This document shows, piece by piece, positions 1 to 64,000 of a DNA stretch of 64,000 nt. The stretch is from a bacterium (GTDB lineage: Bacteria; Patescibacteriota; Patescibacteriia; UBA9934; GWF2-40-263). Every line of letters starts with the position of its first letter. The stretch's first letter is position 1. The DNA is taken from positions 1,356 through 65,355 of the forward strand of contig JAGVQB010000045.1 in the NCBI GenBank assembly GCA_020051955.1. The letters are read 5' to 3'. The translations under genes were made by a program, and so were the position numbers. Below the pieces are notes generated by a model, which ran no database searches, was not told where the DNA came from, and saw nothing but the letters and a program-made list of their open reading frames with translations.

Positions 1-2
1 TG

Positions 3-2474
3 TTCTTTAATTTTGATCGTTACGATTTGGGCAAAGTTGGTCGCTACAAGTTTAATCTGCGTTTCAATTTGGACTTCAACGATGATTTGGTTGAAAAGGA
101 AGAGAATCGCATCATCGGCGCGGAGGATTTGATTCTGATTATTCGTGAGATCATCCGTTTGAATATCAATCAAGAGGAACCAGATGACGTTGATCACCTT
201 GGCAATCGACGTGTTCGCGCGGTGGGGGAGCTCATCCAGGGGCGATTCCGTGTCGGGCTAGCGCGCATGGAGCGCATTGTGCGCGACCGCATGAGCACAA
301 AAGATATTGAGTCGCTCACGCCAGGCCGTCTTATCAATGCAAGACCAGTGATCGGCGCGGTGCGGGAGTTCTTTATGTCTTCCCAGCTTTCGCAGTTTAT
401 GGATCAGACAAATCCTTTGGCCGAGCTTGAACACAAGCGTCGTCTTTCGGCAATGGGTCCTGGCGGTCTTTCGCGCGAGCGCGCTGGGTTTGAAGTGCGC
501 GACGTGCACCCAACTCACTACGGCCGCATTTGTCCTATCGCCACTCCTGAAGGACCAAACATCGGTCTCATTGGTCACTTGTCCAGCTACGCGGTCATTA
601 ATGATTATGGGTTTATTGAGGCGCCGTATCGAAAAGTCATTAAGGAAGAAAAAGACGGCAAAGTCACTTCGCGCGTAACGGGCGAGATCGAATATATCAA
701 CGCGTTTAAGGAAGAGCGTTCAGTAACAGTGCCAGCGACAACGCCAATCAATGAGGATGGAACATTTAAGGATGAGTTCGTTGGAGCGCGACGATTTGGA
801 GAGCCAAAAATTGTTCCGCAGTCCGAGGTGGATTACATGGACGTGTCTTCAAAACAGATTGTTTCCATTGGCACGGCGCTTATCCCGTTTTTGGAACACG
901 ATGACGCGACTCGCGCGCTCATGGGAACAAACATGCAACGTCAGGCAGTGCCGACAATCAAACCAGACGCGCCGATAATTGGGACTGGTGTTGAGAAGCG
1001 TTCGGCACGTGATTCAGGTCACGTTGTTTTGGCAGATCAGTCAGGCGAGATAACTCGCGTGGAAGGTGATCGCATTCAAATTACAGACAAAGACAAAAAT
1101 CGATTCGATTACGAGCTAAAGAAATTTTTGCGCTCCAACAACTCGACCTCCATTAACCAGCGACCTGTTGTCGCTCGTGGGCAAAAGGTAAAAGTGGGAG
1201 ACGTCATCGCGGACTCATCCGCGGTTGATCAAGGCGAGCTCGCGCTTGGGCAAAATTGTTTGGTCGCTTTCATGGCTTGGGATGGATACAACTTTGATGA
1301 CGCGGTCATTTTGTCTGAACGACTTGTTCATGATGATCGGTTCACTTCCGTCCACATCGAGCATTACACAATTGACGTGCGTGACACAAAACTTGGTCCA
1401 GAGGTAATGACAAGCGATATCCCAAACGTGTCGGAAGAGAAGCTAATGAATCTGGACATGGAAGGGATTATTCGCGTGGGAGCCGAAGTAAAGAGCGGGG
1501 ACATTTTGGTCGGAAAGATTACGCCAAAGGGCGAGACTGAACTTTCAGCTGAAGAAAAATTGTTGCGCGCGATATTCGGCGAGAAGGCGCGCGATGTGCG
1601 CGACTCTTCCTTGTATTTGGAACACGGAGAGCACGGCAAGGTGGTGGCAGTTACGATTTTTTCGCGCGAGGAAGGCGATAAACTTTCACCTGGCGTTATT
1701 AAGTCCATACAGGTGACCATCGCGGATCTGCGAAAGATTCAGGTTGGTGATAAGGTCGCGGGTCGCCACGGAAACAAGGGAGTTATTTCGAAGGTGGTTC
1801 CACTCGCGGACATGCCGTTCTTGGAAGACGGAACGCCTGTTGACATCATTCTCACACCGCTTGGTATTGTTTCGCGCATGAACCTCGGACAGATTCTTGA
1901 GGTGCACATGGGGTTGGCGGCCAACGCGTTGGGATACAACGTCACAACGCCTGTGTTGAACGGTGTTTCAGAAGCAACAATTCACTCTGAACTTGAGCGC
2001 GCGGGGTTCCCAGCGTCTGGTCAGCTTACTCTTTTCGACGGACGTTCTGGCGACGCGTTTGAGAATAAGATCACAGTAGGATACATGTACATGCTGAAAC
2101 TTTCACACATGGTGGAAGACAAGATGCACCAACGATCCATTGGTCCTTACTCCCTTATCACACAGCAACCTCTGGGCGGCAAGGCACAGTTCGGGGGACA
2201 GCGTTTTGGAGAAATGGAAGTCTGGGCGCTGGAAGCATACGGCGCTTCACACACGCTTCAAGAAATCCTTACGATCAAATCAGATGACATCACCGGGCGC
2301 TCGAAGGCGTACGAGTCAATTATAAAAGGAGAGCGCATAAGAAAAGTAAACATTCCAGAATCATTCAATGTGCTTGTGCGCGAATTGAAAGGTTTGTGTA
2401 TGGACGTGGAACTTCTCAAGGACGGAGCAAAGGTCGAGCTCCCGGGTGAAAAGAAGACGAAGGTTGGGAAATAA
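3..2474 (+). CDS. rpoB: DNA-directed RNA polymerase subunit beta (5' truncated by window edge)
   Basis: Motifs [61 protein letters not shown]; frame open to window start. Confidence 0.99.
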
Positions 2475-2498
2475 TTTGAGAGGTCTCAAAACACATAT

Positions 2499-5400
2499 AT
2501 GTTTAAACGCCAAGATTCACTTAAATCGACTGACTTTGACTCCATTCGCCTGCGCCTTGCCTCTCCAGAGGCGATGCGTTCATGGTCTTTTGGTGAGGTG
2601 AGCAAGCCCGAGACGATAAACTATCGTACGCAGAAGCCTGAAAAGCAGGGCTTGTTTGCCGAGGAAATTTTTGGACCATCCAAAGATTGGGAATGTTACT
2701 GCGGAAAATATAAGAAGATACGTTACAAAGGAATCATCTGTGATAAGTGTGGCGTGGAAGTAACCCAGGCGGTTGTGCGACGCGAACGCATGGGGCACAT
2801 CGAACTCGCGGCTCCGATTACGCACATTTGGTTTTTGCGCGGAGTGCCATCCAAGATTGGAACTATCCTCGACCTCTCAATTCAAAACTTGGAGAAGATT
2901 ATTTATTTCGCGAGCTTCCTCGTAACCGACGTTAACGAAGTCGCGAAGGAACAGACCGTGGAGCAGGTGAATGCCGAACGCAAGAGCAAAGAGAAAATGA
3001 TCGAAGGTGAGTTCAAGCGCGACACTGGGCGTCTGGAACAAAAGTTTGGTGAAGATAAGAAAGCGATTGAGAAAGAAACAAAACGTCTTGTGGAGATTCG
3101 CGACACTAAACTCGCGGAGCTTGAGGAAGATTTTGACTCGGTCATTGAAGATCTCAAAAGCATGAAGGTAATGTCAATCATTTCCGAGCAGACGTATCAC
3201 GAGTGGTCGCTCAAGTACGGTCATGTGTTTGAGGCGAATATTGGGGCAGAGGCGGTTAAGGAGATGCTTTTGCGTATCAATGTGGATGAGACCATGAAAG
3301 TTTTGGGAGAAGAATTAAAGGGCGCGACCAAGACAAAGCATAATCGAATCTTGCGCCGTCTAAAATTGTTGAAGTCTTTTTCAATCAACCAGATCAAACC
3401 GTCATGGATGGTATTGGACGTGTTGCCAGTGATACCTCCAGACCTGCGTCCAATGGTGCCGCTTGATGGTGGGCGATTTGCAACATCCGATCTTAACGAT
3501 TTGTATCGTCGTGTCATCAACCGCAATAACCGACTGAAGCGGTTGTTCGAGCTTAGCGCTCCTGAAGTAATTTCTCGCAACGAGAAGCGTATGTTGCAAG
3601 AAGCCGTTGACTCGCTCATTGATAACAGCGCGCGTCACAGCAAGACCGTTATCGCGGCAACTGGAAAGAAGCGCCAGTTGAAGAGTTTGGCCGACCAGCT
3701 CAAAGGAAAGCAGGGACGTTTCCGACAGAACTTGTTGGGTAAGCGCATTGACTACTCTGGTCGCTCCGTGATTGTTGTGGGTCCGCACCTTCATTTGGAT
3801 CAGTGCGGTATTCCAAAAAAGATGGCGTTGGAACTTTTCAAGCCGTTTGTTATTTCAAAATTGATCGCGCGCGAATATGTTCACAACATACGCAGCGCTA
3901 ATCGGTTCATCGAAAGCGATCGTCCAGAGACGTGGGATATTTTGGAAGAGGTTACAAGCGACGCGTTTGTCCTTCTCAACCGCGCTCCAACTCTGCACCG
4001 TCTGGGTATCCAGGCGTTCCGTCCTCTCCTTATCGAGGGCAAGGCCATTCAAGTTCACCCACTTGTGTGTGATGCTTACAACGCGGACTTTGATGGCGAC
4101 CAGATGGCAGTACACGTTCCACTAACAGAAGAAGCTCGCGCAGAGGCGCGCGAATTGATGCTCGCGACCAAGAACTTGCTCAAGCCTTCCTTTGGAGGGC
4201 CTGTCGCGACGCCTGGAAAAGATATTGCCTGGGGTATCTTCTATCTGACAATGGAACCAACACCTCAACCAGAAAAACGCGAGGAGCTTCCAATTTTTGC
4301 TTCAGAGACTGACGCGCTCTACGCGGTTCAAAATGAGCGACTCTTACTGCGCGATTGGATTTTGGTGCGGCTGAAGAACGGCGACATAATCGTGACAACT
4401 CCTGGCCGCGTTCTTGTCAACCAACAGTTCCCAAAGGAGGTTCCATTCATGAACCAGACAATGGGCAAGAAGGAGCTGTCGGCGATCGTGAAATATTATT
4501 TGGAGTTACACGGATCTGAAAAGACCGCGGAGTTTCTCGATCGTTTGAAAGAGATTGGGTTCAAATATTCCACTCGCGCGGGGTACTCTTGGGGGATGGC
4601 GAACCTGCCAGATATTCCAGCCAAGAAAGCGTTGATCGAAGAAGGCGACACGCGCGTACGCGAGGTTGAAGATTATTTTGCCCAAGGGCTTCTCACTGGT
4701 TCCGAGCGTCACTCGTCAATCATCAAAGTCTGGAACGAGATTAAGGATCGTATCGCGGCCGAAGCGAAGAAAGTGCTTCCAAAAGATAACCCCGCCTATA
4801 CAATGATTGAATCAGGCGCACGTGGTTCATGGGGTCAGATGACGCAGATGGTTGGTATGAAGGGGCTTGTGGCAAACCCATCAGGAGACATTATCGAACT
4901 ACCAGTCAAATCATCTTTCAAAGAGGGCTATGACGTGTTGGAGTTTTTTATCTCAAGCCATGGAGTGCGCAAAGGTTTGACTGACACTGCTCTGCGTACC
5001 GCGAACGCTGGTTACCTCACGCGCCGTTTGGTTGATGTTGCGCAGGACGTGATTGTACGTGAGGATGATTGCGGGGATGACAAGGGTGTGGTGCTGACGC
5101 GCAAGGAATCTGAGGAGATTGGCGAGCCGCTGAACATTCGTATCCTTGGTCGCTACACACTCTCTGACATAAAAAAGCCAGGCGGTCGCAAAGTTATCGT
5201 TAAGGCAGGCGAGATGATTACAGAGGAACACATTCGTGATATTGAAGCGGCTGGTGTTCCGCTTGAAGAGGTCCACGTGCGATCTGTTATGACCTGTCAC
5301 TTGCGTCGCGGAGTGTGTCAGAAATGTTACGGTTATGATCTCGCGTACAACAAGCTGGTGAAACTTGGAACCTCGGTGGGAATTATGGCGGCTCAATCAA

Positions 5401-6518
5401 TTGGAGAGCCTGGAACACAGCTCACGATGCGCACATTCCACACGGGAGGTGTCGCTGGAAAAGATATCACACAAGGTCTGCCACGCGTTGAAGAATTGTT
5501 TGAGGCGCGCAATCCAAAACAGAAAGCGATAATGTCAGAGGTGTCTGGAAAGGCGAAAGTTGAAACAGCGTCTCGCGAGATCGTTCAGGCTGGAACTGGC
5601 AAGCAGATTTTTGACTCGCGCCCTGGGCAGAAAACCGTCGCGATTACATACGAAGGCGTTGAGGAAGAATTGTTCTCGTATGGAAAGGGTGGGGAAGCGG
5701 TAGTGAAAGATGGCGATAAAGTTAAGCTGGGCGCTGTACTGGCGCGCAAGAGCAACGGCAAGGAGGTGCTTGCTCCAGGCCCTGGAGTTGTCGCGCTCAA
5801 CAAGCCAGGATCCGTGACGCTCATCCGCGAGCAAACAAAAGTGCGTGAGTATATCATCCCGCCAGGGGTTACTCTTTACGTGAAGGATGGCGATGAAGTG
5901 GTTGCTGGTGACGCGCTGACAGACGGCAACCTCGATCTGCAAGTCCTGTTCAAGTTTAAGGGGCAGGACGCGGTGCAGAAATATCTTTCAAAGGAAATTC
6001 AGTTTATCTATTCAAGCCAAGGACAGAAACTTAACAACAAGCACATCGAGATAATCATTCGTCAGATGTTCTCGCGCGTGCGCGTGCTCGACCCTGGAGA
6101 CACTGATTTGTTGCCAGGCGAGATTATTGAGAAGGCGTCGTTTGAGGACGCCAATGATGCACTTGCGAAGGGAAGAAAGGCGGACGCGAAACAATTGTTC
6201 CTGGGTATCACGAAGATTTCGCTCTCAACCGATTCGTGGCTTTCAAGCGCGTCCTTCCAAGAGACGGCGCGCGTGCTCATTAACGCGGCTGTTACAGGAA
6301 AGATAGACAAGTTGGAAGGTTTGAAGGAAAACGTGATCATCGGTCGTTTGATCCCAGCGGGAACTGGTTTCCGCGGTATGGCAAAGGAACTCATAGGTGA
6401 CATGGAAGCAGTGCACGCGGCTCGTGAAACCAGTCGTGAACTGGCTGGCGAGGTCGATCAGGCGTTCGCGGAGAATCGCGTTGTGACAGCGGAGGCAAAA
6501 GAGAAGATAGAGGAATAA
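2499..6518 (+). CDS. rpoC: DNA-directed RNA polymerase subunit beta'
   Basis: NADFDGDQMAVH catalytic motif, N-terminal Zn ribbon, follows rpoB. Confidence 0.99.
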   Translation: MFKRQDSLKSTDFDSIRLRLASPEAMRSWSFGEVSKPETINYRTQKPEKQGLFAEEIFGPSKDWECYCGKYKKIRYKGIICDKCGVEVTQAVVRRERMGHIELAAPITHIWFLRGVPSKIGTILDLSIQNLEKIIYFASFLVTDVNEVAKEQTVEQVNAERKSKEKMIEGEFKRDTGRLEQKFGEDKKAIEKETKRLVEIRDTKLAELEEDFDSVIEDLKSMKVMSIISEQTYHEWSLKYGHVFEANIGAEAVKEMLLRINVDETMKVLGEELKGATKTKHNRILRRLKLLKSFSINQIKPSWMVLDVLPVIPPDLRPMVPLDGGRFATSDLNDLYRRVINRNNRLKRLFELSAPEVISRNEKRMLQEAVDSLIDNSARHSKTVIAATGKKRQLKSLADQLKGKQGRFRQNLLGKRIDYSGRSVIVVGPHLHLDQCGIPKKMALELFKPFVISKLIAREYVHNIRSANRFIESDRPETWDILEEVTSDAFVLLNRAPTLHRLGIQAFRPLLIEGKAIQVHPLVCDAYNADFDGDQMAVHVPLTEEARAEARELMLATKNLLKPSFGGPVATPGKDIAWGIFYLTMEPTPQPEKREELPIFASETDALYAVQNERLLLRDWILVRLKNGDIIVTTPGRVLVNQQFPKEVPFMNQTMGKKELSAIVKYYLELHGSEKTAEFLDRLKEIGFKYSTRAGYSWGMANLPDIPAKKALIEEGDTRVREVEDYFAQGLLTGSERHSSIIKVWNEIKDRIAAEAKKVLPKDNPAYTMIESGARGSWGQMTQMVGMKGLVANPSGDIIELPVKSSFKEGYDVLEFFISSHGVRKGLTDTALRTANAGYLTRRLVDVAQDVIVREDDCGDDKGVVLTRKESEEIGEPLNIRILGRYTLSDIKKPGGRKVIVKAGEMITEEHIRDIEAAGVPLEEVHVRSVMTCHLRRGVCQKCYGYDLAYNKLVKLGTSVGIMAAQSIGEPGTQLTMRTFHTGGVAGKDITQGLPRVEELFEARNPKQKAIMSEVSGKAKVETASREIVQAGTGKQIFDSRPGQKTVAITYEGVEEELFSYGKGGEAVVKDGDKVKLGAVLARKSNGKEVLAPGPGVVALNKPGSVTLIREQTKVREYIIPPGVTLYVKDGDEVVAGDALTDGNLDLQVLFKFKGQDAVQKYLSKEIQFIYSSQGQKLNNKHIEIIIRQMFSRVRVLDPGDTDLLPGEIIEKASFEDANDALAKGRKADAKQLFLGITKISLSTDSWLSSASFQETARVLINAAVTGKIDKLEGLKENVIIGRLIPAGTGFRGMAKELIGDMEAVHAARETSRELAGEVDQAFAENRVVTAEAKEKIEE

Positions 6519-6526
6519 GGAATAAG

Positions 6527-6557
6527 AAAAACCGTCGGGGTTACCTCGGCGGTTTTT
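6527..6557 (+). terminator. Intrinsic terminator after rpoC
   Basis: AAAAACCGTCGGGG-TTA-CCTCGGCGGTTTTT hairpin with T run. Confidence 0.75.
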
Positions 6558-6653
6558 GGTATCGCCGGTTGACTTTTGGCCTGGAATATAATAAATTTGC
6601 GCACTTCGTATGTGTTGTGGTCGAATTGCCGCCATTCGTTCCACCAAAAAAAC

Positions 6654-6731
6654 ACACGACAATTATTCTCACGATCGACGAAATAATTGTCAGGGAGATT
6701 TTTGCGCGTATAAGTGACGATCGGGTTTTGT
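6654..6731. repeat. ~78 bp repeat, left of AbiE module (copy 1)
   Basis: ACACGACAATTATTCTCACGATCGACGAAATAATTGTCAGGGAGATT...; near-identical copy at 8115; internal inverted repeat GACAATTATT/AATAATTGTC. Confidence 0.9.
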
Positions 6732-6733
6732 AT

Positions 6734-7429
6734 TTATTTTTCGCTTTCTAACCAAGCTTTTAATAAAAAGATTGTCTCCGTTCGAAGCTTTGCTCGCGCC
6801 CAGTCTTTCCGCGGTTCGTTCAGCATCTCTCCGAGACCATCGAGGATGTGACGATTATCCATTTTTTCCAAAAGCTCTGTGCACTTAGCTAAAACTTCTT
6901 TAAACGGCATCTTTGCACGGCTCTCAACTAATTTTCTATTTATTGGCCAATTATTCTTCGCGAAAAAATACACATCGTAAACATCACGGCTCGTTTTTCC
7001 GATCCGCTCATACATCGCCATTAGTTTGTTGGCGAACATGTCCTCCTTGACCATTACTTGCATTGAGATACCAAGCAAAGTTTTTAATTCATACTTAGAA
7101 CCAAAATCCCTGCGGTTAACCTCAATCTTGATATTTTGAGATTTCAAATCGTATGAGATAACCGTGACGAGGTTGAATCGTTTGATTCTTGAATCAACAA
7201 CCTTGCCATAACTCATAGCTATTTTTTGTATTTTCTCAAATACTTCCTGCTTTTTATTTTCGTTTAAAAGGTCAAGATCGATACCAACTGAATTACGGGT
7301 CAAGTCATAAAACATTAAGGCGGCTGTGCCACCCTTAAACCCCAAATAGGGAGACAGCGAGGTATCAGAAAAAATATCTTTCAAGATTTGTAATAAGATA
7401 TTTTTGTGTTTCGGATAGTCTAATGTCAT
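6734..7429 (-). CDS. AbiEii/AbiGii-family nucleotidyltransferase toxin (type IV TA)
   Basis: FKGGTAALMFYDLTRNSVGIDLD, NKL and RDVYDVYFF motifs. Confidence 0.9.
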   Translation of the reverse strand: MTLDYPKHKNILLQILKDIFSDTSLSPYLGFKGGTAALMFYDLTRNSVGIDLDLLNENKKQEVFEKIQKIAMSYGKVVDSRIKRFNLVTVISYDLKSQNIKIEVNRRDFGSKYELKTLLGISMQVMVKEDMFANKLMAMYERIGKTSRDVYDVYFFAKNNWPINRKLVESRAKMPFKEVLAKCTELLEKMDNRHILDGLGEMLNEPRKDWARAKLRTETIFLLKAWLESEK

Positions 7430-7434
7430 ATGGT

Positions 7435-8031
7435 TTAATTATTGTCTTTGTAGTGTTTAAAATATTCTGCAACTTTTTTCCCCATCCTCTTATTGCGATA
7501 TATCGGCAAAATTTCAAAAACCTTGTCCCAATCCAAAACGTCCAAGTGATCGAAGTGATAATCCTTGCTGATATATATCCGATCCAAAAACGCTCGCTCT
7601 TTTGTCGCAGTAGAAATATCGTTTGTATGTTCAATCCCGATTGTATTGCTCAAAACATAATCTTTCATTCTTATAAAAGATATTTTTTGTCCGTCTGCTT
7701 CAATTTCCCTGGTAACATAAGAAGCAACAAAAATATTTTCATAGTACTGGAAGTTTATTCCTGTCCGAGTTAATACCGTTTCAAAACTGATGTATGAAGG
7801 CGTGTAGATTCGAGTAGCTAACTCAAAACGATCGTAGTTATTATCTTTGGCATAAATGCCACGATGGACTCTGATCAATTTTCCTCTTTTTACGTAATTG
7901 CTCAATCTCACCCGGACCTTTGCTTCTCCTTGTTCGCCCCACAACAAAGCAATGTCTTTGGTAGAAAAGACAGTTTTGGGAGATCTTAACAAGGATTCGA
8001 TGTATTGACCTTTTGTGGGTTTATTATCCAT
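7435..8031 (-). CDS. AbiEi-family antitoxin / transcriptional regulator
   Basis: N-terminal wHTH (LIRVHRGIY), SYISFETVL, ATKERAFLD; directly upstream of AbiEii. Confidence 0.85.
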   Translation of the reverse strand: MDNKPTKGQYIESLLRSPKTVFSTKDIALLWGEQGEAKVRVRLSNYVKRGKLIRVHRGIYAKDNNYDRFELATRIYTPSYISFETVLTRTGINFQYYENIFVASYVTREIEADGQKISFIRMKDYVLSNTIGIEHTNDISTATKERAFLDRIYISKDYHFDHLDVLDWDKVFEILPIYRNKRMGKKVAEYFKHYKDNN

Positions 8032-8114
8032 ATGTTTACTGTTAGTAACCTTAAAGCTTACTTGCAGTGCAATTATATGCGACTATTGGAAAATAACAAG
8101 GTGGTGGAGCATAT

Positions 8115-8193
8115 ACACGACAATTTTTCTCACGATCGACGAAATTATTGTCAGGGAGATTTCCGTGACACATAAGGGACGATCGGACCTTGT
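8115..8193. repeat. ~78 bp repeat, right of AbiE module (copy 2)
   Basis: Direct repeat of 6654-6731. Confidence 0.9.
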
Positions 8194-8385
8194 GTGTCCA
8201 GGACAGTAGAACATACTCAACGATTGAAATATCAGGAAGCCCTGGAGAGGTTGGGTTCTTTTTGTTATGATCTTGAGGCTATGGCACGTCATTCTCACTA
8301 TTAAATCTGGCACGCAGGATATCCAACAAACCGATGACGCGATTGAGGCATAGGATGACGTGGGCACGGTTTATATAAACGAACT

Positions 8386-8865
8386 ATGGAAGGACGAATA
8401 ATCATGGGACTGGATCCAGGGTATGGTCGAATGGGCTTTGGCGTGATTTTTGTTGAGGGAACGAAACTCGAGCTGGTTGACTATGGTGTGTCCACGACGC
8501 TTTCTGGGGACACGATTGAGAATCGGCTTCTAAGTATCGCCAACGATTTGCATGATTTGTTCGCGCATCATCAGCCAGACGTTGTCGCGATTGAAAAGTT
8601 TTTTTTCGGCAAGAGCGCTTCAACCGCGATGAACGTCGCGCAAGCTCGAGGTGTCGCGTTGCTCATGGCAGCGCAATCAGGCACGCCTGTTTTTGAGTTT
8701 ACCCCAGCGCAGGTCAAGAAGGCATTGACAGGGGATGGCACTGCTGGCAAGGCCGCGATGCAGAGGATGGTAAAGGAATTACTTCATCTTCCTCATGTTC
8801 CAAAACCAGATGACGCCTCTGATGCTATCGCTGTTGCTATAACGGCGAGTACTAAGAGGTGGTAA
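8386..8865 (+). CDS. ruvC: Crossover junction endodeoxyribonuclease RuvC
   Basis: GLDPG, AIEKFFFGK, AQARGV, PDDASDAIAVA motifs. Confidence 0.97.
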   Translation: MEGRIIMGLDPGYGRMGFGVIFVEGTKLELVDYGVSTTLSGDTIENRLLSIANDLHDLFAHHQPDVVAIEKFFFGKSASTAMNVAQARGVALLMAAQSGTPVFEFTPAQVKKALTGDGTAGKAAMQRMVKELLHLPHVPKPDDASDAIAVAITASTKRW

Positions 8866-8902
8866 AATGGTAACAAACTAAATATTGCTTGATTTAAAAA
8901 AT

Positions 8903-9202
8903 ATGATTGCTCCACTTAAGATATTTATTGACCGTTTAATTGAGGAAAAAGATCTTTTAGCTCTTGAACCAGAAGTGCTAAAACAGGTAAAAGCTGATCT
9001 TTCAGAACGTCTTGAGGATCGTATTAATGCGGCTGTTCTTAAGCATCTTCCACCCGACAAGCTTTCCGCGTTTGAAAAATTGCTTGATACTAAAGCGTCA
9101 GATGAGGAGATACAGAGGTTTTGTCGTGAGCAGATTCCGAATCTCGACGAAGTGATCGCGTCAACGCTCGTGGAGTTTCAGCTGACATACCTTCAAGTTT
9201 AA
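8903..9202 (+). CDS. Small helical CPR hypothetical protein (DUF5663-like)
   Basis: Clean ORF; acidic helical pattern resembling a common CPR family; family call from memory. Confidence 0.65.
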   Translation: MIAPLKIFIDRLIEEKDLLALEPEVLKQVKADLSERLEDRINAAVLKHLPPDKLSAFEKLLDTKASDEEIQRFCREQIPNLDEVIASTLVEFQLTYLQV

Positions 9203-9211
9203 TTATTCTGT

Positions 9212-12200
9212 ATGCATACGAACGAAGGCGCTCCTTCTGTTGTGGAAGGATCAGAAAGTACAAAAGCGAAGAAGAAGATTGTTATTGTTGAACACGCGGG
9301 AGCTATTGAAACTGAATCTCGTGATGCAGCCGAAGCTCACATGTCTGCTTCTAAAAAAGAGTTGAAAGGCGTGCGTGGAGTTTTTAAAAAAATTTGGAAG
9401 CATAATTTATTTCACGAGTATTATCGTCAAAAAGAAATTGCATTAGTGCGCGAGAAAATACTTAATACCAAAAGTCTTTTTGCAGGTGAGAAAGAAGCTC
9501 GTGTAGCGCATAAGGCGGCGATGGGCGCGCTAACTGATCGTTTTTTGCAGGAGTATGAAGAGGCGGTACACAAGGAAGCCGGGGAGTCGCGAGAAGTACT
9601 TGGGAACGAGGAGACCGATGTTGATACTCGGGAAGAGATACACAAAGTATTGAGAGATTACGCGGCTGGAAATTTGACGGAGGAAACATTTGAGGAAGAA
9701 CGTAACAGGATACTGTCAAAGCTTACTGGCTTGTCGCGCGAGGCAATTCAAAGCGAGGTACGACATACGGACAGCTTGCGTGAGGTCGCGCACGGACTGC
9801 GACAGTCGGTTGAGCATGGATCGTGTCTTGAAGACCTCGATATTGATTTTGATATCGTGATTGGGCGCGCTAAGTGTGGAGTCCGCACAGAAGCACAGTT
9901 TAATACGGTGGATCGTATTGTGGAGAAAATCCAATCAAGTCGCGTTGGAAAGTTTTTGAATGAGACAACTGTCGCGTCGGCAGTCGCGATTGCGTATTCT
10001 CTGACAGCTGGGCTGTCCCAACGCTTGGCGCGAAGTAAGGCGCTCGCTTGGGGGAGTTTCGGACTTACTGCCGCGATCAGCGGCGGTGTTGCCGCGGCAA
10101 GGGAGAGCAAACGAATTGAAGAAGAACGTCGGCAACACGGAAGGGAAATGGCAAAGGGGCAAACTTTTGAGGAAACTCAAACGCCACGTCGCAAAGAAAT
10201 GGAAAACTATCGGTATGAAACAAAAGACGCGTATGTGATCACACGCGAACTTTCAGACACCCTCGAATATGATTTGAAAGAGGCCGAAGCATTTTCTCGC
10301 GTTGTTGAAAAGTTGTCTGATATTGAAGCACGCGTTCGGCTTTCTGATCGCCACAGCATTGATCTTATTTCGTATTCCAGCGGAGATTTGGTTGAGAATG
10401 AACGTTTGAATCTGGATATTGCTCGCGCTAAGGCAAAGGTAAAGTTGCGTCAGATGTACGCGTCCGGGCAGATCAACCTTACAGAGGGAGAAACAATGGA
10501 TGGATTTTTGGCAAAGTCCGCTGATCTGCAGATGGAAATATTGACTAAGGGTGATGCGGGTATTGAGGAAAAGAATCGAATTTTTAGAAAGATGAAAACA
10601 AAGCGAGTTGTGGGAGCCGCGCTCAAGGGGCTGGGGACAGGTCTCGTGATTGGTGGTGTATTTCAGGAGGCGGTAGCGTTTTTTAGCGATGCGCAGAGCG
10701 GTGTGGTTGAAGGAATGGTCGGCATACCACATGAGGCAGGGGAGAGGATAACAGCGCTTGAGCGCTTGCGAATGTTTTTGAAAGGGGAGACGTTTGATAC
10801 TCCTTTGGTTAACAGTATCGAAACGCACGCACCAGACGGAAGTCTTTTGAAACTTCCAGAGGATATAGAGATAGTGCCTAATGCTGGAAACGCGAATGTG
10901 TTTGACTTAGTTCGTGACGGGGAAACGATCGCGTCTGGGCTTGAATGCAAAGACGGGGTACTCACCGCGGCTTCGGCAAATGTGGTTGAAGATGCTGGTG
11001 GTTTTGTCGCGGTTGATAGTCATCAAGAGATGGTATTAGTACCAGGCGAACGCACCGCCGTTGATGTGGCAGGGAGTCGCACGGATCTTTTTCATCGAAT
11101 TCATCGAACCCTTTGGTATGGCAATGACACGCCCAAACCCATTTTTGATAAAAACGAATTAAAATTGGATTGGGGAGGTGGGGGTGATGGGTTTGATGAC
11201 AATGGTAATTTTACATTCAACATTGCTCGAATGAGGGCAGACGGTTCTTTTCAGGATGGTTTTTCAGTTGACGCGCAAAAGGCGATGAAAGAAGGCAAGC
11301 TGAAAATGATTCTTTCTTTGACGCGAGATACGCAAAGAGAGGTGGTGGAGATTCCGATTGATGCTCATGGAAACGCGGCTGTTGATCCAAACAGTGAAAT
11401 TGGAAAAATGTTTTTTAGTCAGAAAGATGGCAAGGCAGTATTCCACGGCGCGTTCGCTGAGGTCGTGCAGTCAACAGGCGTGGGAGAAGACGGTGGGGAG
11501 AACGTGCGAATATTGGCAACCCACATCGGAGACGAATCCGCTGTGCGAGAAGTGATACCAGAGCCAGTATTGGTTCCAGAATCGAAAGTCGTCTCAATTA
11601 CCAATATCACCTTGCCGCCAGGCGATGATCTTTTTGTCGTTCCTCCGATGGTGATTCCTGTGTTCGGAAGAAAGCCACTTGAATCCACAAAACAGCCAAC
11701 AGTTCCCCCACTACGTTATACTAAGCCACCAGAAATTGGGATCGGGTATTATTACAATTCGTTTCCGGAACAATCTGAACAGCAATGTAAAGCACGCATG
11801 TCTGAATCCTTGCGTAATAATCCTGATGCGCAGCTTGATACTGTTAAGGAGGTTCGACAATATATCGAAAAACAGGATGAAAAATATCGCGAACAGATTA
11901 AATTGTTAGCCGGGCAAGCAGACCCAATGGAGAATGGCTGTAAAGTTGCGGTATGTATTCCAGCCGCAGGTCATCAAGAGGGAGGAAATATCTATCGCAC
12001 GCTTGAAAATTATACTCATCAGATAGCTTCTCGAGATTCGTTCGAGATTTTGATTTTAGTTAATCGCCCTGATGTTGATGAGGAGGGGAAGCGTGTTGAG
12101 CCAGATCAGACAATAAATGAGATTCAACGTTTCAAAAAAGCGTATCCCGATATGCCAGTGCGAGTTATGGAAGTAATCCTTCCAAAAGGACAAGCAAAAA

Positions 12201-13093
12201 TCGGCACTATTCGGAAACTTCTGACTGACTCGGCTTTGGTACGGTATCTCGCGCGGGGTTCAGCGGTGTCTTCTGATTTAATCCTTCTTAGTAACGATGC
12301 GGATAATAAAGGAATGGCTCCAGAGTACGTTGATAATTTTATTAAAAAGTTTGACAGCAATACGGATACTGATGCGTTTTTAGGTCAATTGGATTGGGAT
12401 CCAGAATCTTATATTCGAAACCCGCTTGTGCATGTTGGAACACGTTTTTTCCAGTACGTGCACGCCGTACTCCAACGGCGTTGGAAATCCGTTTTTGGTT
12501 CTTCTGGCGCTAGCTTTGCTTATCGCGCGAGTGTGTATGCGGCCGTTGACGGGTATACTGATGGCATGACAGGTGGAGAAGATTGTGACGTGGGTGGACG
12601 TATTAGGTTAGCACGTCGAGGGGCTAAGACTCACGTCGCAGTGAGGTACGCGGGGAATCGTGTTTCTCGCCTATACACATCCTCTAGACGCGCGGAGCGT
12701 GCTATTAAGGATGGGCTTTCGCCTTCTGAACAATGGACGCGAAAGTTCAGCGCGTTTGATGATGATGTACGCAAAGTGAAATGGGAACTCACTGGTGGAA
12801 TGGATTGGGATGATATTAGTAAGGTCGAAACTTTTGTTAATCAACTAGAGACGGTGTTGAATCGAACGATTACTCAAACGATGAATGATTCCATTGATCG
12901 TGTGGCTGTTACAAAAGCGCTTGGTTGGCTTGGGATTAGTTTTGAATTCAATAAGGACCGCGGTATTCGTATTGTAAATGCCGATAAGCTTATCAATGGG
13001 CTAAAGAAATATCAGGTCGAAGGATTAGATATGATGAAACGGAAAACTGGGGAGCTTTCTAAGAAAAGAAAGCGCGCTAAAACCGAGAGGTAA
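9212..13093 (+). CDS. Large 1293 aa protein with helical N-terminus, hydrophobic hairpins and C-terminal GT-A (GT2-like) glycosyltransferase domain
   Basis: VAVCIPAAGHQEGGNIYRTLE, LLSNDADN (DxD), SGASFAYRASVYAAVDGY, GEDCDVG. Confidence 0.75.
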   Translation: MHTNEGAPSVVEGSESTKAKKKIVIVEHAGAIETESRDAAEAHMSASKKELKGVRGVFKKIWKHNLFHEYYRQKEIALVREKILNTKSLFAGEKEARVAHKAAMGALTDRFLQEYEEAVHKEAGESREVLGNEETDVDTREEIHKVLRDYAAGNLTEETFEEERNRILSKLTGLSREAIQSEVRHTDSLREVAHGLRQSVEHGSCLEDLDIDFDIVIGRAKCGVRTEAQFNTVDRIVEKIQSSRVGKFLNETTVASAVAIAYSLTAGLSQRLARSKALAWGSFGLTAAISGGVAAARESKRIEEERRQHGREMAKGQTFEETQTPRRKEMENYRYETKDAYVITRELSDTLEYDLKEAEAFSRVVEKLSDIEARVRLSDRHSIDLISYSSGDLVENERLNLDIARAKAKVKLRQMYASGQINLTEGETMDGFLAKSADLQMEILTKGDAGIEEKNRIFRKMKTKRVVGAALKGLGTGLVIGGVFQEAVAFFSDAQSGVVEGMVGIPHEAGERITALERLRMFLKGETFDTPLVNSIETHAPDGSLLKLPEDIEIVPNAGNANVFDLVRDGETIASGLECKDGVLTAASANVVEDAGGFVAVDSHQEMVLVPGERTAVDVAGSRTDLFHRIHRTLWYGNDTPKPIFDKNELKLDWGGGGDGFDDNGNFTFNIARMRADGSFQDGFSVDAQKAMKEGKLKMILSLTRDTQREVVEIPIDAHGNAAVDPNSEIGKMFFSQKDGKAVFHGAFAEVVQSTGVGEDGGENVRILATHIGDESAVREVIPEPVLVPESKVVSITNITLPPGDDLFVVPPMVIPVFGRKPLESTKQPTVPPLRYTKPPEIGIGYYYNSFPEQSEQQCKARMSESLRNNPDAQLDTVKEVRQYIEKQDEKYREQIKLLAGQADPMENGCKVAVCIPAAGHQEGGNIYRTLENYTHQIASRDSFEILILVNRPDVDEEGKRVEPDQTINEIQRFKKAYPDMPVRVMEVILPKGQAKIGTIRKLLTDSALVRYLARGSAVSSDLILLSNDADNKGMAPEYVDNFIKKFDSNTDTDAFLGQLDWDPESYIRNPLVHVGTRFFQYVHAVLQRRWKSVFGSSGASFAYRASVYAAVDGYTDGMTGGEDCDVGGRIRLARRGAKTHVAVRYAGNRVSRLYTSSRRAERAIKDGLSPSEQWTRKFSAFDDDVRKVKWELTGGMDWDDISKVETFVNQLETVLNRTITQTMNDSIDRVAVTKALGWLGISFEFNKDRGIRIVNADKLINGLKKYQVEGLDMMKRKTGELSKKRKRAKTER

Positions 13094-13105
13094 AGTTGAT
13101 TGAGT

Positions 13106-13828
13106 ATGAGCGGTGAATGCAGATTCAGTGTCGTCATTCCTTTTAAGGATGAAGAGGACCGTCTTCCAAATACCGTCAAACAGGTTTTGGAATATTTTTT
13201 TTTGAAGGGTGTGACGTTTGAAATTATTTTGGTTGATGATGGGAGCGTTGATCAAACGGTTGCGCGAGTGAGCGAGTTTTTGAAAGATACGCGCGTGAGG
13301 CTGTTGAGGCACGAGGTAAATAAGGGGAAGGGCGCGGCGATACGGACTGGAGTCTTGGATAGTCGGGGAGAAATGGTTTTGTTTATGGACGCGGATATGG
13401 CAACGCCCATTGAGGAGTTTGGGAAGTTGCTTGTGGCAATTCGTGGCGGAGCTGATATCGCGATTGGATCGCGTGCGCACAAGCAATCGCAAGTTACTAA
13501 ACGACAGCCAGCGCACCGCGTCGTGATCGGCAAGATTGGAAACGCGCTTATTCGCTTGGTGCTTGGCCTTCCTTTTTCCGATACTCAATGCGGGTTCAAA
13601 ATGTTTATGCGCGCGACCGCGGTTGATCTATTTTCTGATTTAAAATTTCTACGTTGGAGTTTTGATTACGAAGTATTGTATCTTGCGCGACGGCACGGGT
13701 ACAAAATCGTGGAGGTGCCAATCGTCTGGCACAATATGCCAGGGTCGAAGTTTCATCCTGTCAAAGACGCGGTTCGTTGCTTTTGTGATTTGTTGAGTAT
13801 TAAGTGGAGGTACATTTTCAAAAAATGA
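13106..13828 (+). CDS. GT2 polyprenyl/dolichyl-phosphate hexosyltransferase (DPG-synthase-like)
   Basis: SVVIPFKDEE, VDDGSVD, NKGKGAAIRTG, FMDAD, DTQCGFKMF. Confidence 0.93.
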   Translation: MSGECRFSVVIPFKDEEDRLPNTVKQVLEYFFLKGVTFEIILVDDGSVDQTVARVSEFLKDTRVRLLRHEVNKGKGAAIRTGVLDSRGEMVLFMDADMATPIEEFGKLLVAIRGGADIAIGSRAHKQSQVTKRQPAHRVVIGKIGNALIRLVLGLPFSDTQCGFKMFMRATAVDLFSDLKFLRWSFDYEVLYLARRHGYKIVEVPIVWHNMPGSKFHPVKDAVRCFCDLLSIKWRYIFKK

Positions 13829-13829
13829 T

Positions 13830-15545
13830 ATGGATTTTATTTTGAGCATTGCGACGTTGCAGATTCTTGCGGCATCGAAATTGATTCTGTTCGCGTCGTT
13901 TGTCGTGTTTCTGTTTTTGTTAGCTCGTTATAACCGACCATGGGCGTACGTGGTTTTGATTACAATCTCGGTCTCTGCCACGTATTACGTTTTGAGTGCG
14001 CCATTGCAGACTTTTTTTTGGGGTGGGCGGGGAGATGAAACTTTTGTTGCCGCGTATTTATCTCGCGTCTTGAATGGCGAGTTCCTGTCTGATTTCTATT
14101 ACTTCGGACTGCCACCATTTTACCCGCCATTGTATTTTTGGATCACGGGTTTTGTCAGCAAGCCGTTCGTTGCCTCCGCCATTGGCGCGGGAAAAATCGG
14201 CGTGCTAATCACACTGCTTGCATGGTGGGTGGTTCCATATTTTTTACAGAGACTGTTTTACTGCAAGTGGTTCCTTCGACAGGAAACGGAAAAGACAGTC
14301 ATCTCATCGCAGTGGTTTTGGTTCCTGGTCCCGACCTTCTTATTTGTCCTTCTGGATTTCGATAGCATTATTTTGAAACCTTACGAAACACTCCCAGCCC
14401 TGCTGTGTGTTTTGTTCATCGGCGTGTTCGCGTCAATGCTTGGATGGAGCAAGTGGGAGGCGAGACATTATTTGACGATCGGGTTTTTCGGTGGCGCGCT
14501 TTTCCTATCATATTATTTTTGGTGGTTCATTCTGATCCCAGTCATGTTTGCACTCGCGGTTTTGTCGAAAGATAAGTGGACGAATATCTTGCGCGTGGTC
14601 GGGGTTGGAGCAGTGATGTTTGTCGTGGCATCTCCCTATCTTATTCCGTTGTTGGGATCATTCGCGGGAGGAATCGAGAATTGGCAAGCGATCTTTTTCA
14701 TTCCATCAGACTTTTGGTCTTTTGCCCCATGGGGTGTGTCTTCCCTTCGCGGATTGGTTTGCTTGCTTGGGTTGTTTGGTCTGATTCGTTACAGAAAGAA
14801 TCCGTTTATCAGAGCCAACTTGCTTGTGTTGGGGATGGCGTACGCGTATCAAGGTGTTAGCATGATTTTGTTTCTCTTGGGTGGAAAACCAATCCAAGCC
14901 GCAAAACCATTCTTGTTTCTTGGCACTGCCACGTTGTGCGTTGGCGCGGCCGCGGCAATAATTTCGATTTTCAAATTTCTGTCGAGACGCCTTGACACAC
15001 AATCCGTTAAATCCGTCGCACTGGTGATGGTGATAGTCTTTGTGTCTCTTATGCCGCAAATTCGGTTTCTTGATGACCCAAAAGTTTTGCAACAGATAGA
15101 GTCTGATTTGCTAGAAACAGGGGACGTGTATCTGGCGGAGAATATTCAAAACACCGTTCCAGATTGGAATGAGCGCGCGTGGTTATCAAGTGGTACGGCT
15201 GGGTTGAACGCTTATTTGCCAATTCATTATTTTCTCGCGCACAACCCGCACTTTAGCCATCAGGCCGCGAAGTTTTCAGAGCGTTTTGATCGAGTCGTGA
15301 AACTCGCGAACGCTGGTTCCTCGGAGCGCTTTGTCGCGATAGCGGACGAGCAACCACGGATTGACGCGCTACTTTTTTTCAAAGACCCAGGCGCGCAAAC
15401 GTACCCGCTTTTTTTCTGGGAGGACAATTACCCAAACGGTGGAAAAGAAATCAGGATCGAGATTGACCCTGATTGGGTGTCAGAAAAGTTTTGGGATATG
15501 AGGCACGAGGATGATGATTGGGTGGTATATACGAGGAAGGAGTAA
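13830..15545 (+). CDS. AftA-like GT-C membrane glycosyltransferase
   Basis: Multi-TM; GDETFVAAYLSRVL...DFYYFGLPPFYPPLYFW and C-terminal EDNYPN resemble actinobacterial arabinofuranosyltransferase AftA. Confidence 0.8.
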   Translation: MDFILSIATLQILAASKLILFASFVVFLFLLARYNRPWAYVVLITISVSATYYVLSAPLQTFFWGGRGDETFVAAYLSRVLNGEFLSDFYYFGLPPFYPPLYFWITGFVSKPFVASAIGAGKIGVLITLLAWWVVPYFLQRLFYCKWFLRQETEKTVISSQWFWFLVPTFLFVLLDFDSIILKPYETLPALLCVLFIGVFASMLGWSKWEARHYLTIGFFGGALFLSYYFWWFILIPVMFALAVLSKDKWTNILRVVGVGAVMFVVASPYLIPLLGSFAGGIENWQAIFFIPSDFWSFAPWGVSSLRGLVCLLGLFGLIRYRKNPFIRANLLVLGMAYAYQGVSMILFLLGGKPIQAAKPFLFLGTATLCVGAAAAIISIFKFLSRRLDTQSVKSVALVMVIVFVSLMPQIRFLDDPKVLQQIESDLLETGDVYLAENIQNTVPDWNERAWLSSGTAGLNAYLPIHYFLAHNPHFSHQAAKFSERFDRVVKLANAGSSERFVAIADEQPRIDALLFFKDPGAQTYPLFFWEDNYPNGGKEIRIEIDPDWVSEKFWDMRHEDDDWVVYTRKE

Positions 15546-15551
15546 TTTCCA

Positions 15552-15654
15552 GTTACCGTTATCTACAGATTACAGCATGGCGAATACGAATGTCGTGCGA
15601 ATATGCGAATAGGATCGTCCCATTAGCATATTCGCACGAGATTCGCATTAGTTA
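15552..15654. repeat. ~105 bp intergenic palindromic element built of GCGAAT-type units (copy A)
   Basis: Reverse complement closely matches 48331-48431. Confidence 0.9.
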
Positions 15655-15664
15655 AATTTCAGAT

Positions 15665-16066
15665 TCATACGTTATCCGTTTTCCTGAACGTCCACAGCGT
15701 GTTCATTATAAAGTTCCATATCAATACAATCGCCACGATGAAAACCTTCGCGGCAACATACCAGATTCCAACTTTTAGGAAGATGAGCATCAGCAGGCTG
15801 TTGATCGCGAAGCCCACGACAGAAACGCACAAAAATTTTGTGAATTGATGAACGACGCGTTTATTTTTGTCTTTATAAGTCCAGAGCTTATTCCACGAGT
15901 AATTATTGATGACCGCCAGCAAAAAGGAAATTGTGTTGGCGATAAGCACTGGCCAAGCGAAAACTTCCACGAGAAATATTAGCACGACAAAGTCAATTAG
16001 CGTGCCGCTAAATCCAACGGCTGAATATTTTAGAAATCGTCGTGTGTATATTTTTTTTGCCAGCAT
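15665..16066 (-). CDS. GtrA-family protein (lipid-linked sugar flippase-like)
   Basis: RFLKYSAVG...NYSWNKLWTY...NFIMNTLWTF; four TM segments. Confidence 0.92.
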   Translation of the reverse strand: MLAKKIYTRRFLKYSAVGFSGTLIDFVVLIFLVEVFAWPVLIANTISFLLAVINNYSWNKLWTYKDKNKRVVHQFTKFLCVSVVGFAINSLLMLIFLKVGIWYVAAKVFIVAIVLIWNFIMNTLWTFRKTDNV

Positions 16067-16152
16067 ATTAGAAGTTTGACAGCATGTGGTATAGACCACG
16101 CTTCTTTATTGAAGCTTTAAACTCACTTTAAACTCACTTTAAAGTGAGTTAT

Positions 16153-17661
16153 TCACAGGAGTTTTCCTTGCAATAGTCCGGATTTTTTGGCTTCTTCACT
16201 TAAAAACCTTGGGTGTAATTTGAATGCCACATTGGGGTCTTGTTTTTTTTCGGTAGTTCGTACTAACACTTCTTTTCCAATCAATTCTTCGAGCCTTGCG
16301 TTAGTAAAAGGTCTTGACCTACCAAGAAGTTTTTCGACCTCGCTTGGGCGCACCTCCCCCTTCTCTTCAATGAGCTCAAGAATATTGTAGTGGGCTTCTT
16401 CCAAGCCGAGTTTTGTCAACTCGTTTTCATTGATGAAAGGCTTCGGTTCGGTCTTAATTTTTTCAGGGACAAGGGTTGCACGAAATAACACGCGGAACGC
16501 ACCAGCTTCTTCAAGAAATTCCGGTTCAGGCAGCCGAACGTCCCGCATCACTCTACGCATTCTTTCGATACCTGAGCCGCGTTTTTCCATGAATCCTCCC
16601 ATGCGGACAAGTGCTTCCGCGATCGTTGCGTTTCGTGAGCGGGGAGCGAAGTCGCCCCGTATAACAATTTCAATTGTTAATGGTGGTATGAATCCGCCTG
16701 GATTGAGTATAGACACCGACGTGCCCCTGACTCGAAGATGAGTCTCAGCTAATGAGTCGCGATAGTCCCGGTGTACAACCGCATTGACCACGGCCTCTCT
16801 AAGAGCCTCAAGAGGGATGACAGGAGTGTTAATTCGTCGGAAGCCGGCAATACGCGCGGCGACCGGAATATGACGCCGGATGAAAGCTTCAACGGCCCGA
16901 AGTTGATCGAAGAGCGTTCCACCGAATGTCTGGAGGTCATCCCAATCGTTTTGTTCCTCGTTCATTTTCACATCGGCCTTTATAACGGCATGAGGCAGAA
17001 AGTTTTGCGGATTTTTACCAAACAATAAGATTCCAGCGATGGTTGGCACAAAATTTCCATCCGTTCTTTTACTGACGAATCCTTCCCTCGAAAGAAGAGT
17101 CATTAAATCTTTCGTAGAAAATTCGTTAAAGCTCGTCTTTTTTAGATAACCTTCCGCGGCGTTCAAATCAAGGTCTTCGACACTGGCCGCTTCGAGTAGC
17201 ATACGATCTTGCGGATCAGGGCTTCGATCACGACACATCTGGGCGATCTGGTCATCAGAGGCCTCGATATTGGAACTGCCAATGCGAACAAAAGGTCTTT
17301 CGTAGCCGCGGATTTTATATGGTGGGCGGGGACCCTTTGGACAACGAACGATTACGATTTTCTGGCCTTTGAATTCCGTTATCTCTACGCTAGGTGAAAC
17401 ATCCAAATCAGGAACGTTGCCCCTCAATTGTTGGAAAAAACTATGCTCCAATTGTTGCGGGTTTGGCACTCCAACAACCTCGCCTGTCTTATCACGAATG
17501 CCAAAAAGAATTGTTCCGCCCTTGGTATTGTAAAAAGCAGTCAACGATCGCATGACGTGCAATTTATGTTCTTGCGCTTCGGTAGCCGAGAGATCAGCCT
17601 TGAGTTCGATGTGGTCATTCTCAAGCCCAGCTATTGCTTCTTGGATTTCAATTTCTGTCAT
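16153..17661 (-). CDS. AlbA_2 (Schlafen-like) domain + HATPase_c_4 + wHTH protein
   Basis: ENDHIELK, AFYNTKGGTILFGIRD, ALREAVVNAVVHRDY, NPGG, RNATIA, EKRGSGI. Confidence 0.88.
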   Translation of the reverse strand: MTEIEIQEAIAGLENDHIELKADLSATEAQEHKLHVMRSLTAFYNTKGGTILFGIRDKTGEVVGVPNPQQLEHSFFQQLRGNVPDLDVSPSVEITEFKGQKIVIVRCPKGPRPPYKIRGYERPFVRIGSSNIEASDDQIAQMCRDRSPDPQDRMLLEAASVEDLDLNAAEGYLKKTSFNEFSTKDLMTLLSREGFVSKRTDGNFVPTIAGILLFGKNPQNFLPHAVIKADVKMNEEQNDWDDLQTFGGTLFDQLRAVEAFIRRHIPVAARIAGFRRINTPVIPLEALREAVVNAVVHRDYRDSLAETHLRVRGTSVSILNPGGFIPPLTIEIVIRGDFAPRSRNATIAEALVRMGGFMEKRGSGIERMRRVMRDVRLPEPEFLEEAGAFRVLFRATLVPEKIKTEPKPFINENELTKLGLEEAHYNILELIEEKGEVRPSEVEKLLGRSRPFTNARLEELIGKEVLVRTTEKKQDPNVAFKLHPRFLSEEAKKSGLLQGKLL

Positions 17662-17737
17662 AGTTTTGTGTCATAGGTTCCCAAAAGGGGCTTCCAGTTA
17701 TTCATATACTCCGGAGATATTTTTCGTCCGCTCGGTT

Positions 17738-19066
17738 TTAGTAATTGAATCCTTGAACCCAAAATGCTTGTACTAGGAAAAAGAGATAGGGGGCTACGAG
17801 CAATCCTAGAATCGGCAACGCGACTCGGTTTTTTTGCGCGCTCGCGAATCCGTAGATAATTGGGAATAAGTAAACAGGATAAATGAAAATTGATTTTACG
17901 ATCCCCATATCAAAATAATGGTATCGATAACTGAAGTAGATCAACGCTGAAAAGAAAGACGCTGTGATGCCAATGCCAAGCAGGGGGAGAACGTGCTGTT
18001 TTTTCTTGAGTGCGAGCGCGATCATTACGACCATACCCCACAACATAATCACAGCGGGCACAATCGCGAGCCAAACGAGTTTCGATGTGAGAGAAAAGTT
18101 TTGTTTTGTTACGTACGTGTTGCTCACGGTTGTGCGCACGAGATCCTCCGCGGGCGCTTGTGCGATCAGGTCATCATTTTCCATCATTCCATAGTAGTCA
18201 TAAAACGAATCCGCGTAGAACATACTCGAGAACGCGCGCCCACCAGAGTACCAGTATGGAAATTTGAAAATGTCAGCGTCAAACCATGTGTAGTCTTTTA
18301 CTCTCTCGTCGAGCTTGAGTGGCATCGGTTCCAAAAAGTTCTGATTGTTTATCGATGGAGCCGCAAGGACATTTTGCGCGCGATAGATTTGCCAGGGCAG
18401 AACAAGAATCACAACAGGCACGATGAAAAGGGCGAGTTTGATCCACGCGGATTTTTTGTGGCGCCTAAGCAGATCAATCATTAGTGTGAGACCAACGAAC
18501 GCGATCGGGATGACGGCGGTAACTTTTGTCAAAAGTGCCAGTCCGCAGACAATGCCAAGGGCGAGTGTATTTTTCCGAGTTGTTTTTTCTTTCCGTTGAT
18601 AATCAATCAACAGGGTGATAATCAGAAAGATGAAGAAGTAATTCAACAGTTCGTTTGTCAAAAAGGTTGACGCCTCGGTCATTGCTGGCAACAGACTCAA
18701 CATGATAAACGAGGATAGGATCGCGAGCTTGTTCTTTGTTGCTTGTTTGATGATTCTGTAAACAAGAAAACTCACGCCCAAGCTCAAGACCACTTGCGCC
18801 AGACTCAACGTCTTCAAAATTGGTTTGATGTCTTCTGTAAACAACAAAACGATTTTCGCCACGCCCGCGTAGATCAAATAATACAAAGGTTCATGCCATG
18901 CCACATAGTTATCCTCAATTGATGGGAAACGGTTTTCTTGGGCGAGCGATAGAATATAATCAATGTGCCCACCGCCGTCGTAACCCCAAAACGGGTTGAA
19001 GTGCCAAGCGTTGTGGATGCGAAATATGATGAGAAAGATTGTAAAAAAAATTAAACATATTTTCAT
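17738..19066 (-). CDS. GT-C (PMT/GT39-like) membrane glycosyltransferase
   Basis: Multi-TM; GYDGGGHIDY, WHEPLYY, TNELL, GLALLTK. Confidence 0.8.
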   Translation of the reverse strand: MKICLIFFTIFLIIFRIHNAWHFNPFWGYDGGGHIDYILSLAQENRFPSIEDNYVAWHEPLYYLIYAGVAKIVLLFTEDIKPILKTLSLAQVVLSLGVSFLVYRIIKQATKNKLAILSSFIMLSLLPAMTEASTFLTNELLNYFFIFLIITLLIDYQRKEKTTRKNTLALGIVCGLALLTKVTAVIPIAFVGLTLMIDLLRRHKKSAWIKLALFIVPVVILVLPWQIYRAQNVLAAPSINNQNFLEPMPLKLDERVKDYTWFDADIFKFPYWYSGGRAFSSMFYADSFYDYYGMMENDDLIAQAPAEDLVRTTVSNTYVTKQNFSLTSKLVWLAIVPAVIMLWGMVVMIALALKKKQHVLPLLGIGITASFFSALIYFSYRYHYFDMGIVKSIFIYPVYLFPIIYGFASAQKNRVALPILGLLVAPYLFFLVQAFWVQGFNY

Positions 19067-19156
19067 AAAGGCAACATAAGAATAATTGTAAAAGGTGAAT
19101 AATACAAACTGAAATATTAAAAGCCCACCAGAGAATGGTGGGTTTGCGTTTATGTC

Positions 19157-20119
19157 TCAGGTTGCGTGTCGCGCGTGCTTCCCGCGGTTGCGCGGCGGGA
19201 GGATCATTGAGAGAAGCGCCATGCGGACATAGAGACCGTTCTTTGCCTGAAGGAAGTACGCCGCGCGTGGATCACCATCGATCTCCACGGGGATCTCGTT
19301 GTTGCGTGGAAGTGGGTGCAAGATGATTGAGCCTGGCTTCATCCGTGCGACCAATTCTGGCGTGAGGCAGTAGTCACTACCGTCTGACGAGACACCCTCG
19401 ACCCCTTGATGTCGTTCCTTCTGCACGCGGGTCATGTACACCACGTCCGCGTCGTCGATTACGTCTTGGAGATGCTCGCTTTCGAATATACCCAGCCTCC
19501 TCATCGCGAGTTGAGTTCGAAGATTCTGTGGCAGTCGCAGCGCTCGCGGTGAGATGAAGCTCATTCGCGTTTGCGCGAGGTCCAGTAGGTGCGCGAGCGA
19601 GTGGACGGTTCTGCCGTACAGATGATCGCCAACGAATGCCACGTGTAGGTTTTTTGGATCTCCGATTTTTTCCACGATCGTGAAGAGATCCAGGAGCGCC
19701 TGCGTGGGATGCTCGCCGTTTCCATCACCAGCGTTGATGATTGGTACAGGACTCACGGCGGCGGCGCGCGCGGCGGCTCCGAGTTCTGGGTGGCGCAAGA
19801 TGATTGCGTCCGCATATCCACCGATCACGCGTATCGAATCTTCCAGTGTCTCTCCCTTGGTAGCGGAGGAGAAATGCCCCGCGCTCTCGGTTCCGATGAC
19901 CCTGGCGCCTTGAAGTTGCGCGGCAGTGTCAAACGATAGACGTGTGCGCGTTGATGGTTCGTAGAAGATCATCGCCACCACGCGACCCACGAGCACTGGT
20001 TCGCACAGTCCGTGATCCACTCCGAAGCGCATTTGGCGCGCTCGGGTGAAGATCTCCTCGATCAGCCTGGGGTCTTGGAATTGGTCCGCACTTAGGACAT
20101 GCTGAAGTTCTGTTCCCAT
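19157..20119 (-). CDS. pyrB: Aspartate carbamoyltransferase catalytic subunit
   Basis: FYEPSTRTRLSF, KGETLED, NAGDGNGEHPTQALLD, YMTRVQKER, HPLPR; start set at the ATG after AGGAGG. Confidence 0.96.
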   Translation of the reverse strand: MGTELQHVLSADQFQDPRLIEEIFTRARQMRFGVDHGLCEPVLVGRVVAMIFYEPSTRTRLSFDTAAQLQGARVIGTESAGHFSSATKGETLEDSIRVIGGYADAIILRHPELGAAARAAAVSPVPIINAGDGNGEHPTQALLDLFTIVEKIGDPKNLHVAFVGDHLYGRTVHSLAHLLDLAQTRMSFISPRALRLPQNLRTQLAMRRLGIFESEHLQDVIDDADVVYMTRVQKERHQGVEGVSSDGSDYCLTPELVARMKPGSIILHPLPRNNEIPVEIDGDPRAAYFLQAKNGLYVRMALLSMILPPRNRGKHARHAT

Positions 20120-20228
20120 TCTTACCTCCTTGAAACCAGGGAGAGTATATCGGGGATAAAAAGTTTGGGCAACAGAGGTTTCTCTCTTGCCAGGGCATAA
20201 AAGATAAGTTAGTATTTTGGGGAAATAG

Positions 20229-20303
20229 GCGGGTATCGTATAGCGGTTATTATTCCAGTTTTCCAAACTGGTGATGCGGGTTCGACTCCCGCTACCCGCT
20301 CCA
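20229..20303 (+). tRNA. tRNA-Gly(TCC)
   Basis: Cloverleaf, anticodon arm CCAGT-TTTCCAA-ACTGG, GGTTCGACTCC, encoded CCA. Confidence 0.95.
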
Positions 20304-20402
20304 TCCCGTTCAAACATTGCGCCATCACCGTTAAACCGTTTGGAAGTGACAATGTCACTTCCTGTGGGGTTTACCGATTATGTCGCGGAGTTTGAACGGG
20401 AT
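20303..20402. mobile_element. 100 bp MITE/REP-like palindromic element (copy 1)
   Basis: 13 bp terminal inverted repeats ATCCCGTTCAAAC/GTTTGAACGGGAT; diverged second copy at 46304-46403. Confidence 0.8.
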
Positions 20403-20415
20403 CCATTTATCAACA

Positions 20416-20477
20416 CGGGACGTAGCTCAGCCCGCTTGTGCTCCCGCCATTAATGGATGCGCGGCTGGGAGCGCCTG
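20416..20477 (+). pseudogene. Interrupted 5'-half copy of tRNA-Pro
   Basis: CGGGACGTAGCTCAG + ~38 nt insert + GAGCGCCTG, identical to the flanks of the tRNA-Pro D-loop. Confidence 0.75.
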
Positions 20478-20512
20478 ATCCACGGGTTTGGTCTGAAATA
20501 AAAACTTAATAT

Positions 20513-20588
20513 CGGGACGTAGCTCAGTAGGTAGAGCGCCTGGTTTGGGACCAGGAGGTCGCAGGTTCGAGCCCTGTCGTCCCGACCA
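20513..20588 (+). tRNA. tRNA-Pro(TGG)
   Basis: Anticodon arm CCTGG-TTTGGGA-CCAGG, GGTTCGAG, CCA end. Confidence 0.96.
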
Positions 20589-20842
20589 TTCGACTACCGT
20601 TGTTTTTTACAACGGCAGTCGAATGTCCCGAGCGAGCGCTAGCGAGCCGAGGGGCTGGTGGGTAACAACCGCTCATGGTCTGCGACCGTGTTGTGAAAAG
20701 AAGAGACTGAGGGTTCAAGACTCACTGGCTTGACCAGACAAAAAAATCGACGATCGTCGATTTTTTTGTCATCAATAACGTTTGGCAGAAGGCAGGTTAA
20801 ACATTCAATTTTAAAAACGGATCTATTCGATCCGTTTTTAAA

Positions 20843-20917
<75 letters not shown>

Positions 20918-20983
20918 AAACAACTTTCAGAATTGGCAATCTGCCTAAACAAATGTGGCCCACCACGTCGCTCGCGAGCGACG

Positions 20984-21060
20984 TGGTGGGCGTGGATGGA
21001 CTCGAACCATCGACCTCAACATTATCAGTGTTGCGCTCTAACCACCTGAGCTACACGCCC
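20984..21060 (-). tRNA. tRNA-Ile(GAT)
   Basis: Reverse complement GGGCGTGTAGCTCAGGTGGTTAGAGCGCAACACTGATAATGTTGAGG...CCCACCA. Confidence 0.96.
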
Positions 21061-21070
21061 TTATTTTTTT

Positions 21071-21144
21071 GGCGTGTAGCGAAGGTGGTTGACCACCTGC
21101 CCGCCCACCATAGCCCGAAGGGCGACGGCGGGAGCTACACGCCC
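21071..21144 (-). pseudogene. Interrupted plus inverted 5' fragments of tRNA-Ile
   Basis: GGGCGTGTAGCTC-[palindromic insert]-CAGGTGGT followed by an antisense copy ACCACCTTCGCTACACGCC. Confidence 0.75.
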
Positions 21145-21148
21145 GTAT

Positions 21149-21277
21149 GAATAACGTTCAGAATTGGCGATCTGCTCGCTCTTCGGTCGGAAACTCGCTC
21201 GCTGTAGGATTCACCTACACCTCGCGAGCTTTCCTTCCTGCAGAGCGTCGCATCTCATTTAATTCTGAACGTTATTC
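21149..21277. mobile_element. 129 bp MITE-like element
   Basis: Perfect 17 bp terminal inverted repeats GAATAACGTTCAGAATT/AATTCTGAACGTTATTC with internal stems; partial related sequence at ~20927. Confidence 0.7.
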
Positions 21278-21304
21278 GTTTGAATGATTTGAAAGAACGG
21301 CGAT

Positions 21305-21333
21305 ACTATATCAAGGCATAAAAGTGTTGGCAA
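21305..21333 (-). promoter_or_regulatory. Sigma70 promoter for tRNA-Ile/tRNA-Phe
   Basis: TTGCCA-N17-TATAGT on minus strand. Confidence 0.65.
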
Positions 21334-21411
21334 GGCTATTTTATACGTAAGGAAATATAAAAAGCGACACGCGTATCGTGTCGCTTTGCGTTTAGAGGAG
21401 GACTCGCTTCA

Positions 21412-22317
21412 CTAGTCTTCGCGCGGCAGGCTTGCGAGCCACTCTCTTCTACCATTGAGTTTCGGGACGACCTCGACCTCGTATTCCCAGCCGTAATGCG
21501 CCGGGATCTCAAGAATCGATTCAGGATACGATGGCGATGTGAGTTGATGGCGTCCTCCATGATTGTCAGTGGCTATCACGGAGAACTTGTGACCTTTTTG
21601 CGCGCGAAGCATTCTTGTCCCTGGGAGAAGAATGACGCGGGCAGGTGAGGTCTGAATGGAGTACTTGTCGAAGCGCAAGAACTGGTCGCAGGCTTCGCTC
21701 AAGTTGATGACCGCGAGGCGCCGGAGCGTTACGCGAGTGACAACCAGACGTTCGCTTCCGCCCGTTCTCACAACCACCGGGTCTGGCGCGTCGTAGAGGC
21801 GATCATCGATCAGGAGCGTTCTTGGGAACTTGATTCTGACGCTGGTTGTCCCATCGTGCGGGATTCCCAGCCATCTCTCGCCGTTATTCCCCGGTTGCCA
21901 TGGCACGGCCTTGTCGATGACTAGTTCGCCACCGACCAGCCCGGATAGCTTGAGCGCGACAACGCGTTCGCACATTCCATCTGGAAGCGAACGTTGCTGG
22001 CGCACGTAGTCCTGTCGCATACCAAGCGGCATCCAGTCTCGAAGGGACACAGGGCTCTCCACGGAGCACTTCTCGGTCCACGAGTCGTGCAACGTGTTAT
22101 CTTCCGTCAGCGCATCGCCGTCGATCAGCTCGAAGGCAATCCAAAGCAAGCCGTCTTCTTTGCGCGATCGTGGGGCATCGTCGTTTGTTGTTGTGAACGA
22201 CGTCCAGATTGTGCCATCGTCCTCGAACGTTGATTGTGCCCCGGCAATCTCTGGGAAAAACCAGGCGATTGGGATGATGAGAATGAGGGCGAAGAGGTTC
22301 AAGCGGTTTCGTTCCAT
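21412..22317 (-). CDS. Hypothetical secreted protein
   Basis: AAGGAG RBS before MERNRLNLFALILIIPIAWFFPEIAGA signal peptide; GC3-rich codons. Confidence 0.75.
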   Translation of the reverse strand: MERNRLNLFALILIIPIAWFFPEIAGAQSTFEDDGTIWTSFTTTNDDAPRSRKEDGLLWIAFELIDGDALTEDNTLHDSWTEKCSVESPVSLRDWMPLGMRQDYVRQQRSLPDGMCERVVALKLSGLVGGELVIDKAVPWQPGNNGERWLGIPHDGTTSVRIKFPRTLLIDDRLYDAPDPVVVRTGGSERLVVTRVTLRRLAVINLSEACDQFLRFDKYSIQTSPARVILLPGTRMLRAQKGHKFSVIATDNHGGRHQLTSPSYPESILEIPAHYGWEYEVEVVPKLNGRREWLASLPRED

Positions 22318-23823
22318 TTTCTTTTTCTCCTTGAGGCGGGAACGAAAAACCCATCTGCACACAATTGTGCGGATGGGGGGTTGGGTACTTATATTCCAGC
22401 ATGATTTTTTGATCCCGTCAACGGGGCTTCTGTGGAAAACTAAAAACATTCGGCAGTGCCGAATGTTTTGAAACCAATTCTCTACTTTGTGATTGCAACG
22501 TGTATTCCCTTGCTCGGTCTTTAAACCGAACTGTTCTGATCAATCTGATTGATCTCGACCTAGGAACATGTCCCGACCCTTAGGTCAGGAAAAATCCCTA
22601 AAAAGGAGGTGATCCACCCACAGCTTCCGCTACGGGTGCCTTGTTACGACTTCGTCCCTATCATTGATCCCACCTTCCGCCGCCCTACGGCGACGTTCGG
22701 GTGTTACCAATTCTCTTGACGTGACGGGCGGTGAGTACAAGACCCGAGAACGTATTCACGGCCACGTGGCTGATTGGCCGTTACTAGCGATTCCAACTTC
22801 ATGAGGTCGGGTTGCAGACCTCAATCTGAACTGAGACCAGTTTTGTGGGATTAGCTCCGGATTACTCCTTGGCTGCCCATTGTACTGGCCATTGTAGCGC
22901 GCGTGTCGCCCTGGACGTAAGGGCCATGCTGATTTGACGTCATCCTCGCCTTCCTCCCGGTTGCCCGGGCAGTCTCCTGCGACACTTATAACGCAGGACA
23001 AGGGTTGCGCTCGTTACCCCACTTAAGGGAACAGCTCACGCCACGAGCTGACGACAACCATGCAGCACCTAGACAGCACCTTCGAAAGCGGCCCACCTTT
23101 CGGCAGGCTTGCAGCTGTCTTTCAAGCCCAGGTAAGGTTCCTCGCTTACCATCGAATTAAACCGCACGCTCCACCGCTTGTGCGGGTCCCCGTCTATTCC
23201 TTTATGTTTTAGTCTTGCGACCGTACTCCACAGGCGGAATGCTTAATGCGTTAGCTTGGTTAACCGGCTCCGAGAGGGTCGATACTCCCGAAACCTAGCA
23301 TTCATAGTTTACGGCGTGGACTACTGGGGTATCTAATCCCATTCGCTCCCCACGCTTTCGTCCCTCAGTGTCAGAAATGTTCTAGCAGATTGCTTTCGCC
23401 TTTGGTGTTCTTGCCGATATTAACGCATTTTACCGCTACACCGGCAATTCCATCTGCCTCTCCCATTCTCTAGTCTTGCAGTATCACTTACAGACTTCAG
23501 GTTGAGCCTGAAGATTTCGCATATGACTTGCAAAACCACCTACGGACCCTTTACGCCCAATAAATCCGGATAACGCTTGAGGTCTCTGTATTACCGCTGC
23601 TGCTGGCACAGAGTTAGCAACCTCTTATTCATTAGGTACCGTCATTTGTTCGTCCCTAATAAAAGCTCTTTACGACCCGAAGGCCTTCATCGAGCACGCG
23701 GCATTGCTCCGTCACACTTTCGTGCATTGCGGAAGATTCTTGACTGCAGCCTCCCGTAGGAGTCTGGGCAGTGTCTCAGTCCCAGTGAGCCGGGCCACGC
23801 TCTCACGCCCGGTACCCGTCGAA

Positions 23824-23855
<32 letters not shown>

Positions 23856-24004
23856 GATAGGACATAGGCCCCTCTCGAACCGGCGGACCTTTCAATGGGA
23901 ATGACCGAAGTCCCCCCATCAATATCGTGTATTAGCCATCGTTTCCAATGGTTGTTCACGAGTTCGAGGTAGGTTACCAATGTGTTCCGCTCCCGTTTGC
24001 CACT

Positions 24005-24437
24005 AACAGTAGTCAGACATCGGATGTCGGTAGTTGGAATTATTTCCAAGATTCACGGAGACGATACAATTGCTTGCCAACGACTGTGTATTCTTCGATC
24101 AGTTTGTTACTGAACGTTGAATCCATAGCGCCGACAGCTACTGCGTCGCTTATGTGACTTTTGATTTCATTACAAGATCCAAGTGACCTTGTTAGATAAT
24201 TCCTGAATTCGGCAGCACTCCTTCCGTACCCTTCGGCTACATTCGCGTGAATTGAATTTGCTGATCTGCAAATCTGATCACGCAGATGCCAAAGATGAGA
24301 TGGAAACGCTTTCGTGATACTCACTACTTGTGGGTACAATTTCTTTGATCGTTGGAAAACGTCAAGCCTTTCGTATCCGTTCATATATGTTGAGTATATC
24401 ACTGCCGACTACTGACCTCTGAAGTCCGACTACTGCT
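24005..24437 (-). other. 16S intervening sequence: extended helix-6 stem enclosing an ORF
   Basis: ~35 bp imperfect inverted repeat 24005-24039 / 24403-24437 made of heptamers. Confidence 0.9.
24040..24384 (-). CDS. Four-helix-bundle protein (23S_rRNA_IVP / TIGR02436-like)
   Basis: YERLDVFQRS...FP...LRDQICRSANSIHANVAEGYGR...F..YL..SLGSCNE. Confidence 0.93.
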   Translation of the reverse strand: MNGYERLDVFQRSKKLYPQVVSITKAFPSHLWHLRDQICRSANSIHANVAEGYGRSAAEFRNYLTRSLGSCNEIKSHISDAVAVGAMDSTFSNKLIEEYTVVGKQLYRLRESWK

Positions 24438-24462
24438 CGTTCAACTTGCATGCCTTAGACAT

Positions 24463-24499
<37 letters not shown>

Positions 24500-24715
24500 A
24501 AAAAATGCTTTGGGTCTTACGACCTCAAAGCTCTGTTGTTTTGTGACTTTTGTCACTACTAGGAATAACGTTGCAATCACACAGTAGATAATTGTGTGAT
24601 TTGGTAGATTGGTTTGTTTAGTTGTAAAGATCCAGCAAGAGACATTTTTAAAACCCTCGCAGGGCCTCCCCCGGGAGAGCTTCTTTTGGAACGTATATTT
24701 GTAACTTGCGGGCGC

Positions 24716-24744
24716 ATTTTAGAAAAAGCACGTAATACTGTCAA
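24716..24744 (-). promoter_or_regulatory. 16S rRNA promoter
   Basis: TTGACA-N17-TAAAAT followed by GC-rich discriminator GCGCCC. Confidence 0.8.
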
Positions 24745-24781
24745 GGACACATTGGGGAAAGGGTGGAGAAAGGTGTTTTCT

Positions 24782-24810
24782 TTGACAAAACAAGATGTTT
24801 TTGTTATCTT
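24782..24810 (+). promoter_or_regulatory. Putative promoter for khpA
   Basis: TTGACA-N17-TATCTT. Confidence 0.55.
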
Positions 24811-24916
24811 ATTGTTGTTCATTACCTTTGTCTCTGGCGTGCATCCATGCTCGCGGGTCGACAGAAAAAGATAAGGTTAATGATTACTTGATTCGATAAT
24901 AGTCGATGCAACAGCT

Positions 24917-25294
24917 ATGGCTGACAAGCTTTTCGACCAGGAGTTCGTCGAATACATCGTGCGCGCGATCGTCAATCATCCAGAGGACGTCCGCACCGAG
25001 CGTATTGTTGACGAACGTGGCGTGCTCATCACCCTCTTCATAAACCAAGAGGACATGGGTTACGTAATTGGTCGCCAGGGTCAGACTGCTCGTTCTGTGC
25101 GGACTCTGCTCAAGATCGTTGGCGCAAAGGAGAATGCCCGCGTCAACCTCAAGATCTATGAGCCAGAAGGCGCACGCCGCCCACCACGTCGTGAAGATCG
25201 TCCAGGCGATGATCGCACTCCTCGCGACGATCGTGGACCACGCGATGACTTCCGTCGTAGTGACGACACGTCTGTAGATGATCTGGGTATCTAG
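24917..25294 (+). CDS. khpA: KH-domain RNA-binding protein KhpA
   Basis: IVNHPEDV, DMGYVIGRQGQTARSVRTLL; adjacent to trmD. Confidence 0.92.
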   Translation: MADKLFDQEFVEYIVRAIVNHPEDVRTERIVDERGVLITLFINQEDMGYVIGRQGQTARSVRTLLKIVGAKENARVNLKIYEPEGARRPPRREDRPGDDRTPRDDRGPRDDFRRSDDTSVDDLGI

Positions 25295-25349
25295 ATCAAA
25301 AACCAAAAACCAGCTACTCTAATCGGTAGCTGGTTTTGATTTTATTTTT

Positions 25350-26084
25350 ATGGCAAAGAAAAAGATTCGACGTTTCGACATTCTGACAATTTTTCCAGAA
25401 ACAGTGACGCCCTATGTTCAGGCGTCGATTTTGGGTCGCGCGCAGGAGGCTGGGTTGATTGAGGTTAAGACGCATGACCTTCGCGTGTGGTCGACTGATA
25501 AGCATCATAAAGTTGATGACACGCCATATGGCGGGGGCCCTGGGATGGTGATGAAGGTTGAACCGTTTGAGAGGGCGGTGAGGGAACTCAAGGGAGGAGG
25601 GGTGAGGGGTGAGGGGAGAGGGAGGAGGGAGGAGGTGAGAGGGAAGACGCGGGTGATTCTTACGTCGGCTTCTGGTGAGACGTTCACTCAGAAAGACGCG
25701 AAGAGGTTGGAAAAGTACGATCACCTTATCTTTTTGTGCGGTCGTTATGAGGGAGTTGATCATCGCGTAGAAGAGTATGTCGCGGATGAAGCGTTTTCGA
25801 TCGGGGAGTATGTTTTAACTGGCGGTGAGTTACCTGCAATGGTGATGATAGACGCGATCGCGCGTCTGGTGCCTGGTGTGATTGAAAAAGATTCGCTCGC
25901 GCGCGAGTCGCATAGCAAGAAAGGTTACCGCGAGCATCCACAATATACGAAGCCCGCGGTTTACAGTCCCGGGGCTAGTGGGAGGGGTAAGACGATTGCA
26001 CAGTGGGAGATTCCCGACGTCCTTCTCTCCGGCGATCACAAAAAAATCGAGGAGTGGCGCAACAAACATTCAGTTACAAAATAA
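25350..26084 (+). CDS. trmD: tRNA (guanine37-N1)-methyltransferase
   Basis: DILTIFPE, VDDTPYGGGPGMV, CGRYEGVD, SIGEYVLTGGE, LLSGDH. Confidence 0.98.
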   Translation: MAKKKIRRFDILTIFPETVTPYVQASILGRAQEAGLIEVKTHDLRVWSTDKHHKVDDTPYGGGPGMVMKVEPFERAVRELKGGGVRGEGRGRREEVRGKTRVILTSASGETFTQKDAKRLEKYDHLIFLCGRYEGVDHRVEEYVADEAFSIGEYVLTGGELPAMVMIDAIARLVPGVIEKDSLARESHSKKGYREHPQYTKPAVYSPGASGRGKTIAQWEIPDVLLSGDHKKIEEWRNKHSVTK

Positions 26085-26122
26085 CGACCCAGTGTGGGTC
26101 GTTTGTGTCTAGAACGCTGTCT

Positions 26123-26554
26123 CTAGCAGTGGTCGATGTCGCAGATGTCCACCAGAACGCCGCCCAGGCTGATCGCCGATCTTGTGGCAGTCTCGAATCG
26201 ACTCGAGCTTGCCGGCGTGCTACCCAGCATGGCGTGATGGCGCGCCAGACCGTTGGCGATGTAGAGGAAGAAATTGTTCGATGCCACACTGTCCTCGGGC
26301 GACAGTCGCAGGAACGGAGCGAAATGCAAACGTGTGAAGATCGGAACCCTGCGGTACTCTTCCGCATTCCTGAGGAACGTCGAGAGGGCACGTTCTATCT
26401 CAGTCGGTGCCATACTTGCGTCGTGGAGGCCGCGTTGCATCTTCTCGTCGCACATCTCTTCATGCATGATCTCGACACCTTCGCGCCAGATCACACACGC
26501 CCACCTGCCGTTCTTGCAAAGAACGAGGTTGAATACGTCCCCTGCCTTCATCAC
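26123..26554 (-). CDS. Hypothetical protein
   Basis: ORF with AGGAGG RBS and GC3-rich codons. Confidence 0.6.
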   Translation of the reverse strand: MMKAGDVFNLVLCKNGRWACVIWREGVEIMHEEMCDEKMQRGLHDASMAPTEIERALSTFLRNAEEYRRVPIFTRLHFAPFLRLSPEDSVASNNFFLYIANGLARHHAMLGSTPASSSRFETATRSAISLGGVLVDICDIDHC

Positions 26555-26611
26555 ATCCTCCTGCGGACTTAGACAGACACCGCGCCGCGCGGTGTGTCTC
26601 TGTGTACGAGG

Positions 26612-27667
26612 CTAGTCGAAATTGGCGGGATTGTCAATGGATAGTTGCCCGCAGGCGGCCGTTATATCAGCACCCATCGCGCGGCGCACAGTGGCAGTGA
26701 CGTTATTTTTTTGTAGGGAGTCGTGGAAGGCGGTGATCGTTGTGTCATCAGAGCGTTCAAAATCAACACCTGTCAGGTTGTAGGGGATGAGGTTTACTTT
26801 TATGCGGCCGATTCGGTTTACAAAAGTTGAAAGCGCCTTGGCGTGAGTGGGGGAATCGTTTACTCCCTTGAGCATAACGTATTCGAAAGTGAGGTGATGG
26901 CGTCTGTTGCCGTGGAGCTTGAGATAATTCTTTGCCCAGCGTTCAAGTCCAGGCAGAAATTCATCGTAAGAAGTTGGTACGATTTGTTTGCGCGTTGATT
27001 CGATCGCGGAGTGGAGAGAAACAGCCAGGCGCACAGGCGGCCATTGTTTGTCAGTGAGGATTTGTTCCAGGCGCGGGAGTATGCCAACAGTTGAAACGGT
27101 AATGTGCGTGGGACCAATGTCGGTTTTTGCAAGCAATGTGTTGAGCGCGCCGCGGACTTCTTCGTAGTTCGCAAGTGGTTCTCCCATGCCCATTATTACG
27201 ATATTGGAAATGCGAGGCGAGGTGGTGAGGTGGTCAGGTGGTAAGGTGTTTTCGGAATACATTTTCCAAAAACGATATTGATCAACAATTTCATCACTTG
27301 AGAGGTTGCGCGTGAGTCCCATCTTTCCAGTCGCGCAAAAACTGCATCGCATCGCGCAACCAACCTGCGAGGACACGCAGATCGTCCATGCCCCACGCCG
27401 GTTGGCCATAAGCACACTCTCGATTTGTTTGCCACCCTCCACGTTGAGCAGAGCTTTGTGCGTTTCGCCATTCGCGCTGACTTGAATGTTGGCAAGCCCA
27501 ACCGACAGCCATGGGATTTCCTTGAGGCTCTCGCGCATGGATTTGGGAATTGTCGTTGCTTCATCCCAACCATTGGCAGACGAAAAAAGCGCGTCCTCGA
27601 TTTGCTTCCAGCGAAAAGCCGGTTCGTTTGGGAAAAGTTTTTCGAATTGAGTTTTGCGTGTCTCCAT
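26612..27667 (-). CDS. rlmN: 23S rRNA/tRNA m2A methyltransferase RlmN (radical SAM)
   Basis: CVSSQVGCAMRCSFCATG, MGMGEPL, DITAACGQL. Confidence 0.96.
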   Translation of the reverse strand: METRKTQFEKLFPNEPAFRWKQIEDALFSSANGWDEATTIPKSMRESLKEIPWLSVGLANIQVSANGETHKALLNVEGGKQIESVLMANRRGAWTICVSSQVGCAMRCSFCATGKMGLTRNLSSDEIVDQYRFWKMYSENTLPPDHLTTSPRISNIVIMGMGEPLANYEEVRGALNTLLAKTDIGPTHITVSTVGILPRLEQILTDKQWPPVRLAVSLHSAIESTRKQIVPTSYDEFLPGLERWAKNYLKLHGNRRHHLTFEYVMLKGVNDSPTHAKALSTFVNRIGRIKVNLIPYNLTGVDFERSDDTTITAFHDSLQKNNVTATVRRAMGADITAACGQLSIDNPANFD

Positions 27668-27712
27668 AAAATAATAGGCGAGAGCTTCTGCTCCCGCCTA
27701 TATTATATCTGA

Positions 27713-28060
27713 TTATTGCGCTGGTGTTTCAGCTGGTTTTTCTTTTGCGGCTTCCGCGGCTTTTGCGTCGAGTTTGGTTTTGCGCGTTTTTGAGATGTGG
27801 CTTACGCCGCGCTTCTCGCCTTCCACGATTTTTTCATCAACGAGCAGGTTCCACAGTGTGCTAGACACTTCAGCTCCTTGCGCGATCCAGTATTTAACGC
27901 GGTCAGCGTTGATTACCAATTCGCGTGGGTTTTTGCGTGGATCAAAGTGGCCGAGGATTTCTGTGTACTTAGCCCACGGGTCGCGGTGTTTTGGGATTAC
28001 GATGACTCGGTAGATTGGCGCGCCAGTTTTCCCAACGCGAGAGAGACGGATAGAAAGCAT
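27713..28060 (-). CDS. rpsP: 30S ribosomal protein S16
   Basis: MLSIRLSRVGK...YRVIV...ILGHFDP...RVKYWIAQGA. Confidence 0.97.
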   Translation of the reverse strand: MLSIRLSRVGKTGAPIYRVIVIPKHRDPWAKYTEILGHFDPRKNPRELVINADRVKYWIAQGAEVSSTLWNLLVDEKIVEGEKRGVSHISKTRKTKLDAKAAEAAKEKPAETPAQ

Positions 28061-28146
28061 AATTTTGGTCGTTGTGTTTGATTACGTAAACCGTGCCGCA
28101 AGGATAAGGAATCTGACTGGGAATGTCAACAAATAAGCCAAATACC

Positions 28147-28175
28147 TTGACAAAACGGTCAAAATATGATATTCT
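28147..28175 (+). promoter_or_regulatory. Sigma70 promoter upstream of the 28.4-29.9 kb unit
   Basis: TTGACA-N17-TATTCT with extended TG. Confidence 0.65.
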
Positions 28176-28234
28176 TGTCTCTTCTGTTTATTGTGAGAAG
28201 GGAGGAATTCCTCAATTGAGTGACTTATTTCCTG

Positions 28235-28294
28235 GTAGCCGCAGGCTTTAGCCTGTGTGCGATTCACGCGGCGCAGGCTGTAGCCTGCGGCCGC
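28235..28294. repeat. GTAG-type REP doublet (REPIN-like)
   Basis: GTAGCCGCAGGCTTTAGCCTG ... CGCAGGCTGTAGCCTGCGGCCGC inverted pair. Confidence 0.75.
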
Positions 28295-28381
28295 CACGGA
28301 AAGAATCGGCCGTTCAGTTGAGGGATTCATCCCCTGCCGTTGCTCATCCCGAGCGCGGTGCAAGTAAAGAGGTACGAGAAG

Positions 28382-28849
28382 ATGTCCAAGAACGTTGCCA
28401 TGCTCGTCTGCGCGGTTCTGTTCTTCCTCGCGGCCGTCGCCCAGGTGGCGCACGCCGACGAGACTTCGGTCGCGCCCGCGACCGTCTCGGTCACCTACGC
28501 CGGCGAGGAGTGGAAGCCCGGCAAGGCACTGGGCATCTGCGTCCAGACGGGTCTGCGGTCGAAGGGTCTACTCGGCGACTACTCCGTGGTCTTCAGCTTC
28601 ACCACGGAGAGCGTCATGACGTCGAGAGAGAGGTTCTGGGGTGCTCTTAGCTTCCTCCTCATCGACAGCGACGAGAACCTGATCTCCATGGCCTTCGGGC
28701 AGGAGGTCGGGGAGACGGCTGAGGAGTTGAAGCAGAGAGCGATCGGAGGAGACAAGCTGTCTCCAGGCGGTCGCTACTTCCTCTCGACCTGCGAGACACT
28801 CACGAATACCGTCGTGAGCTTCGTCCCGCGGGCGGAGGTGAAGGAGTAG
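28382..28849 (+). CDS. Hypothetical secreted protein
   Basis: Signal peptide MSKNVAMLVCAVLFFLAAVAQVAHA; very GC3-rich codons; GAGG RBS. Confidence 0.8.
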   Translation: MSKNVAMLVCAVLFFLAAVAQVAHADETSVAPATVSVTYAGEEWKPGKALGICVQTGLRSKGLLGDYSVVFSFTTESVMTSRERFWGALSFLLIDSDENLISMAFGQEVGETAEELKQRAIGGDKLSPGGRYFLSTCETLTNTVVSFVPRAEVKE

Positions 28850-28897
28850 GACGGAACCGGAACTAAGACAAGAAACGGGGGGTGCGGAGGAACGTCG

Positions 28898-29023
28898 ATG
28901 GACGACGACAGGGAGCTCATGAGGGATCTGGTGGAGATCTGGGTGGTAACCACCCTGTTTCAACTCCTCCTTTTCTGTGGGGCGTACCTGATAGGGTACT
29001 TCTTCACCGGGTTCTCGAGTTGA
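28898..29023 (+). CDS. 41 aa single-pass membrane peptide (below ORF-track cutoff)
   Basis: GGAGG RBS; MDDDRELMRDLVEIWVVTTLFQLLLFCGAYLIGYFFTGFSS; same codon style as the upstream gene. Confidence 0.65.
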   Translation: MDDDRELMRDLVEIWVVTTLFQLLLFCGAYLIGYFFTGFSS

Positions 29024-29029
29024 GTCCAC

Positions 29030-29902
29030 GGAACCTGGAATGCGTCCGCGTGGCGCCAGGTTTCAAATCAACGCGGCGGATCGCAGTTCACCAGATCCGA
29101 GTATTCGCAACCGAGCTCGTAGGTGGAACGGGCTCAAATGGAGTAGACATGGGCTACAGCTAGAAGGAAGCGTCTGGAGGTCGTAAGACCAAGTCACGGC
29201 CAGGCGTGGATACATAAGTGACCCGGCGTACTATGCGAGGTTGCCAGACGTGAGAGTTAGGAACGGAAAGGGACAGAAAGCCCGAGTACAAGTACGAAGC
29301 GATACCGTCTGAAGCAATCACTCGAGAGCAATCTCGGGACGTCGGGGAGTGGTAACACTCCGAAGGGTCGCGCCAAAGCATGGGAGCCGTTGACAGTGAA
29401 GGCTCAAAGGGCTGGCAACCCAATCTGTCAAAAAGGCCTTGTGAGTTTGGCCTCCTGTCTACGGACGGGTCAAATGAACTCTCCTTGGTTGTGGCGGTCA
29501 ACAACCCGTTTTCAATCCGCGTTTTAAGAAAAACGAGGACTTTGGTCGGCAGAGTTCGACACGGCGCGCGAGACGTTCTTGCGCCACTTGCCAGCGGTGT
29601 ATCACTGGCAGACTCGCATTTCGCGAGCGGGGAATTGTGTGGCGCCCTTAAAGGCCACTTTGCAGAAGGAGGTCAGAAATGACTTACCCGTTGCTGTTCT
29701 ACGATGTTACAAACGCGCTTTCCCCTGAGCGCGCCAAAAAACCAAAGGTAAGGGGGTAAGGATCTCGGCCGTCAACGTGACAAAACGGCCGGGGATCCTA
29801 ACGATACTTTCCCCGGTCGCTTGGGCGCCTCCCGCGTCCATCACGTTGCGTTCCGGGGTCCTCTACCGAAATGCTGATTGTTACATCGCGTACCAATCGG
29901 CA
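29030..29902 (+). ncRNA. Candidate large structured ncRNA (~830-870 nt), class unassigned
   Basis: Closing stem 29030-42/29849-61; nested domains; GNRA and UNCG hairpins; three loop-distal complementarities; no convincing ORF. Confidence 0.75.
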
Positions 29903-29921
29903 GGTCAGTTGAGAGAAACAT

Positions 29922-29948
29922 AAAACACGTCTTTATGAGACGTGTTTT
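29922..29948. terminator. Bidirectional intrinsic terminator
   Basis: AAAACACGTCT-TTATG-AGACGTGTTTT between the RNA candidate and the convergent relE. Confidence 0.8.
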
Positions 29949-29949
29949 G

Positions 29950-30216
29950 TTATAGATGGTGATAGATATCTTTGCGATGGCAGATTCTGTGTAGAATAAT
30001 TTTTGATCGATCGAATGTATAAATTAAACGGTAGTCACCCACACGTAAGCGCCAAAGTGGCGGACGTGTGAACCCAGAAAGTTTTTTAATGTCGAGCGTC
30101 GCATTGATTGGGTTTAGTTGAAGTAGCTTTGCGATCACGTCTGCCTTAATTTGTATTTGGATCGGAAGACTACGAAAATCCTTCGTGAATTGCCGAGTCA
30201 CGACGATCTCTCGCAT
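29950..30216 (-). CDS. RelE/ParE-family toxin
   Basis: TRQFTKDFRSL...IKKLSG...WRLRVGDYRLIY...HRKDIY. Confidence 0.9.
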   Translation of the reverse strand: MREIVVTRQFTKDFRSLPIQIQIKADVIAKLLQLNPINATLDIKKLSGFTRPPLWRLRVGDYRLIYTFDRSKIILHRICHRKDIYHHL

Positions 30217-30219
30217 ACT

Positions 30220-30414
30220 TTAAACGAGCTCGCGAAGGGAACGCACTGTTCGCGTCTTTCCTTGCGTGGCTTCTTTAATAGAACGTCGCAACCCCTTTTG
30301 AAACACTGGGTCAAAATCGCCAGACCTCTCAAGGATATCTTCCACTAGATTTGCAAGATTCAAACTTGCACGAAAGATGCGGCGTAATTTTAGTTGAGTT
30401 ACAGTTTGGTTCAT
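30220..30414 (-). CDS. Cognate antitoxin (putative)
   Basis: Small ORF directly upstream of the toxin, C-terminal RRSIKEATQGKTRTVRSL. Confidence 0.7.
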   Translation of the reverse strand: MNQTVTQLKLRRIFRASLNLANLVEDILERSGDFDPVFQKGLRRSIKEATQGKTRTVRSLRELV

Positions 30415-30475
30415 ACATACGCAAGTTAACACGGAGTAAAGCTAGGAGTCCAGTTTTTTGTTGATTCCTTTCTCC

Positions 30476-30515
30476 GTTTGGGTTTTGGATTTTGGTTTTT
30501 TGGATTTTTCGGTTT
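30476..30515. repeat. TTTTGGA-type heptamer array
   Basis: GTTTGGGTTTTGGATTTTGGTTTTTTGGATTTTTCGGTTT. Confidence 0.75.
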
Positions 30516-30517
30516 CA

Positions 30518-32788
30518 TTACCTCCTCGCAACCCCATTCTGCGTGATTTCCTCCAGGTGGACTGACAACAAGCTCGAAATGCCGTCAGTGCCCATTGTTA
30601 CGCCATAGAGAATATCTGCTTTTTCCATTGTCGCGCGGTTGTGGGTGATGACGATGAATTGGCTAGTGCGCGCGAGGTCCTCCAGGATCGCGGCGAAGCG
30701 GATTGTGTTGGCTTCATCAAGCGCGGCATCAACCTCGTCGAGCACAACAAACGGCGCTGGGTTTACTGCCATGATTGCGGAGACAAGAGCGATTGATGTA
30801 AGCGCGCGCTCACCACCGGAAAGCAGGTTTAACGCCTTGAGCCTTTTCCCAGGCGGGGTTGCTTGGATGTCGATGCCGACAATTTTTTCCTCCGCGTTTA
30901 CCCGTTCCCTGTTCACCGTTCCCTGTTCACTGTTCCCTCCCTCTACCGTTTCCTCCACCTCTTCCCTCGTCAACTTCACCAACGCGCACGATCCTCCACC
31001 GAAAAGCATTTTGAAATATCGCTCAAACTCTTTATTGATTTTGGAGAACGTTGCCTTTGACTGTTTTTCAATTTGTTCGTCGAGTTCCTTGATTATTTTT
31101 TCTGTTGACGCGAGAGCGGCGTTGAGGTCTTTGACCTGCTCATCAAGAAATTCGAAACGATCTTTTGTCTCGCCGTATTCTTTTACTATTTCCGGATCAA
31201 TTCCACCTATGAGTTCGAGCTTGTATCGAAGGCGCTGGATTTCGGGATAGGCTTCATCGGTTTGGATTTTGGATTTTGGATTTTGGATTTTTTCCTGCCT
31301 CACCCCCACCGCCCTCTCCTTCATAAACTCATCCATCTCCCGCGTGAGGGCTTTTTGGCGTTCCTCAAAACGCACTAAAGCGATTTGGAGAGTGTTGCGC
31401 TCGTTTTCTAGCAAGTGGGTTTGATTTTGTTTTTCGCGCAGGGAATGTTGCAAGCCGATAAGTTCACTTCGGGCAGTGCGTTCCTTACTTGTGTAGTTGT
31501 CGATTGTTTTTTCAAGCTCGTCAATTTCTTTTACTAGATTTTGTTCTTGCGTTCGCTTGGTTTTCAGTTCCTCAACCATTTTTGGATCAGGCTTGATGTC
31601 TTCTGGGTTTGGGCGCTGAAGACTTTTGGAAAGTTTTTGTGACCGCGTAAGAAGTGACTCGATTCCATCCAAAATTGCCTCCAGCCCTTTCAGCCCTCGC
31701 AGTCCTTTTAGTCCTTCCACCATTCCCTCAACCTCCTCAACGATTTTCAACAAAGGAAGCGGCGCCCAATTTGATTGCGCGCGCGCTCGCGCGAGTTCGA
31801 TTTCTTTTTCGAGCGAGAATTGCTCGCTCCGCAAAGCCTCACGTTTTTTTCCAAGCGCTTTGTATTGATTCTTCAAACCTACCAGTTGTGTGTCCTCATC
31901 GGTCCCAAAGTTTTCAGCGCGCTCTGATTCTTTTTCAAGCGTGTGAAGTTCTGCCCTCTCGGTTTTAATTTTTTTCTCAATCTCATCAAACCCCTGTCTT
32001 GCTGTTTCCAATTCGTCCATCAGGTTCCACCATTGAGAACCGTAATAACACGACTCAAGCTCGTGGAGGGCTTTTTCAATCTCACCGCGTTGTTCAAGAC
32101 GTACTGCTTGGCGCTTAAGAGAACGAAGCCGCGGTTCGATTTCCCGCAACAGCATTTCAACCTCTGTCAGATTTTCGTGTGTGCGCGTGAGTTTTAACAA
32201 TGCCTCGTGTCGTTTGATTTGGAATGGTTTTACTCCGGTGGCATCGTCAAAAAAATCTTTGCGCTCCTCTGGAGATGAAACAAGAATGTGGTCAATCATG
32301 CCTTGTCCGATAACGCAGTACGAACGCTGTCCAACGTTTGCTTCTGCCAGAAGTAGTTGGATATCAGCAAGGCGAACAGAGCCCTCGTTGAGGAGATAAT
32401 CGGAAGTTCCATCTCGAAACAGCCTCCGCGTGATTACTACCTCTGGGTATTCAAGTGGCATTGTTTTGTCTTGGTTGTTGAAGGTCAAAGATACTTGCGC
32501 AAAGCCAGATCGTCCTTTGCCATCAGAGCCAGAAAAAATTACATCCTCTGATTTTTTTCCACGCAAAAGTTTAAGACTTTGTTCACCCAGCACCCATCTG
32601 ATCGCGTCAGCAAGGTTTGATTTACCGCTACCATTTGGACCAACGATGGAGGTGATGGGGAATCGTAATTCCCCCCCTGCCCGAGGGGGGGTCAGGGGGG
32701 GTGGGAGTGCGGCCGGTGGGAGAAAAGAAAGCGTTGTTTTTTTTGCAAACGTTTTGAACCCCTGCAGTTCCAGTTTAGTAAGAAACAT
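30518..32788 (-). CDS. smc: SMC-family chromosome segregation ATPase (short, 756 aa)
   Basis: GFKTF, GPNGSGKSN, LSGGE, LDEVDAALD, VITHN; coiled coils. Confidence 0.93.
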   Translation of the reverse strand: MFLTKLELQGFKTFAKKTTLSFLPPAALPPPLTPPRAGGELRFPITSIVGPNGSGKSNLADAIRWVLGEQSLKLLRGKKSEDVIFSGSDGKGRSGFAQVSLTFNNQDKTMPLEYPEVVITRRLFRDGTSDYLLNEGSVRLADIQLLLAEANVGQRSYCVIGQGMIDHILVSSPEERKDFFDDATGVKPFQIKRHEALLKLTRTHENLTEVEMLLREIEPRLRSLKRQAVRLEQRGEIEKALHELESCYYGSQWWNLMDELETARQGFDEIEKKIKTERAELHTLEKESERAENFGTDEDTQLVGLKNQYKALGKKREALRSEQFSLEKEIELARARAQSNWAPLPLLKIVEEVEGMVEGLKGLRGLKGLEAILDGIESLLTRSQKLSKSLQRPNPEDIKPDPKMVEELKTKRTQEQNLVKEIDELEKTIDNYTSKERTARSELIGLQHSLREKQNQTHLLENERNTLQIALVRFEERQKALTREMDEFMKERAVGVRQEKIQNPKSKIQTDEAYPEIQRLRYKLELIGGIDPEIVKEYGETKDRFEFLDEQVKDLNAALASTEKIIKELDEQIEKQSKATFSKINKEFERYFKMLFGGGSCALVKLTREEVEETVEGGNSEQGTVNRERVNAEEKIVGIDIQATPPGKRLKALNLLSGGERALTSIALVSAIMAVNPAPFVVLDEVDAALDEANTIRFAAILEDLARTSQFIVITHNRATMEKADILYGVTMGTDGISSLLSVHLEEITQNGVARR

Positions 32789-32865
32789 ACTGGGAAATTA
32801 TAACATGGAACGCACGATTATTGACCCAAAATAGCCAAGAGGTTATGCTATTCGGCTACTTGAAT

Positions 32866-33840
32866 ATGGAGACTTATTTGCACAGACATATTCACGACTT
32901 GTTACTCAAGGCTGATCACCCTGTATTTATTGCTGACGAACGCATTGATGGTGATACGCTTGGATCAGCTTTGGCTGTCGCGGATTATCTTGCGTCGCTT
33001 GGCAAGAAAGTACCCGTGTTTGTTTCCGCGCCAGTGCCCGTGCAGTATCAGCGTCTACCTCGAGTGTCCCAGTGTACGACTGACATCCAGGTGTTTGCTG
33101 ATCCTTCTATTGATCTAGTTGTGAGTTTTGATTGTTCTGATGGAAAGTTTATCCATTCATTTGTTGAACAGATTCCAGCTCGTCCAACCCTAGTGAACAT
33201 TGATCACCACACGACAAATGATCGTTATGGGGACGTGAACCAGGTCATTGATGGTGCTCCTGCGACAGCTTACGTTATTTATCGGTTTTTTGAGGTGAAC
33301 CGAATTCTCCCTTCAAAGGATGCGGCAACATGCCTTCTTGTCGGATTGTGTTTTGACACAATGGCGTTTACCAATTCAGCGACCAACGATGGTGTACTTG
33401 AGGCCGCGTCCCAGTTAGTCCTGTTGGGCGCGCGTGTTCAAGACGTGATCCGCTCACTTTATCAGAATCGTTCAATAGCCGCGTTGCGCGTGTGGGGGCT
33501 TGCACTTGAGCGTTTGCAAGAGGATTCTGTTCAAGGAACACTTTCCACGTTTTTGACACGCAATGACTTGGATGGAAACCAAGTAACAGATGACGAGATA
33601 GATGGCATCTCGAATTTTTTAAACATCGTCATCGAGTCAAAGATACTTTTGGTTTTAAGAGAAACTCCATTGGGGGACGTGAAGGTGTCCATGCGTTCAC
33701 TTACGCAGGACGTAAGCGTTATAGCGAAAGCGAACGGTGGGGGGGGGCACGTACGTGCCGCTGGGTATACAATTCCACGAGCGGTTCTTGTTTGTGGGGA
33801 TAATGGCTGTTGGAGAGTGGAAAAAAAGCAGATAAATTGA
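32866..33840 (+). CDS. DHH-family phosphoesterase (NrnA-like)
   Basis: DGDTLGS, NIDHH, KVSMRS, GGGGHVRAAG. Confidence 0.92.
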   Translation: METYLHRHIHDLLLKADHPVFIADERIDGDTLGSALAVADYLASLGKKVPVFVSAPVPVQYQRLPRVSQCTTDIQVFADPSIDLVVSFDCSDGKFIHSFVEQIPARPTLVNIDHHTTNDRYGDVNQVIDGAPATAYVIYRFFEVNRILPSKDAATCLLVGLCFDTMAFTNSATNDGVLEAASQLVLLGARVQDVIRSLYQNRSIAALRVWGLALERLQEDSVQGTLSTFLTRNDLDGNQVTDDEIDGISNFLNIVIESKILLVLRETPLGDVKVSMRSLTQDVSVIAKANGGGGHVRAAGYTIPRAVLVCGDNGCWRVEKKQIN

Positions 33841-33864
33841 TAAACTGATGCCATCGAAATAATC

Positions 33865-34485
33865 ATGCAAAATATGTCGACAATTCGTTCAGAGTTTCCT
33901 CCAACAGATCAAGTGCTTGTCCCAATGGTTGTTGAAAAGACTCACATGGGCGAGCGCGCGTACGATATTTATTCACGACTGTTGAAAGATCGAATTATTT
34001 TTTTGGGAACAGCGATTGATGATAATGTCGCGAATCTTATCATCGCGCAGATGTTGTTTTTGGAGAGTCAGGACAAGACAAAAGAAATTAAACTCTACAT
34101 CAACTCACCAGGCGGAAGCGTGACAGCTGGGCTCGCGATTTACGACGCGATGCAATATGTGAAGCCAGACGTGTCAACGATTTGTGTTGGACTTGCCGCG
34201 TCAATGGGCGCGGTTCTACTTGCCGCTGGCGCAAAGGGAAAGAGATTCGTGCTTCCAAACTCCGAGATTATGATTCATCAAGTGCTTGGTGGCGTGCAGG
34301 GGCAGGCGACTGACATCAAGATTCACGCGGAGCGTATTCTCAAAATTAAAGACAGGCTGAACGACATTCTTTCAAAGCACACAGGCAGAAAAAAGTCGCT
34401 TGTGGAGGAGGATACCGAGCGCGATTACTTCCTTGATCCAGATGAAGCAGTGAAATATGGGCTGGTTGATAAGGTTATCTCATAG
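33865..34485 (+). CDS. clpP: ATP-dependent Clp protease proteolytic subunit
   Basis: [32 protein letters not shown]. Confidence 0.98.
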
Positions 34486-34600
34486 GGACAATACGTGGAC
34501 AAACCGGGGATGGTTTACAAGAAATCCTCGGTTTTTCAAACAAAAAACAGCGCTCTTGCAAAGGCTGTCATCGTCAGGTAAACTTTCGATGTAAACAAGC

Positions 34601-34629
34601 TTGACAACTTTCGATTTCCGGGCTAGACT
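34601..34629 (+). promoter_or_regulatory. Near-consensus sigma70 promoter with no downstream ORF
   Basis: TTGACA-N17-TAGACT; a second TTGCAA-N17-TAAACT just upstream. Confidence 0.75.
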
Positions 34630-34635
34630 TGAGCG

Positions 34636-34808
34636 TTAAAACTCAAGCCTCTTTCTTTCATTCTATTTAGTGATCTGCAGGCACGACAAGCATGGGATTT
34701 CAATGTATGGATACATCAGGTTTTCGGACTCGATCTATCCTTACGTGAAATTTCTTGCCTGCAGGTTACTGAATGGAATAATCATCAAACGTCGCGAGAC
34801 GTTTTTTT
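34636..34808 (+). ncRNA. Candidate ~170 nt rod-like small RNA
   Basis: 23 bp stem 34661-83/34756-78 whose four deviations are all G-U pairs; terminator AAACGTC-GCGA-GACGTTTTTTT. Confidence 0.65.
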
Positions 34809-34894
34809 GATTTCGTAACCTCTTGTCGGATAGTACGTCGATTGCGAGTGAGCATGCAAGGAAAACTGTGGATAAAAATAGTCGGGCGGTGGCA

Positions 34895-35012
34895 TATTGT
34901 TATATTGATAAATTGTTAAATGGTTAAATTGTTGTGGAGCAAGACGATGGGCGGCAGACAAAACGTCTATCTAGACAACCATTTAACAATATAACCATTT
35001 AACAATTTAACC
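34895..35012. repeat. Inverted pair of 8-mer tandem arrays
   Basis: (AATTGTTA/AATGGTTA)x5 ... spacer ... (TAACAATT/TAACCATT)x4-5. Confidence 0.85.
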
Positions 35013-35017
35013 CTCTG

Positions 35018-36898
35018 TCAACCACCCAACGATTCTTCTCCCTTCTCACTTTCAGTTTCATTCTCTTCCACTTTTTCTTCCTCAACTTTTTCTACTCCGA
35101 TAAGACACGTTTTAGGTAATGGGCGGTAATGAGATGGAAACTCCGTTTGCTCAACAGACCCATCTGGTTTCACAATTGTGTATTTGAAAGTTGTGTCAGC
35201 TCCAATGTGAGAGGCCTGGCATGTTTCTTCTCCAGGTTCGAGACCAGTGGTTTCAACTTTAACGTCTTCGCCAACAGGAATCCATCTCAATACTTCTGGC
35301 GCGCTGTACGTGCCTGTTCTGCCGTCTGAAGTTCCCCAGAACGTGAACCGCAATTCTTGCGAATCAGTTTGGTTTTCAGCTTGAAAAAGTATGTGGTGTT
35401 GCGTGTCGTTGGTGAACTTAAAATCAGGGGCAGGTTCGTAAATTGTCGCGTCCGTGCCAGGGTTTCCATTGGCAGGGTCGTTGTAATAGGAAACGACAAT
35501 TGAATGGTTTCTGCGCTCAACAATTGGCAAACCGGAATTCATTGTCGCGCGAAATGTTGTTGTTCCGATTTGGCACAGGCCGCCTCCTATTTCTGGCGTT
35601 ATCTTGGCACCCTTTATCACGAGTTCTGGGAGGTAGCCGTTTTCTGATGTAAAAGGCGCGAGCGCGGATAGTAATGAAAAAGTGTCGCCGGGCGCGATGA
35701 GAATACCATTGAGAAGGTTAACTCCATTTTGAATGTTGGCGCGCCGATTCATTGGACTGCCACGATAGTTTGATGTGCCGACTCCAAGGACTTGAGTGAT
35801 ACCTAGACCGTTTACTTCCCCCGTCTTGATACGTGGCTCGATAGTGTCGATCGTGACTTCAATCGTTCCTTCACTTTGTCCTCTTACGCGCGAAAGTAGT
35901 TCGTCTTTTAATAATTTTACATCGACCTCTCGTCCGTTAGTGCTTCCCGCAAAATCAATTACTCGATCGTTTAACATTTCAAGTCGCGCGTCTTGTGCTT
36001 GTCGGTCAATGACGTTGGTGATTTGTATTACCCAGGTTTGAAATGCTTCTTCTTGAAAAACAAGCGCGTCATTTTTACCTGGAGTAAGAATCTTCGAAAG
36101 ATTTTGGTCTGTCATTTCCCATATCTGATTTTCTTTTGCGAATGTGACTACAAACGGTGCGTGAGCTAAAGCATCCATCGCGCGCGCGACTTGCCTGATT
36201 GCACTTTGTTCATCGATAGCTGGTTCGACGTATTTAAGATGCAATGGTATTTCGCCAGGGGTAAGGGTTGAAAGCTGTGATTCGAGGATTCCAAAAAACT
36301 GATCCCATTGAAGCTCTCTTCCGTTTTGCGCTGAGATTACCGCTATCGTCCACCCTTCAGGCGTGTTCGTAAATTCGAAACTCGCGTCGCGTGACAGTGT
36401 TTCTTTCCCCTGGAAGAGGTCGATCACTTGTTCCCTTATTTTTTCTCTGTTTATTTTGATAGAGATTTTTGTCTGTTCACCAAGCACTATATTTTTAAAC
36501 ATTGCCCAGGAGTCAAAGAATTCGTTGTGGCTGTGAAGTGTCATGAGTTCCGTGAGCGCACCATCAAGATCGAAACCAACGTCTTCGACAAGATCGGCTG
36601 AAATGACCGTAGCAAGAGTAAGAACCTTTTTATCGTTGTCGAGAGTTACCTCAACGCCAGCAGTTAAGATGTCATCGATTTTTTTTTGAAGGGTTTGTCG
36701 TGCCGCTTCAGGCTTCATTCCACCAATGGACAAAGCCCCGATGGAAACATTTGGTGGAAGGCGTCCATCAAAACTTTTTGCCCACAGAAAACTTATCAAA
36801 CAAAAAATAAATAGCACGACGAGCAGGCTCGCCGCGCCTATTACAATGTATTTTATTTTCGAGCGGCGTTCTGGATTAGGTTCCGTATCAGGCACCAT
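35018..36898 (-). CDS. VanW-family protein with peptidoglycan-binding (PG_binding_4) repeats
   Basis: N-terminal TM; RRANI...NGILIAPGDTFS, GGGLCQIGTT, ERRNHS, GTDATIY. Confidence 0.9.
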   Translation of the reverse strand: MVPDTEPNPERRSKIKYIVIGAASLLVVLFIFCLISFLWAKSFDGRLPPNVSIGALSIGGMKPEAARQTLQKKIDDILTAGVEVTLDNDKKVLTLATVISADLVEDVGFDLDGALTELMTLHSHNEFFDSWAMFKNIVLGEQTKISIKINREKIREQVIDLFQGKETLSRDASFEFTNTPEGWTIAVISAQNGRELQWDQFFGILESQLSTLTPGEIPLHLKYVEPAIDEQSAIRQVARAMDALAHAPFVVTFAKENQIWEMTDQNLSKILTPGKNDALVFQEEAFQTWVIQITNVIDRQAQDARLEMLNDRVIDFAGSTNGREVDVKLLKDELLSRVRGQSEGTIEVTIDTIEPRIKTGEVNGLGITQVLGVGTSNYRGSPMNRRANIQNGVNLLNGILIAPGDTFSLLSALAPFTSENGYLPELVIKGAKITPEIGGGLCQIGTTTFRATMNSGLPIVERRNHSIVVSYYNDPANGNPGTDATIYEPAPDFKFTNDTQHHILFQAENQTDSQELRFTFWGTSDGRTGTYSAPEVLRWIPVGEDVKVETTGLEPGEETCQASHIGADTTFKYTIVKPDGSVEQTEFPSHYRPLPKTCLIGVEKVEEEKVEENETESEKGEESLGG

Positions 36899-36899
36899 A

Positions 36900-37277
36900 C
36901 TAGTCGAGTTCAGTGATTGGAACAGATTTTTCATTTTCGATTTTTTTCATCCGAATGGTGAGGATGCCGCGTCTCAGAAGCGCGTCAACAGAATCTGGAT
37001 CCACCCGCGACGGCAATATGATTGTGCGCGAGAAAGCGCCCCAGTGACATTCTTGCACGTGTGTTTCTCCACCAAACTCCTCGCATCCATGCGCGCGTTC
37101 GCCGCGGATTGTAAGAGTGTCTTCTGTTAAGCTGATTTCTAAATCTTGCGCTGTTACCCCAGCGATCGCGGAGCGCACAACTATTTCGTGTTCGCTCTCA
37201 ATAACATCGACAGAAAGTTTGCCCTCTTGAATAGAGAGCCAGTCCGAGCTTTCAAGTTTGTTTGTGGTGTGTTGCAT
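36900..37277 (-). CDS. Hsp20/alpha-crystallin small heat-shock protein
   Basis: EGKLSVDV, LTIRGER, ECHWGAFSRTIILP, GILTIRM. Confidence 0.93.
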   Translation of the reverse strand: MQHTTNKLESSDWLSIQEGKLSVDVIESEHEIVVRSAIAGVTAQDLEISLTEDTLTIRGERAHGCEEFGGETHVQECHWGAFSRTIILPSRVDPDSVDALLRRGILTIRMKKIENEKSVPITELD

Positions 37278-37289
37278 AACGCGGCTATT

Positions 37290-37979
37290 TTACCTCAATT
37301 CGTATCTCCTAAGCCACTCATACAGCGGACCGATTGTGAAACCCACAACGGCAGCCCACATTATTTCTTCAATGGGCACGCCGCCGATGATAAAAGTTGA
37401 GAGAGTGTCGAAACGCCAGAAAGACGCGGCATCAAGCGGGAACAGGCGGATAAAAAAAAGTTGTTCGGTTATGAAGACAAGCGCCGCGGTGAATATCCCA
37501 GACAGGAGCGCGTTCATGAGCAGGTCGTGCCGGTCAGCAATGATGTACATTCCAACGAGCAAGCCACCTACGATAAGCGAAAGGATTGATGACAAAGAAA
37601 AAACGCAGAGGAGCAAGAGGGAAGCAAATGCCCACAGCCCCAGCACAAGCACGAGGTGAGCGATCCAATGGCCCACGTGGTGAATTTTGTAGTGGCTACC
37701 ACGAAGTTTGTGTGCGTGGCGTCCGATCAACACTTGGTAAATCACAGCGGCGATTCCAAACAGAGAGAACGCGAATATCAAATCCTCGATGCCAATAACA
37801 GATTGCTTTTCCAAAATAGCGCCTCGATAATCCATTGACGCGATAAGCAGAACACCAGGCGAAATCACAAGTCCCACCACGCTCATCATAACTTGTTCGC
37901 GCCGCGTTTCGTTCGCGAAAAGCAAAATCGCGAGCCACACAACAAACAGTACGATCGACACAAGAAGAAATGTTGTCAT
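37290..37979 (-). CDS. Multi-TM membrane protein (lycopene-cyclase-domain-like)
   Basis: Duplicated GIEDLIFAF / GVPIEEIMWA motifs. Confidence 0.7.
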   Translation of the reverse strand: MTTFLLVSIVLFVVWLAILLFANETRREQVMMSVVGLVISPGVLLIASMDYRGAILEKQSVIGIEDLIFAFSLFGIAAVIYQVLIGRHAHKLRGSHYKIHHVGHWIAHLVLVLGLWAFASLLLLCVFSLSSILSLIVGGLLVGMYIIADRHDLLMNALLSGIFTAALVFITEQLFFIRLFPLDAASFWRFDTLSTFIIGGVPIEEIMWAAVVGFTIGPLYEWLRRYELR

Positions 37980-37980
37980 A

Positions 37981-38463
37981 TTACCAATCGGTTATTTTTC
38001 CGCGTCCGGCTTTTCGGCGCCTGTCAGCTTCCTGTGTCCTTCGCTCTTTTGCTTTTACACCTTTTGGTTTGCGCGTTGGTATGCGTTCTTCCTCTGGCGT
38101 GAGCGCATCGCGCACAAGAGCCGTGAGTTTGGCGAGGGCTTCTTCTTTGTTTTGTTTTTGTGAGCGTTCGGTTTCAGACTTGATGACCAGCTCGTCAGCG
38201 CGGTTGATTCGATTGCGCGCGAAGACGCGGACCGTGACTTTTTGTTCATCAGATAGAACAAGAGAATCGCCAACTTTCCATCTCACCTCAACCTTACTGT
38301 TGGTTGTGTTAACACTTTGTCCTCCAGGACCCCCGCTTCGCGTCGCACTTATTTGAACTTCGCATTCTGGGATGAGGCCAGTTTGCCAATCAAACGCAGG
38401 TCGTGAATCTCTTGTTTCTTTCATAGCGTCTGGTGGCATTCCACCAGGTATCTCACGAGGCAT
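37981..38463 (-). CDS. arfB: Alternative ribosome rescue factor ArfB
   Basis: RSGGPGGQSVN, ERSQKQN, basic C-terminal tail. Confidence 0.93.
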   Translation of the reverse strand: MPREIPGGMPPDAMKETRDSRPAFDWQTGLIPECEVQISATRSGGPGGQSVNTTNSKVEVRWKVGDSLVLSDEQKVTVRVFARNRINRADELVIKSETERSQKQNKEEALAKLTALVRDALTPEEERIPTRKPKGVKAKERRTQEADRRRKAGRGKITDW

Positions 38464-38466
38464 ATT

Positions 38467-39516
38467 TTATATTTTCCCTTTCGTTAACACCCCCGACTTG
38501 TACAGTTCGATTAGAGCCAGCAACGCCGCAAGGATCGTCGGGCCAGCGATCGCGCCAATAGCTCCAAACGCACTCAAACCTCCAAGCACGCTGATGAGTA
38601 CGAGGAACGCGTGCATGTGAGTACTGCCGCTGATGAGGTATGGACCAATGAAATTATCAGCCATTGAAACAAGCACAACAGACCAGATGAGAAGCCCGAT
38701 GGCCGCTCCAGTGGAACCAGTGAAAAAGAGAAAGAGAATCGCGGGGATGAGCACGAGGCCAGTGCCGACAAGCGGAATGAGAGCCGCGAGGATGGTTAAC
38801 ATTCCCCAGATGAGAGCGCCGGGCACGCCAAAGATTGTCATTCCAATTCCCGCGAAGACGCCTTGGATGATCGCCACCAAGAGTACGCCAAAGACGACTG
38901 ATCGAACTGTGCAGACGATACGCTTAAAGATCTTGCTATCCATTGAGTCGCGCAGAGGGGAGAGTTCCATGAGTTCTTTCGCAAGACGGTCGCGGTCAAC
39001 TAAGAGATAGTAAAGGCACATGAAGAACAGAAACGCGTTCAAGACAAATTTTGTTGTGCTGGAAAAAAGGTTGCCGATATTTTGGAATGCCCAAGACGCG
39101 ACAGTGCTACCAAGCTCTGAAAGATCAATGGAGAAGATTTGAGCTTGTACTGATTCTGGCAGTAGCGCGACGATAGGGGAAGTCGTTGGGTTGATTTGTT
39201 CAATCCAGCTTTTGTCTTGGAGGGACGCGTGGATAAGATCAGACGCCTGGCGCGCCATGAGGAGCAGGATAAGAAGCAGAGGGATAAAGATGAGGAGTAG
39301 GACAGCGAACGTCATCGCGCCAGCGGATAGTTTACCGTGTTTGAGTATCGCGCGAAGTCTGCGTTCAAGTGGCGAGAGAATGATCGCCACAACACACGAC
39401 AAAAGAAGCACGAGCGCGAAGGGCTGAATGACTTGCCAGAAGAGATAGATGATCACGCAAGCGACAAAAAGGAAAAACCATTTTTCAATGGTCATGTGAG
39501 AAGATTGGAGGTGCAT
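38467..39516 (-). CDS. AI-2E family transporter
   Basis: Multi-TM; IPLVGT, DNFIGP, ISVLGGL...GAIAGP. Confidence 0.9.
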   Translation of the reverse strand: MHLQSSHMTIEKWFFLFVACVIIYLFWQVIQPFALVLLLSCVVAIILSPLERRLRAILKHGKLSAGAMTFAVLLLIFIPLLLILLLMARQASDLIHASLQDKSWIEQINPTTSPIVALLPESVQAQIFSIDLSELGSTVASWAFQNIGNLFSSTTKFVLNAFLFFMCLYYLLVDRDRLAKELMELSPLRDSMDSKIFKRIVCTVRSVVFGVLLVAIIQGVFAGIGMTIFGVPGALIWGMLTILAALIPLVGTGLVLIPAILFLFFTGSTGAAIGLLIWSVVLVSMADNFIGPYLISGSTHMHAFLVLISVLGGLSAFGAIGAIAGPTILAALLALIELYKSGVLTKGKI

Positions 39517-39648
39517 AGTGTCTTTAGTATAGCAGGAACGCGTAGAGTTTGGGTACTTAATGGCTCGTGTTTTGTGGTGGTACACGCGAAAGACGGTGTG
39601 ACACGAATGGATCAAATAAAAACACCCAGCTGTCGCTGAGTTTTTTAT

Positions 39649-39723
39649 TGGTGACCCCACCGGGAGTCGAACCCGGCTTTACAGGATGAAAACCTGTCGT
39701 CCTAACCGATAGACGATGGGGCC
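39649..39723 (-). tRNA. tRNA-Glu(TTC)
   Basis: Reverse complement GGCCCCATCGTCTATCGGTTAGGACGACAGGTTTTCATCCTGTAAAGCCGGGTTCGACTCCCGGTGGGGTCACCA. Confidence 0.95.
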
Positions 39724-39780
39724 ATAAGTTGAGAAACGTAACGGCGATATGATAACAAAAATCCTGTGACGGTCAACTCT

Positions 39781-40616
39781 GTGTTGGAGTTTTTCAACGG
39801 TCTCGCCTGTGCGCCACTCTCAAGCCGTTAAAGGTTGGGTGGGTTAAGTGGAGGTGGCTCGATCGTGAGTCGTCGCCAGAGGAGACCAACGACATCCTTA
39901 GTCGCACTAGCACGCAGTGGTGCATCCGTCTCATCCTCATCGGTGGATACGTGCAGTTCTATGGATCCAGGAAGGACGAAGGACATCTGTTGGGTGCCTA
40001 CTTCAGCAAGTCCATTTGGCAACGCCTGTGGGTCTCGGTCGCGGGTCCTATCGCAAACATCCTCACCGCCTTTTTGTTCATCTGGGTGGCTTTCTTCATT
40101 GGCTGGCAATACCAAACGGATTGCAAACTGGACGCGTACGGCGTGGTTGATCCCAGCTCGTGTCAGACCGTGAAGGAGGTGGGTGGTCAGTCGGTGTGGA
40201 TGTCCTTCACGCTGGCGGCGAAGGCCAGTGCCAGGGTGCCAGTATTGATTGGGGAGCATGTCGAAGAGATCGTCGACGGGACAATCAAGGACATCAAAGC
40301 CAGATGGGGGAATGAGCCAGTGGGGATCGTGGGGGCGGCAGATGTCATTTGGGAAGGGGCACAAGAAGGAGCGGGGAAGTTGCTGATAATCATGTGGGCG
40401 TTCTCCTTGATCATCGGCTTTGGCAACCTCCTGCCATTCCCCCCGCTTGACGGTTCGCACATCTGGCTCGACCTTGTCTCGCTGTTGCGAGATGGGTGGT
40501 TGCGCACGAGCCTTAGGTACGTCTGGATAGCATTCGGCGCGTCCCTTCTTCTGTCGGAGTTCGTCTTGTTCATCATCACAAGCACCCACGACCTGTGGTT
40601 GTTGCTTGCGCGCTGA
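39781..40616 (+). pseudogene. N-terminally truncated RseP/M50 site-2 protease homologue
   Basis: WCIRLILIGGYV, AGPIAN, VGIVG, NLLPFPPLDG present; HExxH absent; VLEFFNG remnant lies in another frame at 39781. Confidence 0.7.
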
Positions 40617-40625
40617 CCTCGACTT

Positions 40626-40703
40626 GGGGTCAGTTTTTTTAAAGTTTGAAAAACCCGCGAAGAGTCGCGGGTAGGTGCTGAATGGAGTCGGTTCTGACCC
40701 CAG
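40626..40703. repeat. GGGTCAG...CTGACCC-bounded element (left of cassette)
   Basis: Ends AGTCGGTTCTGACCCCAGG, matching AGTCGGATCTGACCTCAGG at 42482. Confidence 0.65.
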
Positions 40704-40778
40704 GTGATTCTCGCTCATGCCCGTTCATCAAGGCCGTTCCTTTTATGTTGAGAGCGTATTGAATTTTTTGGGAAAAAA

Positions 40779-41981
40779 CTATTTGCCGATAATGACAGGA
40801 ACACTGAGTTCGTCATCATTTTCAGGAAGTCCGGAAGGGTCATCTTTTTGCAAAACGAGAGTCCCCGCTTTGCCAATGTTTTGCAGATTCGTCGCAAAGG
40901 TGATCGTGGCTTTAAAGGGGACGAAATCGCTCGTCATCCAATCATCTTGCGCTTGTGCAACGCACCACCCGAGTGTATTTCCTTTGTAGTCAAGGAGGAG
41001 TATTGGGAAACTTGCCTCAAAAAACCAGTAACCGCGCGCTTGCCCGGTGATGAGAAGTGGACTGCTGACAACGGTGTTGGGCAAGGGAGAATCGAGGATT
41101 ATGCTACTTGTATGTTTTTCCGTTTCCTCTGACCAGACAATCATTTTCATGCCGGGGATTTGGAGGATATTTACCTCAACTTGTGGCTTGCAACTGCACA
41201 TACTAATAGAGATGCCGGTCCATGCGTCTATGGGAGAGATGGTGACGACGCCGTCCTTTTCCGTAAACATTGTTTGACCGATAATTGTGTTGCACATGCC
41301 CGTCGTTCCCGCATCAATAGTTGCGCGTATGACTTCCTCGGTAGTCGGATTTGGTTTGGAAATGGTGCCCATATGGGCAATAGTGAGCGATGAACGATAT
41401 CCCGCACTATCCATTTTTTCTCCGTCACAATAGGCGGTTGTCTCAGCCTGCGATGTTAGATAGGTGAACGTGTAATCAGAAAGAGTCGTTGTTTGAAGAA
41501 TATTATCTCGCACCGCAAGTGCTATACTTTTGCCTATGGAAGGAGTCATGGCCATGGGTTCGTCCTCAGCCACCACGGCATATGTGGCAATGATTGTTCC
41601 CGCATCAATCGTGATGTTTTGTGGGGTAACGCGATCGCCAAGAAAAACGGCGTTTGTACCAAGTGCGCCGTCTGAAGTGTTCAGTGCTGTTACGATATAA
41701 TAAAAAGCTCCGGTTCCCTCGCTTGTTTGTTTAAGAAAAAAAATTGCGTCTTCAACTCCATCATCATTTATGTCTCCATTCGTTACCTCCCCAAATATTT
41801 CCGTAGTATCTGTTTTTCCATCGACAAGATTTACTTGATCATTTGAGACTGTGTAAGTTGCGTTACGAGGATCAAACTGTGCGGAAGTAGTGGGTTTATG
41901 TGAGTACGATAGGAAAGCTCCATAGAGACAACCTCCAAGAATAACCGGAATCGCGACTGCGATAAGAATTTCTTTTTTCAT
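40779..41981 (-). CDS. Membrane-anchored protein with C-terminal Gmad2 Ig-like domain
   Basis: SPLLITGQARGYWFFEASFP...DWMTSDFVPF...LQKDDPSGLPEND. Confidence 0.85.
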   Translation of the reverse strand: MKKEILIAVAIPVILGGCLYGAFLSYSHKPTTSAQFDPRNATYTVSNDQVNLVDGKTDTTEIFGEVTNGDINDDGVEDAIFFLKQTSEGTGAFYYIVTALNTSDGALGTNAVFLGDRVTPQNITIDAGTIIATYAVVAEDEPMAMTPSIGKSIALAVRDNILQTTTLSDYTFTYLTSQAETTAYCDGEKMDSAGYRSSLTIAHMGTISKPNPTTEEVIRATIDAGTTGMCNTIIGQTMFTEKDGVVTISPIDAWTGISISMCSCKPQVEVNILQIPGMKMIVWSEETEKHTSSIILDSPLPNTVVSSPLLITGQARGYWFFEASFPILLLDYKGNTLGWCVAQAQDDWMTSDFVPFKATITFATNLQNIGKAGTLVLQKDDPSGLPENDDELSVPVIIGK

Positions 41982-42010
41982 AATTTTTCGTTACCGGATG
42001 ATTATCAAAA

Positions 42011-42355
42011 TTACTTAACTTTTTTATCTTTTGGTTTTACCACCCTCCGAATCGTTTTAACAATATCTTTGACAAAGGGATTAGTTTGTTCAATTCTAGG
42101 AAAAACCTTTTTTCCTTCGCGTTCTTTTTGAAGAAGACCGGCCTGTTCTAAAACTTTGATATGTTGAGAAATCAGAGGCAAAGAAAGGCCTAAAATCTCG
42201 GCAAGATCACTGACGGACACTTTTGGTTGTTCGGCTAAAATACAAAAAATTCTATATCGGCTGACCTCACTAAGCGCTTTAAAAGCTACGACCATATTTT
42301 TGTCGTTTTGAATAGAAAGGGCATCTATTATCCGGGTTTCTTTTTTCCGCAACAT
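42011..42355 (-). CDS. ArsR/SmtB-family transcriptional regulator
   Basis: FKALSEVSRYRI...VSDLAEIL...ISQHIKVLEQAGLL. Confidence 0.9.
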   Translation of the reverse strand: MLRKKETRIIDALSIQNDKNMVVAFKALSEVSRYRIFCILAEQPKVSVSDLAEILGLSLPLISQHIKVLEQAGLLQKEREGKKVFPRIEQTNPFVKDIVKTIRRVVKPKDKKVK

Positions 42356-42433
42356 AAGTTAAATATTTAAGCAACTGTTTAATAGCTGAAAGGTACACCA
42401 TAAGGAATCATCTGTCTATGAAGGTAAAAAAAT

Positions 42434-42500
42434 GGGTCAGATTCGACTTCCGACTTTTTTTGAACAATGTAAAAAGTTGGAAGTCGGATCTGACCTCAGG
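42434..42500. repeat. Palindromic element (right of cassette)
   Basis: GGGTCAGATTCGACTTCCGACTTTTT ... AAAAAGTTGGAAGTCGGATCTGACCT. Confidence 0.75.
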
Positions 42501-42576
42501 AGATCCCTGCATTGACCGATATAAGACAGGCTGATAAATTATTCGTGGCAAGGAAACAACGAAACGGAGAGAGAAC

Positions 42577-42954
42577 ATGATTCGCATGAAGTACCATTTG
42601 CTGATTACGCGAAAGGGTCAAGCTGAAGGCGCGACCGTCGAAGTCGAGGCTGAGTACACCAACGTGGAGGATGTGGTCACGGACATCCTGTCAGTGGTGA
42701 ATGTGTTCGGAAATGGAAGCCGCGCGAGCACCGCTCAACGACTTGCGACAGTGAGCTCTTCGAAAATCCTCTCGCAGATCAAGGATCTCGATCCCTCTTC
42801 GAAGATCATCATCCATGGTGGAAGGGAAGTTGAGGAGGGAATCCCCGAGGGGCTGGTGAGAGACCCCGGAGCACTCTTCTCTGTTGCCTGTTGCCGGGCG
42901 TGGGGGGACCGACGCGAGGACGCGGCGAGGGAAGCGCGTCGCAACCGCGAGTAA
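42577..42954 (+). CDS. Hypothetical protein (paralogue 1)
   Basis: Promoter TTGACC-N17-TAAATT at 42512, GGAG RBS; similar to next ORF. Confidence 0.7.
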   Translation: MIRMKYHLLITRKGQAEGATVEVEAEYTNVEDVVTDILSVVNVFGNGSRASTAQRLATVSSSKILSQIKDLDPSSKIIIHGGREVEEGIPEGLVRDPGALFSVACCRAWGDRREDAAREARRNRE

Positions 42955-43094
42955 CTGGGTAACGGTATTGTGGCTTGCATCAGCGAAAATATCGTAACCG
43001 AGTAATGGCGAAGGTAGGTCGTTGGCTCTTGACCGATCGTCAAAAAGCTGGTAGGTTTTTGTGGCTAGGAACCTGCAAAAAGAGAGGAATGAAA

Positions 43095-43382
43095 ATGCCG
43101 ACGATGAAGTACAACGTCCTGATCGGTGACGACGGCGAACGGCGCGAGGTGGTGGTCGAGTACTCCGACATCACCGCGCTGGTGAGGGACATTCTCGACG
43201 TAGGGAGGATCCATTCGCCGACAGCGCGCACCAGTGAAAGGGATCGTGTGGAGAGTGCGTCGGGTTTGCCGCTTCTCAAGGCGCTCACGGACTGGCGACC
43301 CGGGGATTCGGTCACGATCCTCAATGCGGAGGAAGCACCACTCCGAAGTCGAGAATTCTTCGACGTGGCCTTCACTGGTTAG
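43095..43382 (+). CDS. Hypothetical protein (paralogue 2)
   Basis: GAGG RBS; MKY.vLI...EY......V.DIL.V pattern shared with the previous ORF. Confidence 0.7.
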   Translation: MPTMKYNVLIGDDGERREVVVEYSDITALVRDILDVGRIHSPTARTSERDRVESASGLPLLKALTDWRPGDSVTILNAEEAPLRSREFFDVAFTG

Positions 43383-43506
43383 TTGCCCCGTACACGATTC
43401 GTGCGCCTGTGAAATACCAGGCGTTTTATTTTTGGAAAAATAAAACCGCCCGTTTATCTTCCGCACGTGGGTGCGGCCGATTTTGGGCGGAGAGAGAACG
43501 TCTGAC

Positions 43507-45138
43507 CTAGTGTGCCGCCTTGCCCTTGGGGATCGCCTTGCGGATGAGCACGCACAGCACGAACCCTATCACTGCTGGCGGGATCATCCACAGCGGCCAA
43601 TCTGACCAGTTGTGCCAGTCAGCGGCCGCCGCCTCCCTGGGAAGCCTGGCACCGTACCAGAATGCCATGAGTGAACTTCCCAGGTACACGCATCCGTCGA
43701 TGATGCCCACTGCGATGCCCGCGTTCTTGGATCCGCCGAAGTCCTGCGTCGCTGTCCCAGAGAGCATTCCGTGCACGCCGATGACGCACAGGGACGCGAT
43801 CAGGCACAGCCACATCACAGCGGCGTTCCCAAGCACGAAGTACATCACGCACGCGCACGCGATCATGCCGCCGTAGAGTATGGCCGCGACCGGTCCGCGT
43901 CTTGATTCAAAGAACCTGTCACTGATGATGCCTGCGAACATGCCACCGAGGATTCCCGCCAGGCAAAGGAGCATACCCCAGTGAGGCTCGAGGTATGAGC
44001 CAACGTGGGTTGCCTTCATGAAGCTTGGTCCCCACTGCATGATCGCCTGCCTGACGAAGCCAGTGCAGAACTCGATCGCGGCTACCGCGACGATGATCGG
44101 GTTGCGCGCCATCATCAGGAAGACCTTGTGAGGCGGGTTTGTTGGTCCCTTCTCGCCAGATGTCGCATCTCCTGTGTCGAAGTCCTCGAGCCCAGCATCC
44201 TTGGGTGAGTTGCGGATGAGCTTGTGGCCAACCACGAAGCTCACGCACAGGATGGCTGCTGGGACAAAGAACACGAGGTGGACCTGGTGCTCCCAGATCT
44301 TGAGGAGTAGACCGTTCCAGTCATAGGCAAAGTAGAGTCCAAGCGAGATCAGGATCCCGAAGATGGCACCAAAGACTCCACGTTCCTTCACGTGGAACCA
44401 CGGCGAGTTCACCTTGACGATGGCGACAGCGCCGAAGCTCTGGAAGTACATATTGATCGCGTAAAGAACACAGAGGGCAGGCATGAGCTTGGAGGTGGCA
44501 CTCACATTGTGCTCGATACCGAAGAGCCCACGGAACCAGACGAAGCCGCTGAAGATCGGCTTGGCGAATTCATTCACCACGTTACCAAGCGCGCCGATTT
44601 CTCCGTTGCTTCTCACGACTTCCCACGCCACGACGCCCATCAGGACATTGGCGATGATGACCCCAGCGGCCGAGATCAGGATCGTCAGCCTTCCGCCGTA
44701 TCGGTCAGTGAGCGGACCATTGAGCAAGAACGACAGTCCATACACCAACGTGCCGATCCCGAAGATGATCCCGAAGTCAGCGTTGTCCATGAGACCGAAC
44801 TGGCTGAACTCCTTCTTGCTCACTGTCAGGTTGTAGCGCGCCATGTAGAGGAACGCGTAGATCGCTCCTAGTGGAACCCAGTTCATCACCCGTCTCTTGA
44901 TGAGGTCGGGCTTGAGATGGTCCATCGCGAGCTTGGGTTGACGCGCGAACACGAACACGATGACAACGAGCAGAAGCAGGATTGGGAGGAACTCCTTCAG
45001 GGAGATCAGGAACACGCTTTCCTTGCTTGTACCTGCCTCTTGCGCGGCAAGTGCGAGCGTTGGGAAGAGACTCATTGCCAGGGCAGAAAGAGCTACGAGA
45101 ATTTTGGACACCGGCGCCTCCTTGTGGGTTTTGCCCAC
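43507..45138 (-). CDS. MFS transporter, organophosphate:Pi antiporter (GlpT/UhpT-like)
   Basis: YAFLYMARYNL, NGPLTDRYGGR, WFHVKERG, ISDRFFESRRGP, AVGIIDGCVYLG. Confidence 0.85.
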   Translation of the reverse strand: MGKTHKEAPVSKILVALSALAMSLFPTLALAAQEAGTSKESVFLISLKEFLPILLLLVVIVFVFARQPKLAMDHLKPDLIKRRVMNWVPLGAIYAFLYMARYNLTVSKKEFSQFGLMDNADFGIIFGIGTLVYGLSFLLNGPLTDRYGGRLTILISAAGVIIANVLMGVVAWEVVRSNGEIGALGNVVNEFAKPIFSGFVWFRGLFGIEHNVSATSKLMPALCVLYAINMYFQSFGAVAIVKVNSPWFHVKERGVFGAIFGILISLGLYFAYDWNGLLLKIWEHQVHLVFFVPAAILCVSFVVGHKLIRNSPKDAGLEDFDTGDATSGEKGPTNPPHKVFLMMARNPIIVAVAAIEFCTGFVRQAIMQWGPSFMKATHVGSYLEPHWGMLLCLAGILGGMFAGIISDRFFESRRGPVAAILYGGMIACACVMYFVLGNAAVMWLCLIASLCVIGVHGMLSGTATQDFGGSKNAGIAVGIIDGCVYLGSSLMAFWYGARLPREAAAADWHNWSDWPLWMIPPAVIGFVLCVLIRKAIPKGKAAH

Positions 45139-45237
45139 GTTTTTGAGTGTCTGTTTGCCGTGAGCGAACGGCAGTATTGACCCTAATACGACAGAGGGAA
45201 ATGTGCAAACAAAAAACCGAGGAGGTACCTCGATTAT

Positions 45238-45708
45238 TTATTGGAGTGGATGACGGCGAAGTTGAGCGGCTGTTTCAGCGTCAATTGATGTCGAGGAGCT
45301 GTAAAAACTTAGAGCCTTGTCGCGAGATCCTCGTATCTCTTCATCGCGCACGTTATCGAGAGCGTCTTGTGACTTTTGCCATTCTTGCAATAGCCGGTCA
45401 GCCTCACCATTTTTTGATCGCCCAAGACGTTCATTAAGAGAGGCTTGTTTGTATTTTGCTTCTGCAAGAAGGACCTTTGCTATCTCGACACTTCCACGCC
45501 CACCTTTACCACGAGATGCTTCTTGCTGTGCTTGCGCGACTTTTTGTTCGAGACCCAATATCTTGCGCACGCCTGTTTCGACTGGGTCTTCGCGATATGT
45601 AAAATCAGCTACCCGTTCTTTTCCGCCAGTCGCCTTAATATCCGGCACCTCCTCAAATACAATTCCTTCATCTGGCGCGGATTCCCTGCGTGGTCTGCCG
45701 AACGCCAT
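45238..45708 (-). CDS. Hypothetical coiled-coil protein
   Basis: Clean ORF co-oriented with neighbours. Confidence 0.65.
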   Translation of the reverse strand: MAFGRPRRESAPDEGIVFEEVPDIKATGGKERVADFTYREDPVETGVRKILGLEQKVAQAQQEASRGKGGRGSVEIAKVLLAEAKYKQASLNERLGRSKNGEADRLLQEWQKSQDALDNVRDEEIRGSRDKALSFYSSSTSIDAETAAQLRRHPLQ

Positions 45709-45713
45709 AGAAA

Positions 45714-46184
45714 TTATTTTATCGCTCTTATTACTGTGATCGAAGTCTGCCCATCCATTTCACTTACAGCCACCGAAATTATAACATCGCCTTTTTGAAA
45801 CACCTTCATAAGTCTTCCGTTGTAATTGGAATCAGTTTCCATCTCCCACCCATCGCCCAAGAGTTCGTCTTCATACCACTGCGCGACAGAAGCTAGACTA
45901 GCGGTCGTCGTCGAGAGAAGCGTCGCGCCTTGGTTTGGGATAACTGATGCGGCGAGGATTTGCGCGCCTTCATACACAGGCACGTCAGATGGAAAGTCGT
46001 TTGGGATTTGCGCGTTTTCGCCAATGCTCGCGTACGCGCCAGTCTCTTTGTCTTCGTAGGTATAAGTGTCGTCCGCGATGTTGATTTCACCAGAGTCGCT
46101 TGGTTGCGCGGTTTGTTGAGTACGGTTAAAACATCCGCCACCAATGAGCACAAGGGTAAAGAGTGGGAACAGGAGAAATTTCAT
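45714..46184 (-). CDS. Putative lipoprotein
   Basis: Signal ending LVLIGGGC; IPNDFPSDVPVYEGA motif. Confidence 0.75.
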   Translation of the reverse strand: MKFLLFPLFTLVLIGGGCFNRTQQTAQPSDSGEINIADDTYTYEDKETGAYASIGENAQIPNDFPSDVPVYEGAQILAASVIPNQGATLLSTTTASLASVAQWYEDELLGDGWEMETDSNYNGRLMKVFQKGDVIISVAVSEMDGQTSITVIRAIK

Positions 46185-46303
46185 AAGATGGTCGAACATA
46201 CCACTTAAGGACCGATCGGACCTTAAATGGTATGAGTTATTGTTAAAAGTTTTGAAATAAGTGATGATTGTTACTACTTTACCATTATTTTAAGCTCAAT
46301 TCC

Positions 46304-46403
46304 ATCCCGTTCAAACACCGCGTCATCACCGTTAAACCGCTGACAAGTGACGTCGTCTCTTCCTGCGCGGTTTACCGATTTTGGCGCAGCGTTTGAACGG
46401 GAT
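46304..46403. mobile_element. 100 bp MITE/REP-like palindromic element (copy 2)
   Basis: Same terminal inverted repeats and length as 20303-20402. Confidence 0.8.
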
Positions 46404-46446
46404 CTATCTTGACCGATCGGGTTCCTTCGTATACTCTTCTCGCGTT

Positions 46447-48270
46447 ATGACACGCGACGACATAAGAAACATCGCAATCATCGCTCACGTTGACCATGGT
46501 AAGACGACCTTGGTGGACGCGCTTTTGAAACAGAGCAACACTTTTCGCGACGCGCAGGCAATGGGTACGACTATCATGGACAGCAACGAGATCGAGCGCG
46601 AGCGAGGCATTACGATTTTTGCCAAGAACGCCGCGATCGAGTGGAAGGGGATAAAGATCAACATCGTTGATACGCCAGGGCACGCTGACTTTGGCGGCGA
46701 GGTTGAGCGAGTGATGAATCTTGTTGACGGCTGTCTCCTGCTTGTTGATGCCAAAGAGGGGCCAATGCCGCAGACAAAATTTGTGCTCAAGAAGGCGCTT
46801 GAGGCTGGGCACAAGATCATCGTTGTTATCAATAAGATTGATAAGAAAGACGCGCGCCCAAGCTGGGTCGTTGATAAAACCTTTGATTTGTTTATTGATT
46901 TAGGTGCAACCGACGAGCAGGCGCGCTTTCCTGTTTTGTATGCTTCCGCTATCAATGGCGTGGCAGGAACTTCGCAAGAGATGGCTTCAATGAAAGGTAT
47001 CGAGCCCATTCTTGATTCAGTTGTCGAGTACATCAGCGGACCTTCGGGCGATCCTGCCGATCCTTTGCAGATTTCCGTTGTGAACATCTTTTACGATAAC
47101 TACAAAGGTCGTGTCGCGATTGGGCGCGTCGTGAACGGAGTCGCAAAAAACGGAATGCAGGTGAAGCATGTGAAGCGTGATGGAAGCGAGAAGCTCGGAA
47201 AAATTACCGCACTGCAGATATTCAAAGGGTTGGGTCGTGTTGACGCGCAAGAGGTCAACGCAGGAGAAATAGTCGCGGTCGCGGGAATCGAGGACGCGCA
47301 CATTGGCGAGTCGTTTGTTGATCCACTTGAAGGGAAGGCTCTACCGGTGATGTCTATCGAGGATCCAACAGTCAAAATGACGTTTGGCGCAAACACGTCA
47401 CCTTTTGCCGGGAAAGAAGGTGAGTATTCAACAGCAAGACATTTGAAGGAACGTCTTGAGCGCGAACTGTTGAACGACGTTGCGCTAAGGATGGAAAAGG
47501 GGGAAGGGGACTCTCAATTTATTATTTCTGGGCGCGGCGAGTTGCACTTGGCAATTTTGATCGAGAAGATGCGCAGGGAAGGATACGAACTTCAGGCCTC
47601 GAGGCCGCAGGTTATTTTCAAAGAAAAGGAAGGTGTGGTGATGGAGCCTTTTGAGGCGGTGTCCACTGAATGTCCGGATACATTTTCTGGAATCGTTATC
47701 GAAAAGATGGGTAAGCGGCGAGGAGAGATGAAGGATATGAAGGTTGAGAATGGTACTTCGTTTATGGAGTTTGAGATTCCTACGCGCGGGCTTATCGGTT
47801 ATCGAAGTGAGTTTTTGACTGATACAAAAGGACAGGGAGTGTTGAATACTCTACTGCTTGGGTACCGCGAGAAAGTTGGGGACGTTACAGCAGGCGGTCA
47901 CGGTGCCATGATCTCGATGGAACAAGGTGAGACAATGGGTTACGCGCTCACCAACTTGCAGGATCGTGGTGGTATGTTCGTTGGCCCCGGCGTGCAAGTG
48001 TATGTGGGAATGGTGATTGGGGAGAACTCGCGCAACGAGGATATGGATGTGAATCCGTGTAAAGAAAAGAGACTGTCGAATATGCGTTCAAAGGGTGATG
48101 GCGCGTCAGTCGCGCTGGAACCACCTCGACATATGACTCTTGAAATGTGCTTGGAGTTTTTGGCAGACGACGAACTTCTGGAAGTCACACCAAAGTCGCT
48201 ACGCATCCGCAAAACGATTCTTGATCCAGTGCGCCGCAAGCGTGCTGGGATGCAAACCGAGACCTCGTGA
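46447..48270 (+). CDS. typA: Translational GTPase TypA/BipA
   Basis: IRNIAIIAHVDHGKTTLVD, DTPGHADFGGEVER, GRGELHLAILIE, EVTPKSLRIRK. Confidence 0.98.
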   Translation: MTRDDIRNIAIIAHVDHGKTTLVDALLKQSNTFRDAQAMGTTIMDSNEIERERGITIFAKNAAIEWKGIKINIVDTPGHADFGGEVERVMNLVDGCLLLVDAKEGPMPQTKFVLKKALEAGHKIIVVINKIDKKDARPSWVVDKTFDLFIDLGATDEQARFPVLYASAINGVAGTSQEMASMKGIEPILDSVVEYISGPSGDPADPLQISVVNIFYDNYKGRVAIGRVVNGVAKNGMQVKHVKRDGSEKLGKITALQIFKGLGRVDAQEVNAGEIVAVAGIEDAHIGESFVDPLEGKALPVMSIEDPTVKMTFGANTSPFAGKEGEYSTARHLKERLERELLNDVALRMEKGEGDSQFIISGRGELHLAILIEKMRREGYELQASRPQVIFKEKEGVVMEPFEAVSTECPDTFSGIVIEKMGKRRGEMKDMKVENGTSFMEFEIPTRGLIGYRSEFLTDTKGQGVLNTLLLGYREKVGDVTAGGHGAMISMEQGETMGYALTNLQDRGGMFVGPGVQVYVGMVIGENSRNEDMDVNPCKEKRLSNMRSKGDGASVALEPPRHMTLEMCLEFLADDELLEVTPKSLRIRKTILDPVRRKRAGMQTETS

Positions 48271-48273
48271 TTT

Positions 48274-48305
48274 AAAAGGCGGGAGCAAAGGCTCCTGTCT
48301 TTTTT
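48274..48305 (+). terminator. Intrinsic terminator after typA
   Basis: AAAAGGCGGGAGC-AAAG-GCTCCTGTCTTTTTT. Confidence 0.8.
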
Positions 48306-48330
48306 GTAGGTAGCCTGCGCCTATTTTGGG

Positions 48331-48431
48331 TAACGAATGCGAATCTCGTGCGAATATACTAATAGGACGATGCTATTCGCATATTCGCACGACATTCGTA
48401 TTCGCTCTACTGTAATCTGTAGATCGGTAGC
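48331..48431. repeat. ~100 bp intergenic palindromic element (copy B, inverted relative to copy A)
   Basis: Reverse complement of 15552-15654 with few substitutions. Confidence 0.9.
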
Positions 48432-48433
48432 TT

Positions 48434-49669
48434 TTATGTCCCTACCTCTTGAACCGCAACAGGCTCATCGCTATGAGCCAACGTTCGCATCAACCGTTTG
48501 AGTAACCACAGAACTGGCAACTGAACGACAAACATCATCACAAGTCCATAACGAATCGTTGCGTCTGGGGCGAGGTGGTAAGCGAGGATAAATAAGAGAA
48601 GCCCGACCACGCGGCCAAAGTTGAGACAGTACTCGCGGTCGAGGATGTAAAGAAAACGGTGCTCGCTATCACGTTTCACTTCTCGATCCACCACCTCATA
48701 CAGGACCGTGACAAACGATGACCAGCGTAATGATCCAGTAATGCCCGCGATAATAAAGTACGCGATCGCGGAAGCGGCCGTGAACACGCTTGCGAAAAGC
48801 GCGCCAGCAAGGAGGTTCACAGCGACCCAGATTCCGACCAGCATTAGGTGATGTTTGTGACGCACGCGCTTGCCGATCGCGTAGATCATGATGGCGGAGA
48901 GCACGCCAGTGAGAGCCTTCACGCTACCAACGGCTTCCTCCTGACCAAGAAAAAGGAGTACGACCAAAAGTGGAATCACGACTTCCAGGCCACTGGTTAT
49001 GCTATTGAGCATTTCGATTGCTCGTTGCTGGTTCCACCTAGCGGTCGCGTGTCGAACAAACGGCGTGTTCACGACAAACGGTTCGATTACAAATTTGTGT
49101 GCGAGCACGCCGGTCGCGATGAGGAGGACGAGCCCGATCCCAGCGCAAAGTTGATACGCTTGTGCGACAGAGTAGGAAGGAATCGTGCCACCAAGCGCGA
49201 TGAACCAACCAATAACCAACGGCGAGACGATCCCTGCCACGATTCCAAGCATTGTCTCCACGCTGATAAATCTAAATCGTCGCGCGTCCTGCGTAAACTT
49301 TGATGTGATGCTATTGCGGTTAGCCCAGTAGAAACCTTGTGCGAGTCCAAGAGCGAGTCCAAGTGGGAGAGTGTAATCAGCCGCGGAAGCGCCCATTGAT
49401 ACTAAGAGCACTGGGATGAGTCCTTGCGCAAGACAACCAAAGGCATAGAGCTTGCCACTTTGCCACACTCGTAGCGCGTAGGCATTAACGAGAAATCCAA
49501 GCGAGATCCCCGCGTACATTCCAATGTTGAAAATCCCAAGCGTGATTGGGTCATGGTCCAGTCGCCACAAGAAAGTATTTGTGTAAACAGACACCATTGG
49601 CGAGGCAAGCGCGAAGAGGAAAAAAGATAGGAGTAGGCGACGTTGATTTTGGGAGAGGTCGTTGAGCAT
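48434..49669 (-). CDS. MFS-type membrane transporter
   Basis: ~12 TM segments; GLAQGFYWANRN, REYCLNFGRVVG. Confidence 0.8.
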   Translation of the reverse strand: MLNDLSQNQRRLLLSFFLFALASPMVSVYTNTFLWRLDHDPITLGIFNIGMYAGISLGFLVNAYALRVWQSGKLYAFGCLAQGLIPVLLVSMGASAADYTLPLGLALGLAQGFYWANRNSITSKFTQDARRFRFISVETMLGIVAGIVSPLVIGWFIALGGTIPSYSVAQAYQLCAGIGLVLLIATGVLAHKFVIEPFVVNTPFVRHATARWNQQRAIEMLNSITSGLEVVIPLLVVLLFLGQEEAVGSVKALTGVLSAIMIYAIGKRVRHKHHLMLVGIWVAVNLLAGALFASVFTAASAIAYFIIAGITGSLRWSSFVTVLYEVVDREVKRDSEHRFLYILDREYCLNFGRVVGLLLFILAYHLAPDATIRYGLVMMFVVQLPVLWLLKRLMRTLAHSDEPVAVQEVGT

Positions 49670-49705
49670 ATTGATGGAAAGTATACTGCCGACAAAGTTC
49701 AAAAA

Positions 49706-49866
49706 ACAAATTACAACTGACAAATTACAAGCAATTTACAATGAACAAATTACAAACAAATTACAATTAACAATTTACAATAGGCGGTGCAAACAATTTC
49801 AGTGCCCCCGTTTGTAATTTGTCCAATTGTGATTTGTTAATTTGTTTCTTGCCCATTTGTCATTTG
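49706..49866. repeat. Inverted pair of ACAAATT/ACAATTT tandem arrays
   Basis: Left arm ACAAATTACAA-type units, right arm TTTGTAATTTGT-type units. Confidence 0.85.
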
Positions 49867-49904
49867 CGTTTTTGTGTGGCCACTGTAGGCTTTAGGTAAG
49901 AAAT

Positions 49905-50978
49905 ATGCAGACACACGATCAGCTTCCAACAAAAGAAGACCTCTTCCCATTATTAGAAAAACTGTTTGGTTTTTCATCGATTCAGGATTTGGTTCTAATC
50001 GTCGGTGGGCATTTGAGTAAGAATTTTTTGCTTTTGGTTGGCGGAGAAAAATATTTTCTTAAACAATACCGCTACAAGCTCAACCCCGTTATACATCAGA
50101 TTAAATTCGCGGAGACTTTTTATTCGTCAAAGGGGGTAAGGGTGATAATGCCATTGCGTGATAGGTTTGATCGCCCAGCTTTTTTCTTTAATGGAAATTG
50201 GTTTAGTCTGTTTCCTTTTATTGATAAAAAGGCAATTGAAATTTCACAGCTTACTGACGACGGGCTGATGACGCTTGCGAACCAATTAGGCGTCATGCAC
50301 ACGGCCGGGAAAGATGCTGGAAAGACGACGCAGTCTCTTTTGATGTGGGATAAAAATCGTTTTAACCTCGATGTATGTGAGCTTGAAATGAAACTTGAGA
50401 GTACGGACGTGCAAGAAACAACGAACATGTTGATAGCCAGCGTCCTAGAGCAAAAAAAGAAATTCGTTGAGAAAAATATTTTTGCCCTAGAGGATATCTC
50501 TCTTCCTTTTGACACATTGCTCCACGGAGATCTTAGTTACCAGAACGTATTTTTTTCACCTGATCAGAAACAGATCGATTATGTTTTTGATTTTGAAAAA
50601 ACCGCGCGCGGGCCTCGCGCGTTCGAACTCGCTCGCTCGATATGTATAAATGTATTTGATGATGGGTGGGATGATAAACGACTTGAAAAGGCCACCTTAT
50701 TTTTGCGAGCGTATCAAGAGGTGGCCCCGATTACCTACGAGGAATTTTTAATCGGGCTTCGGGCGTATCTGGTTCTTACTGCTCACCAGCTGTGGATTGA
50801 ATGGAAGATACTTTTTTGTGGTGAAACAAAATATATTCCTCTGTTACGTTCACATAGCATTAGGATCAACCATTTGGGGGATGGCATTGATACACTGGCG
50901 ACATCAATTTATGGGAGGCAAATAGGATCACATGAATTTCCACCCCCGTCACCCCTGCCACCTGTGTCACCCTTGTAA
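49905..50978 (+). CDS. APH/homoserine kinase type II-like phosphotransferase
   Basis: YFLKQY, LLHGDLSYQNVFF, VFDFE. Confidence 0.85.
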   Translation: MQTHDQLPTKEDLFPLLEKLFGFSSIQDLVLIVGGHLSKNFLLLVGGEKYFLKQYRYKLNPVIHQIKFAETFYSSKGVRVIMPLRDRFDRPAFFFNGNWFSLFPFIDKKAIEISQLTDDGLMTLANQLGVMHTAGKDAGKTTQSLLMWDKNRFNLDVCELEMKLESTDVQETTNMLIASVLEQKKKFVEKNIFALEDISLPFDTLLHGDLSYQNVFFSPDQKQIDYVFDFEKTARGPRAFELARSICINVFDDGWDDKRLEKATLFLRAYQEVAPITYEEFLIGLRAYLVLTAHQLWIEWKILFCGETKYIPLLRSHSIRINHLGDGIDTLATSIYGRQIGSHEFPPPSPLPPVSPL

Positions 50979-51000
50979 CCCTTGTAGCTCTTGTCACCTT
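50941..51000. repeat. 9-mer tandem array overlapping the phosphotransferase stop
   Basis: CACCCCCGT CACCCCTGC CACCTGTGT CACCCTTGT AACCCTTGT AGCTCTTGT. Confidence 0.85.
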
Positions 51001-51142
51001 TGTTTTTCCCTCCCTCCTCACCACACACCATTGCCACATACCACCAACGGTTGACAGGCCGTTGGTTTTTTTGTAGGGTTCGCGTGCGAAAGGCAAAACC
51101 ATTGCCAATCATTTGGAGGGGCATACAACCCAGGAGGAAGTC

Positions 51143-51862
51143 ATGGCAACCCCAGCCCGGTTCTACCGAACGCCACACGAGTTCACAATGGCGTTCATGG
51201 CCAATGTCGCAAAGACGTCGGCCACGGCAGTGACAGGGCAACAGAAGGGGCGCCATCGGCACCGTCCTGGGAAGCCCTACGCAGGAGTATCTGGTGATGA
51301 GCTCGCAGGGAAGGTGTTCGCGAACATGCGTTCTGTCGCACGCATGATTGCGACGGTTTCAGACCCAAACCGCCCACACACGGACTGGACAGTTCGGCAG
51401 TTCGTGGCACAGACAGTGCATCTCATACACAGGGGGATCAAGAACGCCAAGCGGATGAAGGCGCTGAGGACTCACCAAACAGCTCGTGGGTACGGTTGCT
51501 CTGCGGAGCGCGTACCAGAGTTGTGGGAGGAGTTCATTCGGGATCTGCAGATGAAGATGAAGCTGGACGAAGATGATCCGCAAGAGCTGTGCGCTTGGGT
51601 CGAATACCAAGTGCGCTTCAAGATCCATCCGTTGGCGGATGGGAGCGGAAGGTTGGCCACGGCGCTCGCGGCTTGGATCATGTTCCGGGCAGGGCGTGCG
51701 ATTCCCAACTACAGCTTCCTGCAGAGAAGCGAAATGCATGCCAAGCTCCGCGAGGGCGAAGTTGCGTTTCGTGAGTACTATCTGCGGGTGTGCTTTAGTG
51801 AGGGGGGTCCAAAGGAGCTGACCCCAACGGGAACAAACCCTCCTGACGAAGCAGCCGCCTGA
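51143..51862 (+). CDS. Fic/Doc-domain protein
   Basis: IHPLADGSGRLAT motif; AGGAGG RBS; promoter TTGACA-N17-TAGGGT at 51051. Confidence 0.85.
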   Translation: MATPARFYRTPHEFTMAFMANVAKTSATAVTGQQKGRHRHRPGKPYAGVSGDELAGKVFANMRSVARMIATVSDPNRPHTDWTVRQFVAQTVHLIHRGIKNAKRMKALRTHQTARGYGCSAERVPELWEEFIRDLQMKMKLDEDDPQELCAWVEYQVRFKIHPLADGSGRLATALAAWIMFRAGRAIPNYSFLQRSEMHAKLREGEVAFREYYLRVCFSEGGPKELTPTGTNPPDEAAA

Positions 51863-51948
51863 GGGCGAGCTGCTGGTACGACGCCGGACTGACTTACGAG
51901 CCAGTCCGTTTTCTTTTTCCGATTTTTTTTGTAGGATGTCTGTCACAT

Positions 51949-53019
51949 ATGCGTGTCCTTGGAATCGAAACAAGTTGTGATGAAACAGCGGCGGCGATTG
52001 TGTCTGAGTATGACGGTAGTTTTGTGATTGAAAAAAGCGTGCTGGCATCGCAGGCGAAGATTCACGCGCAATACGGCGGAGTAGTGCCAGAGGTTGCCGC
52101 GCGTGAGCATGCCGCGTTTTTGTTTCCGCTGTTGGAAGAGCTTGGTGTGCCGCGAGACGGCGCGGGGATTGACGCGCTCGCCGTGACTTATGGTCCTGGG
52201 CTTGTGCCTGCGTTGCGGGTGGGGGTGGAGGCGGCCAAGGCACTCGCGTGGTGCTGGGGCAAACCGTTGGTGGCAGTGAATCATTTGGAGGGGCACATAT
52301 ATAGCGTGTGGTTGGATGGGGAAGGAAAGATCCAAAATCCAGGAACCAAAATCCAAACAACGCAAAGTAACTCAGTTGAGTTTCCAGCAGTATGCCTGCT
52401 TGTGTCAGGTGGGCATACCGAGCTTGTTCTCATGCGAGATCATGGTGAGTACGAGTTGCTGGGAATGACGCGAGATGACGCGGCTGGGGAGGCGTTTGAT
52501 AAAGTCGCAAAGTTGTTGGGACTGCCGTACCCAGGTGGTCCAGAGATTTCGAAAGTGGCGCTTAATGGGAACCCACGCGCGGTTAATTTTCCAAGGCCGA
52601 TGATTGAGTCCGGGGATTTGGATTTTAGTTTTGCTGGATTGAAGACGGCGGTGAGGGTTTTTGTCGAAGGTGGGGAGGTGGGGAGGTGGGGAGGTGATTT
52701 AGATATTGCGGATATTGCCGCGAGTTTTCAGCAGGCTGTGGTTGACGTGCTTGTCTCAAAGACCTTACAGGCGGTCAAGAAAGTCGTGCCGCGCAGTGTG
52801 ATTTTGTCGGGCGGTGTGTCTGCGAACAAGTTACTTAAAGAAATACTTGAGAGCGAATTGCGTCGCGTTGCCCCAGAGATTCCATTTTATGTCCCAGAGC
52901 TTTCTCTTACTGGCGACAACGCCGCTATGATCGCGGCCGCGGGTATCATGCGCGCCAAGCGCGGGGCGTTTGCTGACCCTCTCACACTGGTCGCGGATCC
53001 GAACGCGAAATTAAACTAG
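51949..53019 (+). CDS. tsaD: tRNA N6-adenosine threonylcarbamoyltransferase
   Basis: LGIETSCDET, VNHLEGH, LVSGGHT, DDAAGEAFDK, DNAAMIA. Confidence 0.98.
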   Translation: MRVLGIETSCDETAAAIVSEYDGSFVIEKSVLASQAKIHAQYGGVVPEVAAREHAAFLFPLLEELGVPRDGAGIDALAVTYGPGLVPALRVGVEAAKALAWCWGKPLVAVNHLEGHIYSVWLDGEGKIQNPGTKIQTTQSNSVEFPAVCLLVSGGHTELVLMRDHGEYELLGMTRDDAAGEAFDKVAKLLGLPYPGGPEISKVALNGNPRAVNFPRPMIESGDLDFSFAGLKTAVRVFVEGGEVGRWGGDLDIADIAASFQQAVVDVLVSKTLQAVKKVVPRSVILSGGVSANKLLKEILESELRRVAPEIPFYVPELSLTGDNAAMIAAAGIMRAKRGAFADPLTLVADPNAKLN

Positions 53020-53043
53020 ATCCATAGGACCTATTCGACCTAT

Positions 53044-53493
53044 ATGACCCATGTAATCCGCACTGAACAAGAAACTAAAAAACTCGCCGGAGAGTTTGCG
53101 CAAAAGTTGCGCGGCGGCGAAGTTGTTTTTTTGAATGGAGATTTGGGGAGTGGAAAGACGACGTTTGTGCGTGGCGTCGCGCAGTCGCTGGGTTTCCACG
53201 AGCCTGTTCGTAGCCCGTCTTTCACGCTTGTTAACCGTTACAAGGTTTCAAGTGGGGGAATCAACGAGATTGTTCACGTTGATCTTTACCGTTTGAAGAC
53301 ACCGGATGAACTTCGCGCGCTTGCGCTTGATGAAGAGATTGGAAGAAATGATGCCATTGTTTTTGTTGAGTGGCCACAAAACGCTCAAGGGCTTTTGGGT
53401 GAGTCAACTTATTCAATCGACTTTGTTATCAATGGGGATTCACGGGCGATCACTATTCGCCAACAGTCCTTAACACCTCATCAACCGATGTAA
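53044..53493 (+). CDS. tsaE: t6A biosynthesis ATPase TsaE
   Basis: GDLGSGKTTF, SPSFTL, HVDLYRL, VEWP. Confidence 0.96.
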   Translation: MTHVIRTEQETKKLAGEFAQKLRGGEVVFLNGDLGSGKTTFVRGVAQSLGFHEPVRSPSFTLVNRYKVSSGGINEIVHVDLYRLKTPDELRALALDEEIGRNDAIVFVEWPQNAQGLLGESTYSIDFVINGDSRAITIRQQSLTPHQPM

Positions 53494-55189
53494 GCCCGTC
53501 GAGAACTTTTAACACGCCGTCTTGTTGGATTGTAACCATACCTTGCTGTTTTGCGAGATCACGAACTTGATACTCTGACAGCGATTCAGAAAGCGCGGCC
53601 TTGATCTCTTCGCTCATAATTAAGATCTCGTACATTCCAAGTCGCCCTTTGTATCCAGTGCCATTGCAAGCTCCACATCCTTTTCCTTTGTAAAATTTCC
53701 ATTCTGATTCTGGCGCTACCGTTTCTCCTGAAGCAGGGGAGAGATCAGATATTGATTTTTTGACGAATGCCATTTCATCATCGTTCAGTTGGACTTCTGC
53801 TTTGCATTTTTGGCACACTCGTCGCGCGAGGCGCTGTCCGATGATCGCGTTTAACGATGGCGCTAGCAAGAACGGCTTGACTCCCATTGAAATAAAACGT
53901 GGAAGCGCGCCTGCCGCGTCGTTTGTGTGAAGCGTTGAAAGCATTAGGTGACCAGTGAGCGCGGCGTTGATAGATACGTCTGCTGTTTCAAGGTCGCGGA
54001 TTTCTCCCACCATCACGATGTCAGGATCTTGGCGCAAAATCGAGCGTAAACCGCTCGCGAAAGTGTAATCGCGAGAGTGATCAATTTGTGACTGGTTGAT
54101 TCCCTCGAGCTTGTATTCGATCGGGTCTTCAAGCGTGATGATTTTTACATCTGACGTGTTGAGCTTGCGCAATATCGCGTAGAGCGTGGTAGTTTTTCCT
54201 GAACCGGTAGGACCAGTGGTGACGATCATTCCGTGCGGCTTTTGAATTTCTTTGAGAAGCTTTTTCTCCGCGAGTGGTCGGCATCCAAGCTGCCCAAACT
54301 CAACATTGATGGAGCCCGGTTTCAATACACGCATCACGACTGACTCGCCCCATGTTGTGGGGATCGCGGAAACACGCACATCCGTATCGCCAGATTTGAG
54401 GAATATTGTGAAGCGACCGTCCTGTGGCTTATTTATGACATTGATTTTGAGCCCGCTGATAAGCTTGATGCGCGCCACGATTTTTTTCCAGAAGTCGTGT
54501 GGGAGCGTGGCAACGTCTTGTAGGACACCGTCGATTCGGAAGCGCAACGCGATCTTCTTCTCCTCTGCTTCAACGTGTACGTCGCTTGTGTCAAACTGGA
54601 GCGCCGCCGCCATGACGATTGTGATGATGTCAGTGACCGAAGCGTTGTCAACAACTTTTTGAATGTCCGTAAACGTCTTTAATTTGCTCTGAAATTTTTC
54701 GAGCTCTGCGTCCGTGACCTGTACTCCTTTTACGATCTCCTTGATTTGCGGCAGAGTATCGTAGGCTTTAATGGCGACACGTAAACTTTCTTCCGATATT
54801 TTGTAGACACCTCCATTAGCTTTGTAACGTTCTTGTAATTCAAACAAAAGATTCTTCACGCCCTCCTGGTCAGGATCGATGGAAGCGAGGCGGATCTCTT
54901 GACCGGAATAAAGAAAGCAAACGGTTTTGAGAGCCTGCGCGCGCGCAAGCGGCACAGTGCGTAAAGCCTCTGGCGAGATTGGGAACCCTTTGAGATTTAC
55001 GTAGGGGACACCCAATTGTGCTGCTTCCGATTGCGCTTCCTGTTCCTTTTCTTTCAAACGCACATCCGCCATTTTTTCCTCAAACTTTTCCACGGTGGTG
55101 CGCTCGCCGCCGTCTGACGTCGCGGTTGCTGTCGCGCCAGCGCCAGTGTACTTGAGAAGGTCTTCGATGCTTTGGATATCGTTGGACAT
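53453..55189 (-). CDS. pilB: Type IV pilus assembly ATPase (PilB/GspE family)
   Basis: PQDGR, TGPTGSGKTTTLY, LEDPIEY, LRQDPD, GEIRD, STLHTND, tetracysteine motif. Confidence 0.92.
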   Translation of the reverse strand: MSNDIQSIEDLLKYTGAGATATATSDGGERTTVEKFEEKMADVRLKEKEQEAQSEAAQLGVPYVNLKGFPISPEALRTVPLARAQALKTVCFLYSGQEIRLASIDPDQEGVKNLLFELQERYKANGGVYKISEESLRVAIKAYDTLPQIKEIVKGVQVTDAELEKFQSKLKTFTDIQKVVDNASVTDIITIVMAAALQFDTSDVHVEAEEKKIALRFRIDGVLQDVATLPHDFWKKIVARIKLISGLKINVINKPQDGRFTIFLKSGDTDVRVSAIPTTWGESVVMRVLKPGSINVEFGQLGCRPLAEKKLLKEIQKPHGMIVTTGPTGSGKTTTLYAILRKLNTSDVKIITLEDPIEYKLEGINQSQIDHSRDYTFASGLRSILRQDPDIVMVGEIRDLETADVSINAALTGHLMLSTLHTNDAAGALPRFISMGVKPFLLAPSLNAIIGQRLARRVCQKCKAEVQLNDDEMAFVKKSISDLSPASGETVAPESEWKFYKGKGCGACNGTGYKGRLGMYEILIMSEEIKAALSESLSEYQVRDLAKQQGMVTIQQDGVLKVLDGLTSVDEVLRTVGE

Positions 55190-55242
55190 AAAAACTAGGA
55201 GTTCAGCCCCTAGTTTACCGCGACGACGATTCTTTCGCCAGT

Positions 55243-56226
55243 TTATTTATGCACGAGTCGAAACAATTTTGAGAAAACCTTTTTTCCATGGATCCGATGC
55301 GTACCATGTTTGTAAAATTCGTACCAAGCGCTGTATTGAAAAGTGGTGGTTGCGCCAATGAACGCGAGCATGAGGGCAATAAGGAACAAGCCGAAGAGCA
55401 GATTGGCCGCAAAGAAGAGGGAAGGTATCCCAGTGAGCAAGGTTGTAGTGAAAATGATCGCGTATGGGACAGACATCAAAGTGAGAATCAACAAGCACGC
55501 GAAGAGAGCACAGATGACAAGAGCAAAAAGAATTAATCCATATTCGAGCGTGGCGATCCAGTGTCGCGCGAATAGTCGCGTGCCCCGAGTGAACGCGTCG
55601 TGAACGCACAACCCGCGGTCAACGATTCCAAGAAGTGTGAACTGATAGACGATTTGGATCACGACTAGTGTTGGGATGAGCACTAACGCGAGCAGAAAAA
55701 ATAAGAGTGCGCTGTTGGAAGAAGTGACGACGTAGAAAGAGAATAGTGGAAGCGCCAGGAGGAACACTACTAGCGCGCTGGTGAGTTTGTTGAGGGTTGC
55801 GATTAGGAGAAGCTGAAAGAAATGTTTAGCCGCTTCTAGTTTGAGCGAGTAAAGTTTTTGCGGTTTGCTCGATTTAAGTCCCAAGATAAGTCCGCCCTGC
55901 GCGATGGTGGCGGCAACTACCAACAGCACGCAAACGAGAGTCGCGACAGTTACTGAAAGCGTGACGCGACCAGATCCAAGAATCGCCATTTTGTGGATAT
56001 AGGTGCCAACAAGCTCGTACCAGATGAACGAACTGTGCGTGAGCCCTTCGAGGAACGAGCCAGTGGTTTCGATTTTTTTCAGTGACGCGGCAACAATGTC
56101 CGCCACTCCGCCTGTTGATATGAGTGCGGCGAAGATACCAAAAACCCACAGGTTCTTTCGTTGCCACGTGAGAGCAAATGCCTCACGCAAAAACACACGA
56201 TATAGAGCTGTGGGTTTTGTAAACAT
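55243..56226 (-). CDS. Multi-pass membrane protein
   Basis: Several hydrophobic segments; KNLWVFGIFAAL N-terminus. Confidence 0.8.
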   Translation of the reverse strand: MFTKPTALYRVFLREAFALTWQRKNLWVFGIFAALISTGGVADIVAASLKKIETTGSFLEGLTHSSFIWYELVGTYIHKMAILGSGRVTLSVTVATLVCVLLVVAATIAQGGLILGLKSSKPQKLYSLKLEAAKHFFQLLLIATLNKLTSALVVFLLALPLFSFYVVTSSNSALLFFLLALVLIPTLVVIQIVYQFTLLGIVDRGLCVHDAFTRGTRLFARHWIATLEYGLILFALVICALFACLLILTLMSVPYAIIFTTTLLTGIPSLFFAANLLFGLFLIALMLAFIGATTTFQYSAWYEFYKHGTHRIHGKKVFSKLFRLVHK

Positions 56227-56244
56227 ATCCTCCTAATGTTTTTT

Positions 56245-58053
56245 TCAGACGAACAGTGCTTCGAACGCTTCCTTCTCCAGCGTTTCTTTTTCCAGAAGCG
56301 CGTTCGCGATTTTATCGAGCTGTGCTTTTTCTTTTTTCAGTATAGCACGCGCGGTTTCAATGGCGCCATCCACGAGCAGTTTCACTTCTTGATCTATCGC
56401 CTCCGCGGTTTTCTCCGAGTAGTTGCGTTGGTCGTGAATTTCTTTTCCCAAGAATACCAGTTCCTGCGACTCTCCGAACACTCGCGGTCCCAGCCCTTCG
56501 CTCATCCCATAGCGTGTGACGAGTTCACGAGCAAGGCGCGTGCACTTGCGCAGATCATCGGAAGCCCCAGTTGTCACATCGCCGAAAGTTTCTTTCTCGC
56601 AAATGAACCCACCAAGCAGAACCGCCATGTCGTCCAAAAATTCCGCGCGTCTGTGCAATCGGCGATCTTCCATTGGCAACTTGAGCGTGTAGCCAGCGGC
56701 TGAGCCGCGCGAAATGATCGAAACTTTATGGACAGGATCTGCGTTTGGGAGACTGTGCGCGACAAGCGCGTGGCCAGCTTCGTGATAGGCAGTGATTTTT
56801 TTCTCCTCTTTGTTCATTAGGAAACTTTTTCGCTCTGGTCCCAACAAAACTTTCTCGATCGAATCAAGCGTGTCTTCCTGGCTGACGGTCGTATCGTTGC
56901 GCCTGGCCGCGCGGATCGCCGCTTCATTCAACAGGTTCATAAGATCAGCGCCAGAAAATCCAGGGGTGCGCTCCGCGACTCGACGCAAGTTTACGTCAGG
57001 CGCGAGTGGTTTATTTTTGGCATGGATTTGGAGGATGGCTTCGCGGTCATTGATGTCTGGTAGATCCAAAATAACACGTCTGTCAAAACGTCCTGGGCGC
57101 AACAGCGCTGGGTCCAACACGTCTGGTCGGTTTGTCGCCGCCATCACGATCACTCCAATGTTTGGATCAAACCCATCCATCTCCACGAGGATTTGGTTTA
57201 GGGTCTGCTCGCGCTCGTCGTGGCTTCCTCCAAGTCCCGCGCCACGATGACGTCCCACTGCGTCAATCTCATCGATGAAGACAATGCACGGCGCGGCTTT
57301 CTTCGCGCGTCCAAACAAGTCGCGCACGCGCGAGGCGCCAACGCCCACGAACATTTCTACAAACTCCGAGCCGCTCAAATGAAAGAATGGAACGCCAGCC
57401 TCTCCAGCGACAGCTCGCGCAAGCAACGTCTTACCAGTTCCAGGGGCACCCATGAGTAGCACGCCCTTTGGAAGTTTCGCGCCGAGGTCAGCGAATTTTT
57501 TTGGGCTCTTCAAAAATTCTACGACCTCTTGCAGTTCATCCTTTGCTTCCTTCGCGCCTGCCACATCCAGGAATGTAACTTTTTGTTTGATGTCTTTCAT
57601 CTCGCGCGCGCCTGACATTCCAAACGATAACGCTCGATTGTTAGCGCCCTGCATTTGTCGGATCATGAACCAAAAAACAATGATGAGCAGAATGAGCGGA
57701 AGCAACGAGGGTAGTATGACACCCATGATGTATGAACGCGTTGTGCGATCGCTAACAGAGATGTTGGCGGTTTTCAATTGCTCGGGAGTCACGCCGTAGT
57801 CGACAAGCACCTCGGAAAGAGAGTTTGAAGATTCCTTGCGGGTCACTTGTTGCGCCCCGTCCTTCAGGGTGACTTTTACGTCAGTTCCTTCAATGGTCAA
57901 ACTCTCCACGACGCCGTTTTGTATCTCTTCCACAACTGTTGCCATGCTGACATCCACGGGCTTATCACCACTCAATGAGTAGCTTGAAAAAATGGCAGAG
58001 AGAATTACGAGCGTGACGAGCGCTATGATAATGTTTTTTGAGAGAGGCTTCAT
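56245..58053 (-). CDS. ftsH: ATP-dependent zinc metalloprotease FtsH
   Basis: Two TM segments, [26 protein letters not shown]. Confidence 0.98.
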
Positions 58054-58055
58054 AG

Positions 58056-59195
58056 TTACTCGATTATAGGAGCGTCAGGCGCGTCTTGTGTTGGCACCTC
58101 GAGAGGTTGATTGATAGCTTTTATGGAGAGACCAAGACGGTGTTCGTTTGGTTCGATTGAAACGATTCTAAAATCGAGTGTTTCGCCTTCTTTACCAATC
58201 TGCTCCACGTCGGTTACGGGCTTGTCAGAGAGTTCCGACACGTGAGCCAGACCGTGGATTTCAGGATCAAGCTCCACGAAGAATCCAAACGGGTTCACTT
58301 TGAGAACCTTTCCCTTCACAATATCTCCGACCTTGTAGCGTTCGCTAACCGATTCCCACGGGTCGTGTACAAGTTTTTTCATTGAGAGAAAAATTTTACT
58401 TCCTTCCAGACCGATGATTTGTGCCTGTACTGTTTGTCCTATCTTGAGGATGTCGCGTGGGTGGTCGATTCTTTGCCAGGCGATTTCGGAGATGTGCACT
58501 AACCCTTCAAGCGCGTCGAACTTTACAAAAGCTCCGAAGTCAGCAAGCGCGGTGATTTCTCCCTCAATCTTGTCGCCAACTTTATATTGCGAGATGACAT
58601 TTTTTTGCGTGTCTTCCCACACGGCCTTTTCTGAAACGATCAGCTTTTCGTCAGCCTCGTTAACATCAATCACGCGCACGCTCATTTTCATGTCCACGTA
58701 GCTTTTGAGTTTTTCGAAAATCTTATTTTTATCGCCACCACTTACGCGTGGGTAGTGATCGGGCGAGAGCTGGGAGACTGGAATGAATCCAGTGATGTTG
58801 TTGAGGCGCACGATAAGACCGCCCTTGTTGGCCTCTACGATTTTGGTTTCAACTGTTTCTCCAGTTGTAAAAAGACGACGGACGTCATCCCACGCTTTTT
58901 GCTGGCCCGCGAAACGGAACGAGAGCTCAATCTCACCATTTTCGTTTTCTAATCCAATAACCGTTGCTTCCACCTGCTCGCCTTCTTTGATGCCGGTGTA
59001 CTGTGAGGATTCAGCAAAGAGTTCCTTGCCGCGCACTACACCTGTGGCGATGCCGCTTAGGTCCAAACGGATCTCGCGACGCCCGGTGTTGATGACAGTG
59101 CCGGTGACAACGTCACCGACGGCTGGGAATTTAAGATAGAGACCGTCTGTAAGGAGCGTTTCAAGCTGGGAGCTTGAGACAGGCTGTTGAGCCAT
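58056..59195 (-). CDS. rpsA: 30S ribosomal protein S1 (four S1 domains)
   Basis: Repeated S1 motifs [29 protein letters not shown]. Confidence 0.88.
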
Positions 59196-59325
59196 AAGTG
59201 TTTTCCGTTAGGCATGTCCCCCAAAGCCTTTGCTAAGGAGGAGGGCCCAAACGGTGCTAAGAATAAGATAATGGTGGGAGTGTAGTAGAATCGGCTGGTT
59301 GCGTCAATAAATAGGGGGAGGGAAT

Positions 59326-59472
59326 CAAGGTGGTCAAGGCTGTCGAGGTTATCAAGGTTGGGAGGGTGTTAATAGTATTCCCCCTCCTTTTCAAGGAGGG
59401 GTCAGGGGTGGTTATCCCGCACTATCTGTAAAATCTGTAAATCTGTAAGAATCTGTAATCTGTAGATAGGTA
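59326..59472. repeat. Composite repeat region: 9-mer array, GC palindrome, ATCTGTA array
   Basis: (TCAAGGTGG)x4; CCCCTCCTTTTCAAGGAGGGGTCAGGGGTGG; (ATCTGTAA)x5. Confidence 0.85.
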
Positions 59473-59544
59473 GTCTCTATGTTCAACGCGCCTCGGCTAG
59501 TCTAAAATAGACGCATAAGAATTATCTCCAGGATCCCTACTAAT

Positions 59545-60225
59545 ATGTCTCACCCACACAAATCAATGCTGGACGAGTTTCAGTACGCGATAAATCATTT
59601 TGCCCCCACGCTCCCGCCGGAGGTAAAGACCGAGGCGCAGGTTATCCACGATAAGCTTGAAGCCGATGAAACCGTTGATGAGGGCGCGCTCAAGAAGGCG
59701 TTTTATTCGATTGGTCGCAAGGAGTATCCACACAGGCACGCCTATGAAGAACTTACTCACACCGGTGCCGAGGCACTAATGAAACAGATGGTGATTGATC
59801 ACGTTGATGAGACAGTGCGCGGGTTTATCAAACCTCTTTTGAATGAGGGCGTGTCACTTGAAGAGCTTGTTGCGAGCGAAATTTTTGAGTCTAAGCTCGA
59901 TGCCAAACAACGCTATCAAGTTGAGGACGGAATTATGGTTGCCAAGAGCAAGCTCGCGGATAAATTAAAGGCTCACGTTGGCGCGCAGGCAACACAGTAT
60001 GAAGAGTTGGTTGGAAAGTGGACAGCGCAAGCGAATGAAATTGAAAAAGCAATAAACGATCTTGAAGTTTTCTCACAGGGCGGTGAAGAAAATCAACAGG
60101 CAGAAATTAAAAGCAAGGTCGCGCGTTTCCGCGAAGGGTTTTTGGTGACCGAGCCAGATCCAAGCCTTGAGGAGGTGAAGAAAGAGATCGAGTATTGGAG
60201 AGAAACGTTTGCGCAAGAGGAGTAG
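59545..60225 (+). CDS. Hypothetical helical protein
   Basis: Clean 226 aa ORF with native codon style. Confidence 0.8.
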   Translation: MSHPHKSMLDEFQYAINHFAPTLPPEVKTEAQVIHDKLEADETVDEGALKKAFYSIGRKEYPHRHAYEELTHTGAEALMKQMVIDHVDETVRGFIKPLLNEGVSLEELVASEIFESKLDAKQRYQVEDGIMVAKSKLADKLKAHVGAQATQYEELVGKWTAQANEIEKAINDLEVFSQGGEENQQAEIKSKVARFREGFLVTEPDPSLEEVKKEIEYWRETFAQEE

Positions 60226-60246
60226 CGATGGTACAATTTCGCCCGT

Positions 60247-60870
60247 ATGAATATCACTTGGCACGGGTTTTCTTGCTTTGAAATCGGGATAAAAACAGCG
60301 CAGGGCGACGTCAGAATCGTGACTGATCCCTATGACAACGCGACTGGTTTGCGCTTCCCTCGCACACTGGAGGCAGAAATTCTTTTGGTTAGCCATAACG
60401 AAGAAGACGCGAACAACACTTCAGCGGTTTTGGGACATCCTTATTTGATCAACCTCCCCGGCGAGTTTGAGGTGAAGGATGTTTTTGTTTTTGGAATCCC
60501 ACTCAACAAAGGTAACCTCGCGTTTTGTATTGAGGCAGAGGGGATGCGGCTCGCGCATCTTGGGGCGTTAGATCGTGCGCTCACTGACGAGGAGTTGCAG
60601 GCGCTGGAAAACATCGACGTGTTGATGTTGCCTGTGGGCGGTGGCCGTGTGCTTAGCGCGTCTACTGCCTCGGAAGTGATCGCGCAGGTGGAGCCCAGAA
60701 TCGTGATCCCAATGACACACGGTGTCGAAGGAGTAAAAGAGAAGTTGACCGGCGTGGATGATTTTTGCAAGGAGCTTGGTGCGTGCAAGCGGGAGGAGAT
60801 GAACAAGTTTAAGTTTACGAGCAAGGATCTGCCAGAGGAAGATATGAAGATCGTGAGTCTGACGCGATAA
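60247..60870 (+). CDS. MBL-fold hydrolase (Lactamase_B_3-like)
   Basis: ITWHGFSCF, DPY, LAHLGAL, IDVLMLPVGG, PRIVIPM; metal ligands degenerate. Confidence 0.85.
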   Translation: MNITWHGFSCFEIGIKTAQGDVRIVTDPYDNATGLRFPRTLEAEILLVSHNEEDANNTSAVLGHPYLINLPGEFEVKDVFVFGIPLNKGNLAFCIEAEGMRLAHLGALDRALTDEELQALENIDVLMLPVGGGRVLSASTASEVIAQVEPRIVIPMTHGVEGVKEKLTGVDDFCKELGACKREEMNKFKFTSKDLPEEDMKIVSLTR

Positions 60871-60871
60871 T

Positions 60872-61084
60872 ATGAAGCGTCCAGTGAATCTGCGACCAAT
60901 GGATCCAGCGCGACATCGTTGGTATTTAGTAGGAGTGACTTTAACGGTCGCGGTTGTGGCGGTCGCGTGGGTGTTCACGCTTTCGCAAACAATCTCGCCA
61001 GAGCTCGTTCGAATCCGTGATGGGTTCGTTTCCGTGATTGGAAAAGCGGCGGATGGTATAAAGCAAATAGAAGTTGATAAATAA
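60872..61084 (+). CDS. Small single-TM hypothetical protein
   Basis: Tightly packed between the MBL gene and gyrA. Confidence 0.65.
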   Translation: MKRPVNLRPMDPARHRWYLVGVTLTVAVVAVAWVFTLSQTISPELVRIRDGFVSVIGKAADGIKQIEVDK

Positions 61085-61087
61085 GTT

Positions 61088-63571
61088 ATGGCAAAGAAAA
61101 AACAATTTGTACCCCAGGATCCAAATGAAGAACGCGTTCTTGATCGCGGGATGATCTCTCAGAGTCTCGTGGAAGAGATGCAATCTTCGTATTTGGACTA
61201 CGCGATGTCAGTTATCGTCGGGCGCGCGCTTCCGGATGTGCGCGACGGTTTGAAGCCTGTGCATCGGCGTATTTTGTTTTCAATGTGGCAGACTGGTTTG
61301 CGCGCGAACGCGAAGTTCAAAAAGTGCGCGTCAGTTGTTGGAGACGTGCTTGGTAAATATCACCCTCACGGCGACTCCGCTGTGTATGAATCTCTCGTTC
61401 GCATGGCACAGGATTTTTCAATGCGCTATCCGCTTGTGCGCGGGCAGGGGAACTTCGGGTCATTGGATGGGGATGCCGCGGCCGCGTATCGTTACACAGA
61501 GGCAAAGCTCGAACAGATTTCAGAGGAGTTACTTGTTGATCTTGAAAAAGACACGGTGAACTTCATGCCAAACTTTGATGGGACGCACAAGGAGCCAAAG
61601 GTGCTTCCTGCTAAACTTCCAAACTTATTGATAAATGGCACCGTTGGTATCGCGGTGGGAATGGCGTCCAACATCCCTCCGCACAATTTGAATGAGGTGT
61701 GTCAGGCAATCCTGGCGCTCATTCGCGATCGCGACATCAGTGTTGAGGCGCTTTCAGACATTGTTCAGGGTCCTGATTTTCCAACAGGAGGCATTGTCTA
61801 CAACACGCACGATATAAAAACCGCGTTCGCAACTGGTAAGGGCGGAGTCGTAGTGCGAGCGAAGACAGAAATTGTTGAAGATAAAAACGGGAACTACGTA
61901 ATCATCGTGAACGAAATCCCTTATCAGGTGAACAAGGCAAGTTTACTTATGAAGATCGCGGAAAACGTTCGCGACAAAAAGATCGAAGGGATCAGGGATT
62001 TGCGCGACGAGTCAACGCAGGAGGGCGTGCGTATCGTCATCGAACTCAAGAAGGACGCGTTTGCCAAGAAGGTTTTGAATCGTTTGTATCAGACCACTCA
62101 GTTGCAGGAAACGATTCATTACAACATGTTGGCGCTTGTGGACGGGATCCAGCCGCGCGTTTTGAATCTTAAGAACATTTTGGAGGAGTACATCAAACAT
62201 CGTCGCGAGGTCGTGCGTCGCCGCACACAATTTGATCTTGATCGCGCGAAAGAGCGCGCGCATATTTTGGAAGGGTTGCGCATTGCCATTTTGAAGATCG
62301 ACGAGGTGATCAAGACGATTAAAAAATCTAAAGACAAGGACGAGGCGCGAGGAAATCTCATGGGCAAGTTTAAACTTTCTGAACGCCAAGCGCTCGCTAT
62401 TTTGGACATGCGTCTGCAACAACTGGCTAATCTTGAGACGTTGAGAGTGGAGACAGAGTACAAAGAAAAACTCGCTATCATTCAAGAGTTAGAAGCGATT
62501 TTGGGATCAGAAAAAAAGATGCTCGCGGTTATCGCGAATGAAGTGGAGGAGCTGGGCAGGAAGTATGGTGAAGGTCGTCGCACGCAGATTGTGAAGCATG
62601 GCGTGAAGGAGTTTTCCATTGAAGACGTAGTGCCAGACACATCAACCGTTGTTATGATTACCAAGGCTGGGTACATCAAACGTCTTCCTCCCGACACATT
62701 CAAGATACAAAAGCGCGGCGGAAAAGGTGTGGCTGGGCTTACGACAAAAGAAGAGGATGTGGTGGAGCAGGTGTTTACAACTACCACGCACAAAGATCTT
62801 ATGTTCTTCACGACGCGCGGGCGTGTGTTTAAGCTGAAGGCATATGACGTCCCAGAGGCATCGCGCACTGCCAAGGGTCAGGCCATCGTGAACTTCCTAC
62901 AGCTCGCGCCGGGCGAGACAGTGTCCTCATCTTTTTCAATGGAGGATATGGAAGGGAAGAAATATTTGCTGATGGTCACAGAGCGCGGGACAATGAAGAA
63001 GGTTGAGTTAGATCAGTTTGAGACTGTGCGTCGGTCAGGGCTCATCGCGATCAAGTTGAACGATAATGACAGCTTGCAATGGGTCTGGCCAACTGGTGGA
63101 AAGGACGATGTAATGCTTGTGAGCGCGGCTGGTCAGGCAATAAGATTTGGTGAAAAAGATATTCGTTCAATGGGGCGCACCGCGGCAGGCGTGCGCGGAA
63201 TGCGTCTCAAGGGCAATGATCGTATTGTTGGAATGGGTGTGGTTGGCGCGGGACAAGCAAAAGAGAAACAGTTATTGGTAGTGATGAAGAATGGTTATGG
63301 AAAGCGAAGCGAAGTCGCGGAGTATAAAGTCCAACACCGCGGAGGTTCAGGAGTGAAGACCGCGAACATCACAAAGAAGACAGGGGAGATAATTAGCGCG
63401 TACATTGTAAGTGAAAAGGACGAGCTCGACTTATTTGTGATGACAGCGGCTGGGCAGGCTCTGCGCGCGACTCTCACTTCTGTTTCAGTGCTTGGTCGCG
63501 CGACACAGGGTGTGCGCGTAATGCGCTTCAAAAAGGAGGATGACACAGTCGCCAGCATCGCCCTCATCTAG
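61088..63571 (+). CDS. gyrA: DNA gyrase subunit A
   Basis: [30 protein letters not shown], GyrA-box QKRGGKG. Confidence 0.98.
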
Positions 63572-63611
63572 CGTTGACAGTGCCAATTGTCCCTGCTAAC
63601 CTTCCGTCGTT

Positions 63612-63679
63612 CACCTCCCCACCTTCCCACCTCCCACACCTAATCACCTCCCCACCTAACCACCTCACCACCTAACCAC
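63612..63679. repeat. CACCTCCC/CACCTAAC 8-mer array in the rpmF leader
   Basis: ~8 degenerate units directly before the ATG. Confidence 0.85.
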
Positions 63680-63680
63680 T

Positions 63681-63950
63681 ATGCCAGTCCCAGCACATCG
63701 ACGTTCACGTTCTCGCGTTCGCAGTCGTCGCTCTCACGACGCGATGAAGCCAGTGAACCCAAGCGTCTGTTCTTCTTGTCATTCGCCAATAATGCCTCAC
63801 CGCGCTTGTTCTGATTGTGGCCTCTACAATGGCCGTAAGGTTTTGGATAATTCACGCAAAGCCGCGCGCCTTTTGCGCAAAGGATCCGCTGTCGCGCCAA
63901 AACACGATCACAAGGCAGAGTCTTCGGACAGTTCCGTTACTGCTCACTAA
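63681..63950 (+). CDS. rpmF: 50S ribosomal protein L32
   Basis: MPVPAHRRSRSRVRSRRSH, CSSC...PHRACSDCGLY. Confidence 0.95.
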   Translation: MPVPAHRRSRSRVRSRRSHDAMKPVNPSVCSSCHSPIMPHRACSDCGLYNGRKVLDNSRKAARLLRKGSAVAPKHDHKAESSDSSVTAH

Positions 63951-64000
63951 TCCCTGTTCACTGCTCCCTGTCGCCTGCCCCTCGTTCGTTCTTTTATGCC

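Follow-up and report, generated by a model that had tools for sequence, protein, structure and literature searches.

The interval 29030–29902 of the window, i.e., of the 64,000-nucleotide stretch of Patescibacteria DNA analysed here, raises the question of what is encoded in a segment that the preliminary description had read as one closed, nested RNA of about 850 nt, undescribed, rich in pseudoknots, and without a convincing ORF. What stands of this reading is a large RNA with several pseudoknots, not described before and encoded on the + strand of a genome-reduced bacterium; the single closed 850-nt nested architecture is not supported. All motifs listed for the interval are present where they were placed, and the complementarity between 29030–42 and 29849–61 amounts to 12 of 13 positions (checked by eye). 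The + strand folds better than 20 of 20 dinucleotide shuffles (z −4.1), the − strand reaches z −2.8, and for the core alone z is −2.7 with none of 100 shuffles as good. Together with the covariation below, we regard it as nearly certain that a structured RNA at this locus is real.

In a sequence-only alignment of 14 homologues, 13 helices with 64 pairs are 96.3% paired, and two-sided changes occur in 43 of the 64 pairs. None of 500 shuffles reaches this level of covariation, a figure that does not amount to a probability because the structure was derived from the same sequences, which are kin; slid controls are 27–40% paired. Changes on one side yield G·U pairs, which fits an RNA read from the + strand. 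Four helices cross others, namely PK1, Y across X, PK3, and PK4. The hairpins predicted at 29321, 29346, and 29454 all show covariation in the 14 homologues, as does the predicted pseudoknot 29390–96/29425–31, with a two-sided change in three of three counted pairs. In 18 divergent cores, helices X and Y are 96% and 98% paired, respectively, and 15 positions are invariant, several of them unpaired. On this divergent alignment PK1 is 52% and P4 31% paired, and neither is counted as support since their strands are out of register by eye. The core is non-coding by its indels, 123 of 127 of which are not multiples of three, and 11 of 14 cores have no open frame. The conserved unit is a core of ~200–250 nt (29167–29383) with a 3′ domain, surrounded by variable modules, and it defines a new class of large structured RNA of ~550–850 nt including the modules (Table 1). 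The purine-rich flanks of P1 could form tandem G·A pairs, and the arm on P4 appears to bear a loop-E-like motif (~29260–63 with 29291–95).

Table 1 Features of the RNA and its surroundings in the window
Feature	Position	Strand	Remarks
Sigma70-type promoter	28147–28175	+	Putative driver of array and RNA; 10/12 consensus, extended −10
Array hairpin H1	28210–28323	+	Upstream boundary; outer stem of 7+4 bp, inner stem beyond an internal loop
Array gene, 156 aa	28379–28849	+	Signal-peptide-like N-terminal stretch (by eye); no family; homologue in G076 array
41-codon hydrophobic ORF	28898–29023	+	No family
5′ module	29078–29135	+	Two hairpins, complementary loops ~29089–93 with 29121–25; subset of family-f1 copies; by eye, not counted
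SD1 and uORF1	29140–43 (SD1); 29149–63	+	M-G-Y-S-stop; stop ends 3 nt before P1 anchor
P1 and PK1	29167–29222	+	P1 29170–77/29200–07; PK1 29193–97/29218–22; covariation helices 1–2
Conserved core	29223–29383	+	Helix X 29223–29/29339–45 crossed by helix Y 29231–36/29378–83; covariation
P4 in core	29245–50/29306–11	+	Carries an arm
Further core elements	29321; 29346; 29365–74	+	Two hairpins; short conserved loop
3′ domain	29384–29481	+	Helices 29384–88/29401–05, 29409–11/29419–21, 29434–38/29449–53, 29454–69; covariation helices 8–13
3′ domain pseudoknots	29390–96/29425–31; 29443–47/29477–81	+	PK3; PK4
Hairpin-rich linker	29482–29667	+	Variable
SD2 and micro-ORF2	29668–72 (SD2); 29679–759	+	MTYPLLFYD...; 26 codons in window
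H-type pseudoknot	29715–29756	+	29715–18/29729–32; 29721–26/29751–56; by eye
3′ module	29760–29859	+	Hairpins A 29760–98, B 29811–58; complementary loops 29773–80/29841–48; refolding into one rod possible
Array hairpin H2 (degenerate)	29860–29914	+	Downstream boundary
Terminator-like hairpin	29922–29948	.	No + strand gene after it
ParE/RelE-type toxin gene and ORF	29950–30432	−	Toxin 29950–30216, convergent; 70-aa ORF upstream of toxin

The elements that had been proposed to close the whole fold are not retained. The 3′ strand of the long closing stem matches the 5′ flank no better than shuffled flanks in 13 of 14 copies (51–196 of 200 shuffles as good; 18 of 200 for the window itself), and in 12 of 14 copies it pairs better locally, in the window with 29811–16. 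In place of the pseudoknot 29085/29475, residues 29477–81 pair with the loop 29443–47 (helix 12, 90% paired, two of five pairs with two-sided changes). The domain closer 29070/29517 lacks conservation as judged by eye, and for the closer 29563/29729 the homologues instead show pairing of 29729–32 with 29715–18 as a local pseudoknot stem. The loop–loop pairing 29773/29841 recurs in homologues by eye only and is uncounted. Overall, the listed hairpins stand, as do two of three predicted pseudoknots. A hairpin at 29670, described as a tetraloop hairpin, overlies the Shine–Dalgarno (SD) and start-codon region of a micro-ORF. The absence of a convincing ORF holds for long ORFs, but two conserved micro-ORFs (29149–63 and 29679–759) lie inside the RNA, which is therefore not purely non-coding.

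Bacteria have only a few RNAs that are both large and highly structured, and most of the recent ones (OLE, ROOL, GOLLD, and raiA) still lack an assigned function. No Rfam 15 covariance model reaches its gathering score in the interval, none matches within 29030–29902 at E ≤ 10, and the cores of eight divergent loci are also without a match. The raiA motif RNA (RF03072) is similar in its core of ~200 nt, two core pseudoknots, many invariant nucleotides, loop-E-type motif, and single locus (PMC10861870), but it occurs in a different phylum, and its model (P1–P6, pk1, pk2, 51 conserved positions) finds nothing at E ≤ 1 in five carrier genomes. OLE, ROOL, and GOLLD (RF01071, RF03087, RF02032) share with the new RNA a length of 550–850 nt, multiple pseudoknots, complementary loops, and an accessory distribution, and as for these families, two copies lie downstream of a tRNA-like element (by eye). 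Unlike them, the new RNA matches none of their models and was not found in viral contigs. The GOLLD model has no match at the locus and gives one fragment (E = 0.4) in G056, on another contig; a ROOL search is negative in five of five genomes with the control genome also silent, and the Rfam scans of 29030–29902 and of the eight core loci contain no ROOL match. A conserved dummy ORF with a pinned stop is not described for these families in the portions of the literature consulted. The tRNA-like element, with a T-arm, acceptor-like ends, and an extra arm, belongs to a long non-coding leader in G168 and G236, where it precedes the core by ~250 nt (L085, reverse strand, ~995–1085; L086, ~1165–1255), and ARAGORN at its default score makes no call. 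Other distant copies also have long structured-looking leaders of 250–800 nt between promoter and core (L102, ~650–1440; L041, reverse strand, ~2930–2700), which may hold further RNA domains. Among the titles and abstract openings searched, no description of the RNA or of the array around it was seen. The main text of 10.64898/2026.10.21.760802 does not name Patescibacteria, CPR, or Uhrbacteria, and its COMPASS database and supplements may hold a matching cluster.

As had been noted at the outset, the defining features of RNase P, tmRNA, and group I and group II introns are absent. Like tmRNA, the new RNA is pseudoknot-rich, has a short internal coding segment, and is proposed to act on ribosomes, but it has no tRNA-like domain or CCA end, and its ORFs have their own SD and start codon. 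The window genome, a 1.0-Mb assembly, carries a normal tmRNA, an RNase P RNA (on C17, not matched by search model R3), and a complete 23S rRNA, each on another contig; the CR-I/CR-V P4 pseudoknot that identifies RNase P is not found in the new RNA. A group I intron has P4–P6 placed between P3 and P7 of its P3–P7 pseudoknot and interrupts a gene, with which the 1–2 nt between the 5′ strands of X and Y and the intergenic site do not fit, and a P7-type bulged-A G–C guanosine site is absent among the invariants, judged by eye against the consensus. Neither a group II domain V nor D1–D4 model matches 29030–29902 or the eight divergent loci. The alternative of a new cleaving, splicing, or ligating ribozyme, with folding or activity gated by the upstream ribosome, we consider unlikely. 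The compact double-pseudoknot core with its invariant, partly unpaired positions, the tandem cores in two genomes (G021 and G029), and the strand order of the X/Y crossing, which is that of HDV-like P1/P2, would agree with such an activity. HDV-like ribozymes are nested double pseudoknots with a P1.1 and an invariant catalytic C in J4/2. There is however no invariant C before the Y 3′ strand (L087 has a run of A), nor a G–C site with a bulged A resembling that of group I P7 or of domain V (by eye). Furthermore, the RNA never interrupts a gene, occupies a single locus, and matches no Rfam ribozyme. The tandem duplicates lie at L080 1146–1733 (G029) and L084 1484–2058 (G021); the upstream core is the more diverged, and the outer arms of the neighbouring hairpin H differ there.

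By blastn, the element is found in 13 of 73 genomes of the window's family, and sequence-only models extend this to 16 of the 73 (counted without G095). With model R2, matches were obtained in 18 of 151 genomes sampled from the order, in three of 150 from the rest of the class, and none of 150 from the rest of the phylum, and a search with R3 added one carrier, G469. The total is 29 cores, 24 from 22 Patescibacteria genomes in six families and five distinct metagenome copies. Since all three search models are without base pairs, more divergent members may be missed, and with sampled genomes the absence from other groups is not established. A pattern search of a genome collection gave ten matches, titled Uhrbacteria (six), Patescibacteria (one), Parcubacteria (one), and Gammaproteobacteria (two); because one of the last (L026) adjoins an smc gene as in the window, both Gammaproteobacteria titles are probably wrong. 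In viral and plasmid sequences, the first pattern had no match and the second had two that were negative with profiles, blastn against phages and against plasmids gave one short chance piece each, and a search with two array proteins found no copy of the RNA. Two candidates were dropped as chance matches: G095 (E = 0.003), a partial model match in coding-looking surroundings (by eye) not recovered by R2 or R3, and L034, a pattern match. The core tree has good support on three of 25 branches. The RNA is kept in genomes of ~1 Mb that are under strong shrinkage pressure.

The first of the two micro-ORFs, uORF1, is positioned with respect to P1 by its stop codon. An SD-led start codon is found shortly before P1 in 23 of 27 cores and an SD-led ORF of at most six codons (typically 2–5) in 19 of the 27, counts that are not independent, with 17 of the 27 cores being close kin and the anchors placed by eye; by comparison, such an ORF occurs at 1.2% of positions drawn at random from the genome and in 4.8% of flanks after shuffling. 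In all 19, the end of the stop falls between −3 and +2 nt relative to the anchor, the starts spread over −10 to −20, and the peptides (MGYS, MDLK, MPIF, MR, MQKD) show no similarity. Two held-out homologues, L116 (M-D-Q-stop) and L041 (three codons), which are in no model and were found by models beginning at the anchor, obey the stop rule by eye. Four of the 27 cores lack uORF1 (L018, L007, L085, and the second core of L080), and in another four it reads on into P1; uORF1 is thus not obligatory. That ribosomes load at uORF1 is very probable. About 6 nt separate the stop from the first pair of P1, so that, from the geometry of the ribosome, P1/PK1 would be located at its mRNA entry channel during termination. 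A structure at the entry channel ahead of the ribosome is the geometry of recoding pseudoknots. In L019 and L029, an additional SD-led micro-ORF, MKPFY, identical in both, is present ~130 nt upstream of uORF1.

The second micro-ORF, ORF2, differs in that its peptide is selected. It is SD-led in 18 copies, mostly with an aromatic motif of the [YF]P-x-x-F type, and stops after 7–14 codons (about nine), in most homologues at the codon matching 29709–11; in the window this stop is lost and the ORF extends to 26 codons. Pairwise codon differences are synonymous rather than non-synonymous by 40:12 in a group of seven copies and 45:10 in another group of six. Third positions account for 40 of 46 first- or third-position differences and 40 of 58 of all differences in the first group, and for 50 of 60 in the second. 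This excess of synonymous differences indicates purifying selection on the peptide. In many homologues an H-type pseudoknot follows 2–6 nt past the stop (by eye). G056 and L041 have a similar peptide ahead of the core, and in several standalone copies ORF2 was not found. TnaC-type arrest peptides are short aromatic peptides with a stop-proximal structure, and ORF2 probably encodes an arrest or sensor peptide rich in Phe, Tyr, and Trp.

Two SD-led micro-ORFs, one of them rich in aromatic codons, and a bistable 3′ module would also be expected of a riboswitch or attenuator acting on ORF2 or on downstream array genes, with ORF2 sensing the host's amino-acid supply, and array genes do follow the RNA in several genomes. 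This cis-regulatory role is nevertheless quite improbable. The downstream genes share no function, and no same-strand gene follows the RNA in G010, G063, or the window, where a terminator and a convergent ParE-type toxin–antitoxin (TA) pair leave nothing downstream to regulate; the 70-aa ORF upstream of the toxin gene is probably the antitoxin, as inferred from its position. The location of ORF2 ahead of the core in G056 and L041, and its apparent absence elsewhere, are also difficult to reconcile with cis-regulation. In the STAB-SD of cryIIIA and the ermC leader stall, a ribosome is likewise held close to the 5′ end, on an SD or a short ORF (PMC3997798), but leader stabilisers and arrest peptides serve a downstream mRNA, whereas the micro-ORFs of the new RNA bracket a conserved tertiary core without a fixed downstream gene.

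A folded RNA carrying a dummy gene with a pinned stop suggests that RNAs of a new kind cooperate with the ribosome. The mechanism that we favour, taken as a whole, is a serious possibility, to be held tentatively: a trans-acting RNA, made as its own transcript and not as a leader, would hold a ribosome at its 5′ edge. A 70S ribosome would initiate at SD1, make 2–5 codons, and terminate with P1/PK1 at its entry channel. Parked there, it would shield the core from the 5′–3′ exonuclease RNase J, which is encoded in five of five genomes tested, and would be brought against the invariant tertiary surface of the core. The core would then most likely grip or pause the ribosome and so act on translation in trans, and ORF2 with its downstream pseudoknot would repeat the design of uORF1 with a peptide that matters. 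The RNA could store or sequester ribosomes, or sense the translational state, and would be an accessory trait of these episymbionts. In an extended form that we regard as possible, if on the unlikely side, the class would be one of ribosome-capturing RNAs: the dummy ORF would recruit and the pseudoknot stop a ribosome, the RNA-only core would clamp it or act on it chemically, and the selected aromatic micro-peptide would serve as sensor or cofactor; Patescibacteria would thereby have a means, based on RNA, of storing or gating their ribosomes between hosts, and the RNA would have spread partly via a new integrase-free, hairpin-delimited cassette array. HPF, a hibernation factor, is encoded in 70 of 73 genomes of the family including 16 of 16 carriers, and the RNA therefore does not replace it. 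A pinned stop would also result if all that is required is to keep the ribosome from melting P1.

A second explanation for uORF1 is that it is a mere 5′ stabiliser, given that a roadblock by an SD or ribosome stabilises RNA in bacteria with RNase J (PMC3997798). The core would then be an RNA-only scaffold or oligomer similar to OLE, ROOL, GOLLD, and raiA, with the loop–loop modules as intermolecular bridges and no action on the ribosome. This is consistent with the presence of RNase J, the complementary-loop modules at both ends, and the patchy occurrence of the RNA as an accessory single-locus element with no constant protein partner, and RNA-only nanocages held together by kissing loops have been described (10.1101/2024.12.08.627333). 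We nonetheless consider it doubtful. An SD without start codon already suffices for stabilisation (PMC3997798), and roadblocks can act from afar, but the stop keeps to within 5 nt of one position, often 100–250 nt inside the transcript; the selected ORF2 peptide with its stop-proximal pseudoknot is left unexplained. The stop codon pinned against the first pseudoknot, and the second, selected micro-peptide of the same design, constitute a built-in functional clue that is absent in OLE, ROOL, GOLLD, and raiA, and they make the ribosome-interaction hypothesis directly testable. The function of the RNA is a proposal, but the class itself, undescribed and equipped with a selected micro-peptide as well as a conserved micro-ORF that would position a ribosome, is, as judged from sequence comparison, real.

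Profile searches and local alignments show no complementarity or homology to rRNA. The idea that the RNA derives from or mimics domain I of 23S rRNA, thereby titrating uL24/uL4, arose from a resemblance and then failed both alignment and profile tests. The best local alignment of the window core is indeed with nt 297–539 of E. coli 23S rRNA, with 12 identical bases at its start, but its score of 49 compares with 45.6 ± 4.7 for shuffled sequences (29 of 100 as high), and the other 22 cores align elsewhere. Because profile searches of four 23S genes have no match, the covarying structure differs from the known fold of that region, and the genome already has a complete 23S rRNA, this origin can be given hardly any credence.

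In 14 of 16 carriers of the family the RNA occurs in the interval between rpsP and smc, in most of them as one unit of a variable one-strand array of small genes without known function. At the end of each unit are a small structured module and a hairpin H that looks alike from unit to unit, with TA-like genes on the opposite strand. The units are ~350–900 nt long, number up to 7–8 per genome, and are near-identical within a genome (also L059–L066 and L105–L110); shared units swap order between genomes (c47; c23/c37), and G004 and G008 have the array without the RNA. This hairpin-delimited array without an integrase is a second undescribed system. Standalone copies (G010, G063, G201, G168, G236, G469, and L041) have terminator-like ends, unrelated neighbours, and their own promoters, which are like the sigma70-type promoter of the window. 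Arrays of integron attC sites are similar in that their same-strand units end in hairpins resembling one another, with outer boxes of the AAC/GTT type, that unit order is shuffled, and that TA genes lie on the opposite strand; R″/R′ heptamer boxes with AAC/GTT are found in most family-f1 hairpins H and are altered in G021, G029, and H2 of the window. An attC site has 2–3 extrahelical bases and an unpaired central spacer (PMC2727003). In contrast, H has no extrahelical bases, its spacer is partly paired, and many sites are shorter than 57 nt; in the 39 hairpins H, positions 9–11 and 15–19 pair in mirror register with no bulges required. Nor was an IntI found: the two tyrosine recombinases of G000 reach 121 and 142 bits against TIGR02249 (cut-off 265), match as catalytic-domain fragments only, and are on other contigs.

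The H-bounded units, the order swaps, the opposite-strand TA genes, the arrays without RNA, and the patchy distribution could indicate a selfish or mobile RNA cassette of an integron-like array. However, the rpsP–smc position shared by 14 of 16 family carriers suggests vertical descent with loss, no H is seen (by eye) around G010, G063, G201, G168, G236, and G469, and neither an integron integrase nor a viral or plasmid copy was found, which makes a mobile cassette highly improbable. In the 39 hairpins, G·U pairs (20) and A·C mismatches (21) are about equal in number, and the bottom strand folds better in 22 of 39 (as RNA) and 24 of 39 (as DNA). As there is no G·U bias on the transcribed strand, H could be a hairpin formed in DNA or a site for RNase III, an enzyme encoded in five of five genomes tested; an array-bearing genome has two full-length RNase III genes (G004:C5).

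Of 28 array proteins scanned, only one belongs to a clear family. This dNMP-kinase-like P-loop protein is often the first array gene (phrog_139, E 4e-14; L062:12096–12656 and homologues in six genomes). A further family has two beta-barrel-like halves (L059:3124–3612 and L062:8397–8837), with weak Atlas leads, all below 0.9, to the Hfq/Sm, CotA/YwrJ, and RimP-C folds (Sm/SH3-like). It is a possible RNA-binding partner, though G004 encodes a member as well and does not have the RNA. Elsewhere in the window, the 16S rRNA gene (22602–24505, − strand) has an insertion of ~410 nt near its 5′ end that encodes a 120-aa four-helix-bundle ORF (PF05635, 24040–24402), and the 23S gene on its separate contig is ~1 kb longer than the model.
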